Positions 1 through 10,734 are shown, numbered from the stretch's first letter. The stretch: DNA of 10,734 nt from Candidatus Methylomirabilota bacterium (GCA_046726415.1 JBKPAK010000243.1:1-10734); one strand, 5' to 3'. Translations and numbers: made by a program. The notes: generated by a model not told the origin, from the sequence alone.

Positions 1-16
1 CCCCGGCAGCCCTGCG

Positions 17-964
17 TCAGGTGCGGCCGCAGGTCGGCGCCGCGCCTGACTGGCCCCGGCCGTGTACGCGGAGCCAGTGGCGGGCGATCTCGTCGCGACG
101 AGCGATCCAGGCTCCGCCCCGGTCGCGGAGGTGCCGCAGCACCCGGTCGAGACCCGCGATCCGCCCCGGCCGGCCGATCGTGCGGAGGTGGAGGCCGATT
201 GTCATCATCTTCGGCGCCGTTGCCCCCTCGGTCCAGAGCCAGTCGAAGGCGGCGATGACGTAGTCGGCGAAGTCGTTCGCCCGCACGAAACCGGCTTCAG
301 GCCGCTGGAACCTCATGTCGTTCGTGTCGAGGCTGTAGGGGAGGACGATATGCTGGCGGTCGCCCGCGTCCACCAGGTAGGGAAGGTCGTCGTCGTAGGC
401 GTCGCTATCGTAGAGGAAGCCTCCCTCCTCGATGAGGAGGCGGCGGGTGTTGGGTGTATGGGGACAGCGCGTGTGCCAGCCGACTGGGCGGACGCCGCAG
501 GCGTCGGCAATGGTCTTCACAGCGCGCGAGATCCACTCACGCTCCTCCCCCTCGGTCATCTCTTTGGAGCTGAGCCAGCGGTATCCGTGGCACGAGATCT
601 CGAAGCCCCGGGCCAGCGCATCGTGAGCGAGCCAAGGTGAGAGGCCGACTGCCTCCGCGCACGCGTTGAGGGTGCAGGTTGCCCGGTGCGCTTCGAGCAC
701 GCGCGCGATCCGCCAGTACCCCGCGCGGGGCCCGTAGTCGAAGTGCGACTCCATCGTCGGATTCGGCGCGCCCGCCACGGAGTCGATCATATCGTAGACG
801 TGCTCGTTCATCCGATCGCCCCGGCTGACCGCCTGCTCCGAGCCCTCCTCGACGTTCAACACGAGCGACACGGCGACGCGGGCGCCGTCCGGCCAGCGGG
901 CGTGCGGAGGATTCGGGCCGTAGCCGACGAAGTTCCGATGGGGCGGGACCACGAAGTCCGTCAT
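17..964 (-). CDS. Polysaccharide deacetylase (CE4) fold hydrolase, PuuE/allantoinase-like subfamily
   Basis: 315-aa ORF with PuuE-type motifs RNFVGYG..PP..WP..ARVAV, LNVEEG, DYGPRAG, HGYRW, YDSDAYDDDLPY, PYSLDTNDMRF and GLH.R..GRPGR. Shine-Dalgarno AGGAGGA (complement of 969-975) lies upstream of the ATG. Confidence 0.9.
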   Translation of the reverse strand: MTDFVVPPHRNFVGYGPNPPHARWPDGARVAVSLVLNVEEGSEQAVSRGDRMNEHVYDMIDSVAGAPNPTMESHFDYGPRAGYWRIARVLEAHRATCTLNACAEAVGLSPWLAHDALARGFEISCHGYRWLSSKEMTEGEEREWISRAVKTIADACGVRPVGWHTRCPHTPNTRRLLIEEGGFLYDSDAYDDDLPYLVDAGDRQHIVLPYSLDTNDMRFQRPEAGFVRANDFADYVIAAFDWLWTEGATAPKMMTIGLHLRTIGRPGRIAGLDRVLRHLRDRGGAWIARRDEIARHWLRVHGRGQSGAAPTCGRT

Positions 965-986
965 GTGATCCTCCTGGCGGCGGCGT

Positions 987-2291
987 CTATCGGTTCAGCA
1001 TCCGATTGGGCAAGTAGGTGACCAGGTCGGGGAAGACGATGATGATGGCGGTGCCGACCAGGAGCAGGAAGAAGAACGGCAGGGCCGCTCGCGACACGTA
1101 GGTGAGGCTGCGCCCCGTCATCATCTGCATGATGAACATCGGGAACCCCACCGGTGGCGTCAGCTCCGCGACCTGCACCAGCAGCACGATGTAGATCCCG
1201 AACCAGACTGGATCAACCCCGGCCTGGCGGATCATCGGCTGCACGACCGATGAGGTCAGGACCACCATGGAGATGCCGTCGAGGGCGAAGCCGAGGATGA
1301 CGTAGAGGACCGTGAGGGCGGCCAGGAGCCCGTACACCGACAGCTGGTACGACGTGATCAACCCCGCCGCCGCCCGCGGGATCCCCGTGTAGCCCATGGC
1401 GATAGTCATGAAGGAGGCGCCGGCCAGGATGAAGGCGATCATGCACGAGGTCTGGGTGGCGCCGACCAGGCTCTGGACGAAGTTCGACCAGGTAAGCGAG
1501 CCGTAGAGGAGCGACAGGGCCAGTGCCCCCAGCACGCCGATGGTCGCGGCCTCGGTCGGCGTGGCCACGCCCCCGTAGATCGATCCCACCACGAGCGCGA
1601 TGAGGCAGACGACGGGGATGAGCCGCCGCGACGACCATACCCGCTCGGTGAACGTCATCGAGATGTCGCTGGGCGGCGTCTTGCCAGGGTTGAGTAGCGC
1701 CCAGAGGACGACGTAGGCCATGAAGAGGATGACCATCATGATCCCCGGCACCACGCCCGCGATGAAGAGCCGGGCGATCGAGACCTCGGCGATGAAGCCG
1801 TAGACGATCATCATGATCGACGGCGGGATCAGGATGCCGAGCGTCCCCGACGCGGTGAGGGTGCCCACGGCCATCCGCTCGTCGTAGCCGCGGCGGAGCA
1901 GCTCGGGCAGCGCGATCTTCGCGATGGTGGCGCACGTCGCCGAGGTCGACCCGGAGACGGCGGCGAAGATGCCGCAGCCGACGACGTTCACGTGCATCAG
2001 CCGGCCGGGCAGCCGCGTCATCCAGGGCGCCAGGCCCCGGAACATGTCGTCGGAGAGGCGGGTGCGGAAGAGGATCTCGGCCATCCAGATGAAGAGCGGC
2101 AGGGCGGTAAGGGCCCAGTTGCCGCTCGCGCCCCAGACCGTTGTCGCCATCACCGTGCCGGCGGGGGCCGAGGTGAAGAGGACCATCCCGGCCAATCCGA
2201 CGCCGAGGAGCGAGAGGGCGACCCAGAGGCCACCGATGAGGAGCACGAACATCACGGCCAGCAGGGCCAGGACGACCAGGGTCGAATCCAT
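987..2291 (-). CDS. dctM: TRAP transporter large permease subunit
   Basis: 434-aa highly hydrophobic ORF with DctM motifs ALPLFIWM, FAAVSGSTSAT, GTLGILIPPS, GVATPTEAA and ELTPPVG. Starts 6 bp after the dctQ stop. Confidence 0.95.
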   Translation of the reverse strand: MDSTLVVLALLAVMFVLLIGGLWVALSLLGVGLAGMVLFTSAPAGTVMATTVWGASGNWALTALPLFIWMAEILFRTRLSDDMFRGLAPWMTRLPGRLMHVNVVGCGIFAAVSGSTSATCATIAKIALPELLRRGYDERMAVGTLTASGTLGILIPPSIMMIVYGFIAEVSIARLFIAGVVPGIMMVILFMAYVVLWALLNPGKTPPSDISMTFTERVWSSRRLIPVVCLIALVVGSIYGGVATPTEAATIGVLGALALSLLYGSLTWSNFVQSLVGATQTSCMIAFILAGASFMTIAMGYTGIPRAAAGLITSYQLSVYGLLAALTVLYVILGFALDGISMVVLTSSVVQPMIRQAGVDPVWFGIYIVLLVQVAELTPPVGFPMFIMQMMTGRSLTYVSRAALPFFFLLLVGTAIIIVFPDLVTYLPNRMLNR

Positions 2292-2297
2292 GGCGCC

Positions 2298-2828
2298 TCA
2301 GCCTTCCCGCGTGATCGGGGCCCCCGTCGGGTCGGCCGCCGCCCGCTCGTAACTCGTCGCGCCGCCTCGCAGGACGGCGACGAGGTCGTCGACGAACGCG
2401 AGGAAGAGGACGGCAGCCCCCATCGCCATCACCGCCTGGGGGATCCAGAGCGGGACGGGCAGGATGCCCTGCGACCGCTCGCCGAAGCGGTAGGCGTCAC
2501 GCGCCATGTCCACGACGTGATACGTGAAGTACCCGGTGACCAAGACGCCGAACGCGAGGCAGCCGGTCTCGAGCAAGAGCCGCTGCCCGCGGCCGGCCCG
2601 GCGGAGGAGGAGCGTCAAGCGGATGTGCCCGCCCGCCCGCAGCGTGTGGGCGAGCGCGAGGAAGGACGACGCCGTCAGCGCGTAGCCGGCGAGGTCGTCC
2701 GCCCCCGGGACGAGCACACCGATCAGGCGGCCCGCCACCTGGGCCACGACGAGCGCGGCAATCAGGAAGACAAAGAACGCGGCCAGCGCGCCGCAGGCGC
2801 GGTAGAGCTGATCGAGAAGGCGCCTCAC
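2298..2828 (-). CDS. dctQ: TRAP transporter small permease subunit
   Basis: 176-aa ORF with GTG start, four hydrophobic segments and the FLALAHTLR.GGHIR motif. Lies between dctP and dctM. Confidence 0.93.
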   Translation of the reverse strand: MRRLLDQLYRACGALAAFFVFLIAALVVAQVAGRLIGVLVPGADDLAGYALTASSFLALAHTLRAGGHIRLTLLLRRAGRGQRLLLETGCLAFGVLVTGYFTYHVVDMARDAYRFGERSQGILPVPLWIPQAVMAMGAAVLFLAFVDDLVAVLRGGATSYERAAADPTGAPITREG

Positions 2829-2838
2829 CCGGCCGGCG

Positions 2839-3807
2839 TCACTCGCGGAACTTGCGGATCGCGGCCTGGCCGGCGTCGCCGGCCCTCTTCAGCCACTCCT
2901 CGGTGAGGGTGGCGCCGACTTTCTGGAGCTCGGCGCGGAACTGTAGGGACGGCTCCGACACGGTCATGCCCTTGTCCTTGAGAATCTGCACGTGCTTCGC
3001 CGTCGCCTCCTCGCTCAGCTTCCAGCCGCGCGCCTCGGCCTTGACGGCGGCGTCCAGCACGGCCTTCTGGGCCTCGGCGGGCAACCGCTTGAAGGCGCCG
3101 TCGTTCACGATCACGACGTTCATGCTGTGATTGCCGCCGACCATGGTGACGTACCGGGTGAAATCCCAGGCCTGTGTGTCGACACCGGTCTGCGCCGAGG
3201 TGTACATCATCCCGACCAGCCCCGTGGAGAACGCCTGGGGGACCTCAGGCGCCGGTACGGTGGCCGGGATGGCGCCCATCAGTTCCGCCATGCGGGCGGT
3301 GACGGCGTTGTAGGCGCGGGCCTTTACTCCCTTGACGTCGGCGACGGAGTTCACCGCCGTCTTCGTGTAAAACGCCTGGGGCGGCCACGGCACCCCGTAG
3401 AGCAGCCGGATCCCCTGCTTGCCGAGCCGCTCGGCGATGATGGGGCGAGTGACCTCCCACAGCTTCTTCGCTTTGCGGTAGTCGTCGGCCAGGAAGGGGA
3501 TCGAGCTGACCTCGTAGAACGGATCCTCGTTGCCGAACTGGACGAGCAGGATCTCTCCGATCGGCACCTGCCGGCTCTGGACGGCGCGCTTGATCTCGGC
3601 CAGCTTGAACAGCGCCTGGTTGCTGTGCAGCACGATGTCCAGCTCACCCCGGGTCGGCTGCTTCACGTCCTGGGCGAACTGGTTGAGGTTCTGCGTGTGG
3701 AAATTGGAGTCGGGATAACCGGACGCCATGTCCCACTTCTCGGCGGCGGCCGGACTTGCGAACCCGATCAACAATGCGGCGGCGATTGCGAAGAGGACCG
3801 GCATCAT
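2839..3807 (-). CDS. dctP: TRAP transporter substrate-binding protein, resembling the Bordetella DctP6/DctP7 (pyroglutamate-binding) subfamily
   Basis: 322 aa with a signal peptide (MMPVLFAIAAALLIGFASPAAA/E) and motifs WDM.SGYP.SNFH, EIKRAVQ, NEDP, PFLA, WPPQ and the conserved Arg in KARAY. G-rich SD upstream (complement of 3812-3819). Confidence 0.93.
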   Translation of the reverse strand: MMPVLFAIAAALLIGFASPAAAEKWDMASGYPDSNFHTQNLNQFAQDVKQPTRGELDIVLHSNQALFKLAEIKRAVQSRQVPIGEILLVQFGNEDPFYEVSSIPFLADDYRKAKKLWEVTRPIIAERLGKQGIRLLYGVPWPPQAFYTKTAVNSVADVKGVKARAYNAVTARMAELMGAIPATVPAPEVPQAFSTGLVGMMYTSAQTGVDTQAWDFTRYVTMVGGNHSMNVVIVNDGAFKRLPAEAQKAVLDAAVKAEARGWKLSEEATAKHVQILKDKGMTVSEPSLQFRAELQKVGATLTEEWLKRAGDAGQAAIRKFRE

Positions 3808-3869
3808 GGCGCTCCCCCCTGTCGTCGGTCTCGCGGCGCGGCCACGTTAGCCAACGCCTCGACCGGCTG

Positions 3870-4724
3870 TCAAGCGGGCCGGCGTTTGAGCTTCGTCACC
3901 TGGATGAGGTTGACCTCGGCCAGGTACAGGTCGCCGAGGGAGTTTCCCCACACCCCGTGGCCGCCGTAGGCGGACGGACGGCCGCGAGCGAGCATCCGCC
4001 CGTCCGGAGAGTACATCGTGATCCTGGGAATTTGGTCGGTGACGTAGACCGTCCCGCTCCGGTCGACGTAGATGTCCATGGGATGGTAGAGATCGCCCCA
4101 CTCGCCGTACACGTCGCCCTCGGGACTGAAGAGCTGCACCCGGTTGTTCTCGCGATCGGCGACCAGCACGCGCTCGCCGGCGTCTACCCAGATCCCGTGG
4201 GGCGTGGTGAACTGCCCGCGTCCAGCCCCCGACGCTCCCCACGAGCTCAGGTGCCGGCCCTCCGCCGAGAAGCGGTGCACCGCGGAGTTGCCGTACCCGT
4301 CGGCGACGTAGATGTCGCCGTTCGGCGCCACGGCGACGTCCGCGGGGTGGTTGAACGGGGCCTGGAGCGCCGGGCGCCCCCGCTGCCCGAGCGTCAGCAC
4401 GATCCGGCCGTCCGCGGTGAGCTTCAGCACTTCGTGCTCGTCCCGGTTGCAGACGTAGAGGTGGTCGTCCGGTCCGATGTAGATCCCGTGCGCGTCGCGC
4501 AGGCGGCCGTCGCCCCAGCCGCTGAGGAAGTTGCCCTCGCTGTCGAAGACGACGATGGGCGGGTCCTTTCGCTGATAGAAGTAGACTCGGTCCTTCGAGT
4601 CGACCGCGACGTGGCTGATCAATCCGAAGGTGTGGCCGGCTGGCAGCAGACCCCATGGCCGCACCACGTCGTACACGTAGGCTCCCGTGCCGACCACCAG
4701 ATTCGTGACGTCGCTCGCGGTCAT
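3870..4724 (-). CDS. NHL-repeat beta-propeller, peptidyl-alpha-hydroxyglycine alpha-amidating lyase (PAL)-like protein
   Basis: NHL blades FNHPADVAVAPNGDIYVADGYGN and FTTPHGIWVD...VADRENNRVQLF. The start is probably the ATG at 4724 (MTASD..., 284 aa) with SD GGAGGC at 4731-4736, not 4823 as in the ORF track. No signal peptide. Confidence 0.88.
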   Translation of the reverse strand: MTASDVTNLVVGTGAYVYDVVRPWGLLPAGHTFGLISHVAVDSKDRVYFYQRKDPPIVVFDSEGNFLSGWGDGRLRDAHGIYIGPDDHLYVCNRDEHEVLKLTADGRIVLTLGQRGRPALQAPFNHPADVAVAPNGDIYVADGYGNSAVHRFSAEGRHLSSWGASGAGRGQFTTPHGIWVDAGERVLVADRENNRVQLFSPEGDVYGEWGDLYHPMDIYVDRSGTVYVTDQIPRITMYSPDGRMLARGRPSAYGGHGVWGNSLGDLYLAEVNLIQVTKLKRRPA

Positions 4725-5134
4725 CCGGACGCCTCCCGGGCGTGGACGTGGCCGCAGCCTCTTCACGTGGGGGCCCACGAAAGAGCCGCGCCGCGGAGGA
4801 ACGGGACTCCCATCAATGCGCAATCGGATCCGGGTACCATAGTTTCGTCAATCATGATGCGCACTTGCCGGACGTATGGCCGTAAGCCGTTGGGGATACG
4901 TCTGCAGTATTGATGTCGGAGAGATCTTAGTAGATGGATAAGAAGATCAACAACAACATCGTCGACCAGCACCGAAGAAACAGTGATCATAGGACGCGAG
5001 CCAGCGACTTCGGCGTGGCCGCGGCGCATGGCCCCCCACACCCCCCAACGCTCGTCACGCCCGGGGAACCCGGGGCGCTCCTCGATTTGCTTGACATGCT
5101 CATAGCTATCGCCGGGAACCGCCAGTGGCCAAGG

Positions 5135-5148
5135 TAGCATCGCCTATG
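5135..5148 (+). promoter_or_regulatory. Possible -10 box for a leaderless transcript of the amidohydrolase gene
   Basis: TAGCAT (TANNNT) at 5135-5140, 5 nt before ATG 5146. No clear SD in front of this ATG. Confidence 0.35.
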
Positions 5149-6073
5149 ACGCTTCCGAGGGACGGCGACCGGCAGGTCATCGACTTTCACGTCCACGTCG
5201 GGCCCGAGGTGCTCGCCCGTCGCTACGACGTGGGGACGCTCGGGGACGAGGCGGCCGCCGAAGGCTTCGGCGCCGTGCTCAAGCACCACTCGATCGCGAC
5301 GGCGCCGCTGGCGGCGCTCGCGCGAGCGCGCGGCCTCGTGATGGCGGGCGGCGTCGTGCTGAACCACGGCGTCGGCGGCTTCAATCCCGTCGCGATCGAC
5401 GCCTTGGCTGAGGCCAACAAAGCGAGGCCGGGGGTCGGCGAGCGAGGACCGGGTCCGAGCCGTCGTGTGGATGCCGACCGTCCACGCCGAGAGCCACCTC
5501 CGCGTCAACGCGCGGCGCGACTTCGTCCCGGCGTGGGGCGTCGACCCTGCGCGGTGCCGCGAGTTCCCGCCGGGTCTCGGGCTCAGCATCTGGGATGGCG
5601 GGCCGGACGAGCCCGGCCCAATCGCGTCAGCCGTGCATGCCGTGCTCGACCGCATCGCCACCCACGACCTCGTGCTGGCCACAGGCCACCTGTCGCGGGC
5701 AGAGGTGCTGGCCCTGGTCGAGGCCGCCGTCACGGCGGGGGTCCGCCGCGTCGTTGTGACCCACGCCTTCTACCAGACTACCCAGCTCAGCATCGACGAC
5801 CAGGTCGGGCTGGCCGCGCACTCCACCGTCTGTGTCGAATACTGCTGGAGCAATGTCGAGCTGGACGGGATCCGGCTCGACCGCTACGTGGATGCGATCC
5901 GGGCCGTGGGTCCCTCGCACGCGCTGCTCAGCTCGGACCTGGGCCAACCGTCGACGGAGACGATTGCGGCCGGCCTCGCGGCCTTCCACCAGAGCCTGGT
6001 GGCACGGGGCGTCCCCGAAGACCACGTCGCCGAGATGATGATCGCCAACCCGCATCGCCTGCTCGGACTGTGA
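5146..6073 (+). CDS. DUF6282-like amidohydrolase-superfamily metal-dependent hydrolase (one frameshift at ~5425-5445)
   Basis: The first frame gives DFHVH.GP, VLKHH and GGVVLN..VGGFNP.A. The +1 frame continues RAVVWMPT, LATGHLS, VVVTHA, LSSDLGQ and NP.RLLGL-stop. Together these make one HxH/KxH/H/H/D TIM-barrel motif set. A G run lies at 5430-5434. Confidence 0.8.
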
Positions 6074-6125
6074 GGGCTGAGCGTTCACATGATGCGCGCG
6101 GACCGAATCCAGAGAGTGTTCGACG

Positions 6126-6167
6126 TCGACTCAAATACATGAGTCGGATAGGCTCAGTCATATGAGC
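6126..6167 (+). promoter_or_regulatory. Leaderless sigma70-type promoter of the TA operon with two CTCA-N6-TGAG operators
   Basis: TCGACT (6126-6131)-N17-TAGGCT (6149-6154)-N7-ATG (6162), with no SD. Inverted repeats CGACTCA-aataca-TGAGTCG (6127-6146) and GCTCA-gtcata-TGAGC (6152-6167). Confidence 0.65.
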
Positions 6168-6420
6168 AAGAGGCTTCAGGTGCTGTTGGACGAGGCAGAG
6201 CTGCGCCAGATTCGGCGCATCGCGCGGGCTCGACGCATGACCGTGGCCGAGTGGGTGCGGCAGGCCCTGCGTGCGGCGAGCCGGCGCGAGCCCCTCGGCG
6301 ACACCGACAAGAAGCTGGAGAGCGTACGCGCGGCGTCGCGTCACTCGTTCCCGACCGGGGAGATCGAGCAGGATGTTGGCCGAGATCGAGCGTGGGTACC
6401 TCGCTCGGGACGCCGGGTGA
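6162..6420 (+). CDS. vapB: Ribbon-helix-helix (CopG-like) antitoxin; one extra G at ~6371
   Basis: [19 protein letters not shown]...[12 protein letters not shown] is an RHH pattern. Removing one G in GAGCAGGATG gives ...[26 protein letters not shown] (6418-6420), which overlaps the toxin start as GTGA. Confidence 0.8.
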
Positions 6421-6812
6421 TCCTCGGCGACTCCACCATTCCGATGTATCTCGTCGGCGCCGAGCACCCTCACAAGGCGGACGTGCGACGCCTGCTCGAG
6501 CGCTCCATCGCCATGCGCGAGCGTCTGGTCACCGACGCCGAGGTTCTGCAAGAGATTCTCCACCGGTATGTCGCCATCGACCGGCGCGATGCGATCCAGC
6601 CCTGCCTTCGACGCACTGCTGGCCGTCGTCGACGAGGTCTTCGTCATCGATGCGCCGACGGTCGATCGGGCGAAGACCATCGTGCTGGGGAACGCCAGGC
6701 TCTCGGTCCGCGATGCTCTCCGCCTGGCTGTTCATGGCGCGAGAAGGCGTAGTCCCATCATGACCTTCGACCGCGGCTTTGACGGCGTCCCGGTATGGAG
6801 CGGATTTTCTGA
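6417..6812 (+). CDS. vapC: PIN-domain VapC-type toxin, with about four indels
   Basis: GTG 6417 gives [14 protein letters not shown]..., then [12 protein letters not shown], (shift ~6600) AFDALL..., LSVRDAL, (shifts ~6731 and ~6756) [11 protein letters not shown], (shift ~6790) GMERIF-TGA 6810-6812. The PIN acidic tetrad D/E/D/D is present. Confidence 0.85.
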
Positions 6813-6950
6813 GGACGATCCGACGATCGCGAGCGGTCGGCGAGCTCCGCCTTCCATGACGCCCATGGCCCACGTGCCTCGCCCAGCACGGGGTGCGGTG
6901 ATGCCTCCTCGCAGATCCACCGCGCCGCGCGCCCTGGCGATGCGACGTGG

Positions 6951-7719
6951 GTGGGGCTGCATCCTGCGCACGATGTGCTGGACGGCGAGCTGTGGTATGG
7001 CATCACCGCGGACCGAACCCCACGAGCCGACCGCGCACTCATCATAGTCAGCTCCGCGCGGCAGGCCTACATGGCCGACCGACTCCCCGAGAGCCTCGCC
7101 CGCGCCACCGCCGATCCCGGACCGTCGACCGTGAGCCGGGAGGCAGCTGTCCGCTGGCTGCGCGGCGCGGAGACAGGTTCGGTGGCCAAGGCCCTTGACG
7201 ATCTCGCGGCCTTCTTCCTGCGCTACGTCGTGCTGTGCGACCGACGCACAGCGCTGTGGGTCGCCGCCTGGGCGCTCGACAGCTGGTGTTACCGGGCCTT
7301 CCGGATCTTCCCCTACCTCTCGATCCGGTCGGCGGAGAAGCGGTGCGGGAAGAGCCGGATGCTCGGGCTGCTGCCGCGCGTGTGCTTCAAGGCCTCGCCG
7401 GTGACCGCGCATCCCACGGAGGCCCAGCTCCACCGTTCGGCGGCGCGGACGGGCGGGGCCCCAGCTCTTCGACGAGATCGAGACCCTCAAGGGAGACAAG
7501 GACCGCTTCGACGCCCTGATCGCGGTGCTCAACGTGGGCTTCGAGCAGGGTGGTGTGGTGACGCGGCTCGAGAAGCGTGGGAAACGGTTCGTGGAGGAGC
7601 CGTATGAGGTCTACGCCCCACGGGTGCTGGCCGGCATCGGCGGGCTGAAGGACACGCTGGAGGACCGGGCGCTGCCGCTGGTGATGTTGCGGCGCCGGAA
7701 GAGTGAGTCGGTCGAGCGA
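6951..7719 (+). pseudogene. Truncated P-loop NTPase of the type found in DUF3631-containing mobile-element replication proteins
   Basis: LRYVVL...AAW...PYLSIRSAEKRCGKS (Walker A-like, 7329-7355). After an extra C at ~7460 comes QLFDEIE (Walker B), LNVGFEQGG.V.R, YAPRVLAGIG.L.DTLEDR and MLRR...ESVER. Family-like sequence stops at ~7719 with no stop codon nearby. The start is uncertain. Confidence 0.72.
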
Positions 7720-7986
7720 TCGGGGAGCATAAGAATTCCAAAGCCCGTTCGCTGCAGCCAACCTCTCCCCCTAACCCCCTGCCACAGGCCACGATCGTGC
7801 CCCGGAGGGCGAAGTCAAGCGTCCGGGAAGGGCGATGACCCTCGGCGGTGCTCAGAAGGGCGGCGATCCGTCGAGAGGCGTGCCCTCGGAGAGAAGAAGT
7901 CGGGAGCGGCCAGAGCCAGAAGGAAGACGGGAGGCAGACGACGGCGAGAGGTCCGGATCCGGCGAGGGAATGCCGGGACGAGGGGC

Positions 7987-8252
7987 GTGTTCGGCTACGC
8001 TCCCCGTCGCGGCGGCGGGCGCGACGGCTCCGCAGAGGTCTACGACCACATGCGCGTTCAAGGCTGTCCAGCGGTGGACATCGACCTGACGGAGCGAATC
8101 GCAGAGCTGGTCGACCTGGACAAGGTGCTGTCTCCGTGACCGAGCTAGAACGCGAGAACCGGCGCCTCCAGGGCGAGCTGATCCGAGCGCGCGAAGACAT
8201 CCCCGACCTTCAGCGACGGCTCCCTATGCGTACGAGGAGATTCGCCAGCTGA
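7987..8252 (+). CDS. Small hypothetical protein or gene fragment ending in a coiled coil (probably one ORF with an indel at ~8133, or two coupled ORFs)
   Basis: Protein-like reading EVYDHMRVQGCPAVDIDLTERIAELVDLDKVL ends at TGA 8137-8139, overlapping GTG 8136, which reads VTELERENRRLQGELIRAREDIPDLQRRL (heptad-like). No family recognised. Confidence 0.3.
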
Positions 8253-8316
8253 GCGCCGAGGGTGCCACGGCGAAAGTCGCGCTCCACGTAGTAGCCCTGC
8301 CGCGAGGAAGCGAATA

Positions 8317-8883
8317 ATGGGCGTCGGTAGCAATCTTGGGAAATGGGATGACTGGTACCGCGATCTTCATGCCAACGCCCCGGACCCATTCCTGTACGGC
8401 GACACCGTGACGTATCGGATGCCGCCGCGTTCCTGGTCGATGTGGCCACCGTCGAGGACTGGGGATGCGGTGCGGGTGGGTTTCCGACCGTTCTGCAAGA
8501 GCGCCTATGTCGGGATCGACGGCAGCCAGACGCCGTTCGCTGACCGGATCGTCGACCTGTGCCAGTACCAGTCGCACGTAGAGGGCATCCTGATCCGGCA
8601 TGTGCTGGAACACAACGACGCATGGGAGCGGGTGCTCGAGAATGCCGTGCTCTCGTTCACAAGGAAGCTCTGCCTGATCCTGTTCACGCCGTTCAGCGAG
8701 ACGACCCAAGTCCTTTCGCGCTATTGGCACGGCGTGAATGTCCCGGACATTTCGTTCTGCCGAAGCGACATCGAGCGTAAGCTGACGGACCTCCGGTGGG
8801 AGCTCTTCGACAACCTCCCGACATCCACGCACTACGGGATCGAGCATGCCTACATGATCTGGCGTAACCAGAAAGGAGGCTGA
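8317..8883 (+). CDS. Class I SAM-dependent methyltransferase-like protein (compensating indels at ~8421 and ~8482)
   Basis: The alternative frame over 8421-8480 reads AAAFLVDVATVEDWGCGAGG (motif I). The main frame then gives YVGIDGS (motif II) and RHVLEH (post-motif IV). SD-like GAGGAA upstream. Confidence 0.7.
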   Translation: MGVGSNLGKWDDWYRDLHANAPDPFLYGDTVTYRMPPRSWSMWPPSRTGDAVRVGFRPFCKSAYVGIDGSQTPFADRIVDLCQYQSHVEGILIRHVLEHNDAWERVLENAVLSFTRKLCLILFTPFSETTQVLSRYWHGVNVPDISFCRSDIERKLTDLRWELFDNLPTSTHYGIEHAYMIWRNQKGG

Positions 8884-8914
8884 GCAAGCCGGTCCCATTC
8901 AACGTGGAAACCTG

Positions 8915-9088
8915 CTTCCCAGTGACCACCCGGACACAATTTGGAACGGCCATGGTGCTGGCGATCCAATGTGCCGGATGTGATGAGACGGTTCATGCAG
9001 CTCAGGTCGAGTATCGGATCGGCGCGGGCAGCCACTCACGCACCGGTTCCACCTCGGCTGCTATGGGCAGGCGCTCCCTCAGAACTGA
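8915..9088 (+). pseudogene. Remnant of a small CxxC...HxxC putative zinc-binding protein
   Basis: Joining frames across two compensating indels (~8969 and ~9020-9034) gives LPSDHPDTIWNGHGAGDP-CAGC-DETVHAAQVEYRI...LTHRF-HLGC-YG. No convincing start codon or SD. Confidence 0.55.
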
Positions 9089-9240
9089 GTTCTCAGGGCG
9101 CCGTGTCTCCGCCGGGTCCTGCTCCCTGCGCTGCGCCGAACACACGCGCCGGGTGAGCAGGTCGAGGCGAATCCAGGCGGTGACTGGGTCGGGCTGCTGC
9201 GGGAGGTCGGCAGCCGATACGGGACGAAAAATCACCCGCG

Positions 9241-9281
9241 CCGAGGCCGCACCTTCTCCCTGACCGAGCCCACCTTTCTCC
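9241..9281. repeat. Imperfect tandem direct repeat (2 copies, ~18 bp)
   Basis: CCGAGGCCGCACCTTCTCC (9241-9259) and CCGAGCCCACCTTTCTCC (9264-9281). Confidence 0.5.
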
Positions 9282-9284
9282 GCC

Positions 9285-9336
9285 TGTTGCGCGACGTTAC
9301 ATCGTAACAAGGATTGTTACTCCCCTTAACTAGGGG
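9285..9336. promoter_or_regulatory. AT-richer cluster of interlocking palindromes, candidate operator array
   Basis: GTTAC-atc-GTAAC (9296-9308), GTAACAA-gga-TTGTTAC (9304-9320) and CCCCT-taact-AGGGG (9322-9336). Confidence 0.45.
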
Positions 9337-9757
9337 TGCAGATCGTGATGGGGAGTCGTAGACGGTCTCGGGGTGGCGGAGCCGAGGCTGGCCAGACTTC
9401 TCCGTAGTCCCCCGTCCCGGTACGGTAGCCACATACTGGGCGGCTCGGCCTCAGTCGTCGGATCGCCTGGCCGAGACCAGATCGGCGATGGGGTGAGGTC
9501 GGCTCGGTGACCGCGTCAGCCTTCGCGACGGGGCGGCAGCAGGAGGCCTCCCGATCCTCAGACAGCATTCCGGGAACAAGGTAAGGAGGAATGCCGAGGT
9601 CCCAGCCGGGATAATCCTGCTGATCGGCCAGACGCTGCTGCGTTCGATTAGCGACGTGCGCTCAGACGGTCCCGCATAGGGAAACCTGATCCGACATAGG
9701 AGAGGCCTATTTGTGTATTGGCTTTAAACCAAATCGTGTTGAAAAAGGAGCTAAAAA

Positions 9758-10542
9758 ATGTCCGACACTGCAAAGAGATCCATCGCTATCGGGTGGGTTG
9801 CAATCATCATACTGCTCCTTCTAGCGGTCGGTGGGTTGCCCGAACGGCCAGCAGGCGCGAACGGCCAGCTGTCGTTCGAGGACTGGCTAGCTGCACAGAG
9901 CACACGCTGCAAGGACTACGATGGTGATGGCACTCCATGCGAGCCCTACGAGGACCAGTATATTCCGGCCAATCAGAGCTATGTCTATTTGACGGCACCA
10001 GCGCAGAGGCGTGTGGCAGTTGTGGACTGGTTGGGCATATCGGGGCGCTACCTGCTAGACGTGTGCGACGTCGATCTCGGGACCACAGTGACCGGAACCG
10101 TGACAGCGCATGACGTCGGGAACGGCGAGGTGCTGGTAAGCGTGCGAGGGCACACACAAACGCCATGGCCTTTGTCGCCGAGGATCCTAACCTCAACCCC
10201 TTCAGCCTGCCTCTGCTTTTCGGCGCGCGCGAGGAGGACGTATGTAACGGCGCCGAGGCCTCACTGGTCGACGTCGAGTTCAAGGTTGAGTACTACACCG
10301 ATGCCTCGGATCCGATCGTTGACAATCAGTACTTCGGCAATCCCCCCAGCGTGGGTGGCTTCCCCGACGATCCGTTTCGATTCCGCGTCTTGATGGTACG
10401 AGTCCGGGGTGAGGGCACGCTGGCAGATGGATCCCGGGGCCGCCTGACGATCAATGAGACGGGCATATTCCAGCCGCACAGTAGGTCGCCGAGATTCGAC
10501 AGCTTCCCGGTCGAGTTCATCAACTTACACAAAGTGGGTTGA
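9758..10542 (+). CDS. Secreted hypothetical protein, beta-rich (~261 aa; one base missing at ~10150-10162)
   Basis: Strong SD AAGGAG (9745-9750) and a signal peptide (KR + hydrophobic stretch + PAGA). ...SVRGHT continues in another frame as NAMAFVAEDP...FPVEFINLHKVG-TGA. The shift lies in CACACACAAA. GC is visibly lower than in the left operon. Confidence 0.75.
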
Positions 10543-10732
10543 AGGCCATCCGTTCGACCCATCCAATGAGGGTTGCAACAGCGCCGACCAGTCCGGCTCC
10601 GTGTGGTTCCTGGCGTCGTCCTCGCCCCCAGGCGAGCGCAGCTGCACCATTCCGGCCGACACAGCACTCTTTCTCGGGTTGGCCAACGTGGAATGCTCCA
10701 GCCTCGAAACCCCGTTTTTCCAGCACCACTAG
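10538..10732 (+). pseudogene. 5'-truncated fragment of an uncharacterised, usually secreted, Cys-containing protein family
   Basis: VEGHPF...C...QSGSVWFLA...ERSCTIPA.TALF.GLAN.ECSSLE is a motif string I recognise from conserved hypothetical proteins. It has no start, SD or N-terminus, begins on top of the upstream stop codon and ends at TAG 10730-10732 at the window edge. Confidence 0.6.
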
Positions 10733-10734
10733 GC

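Follow-up and report, generated by a model that had tools for sequence, protein, structure and literature searches.

Background

The opening of a lactam by HyuAB enzymes, followed by transamination through an omega-aminotransferase, is a known logic, with caprolactamase, 5-oxoprolinase and N-methylhydantoinase as representatives of the HyuAB family. A metal-independent hydrolysis of cyclic amides is carried out by the allantoinase PuuE, which possesses the CE4/NodB fold and for which structures from P. fluorescens (3CL6) and P. aeruginosa (1Z7A) are available.

The roles of the Glu-His-Trp triad and of a later histidine in PuuE-type enzymes have been described in passages of PMC11424739. PuuE-related CE4 cyclic imide hydrolases, namely BpIH from Burkholderia/Paraburkholderia phytofirmans, which is 61% identical to PuuE, CIH from P. 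putida and the fungal HxnM of nicotinate catabolism, open small cyclic imides, after which an amidase acts (passages of PMC11424739 and PMC9304392).

As to the uptake of such compounds, the Bordetella TRAP binding proteins DctP7 and DctP6 bind 5-oxoproline, DctP7 with a KD of 0.3 uM (passages of PMC13274462). Finally, PAL, the peptide-amidating lyase of animals, is a zinc enzyme which cleaves the N-C(alpha) bond of alpha-hydroxyglycine to give an amide and glyoxylate (passages of PMC6529398); its catalytic dyad is described with Arg706 for the rat and Tyr651/Arg703 for the human enzyme (passages of PMC10303134).

Organization of the locus and proposed pathway

The window, i.e. the whole stretch of DNA analysed, is a complete contig of 10,734 bases from a soil Rokubacteria genome. 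As only 16 bases of the contig precede the PuuE-like gene at its stop-codon end, the region beyond this gene is outside view. A sequence-only reading had proposed five co-oriented genes with gaps of 6–62 bp and a divergent amidohydrolase gene. The ORF coordinates agree with the former, the gaps being 22, 6, 10 and 62 bp; the latter does lie on the plus strand and ends at 6073, but it does not form one open frame in the window. The following features were identified:

17..964, minus strand: hydrolase paralogue of the PuuE family (CE4/NodB fold), 315 aa, last gene of the putative operon (TIGR03212, 319.2 bits; PF01522)
987..2291, minus strand: DctM, TRAP large permease, 434 aa (PF06808, E 2e-80; TIGR00786, 367 bits against a cut-off of 268)
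2298..2828, minus strand: DctQ, TRAP small permease, 176 aa (PF04290, E 2e-20)
2839..3807, minus strand: DctP, TRAP periplasmic solute-binding protein, 322 aa (PF03480; NF037995)
3870..4724, minus strand: six-bladed NHL beta-propeller, PAL-like and predicted to be cytoplasmic, 284 aa, first gene of the putative operon (NHL repeats)
4760..5097, no strand: about 340 bp of divergent intergenic region, missing from the same-genus genome G002 (comparison with G002)
5146..6073, plus strand: DUF6282 gene of the amidohydrolase superfamily, frameshifted, divergent from the putative operon (PF19799 in two pieces)

The spacing of the five minus-strand genes is operon-like, and they may be co-transcribed in the order NHL, DctP, DctQ, DctM, PuuE-like. 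We tentatively propose, as something close to an even call, that they constitute one operon for the uptake and breakdown of a small cyclic amide or ureide which carries a carboxylate and resembles 5-oxoproline in shape. The TRAP transporter would import the acid, DctP holding its carboxylate via a conserved arginine. The PuuE-family hydrolase, acting in the cytoplasm and without a metal, would open a ring amide or imide bond, or hydrolyse the resulting amide, and the zinc-type PAL-like propeller would cleave an N-C(alpha)(OH) bond, as in an alpha-hydroxyglycine-type adduct, releasing an amide or urea together with a 2-oxo acid, e.g. glyoxylate. Judged from its gene content, the module is plausibly a cyclic-amide or ureide catabolic system that is so far uncharacterised.

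Conservation of the gene module

Loci for comparison were selected by peptide patterns and at most 80 were taken per anchor, so that all counts given here are to be read as samples. In a FastTree analysis of 91 PuuE-family sequences the window protein falls into a subclade of 11, in which an NHL gene is found within 6 kb in 8 cases and a TRAP gene within 3.5 kb in 7, an association which spans at least two phyla; neither partner was seen in two of these closest relatives (L099, a partial locus, and L102). The order NHL-DctPQM-PuuE-like is kept in the same-genus genome G002, in the unpublished genome G011 and in the public Rokubacteria loci L018/L097, L020 and L031/L104, and the module is present in rearranged form in the loci L100 and L101 from proteobacterial MAGs. 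The five-gene content is far beyond chance, and the order repeats in related and unrelated genomes.

A second, independent pairing was observed in six Bosea-type loci, where another PuuE paralogue (391–395 bits) precedes a co-oriented NHL homologue by 145–230 bp. Of the 76 PuuE-anchored loci from outside the Rokubacteria, 10 carry an NHL homologue close to the PuuE-family gene; of the DctP-anchored loci, with the close relatives set aside, none of 77 contains an NHL homologue (Fisher p = 7e-4, for loci that are not phylogenetically independent). Against a module speak the 75 of 79 NHL-homologue loci in whose vicinity both a PuuE-like gene and a homologous TRAP gene are missing, and the PuuE-clade loci without an NHL gene (67 of 80).

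The TRAP transporter and the neighbouring HyuAB genes

A complete TRAP set is encoded by the adjacent genes for DctP (PF03480), DctQ (PF04290) and DctM (PF06808), which are separated by 10 and 6 bp. The N-terminus of DctP is hydrophobic and represents, judged by eye, a putative signal peptide. Its best solved relatives are 2pfy (E 3.2e-93), 2pfz (E 6.6e-78) and 6wgm (E 2e-54), the first two of which align end to end over residues 23–321 and share the arginine of the RAY motif. We take 2pfy and 2pfz to be DctP7 and DctP6 of Bordetella pertussis, and by sequence similarity the window DctP is closest to these 5-oxoproline binders. A 5-oxoprolinase-type gene is found nearby in both settings, as a 5-oxoprolinase gene lies close to dctP6/7 in Bordetella (passages of PMC13274462) and HyuAB genes occur near the module described here; the transporter of the window subclade differs, however, in sitting between the PuuE-like and the NHL gene.

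The wider neighbourhoods of the module contain HyuAB, amidases, a hydantoin racemase, a class-III aminotransferase and, in one case, a malate synthase. In G002, L100 and L101 the module is flanked by HyuA-HyuB and the class-III aminotransferase, which resembles the HyuAB-family systems with their omega-aminotransferase, although these genes lie outside the window. HyuA and HyuB of G002 adjoin the cluster in convergent orientation, outside the operon, and on contig C93 of the window's own genome a HyuB orthologue (88%) ends 578 bp from the contig end, in agreement with the spacing in G002. In the relatives HyuAB is a frequent part of the same neighbourhood, and here it probably lies on the adjoining contig. 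The class-III aminotransferase is often part of it as well in the relatives and would here again be expected on the adjoining contig; an orthologue of it is absent from the window's own genome (best match 39%).

Among 79 loci with DctP relatives, 15–16 have HyuA or HyuB within 9 kb, in many cases as the next genes downstream of DctPQM, and only 2 have a PuuE-like gene. Since the DctP relatives pair mostly with HyuAB, the TRAP transporter may serve HyuAB instead, and the locus might simply be one for 5-oxoproline (pyroglutamate) use, in which an ATP-dependent HyuA/HyuB of the 5-oxoprolinase type converts the imported compound to glutamate, the PuuE-like and NHL genes being passengers whose roles are minor or lie elsewhere. 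The affinity of DctP to the 5-oxoproline binders, the Bordetella gene arrangement and the position of HyuAB in G002 and of its orthologue on C93 would all suit this explanation. We nevertheless regard it as rather unlikely, as the PuuE-like and NHL genes are located inside the operon and flank the transporter with gaps of 22 and 62 bp, whereas HyuAB is convergent and outside. In addition, G011 and L020 keep NHL-DctPQM-PuuE-like while HyuAB was not detected in the locus DNA covered, and L103, L105 and the loci of the Bosea type show a PuuE-like gene paired with NHL in the absence of this TRAP transporter.

The PuuE-like hydrolase

The solved relatives of the PuuE-like protein are 1z7a (E 9e-88) and PuuE 3cl6 (E 2e-85), both matched over the whole length, and 3s6o (E 7e-75); its identity to solved PuuE is about 50%. 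The motifs NVEEGSE (EEG), HGYRW and IGLHLR (GLH) align with the equivalent motifs of 1z7a, so that by motif alignment, as distinct from a position-by-position mapping, Glu and His-x3-Trp take the place of the Asp-His-His metal triad of CE4 enzymes and the later catalytic histidine is kept. Metal-independent hydrolysis of a cyclic amide may be presumed for the window protein as for PuuE. The Glu-His-Trp triad is also common to BpIH and the window protein. The latter has PuuE and not the CIH/HpPgdA group as its nearer relative, 3qbu being matched with only E 2e-11, and a partner half-amidase was not found here.

Its score of 319.2 bits against the TIGR03212 equivalog is, however, under the curated cut-off of 424.6, all window-type anchors scanned reach 270–343 bits, and the sequences passing the cut-off form a separate clade in the tree of 91 PuuE-family sequences. 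A separate PuuE that passes (486 bits) is encoded on contig C336 of the same genome. By these comparisons the window protein appears as a paralogue and not as the housekeeping allantoinase.

It could still be argued that the protein is a plain allantoinase and the locus one of ordinary purine or allantoin catabolism, with the NHL protein in place of ureidoglycolate lyase or allantoicase. Apart from the identity to PuuE and the kept catalytic motifs, a Bosea relative with 57% identity is named 'allantoinase PuuE' by NCBI; the window-type paralogue directly adjoins a gene passing the PuuE cut-off in L106 and L135 (496 and 530 bits), and in L118 a distance of about 7 kb separates it from a passing gene (529 bits) that adjoins a hydantoin/allantoin-type racemase. 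Ureidoglycolate is moreover, by our own reasoning, an alpha-hydroxyglycine adduct, so that PAL-type chemistry would suit it. The clade separation and the passing gene on C336 make this explanation quite improbable. Allantoin lacks a carboxylate to be held by a TRAP binding protein. Furthermore, the window gene shares its operon with TRAP and NHL genes and is not placed among urate-pathway genes as for PuuE: neither the window nor G002 contains urate genes, and genes for uricase, HIU hydrolase and OHCU decarboxylase were not seen in the annotated loci.

The NHL protein and its likeness to PAL

A start at an upstream TTG was rejected for the NHL gene in favour of the ATG at 4724, which yields 284 aa, the length of 12 of the 15 cluster members among those listed. 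The AlphaFold model (pLDDT 94.1) shows a six-bladed NHL beta-propeller with 24–25 strands. PAL (3fvz/5wm0) is the sole full-length match in a single collinear stretch to the profile of the NHL family (E 2.6e-34), the identity to the window protein being 23%.

Across 32 NHL homologues with identities down to 43%, H79, Y144, H176, D190-R191 and H256 show no variation, and the His/Tyr/His/Arg/His series has a spacing similar to that in PAL. The HMMER stretch pairs residues 560–717 of 5wm0 with 54–202 of the query; if its ends are ungapped, H79 would correspond to 585, counted from the start of the stretch, and R191 to 706, counted from its end and not from a residue-by-residue alignment. The zinc ligands of PAL are presumably His585/690/786, and the three invariant histidines (H79, H176 and H256) may form a candidate zinc site. 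Y144 and R191, the candidate counterparts of the Tyr654/Arg706 dyad of rat PAL, are both invariant. The NHL protein seems to keep invariant His, Tyr and Arg at PAL-like positions and can be regarded as a putative lyase. It differs from PAL in being bacterial, cytoplasmic (no signal peptide was seen) and without a PHM partner, and its proposed substrate would be a small metabolite instead of a peptide.

The fold as such is less discriminating, as Foldseek does not separate PAL (3fvz, TMq 0.81) from the non-enzymatic, RNA-binding TRIM NHL domains (0.78–0.81). Together with weak, sub-threshold matches to SMP-30/gluconolactonase-like and other propeller families and the IMG name 'DNA-binding beta-propeller fold protein YncE' for some cluster members, this would suit a lactonase-type or binding propeller, engaged for example in substrate delivery or an unrelated hydrolysis, instead of a lyase. 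The invariant residues, the full-length collinear match to PAL only and the recurrent amidase and amidohydrolase neighbours render such a role very improbable. In 17 loci with NHL homologues elsewhere, the neighbours include Amidase PF01425 (5), Amidohydro_1/2 (3), HyuAB with DctP (1) and CE4 (1), and in L101 a gene for malate synthase, a consumer of glyoxylate, adjoins the NHL gene.

A more specific version of the proposed lyase function, which comes from our own reasoning and which we consider quite unlikely, is that the bacterial PAL homologue acts as a catabolic 'hemiaminal lyase' that joins an amidase or PuuE-family hydrolase in dismantling small N-acyl or N-carbamoyl alpha-hydroxy-amino acids. 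It might replace the unrelated ureidoglycolate lyase or allantoicase in a non-canonical ureide route, leading from a 5-hydroxyhydantoin- or allantoin-like acid through a ureidoglycolate-type adduct to urea and glyoxylate. Alternatively, it might open 2-hydroxy-5-oxoproline, the lactam form of alpha-ketoglutaramate, an amide hydrolase then producing ammonia and 2-oxoglutarate; this substrate would fit DctP because it resembles 5-oxoproline. Were either version true, the many PAL-like proteins of prokaryotes would gain their first role in physiology, and a reaction regarded as spontaneous would acquire an enzyme.

The divergent DUF6282 gene

The match to PF19799 is split between two frames, positions 2–84 being encoded at 5176–5415 (66.7 bits) and positions 87–193 at 5459–5830 (85.7 bits), and both pieces exceed the threshold of the family. 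The frame is broken by one extra G in the G-run at 5430–5434 (+1 frameshift) when compared to G002, where the gene is intact (308 aa, 166 bits against PF19799). Near-identical contigs from the public soil runs X1 and X2 have one base fewer at 5430 and an intact frame. The true start is the ATG at 5146. Across both pieces the motifs DxHxH, HAE, GH, TH and D are kept, and in 14 aligned DUF6282 rows D13/H15/H17, H113/E115, H181, H206 and D264 are nearly invariant, which fits the metal-ligand pattern of amidohydrolases with HxH, His, His and Asp. The predicted model has the TIM-barrel amidohydrolase fold, with NagA, PTER and PHP-type barrels at TMq 0.45–0.61.

These features, the divergent position next to the operon in the window, G002 and L018/L097/L273, and a class-III aminotransferase gene that follows DUF6282 after 23 bp in G002 would be in line with the view that all four families act on one heterocycle, DUF6282 carrying out a second amide hydrolysis. 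We consider this very unlikely. Beyond the window, DUF6282 is adjacent in only two loci, both from close Rokubacteria (2 of 80 PuuE-anchored, 2 of 79 NHL-anchored and 2 of 12 DUF6282-anchored loci), and it is absent from G011, L020, L100 and L101, all of which keep the rest of the module. Distant DUF6282 genes are accompanied by FAD monooxygenase genes and an AsnB-like gene, and a second copy in the window's own genome has SDR, citrate synthase, aconitase and PrpF genes as neighbours. DUF6282 is a peripheral neighbour common only to close relatives and no conserved member of the module.

The sequence-only reading, which had placed DUF6282 in the pathway and suggested a neighbourhood analysis of the four families, has therefore to be narrowed. 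The membership of DUF6282 is not supported, the gene being frameshifted here, rarely adjacent and elsewhere found with other partners. The cyclic-amide/ureide proposal itself, in which an allantoin/hydantoin-like substrate and a ring opening with subsequent glyoxylate release would be hypothetical elements, is retained as plausible for the PuuE-like, TRAP and PAL-like genes, which recur together across phyla (8/11 and 7/11), have C-N neighbours and include a DctP near the 5-oxoproline binders and a propeller with PAL-like invariant residues.

G002 matches the window contiguously at 989–4760 and 5097–6074, the approximately 340 bp between operon and DUF6282 gene being absent there. A dispersed repeat of about 60 bp is located at 5027–5087 and occurs in many copies, with 81–96% identity, in relatives.

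Organization of the operon

The conserved core of the module consists of the PuuE-like hydrolase and a propeller protein with NHL repeats which resembles the animal peptide-amidating lyase (PAL). In the lineage of the window this core wraps a TRAP importer of the 5-oxoproline-binding type, and HyuAB as well as an aminotransferase are frequent companions. The draft genome (G000) has a size of 7.6 Mb in 352 contigs, of which the window is one complete contig of 10,734 bases with a G+C content of about 0.60–0.71. The genes are arranged as follows.

17–964, minus strand: PuuE-like gene, polysaccharide-deacetylase fold; 319 bits against TIGR03212 ("allantoinase PuuE"), cut-off 424.6
987–2291, minus strand: DctM
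2298–2828, minus strand: DctQ
2839–3807, minus strand: DctP
3870–4724, minus strand: NHL repeats
ATG 5146 to stop 6073, plus strand: DUF6282, frame broken

The gaps between the five minus-strand reading frames are 22, 6, 10 and 62 bp. The outline given in the sequence-only reading, five co-oriented reading frames with gaps of 6–62 bp and a divergent DUF6282 gene, is correct, except that the NHL gene starts at 4724, yielding a protein of 284 amino acids (the same size as in 12 of the 15 cluster members listed), and that the DUF6282 frame is broken.

Conservation of the core

All six genes are present in the same order in a genome of the same genus (G002), where HyuA-HyuB converge on the PuuE-like gene and, 23 bp after DUF6282, there follows a class-III aminotransferase gene. 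A HyuB orthologue (88%) in G000 stops 578 bp short of the end of contig C93, and because the distance between the HyuB stop and the PuuE-like stop in G002 is 574 bp, we infer that C93 probably abuts the window. An aminotransferase orthologue is missing in G000, the best match being 39%. In an unpublished genome (G011) NHL-DctPQM-PuuE-like is kept although DUF6282 is absent. The PuuE-like gene of G011 is followed, at a distance of about 1 kb and beyond a cytidylate-kinase-like/BON gene, by genes of the AllG-like (oxamate carbamoyltransferase subunit) and FdrA-like CoA-ligase-fold kinds (L015:9837–12655), a hint from one genome at a link to a ureide pathway.

For the survey of further genomes, tblastn was used with a query coverage of at least 50%, an E value of at most 1E-10 and flanks of 7–9 kb.

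Module genes near each anchor gene, in loci obtained by pattern-based scans of at most 80 loci each (counts are samples, not totals)
NHL-anchored, 79 loci: PuuE-like 4, DctP 4, HyuA 8, HyuB 7, DUF6282 2
PuuE-like-anchored, 80 loci: DctP 23, DctM 30, NHL 13, HyuA 3, HyuB 4, DUF6282 2
DctP-anchored, 79 loci: PuuE-like 2, NHL 2, HyuA 15, HyuB 16, DUF6282 2

The PuuE subclade of the window (11 sequences), which takes in alphaproteobacterial and other proteobacterial MAGs, has an NHL gene within 6 kb in 8/11 and a TRAP transporter within 3.5 kb in 7/11 cases, with neither of them present in L102 and in the truncated locus L099. A second, independent pairing is seen in six Bosea-type loci, where another PuuE paralogue (391–395 bits) and an NHL homologue share a strand, the former 145–230 bp upstream of the latter. 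Of the loci outside the Rokubacteria, 10/76 anchored on PuuE but 0/77 anchored on DctP have an NHL homologue (Fisher p = 7E-4, a value which overstates independence because the surveyed loci are related). The association of the core is real and testable. Of the co-occurrence expected from the sequence-only reading, the part concerning PuuE-like, NHL and TRAP genes is borne out by the PuuE subclade of the window, while in the sampled loci DUF6282 accompanies them in close Rokubacteria only.

The main rival explanation is that the TRAP transporter serves HyuAB for the ordinary use of 5-oxoproline; around DctP, HyuA (15/79) and HyuB (16/79) are indeed more frequent in the sampled loci than the PuuE-like gene (2/79). 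The best solved relatives of the DctP protein, 2pfy (E 3E-93) and 2pfz (E 7E-78), align with it from end to end and are presumably DctP7 and DctP6 of Bordetella pertussis. Both DctP7 and DctP6 of that organism have been crystallised with 5-oxoproline, and a KD of 0.3 uM is given for DctP7 (PMC13274462).

Eight PuuE-anchored neighbourhoods with 125 reading frames were annotated. L100 shows the order HyuA-HyuB-cyclase-aminotransferase, NHL, DctPQM, PuuE-like, and in L101 a malate synthase gene adjoins the NHL gene. Creatininase, hydantoin racemase, ureidoglycolate lyase, amidase and arginase-family genes surround NHL and PuuE-like in L103, and the loci of Nisaea and Thalassobaculum have dihydropyrimidinase-like, carbon-nitrogen hydrolase and hydantoin/allantoin racemase-type genes. 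Cultured bacteria with related loci are Bosea vaviloviae, Nisaea denitrificans and Thalassobaculum spp. For 17 loci of other phyla anchored on NHL (78 reading frames), the raw counts, which have no baseline, were 5/17 for Amidase PF01425, 3/17 for Amidohydro_1/2, 2/17 for a second NHL copy and 1/17 each for HyuAB with DctP and for CE4. The sole neighbour in several NHL loci of Rokubacteria is of the ketopantoate-reductase type.

The PuuE-like hydrolase

The protein of the window has about 50% identity to PuuE proteins of solved structure (1z7a, E 9E-88; 3cl6, E 2E-85) and retains their EEG, HGYRW and GLH motifs. The counterparts of these motifs are the Glu-His-Trp triad, which works without a metal, and the catalytic His, as described for PuuE and for the imidase BpIH, which is 61% identical to PuuE (PMC11424739). 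The protein is nevertheless a paralogue. Of 17 matches to the PuuE family model in G000, a single one lies above the cut-off (C336, 486 bits), and all anchors of the window type scanned in other genomes reached 270–343 bits. In a FastTree analysis of 91 sequences, read for topology only, the passing sequences (487–530 bits) form a separate clade. The label "allantoinase PuuE" on members of the window-type clade, e.g. in Bosea, may be an over-annotation.

That the PuuE-like protein is a plain allantoinase is less likely, because it fails the TIGR03212 cut-off, because G000 has a separate true PuuE and because TRAP receptors generally require a carboxylate in their ligand. In favour of a plain allantoinase, the window-type gene is located side by side with a true PuuE in L106 and L135. 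Window-type PuuE (308–338 bits) is found directly beside, or within 7 kb of, passing PuuE (496–530 bits) in one MAG of the Rokubacteria and some Alphaproteobacteria, namely in L106:9001–10778, L135:9001–10875 and L118:9001–9876 with 16787–17665, which hints at a substrate that may be related to ureides. Paralogue families are large in G000, the HyuB query also giving 17 matches, two of them with internal stops.

The NHL protein and its similarity to PAL

The NHL protein is confidently predicted as a six-bladed propeller (pLDDT 94). Foldseek against the PDB gave a TMq of 0.81 for PAL (3fvz), no better than for the RNA-binding NHL domains of TRIM proteins, and was rejected as a test for PAL since it does not separate PAL from non-enzymatic NHL domains. 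With a profile of 32 homologues, PAL was the sole full-length match in a single stretch (29–274 against 3fvz 24–318, E 2.6E-34), whereas TRIM sequences matched one blade repeatedly. In searches with the family profile or with residues 1–118 or 194–284 alone, the top ranks went to NHL proteins of the TRIM and "Pizza" kinds.

Invariant among the 32 homologues, which are 43–92% identical, are H79, Y144, H176, D190-R191 and H256. The single sequence matches 5wm0, the full-length PAM, with residues 54–202 against 560–717, so that by the end-points of this stretch, if its ends are ungapped, H79 falls on 585 and R191 on 706. The zinc ligands of PAL we take to be 585, 690 and 786. Arg706 (rat) and Tyr651/Arg703 (human) are described as the catalytic dyad of PAL (PMC10303134), a zinc enzyme whose cleavage of the C(alpha)-N bond yields an amide and glyoxylate (PMC6529398). 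Prokaryotic PAL homologues are widespread; the present searches found them in Rokubacteria, in Chloroflexota (SAR202 among them), in Dormibacterota and in Proteobacteria. Some members of the NHL cluster are labelled "YncE" or "peptidylglycine monooxygenase" in IMG. Among the papers listed for "amidating lyase" enzymes of bacteria or of the NHL type, none assigns a function to the prokaryotic homologues.

Possible function of the module

The most economical mechanism for the core and its importer would be a route of three steps. A small carboxylated cyclic amide or ureide would be imported, the PuuE paralogue would open its ring or amide by hydrolysis, and a PAL-type cleavage of an N-C(alpha)(OH) adduct would then release an amide or urea and a 2-oxo acid. 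Precedents for the opening of small rings by CE4/PuuE-type enzymes in N-heterocycle catabolism are PuuE itself, the BpIH imidase and fungal HxnM (PMC11424739, PMC9304392). The module would be an as yet uncharacterised version of a system of known type, an operon that serves the catabolism of a cyclic amide, with the bacterial PAL homologue as its interesting element. Among the papers listed on NHL/amidating-lyase gene clusters none dealt with such an operon by title or abstract, and the names of the PAL residues retrieved no papers. By linking a PAL homologue, a 5-oxoproline-type transporter and a ring hydrolase of the PuuE family, the operon leads to a short testable list of candidate substrates and offers a gene set ready for cloning.

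DUF6282

The DUF6282 protein is a TIM barrel of the amidohydrolase superfamily with the pattern DxHxH, HAE, GH, TH, D; its structural neighbours NagA, PTER and PHP are weak (TMq 0.45–0.61). The pathway role assigned to it in the sequence-only reading falls away, since it adjoins the other genes in only 2/80, 2/79 and 2/79 of the anchored loci and other module genes occur in only 2/12 DUF6282-anchored loci, both from close Rokubacteria. A function of DUF6282 suggested from the present locus should not be propagated. A literature search on DUF6282 yielded no papers. In Planctomycetota and Verrucomicrobia (L278, L279, L281 and L282, about 4200–9100) an unknown 330-aa gene, an asparagine-synthase-like (AsnB-like) gene, DUF6282 and an FAD-dependent monooxygenase gene follow in conserved order, a context which differs from the present one and may be biosynthetic. 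A second copy in G000 (L016:8283–9869, contig C244) adjoins SDR, citrate synthase, aconitase and PrpF genes; it lies in a 528-aa reading frame, the N-terminal part of which matches a TPP-enzyme C-terminal domain, perhaps through gene fusion or because the frame has been called too long.

PF19799 matches the window in two frames (5176–5415 and 5459–5830). Compared with the intact gene of G002 (308 aa), the window has one surplus base where five G follow one another (5430–5434). Contigs from two public soil-metagenome runs of two studies (X1 and X2), with 0–8 differences from the window over 113–185 bases, have exactly one base fewer at 5430, with depths without the extra base of 10.5/10.5 (X1) and 6.51/6.51 (X2); the comparison covers these two runs, since X3 and X6 have no cover at this position. 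As both pieces retain all nearly invariant residues of the family, the break would stem either from an error of assembly or from an allele that is rare and recent. Programmed frameshifting was set aside because the G002 gene and the environmental contigs simply do without the extra G, and a generally indel-ridden assembly because an X2 contig aligns with 0 gaps over 5512–6583. As a caveat, a low-depth X2 contig (depth 5.6) is one base short at 4357, inside the NHL gene, so that single Logan contigs can carry indels; since the frame of the window matches all homologues there, this gap probably reflects an error in the contig or, in the X2 sample, a broken allele.

Other features of the window

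No Rfam family reached its gathering threshold in the window, the promoter scan returned 0 sigma-70-like sites, and inverted repeats in 4700–5150 were not notable. The 5 terminator-like matches against 1.9 expected are uninformative. About 340 bp (4760–5097) between the NHL and DUF6282 starts, which include an AT-richer stretch and occupy the divergent promoter region, are missing in G002, where the genes are about 75 bp apart. An element of about 60 bp at 5027–5087 has dozens of matches in related genomes (81–96%). The repeat of about 300 bp at 7725–8036, with copies on the G000 contigs C345, C241, C348, C59, C51 and C306 (81–97%) and one in the genome G001, is possibly a MITE or an insertion-sequence remnant; Pfam gave no match for overlapping reading frames.

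A vapBC-like pair at 6162–6810, an RHH antitoxin and a PIN toxin by weak Pfam matches, shows several frame-breaking single-base indels against an intact, 75% identical pair in the genome G008 (L012). Large parts of 6600–7200 are uncovered in most runs, and this missing cover is given no meaning. The pair looks like a decaying toxin-antitoxin locus, in which at least the first break appears to be real because an X2 contig agrees with the window over 5512–6583 without gaps.
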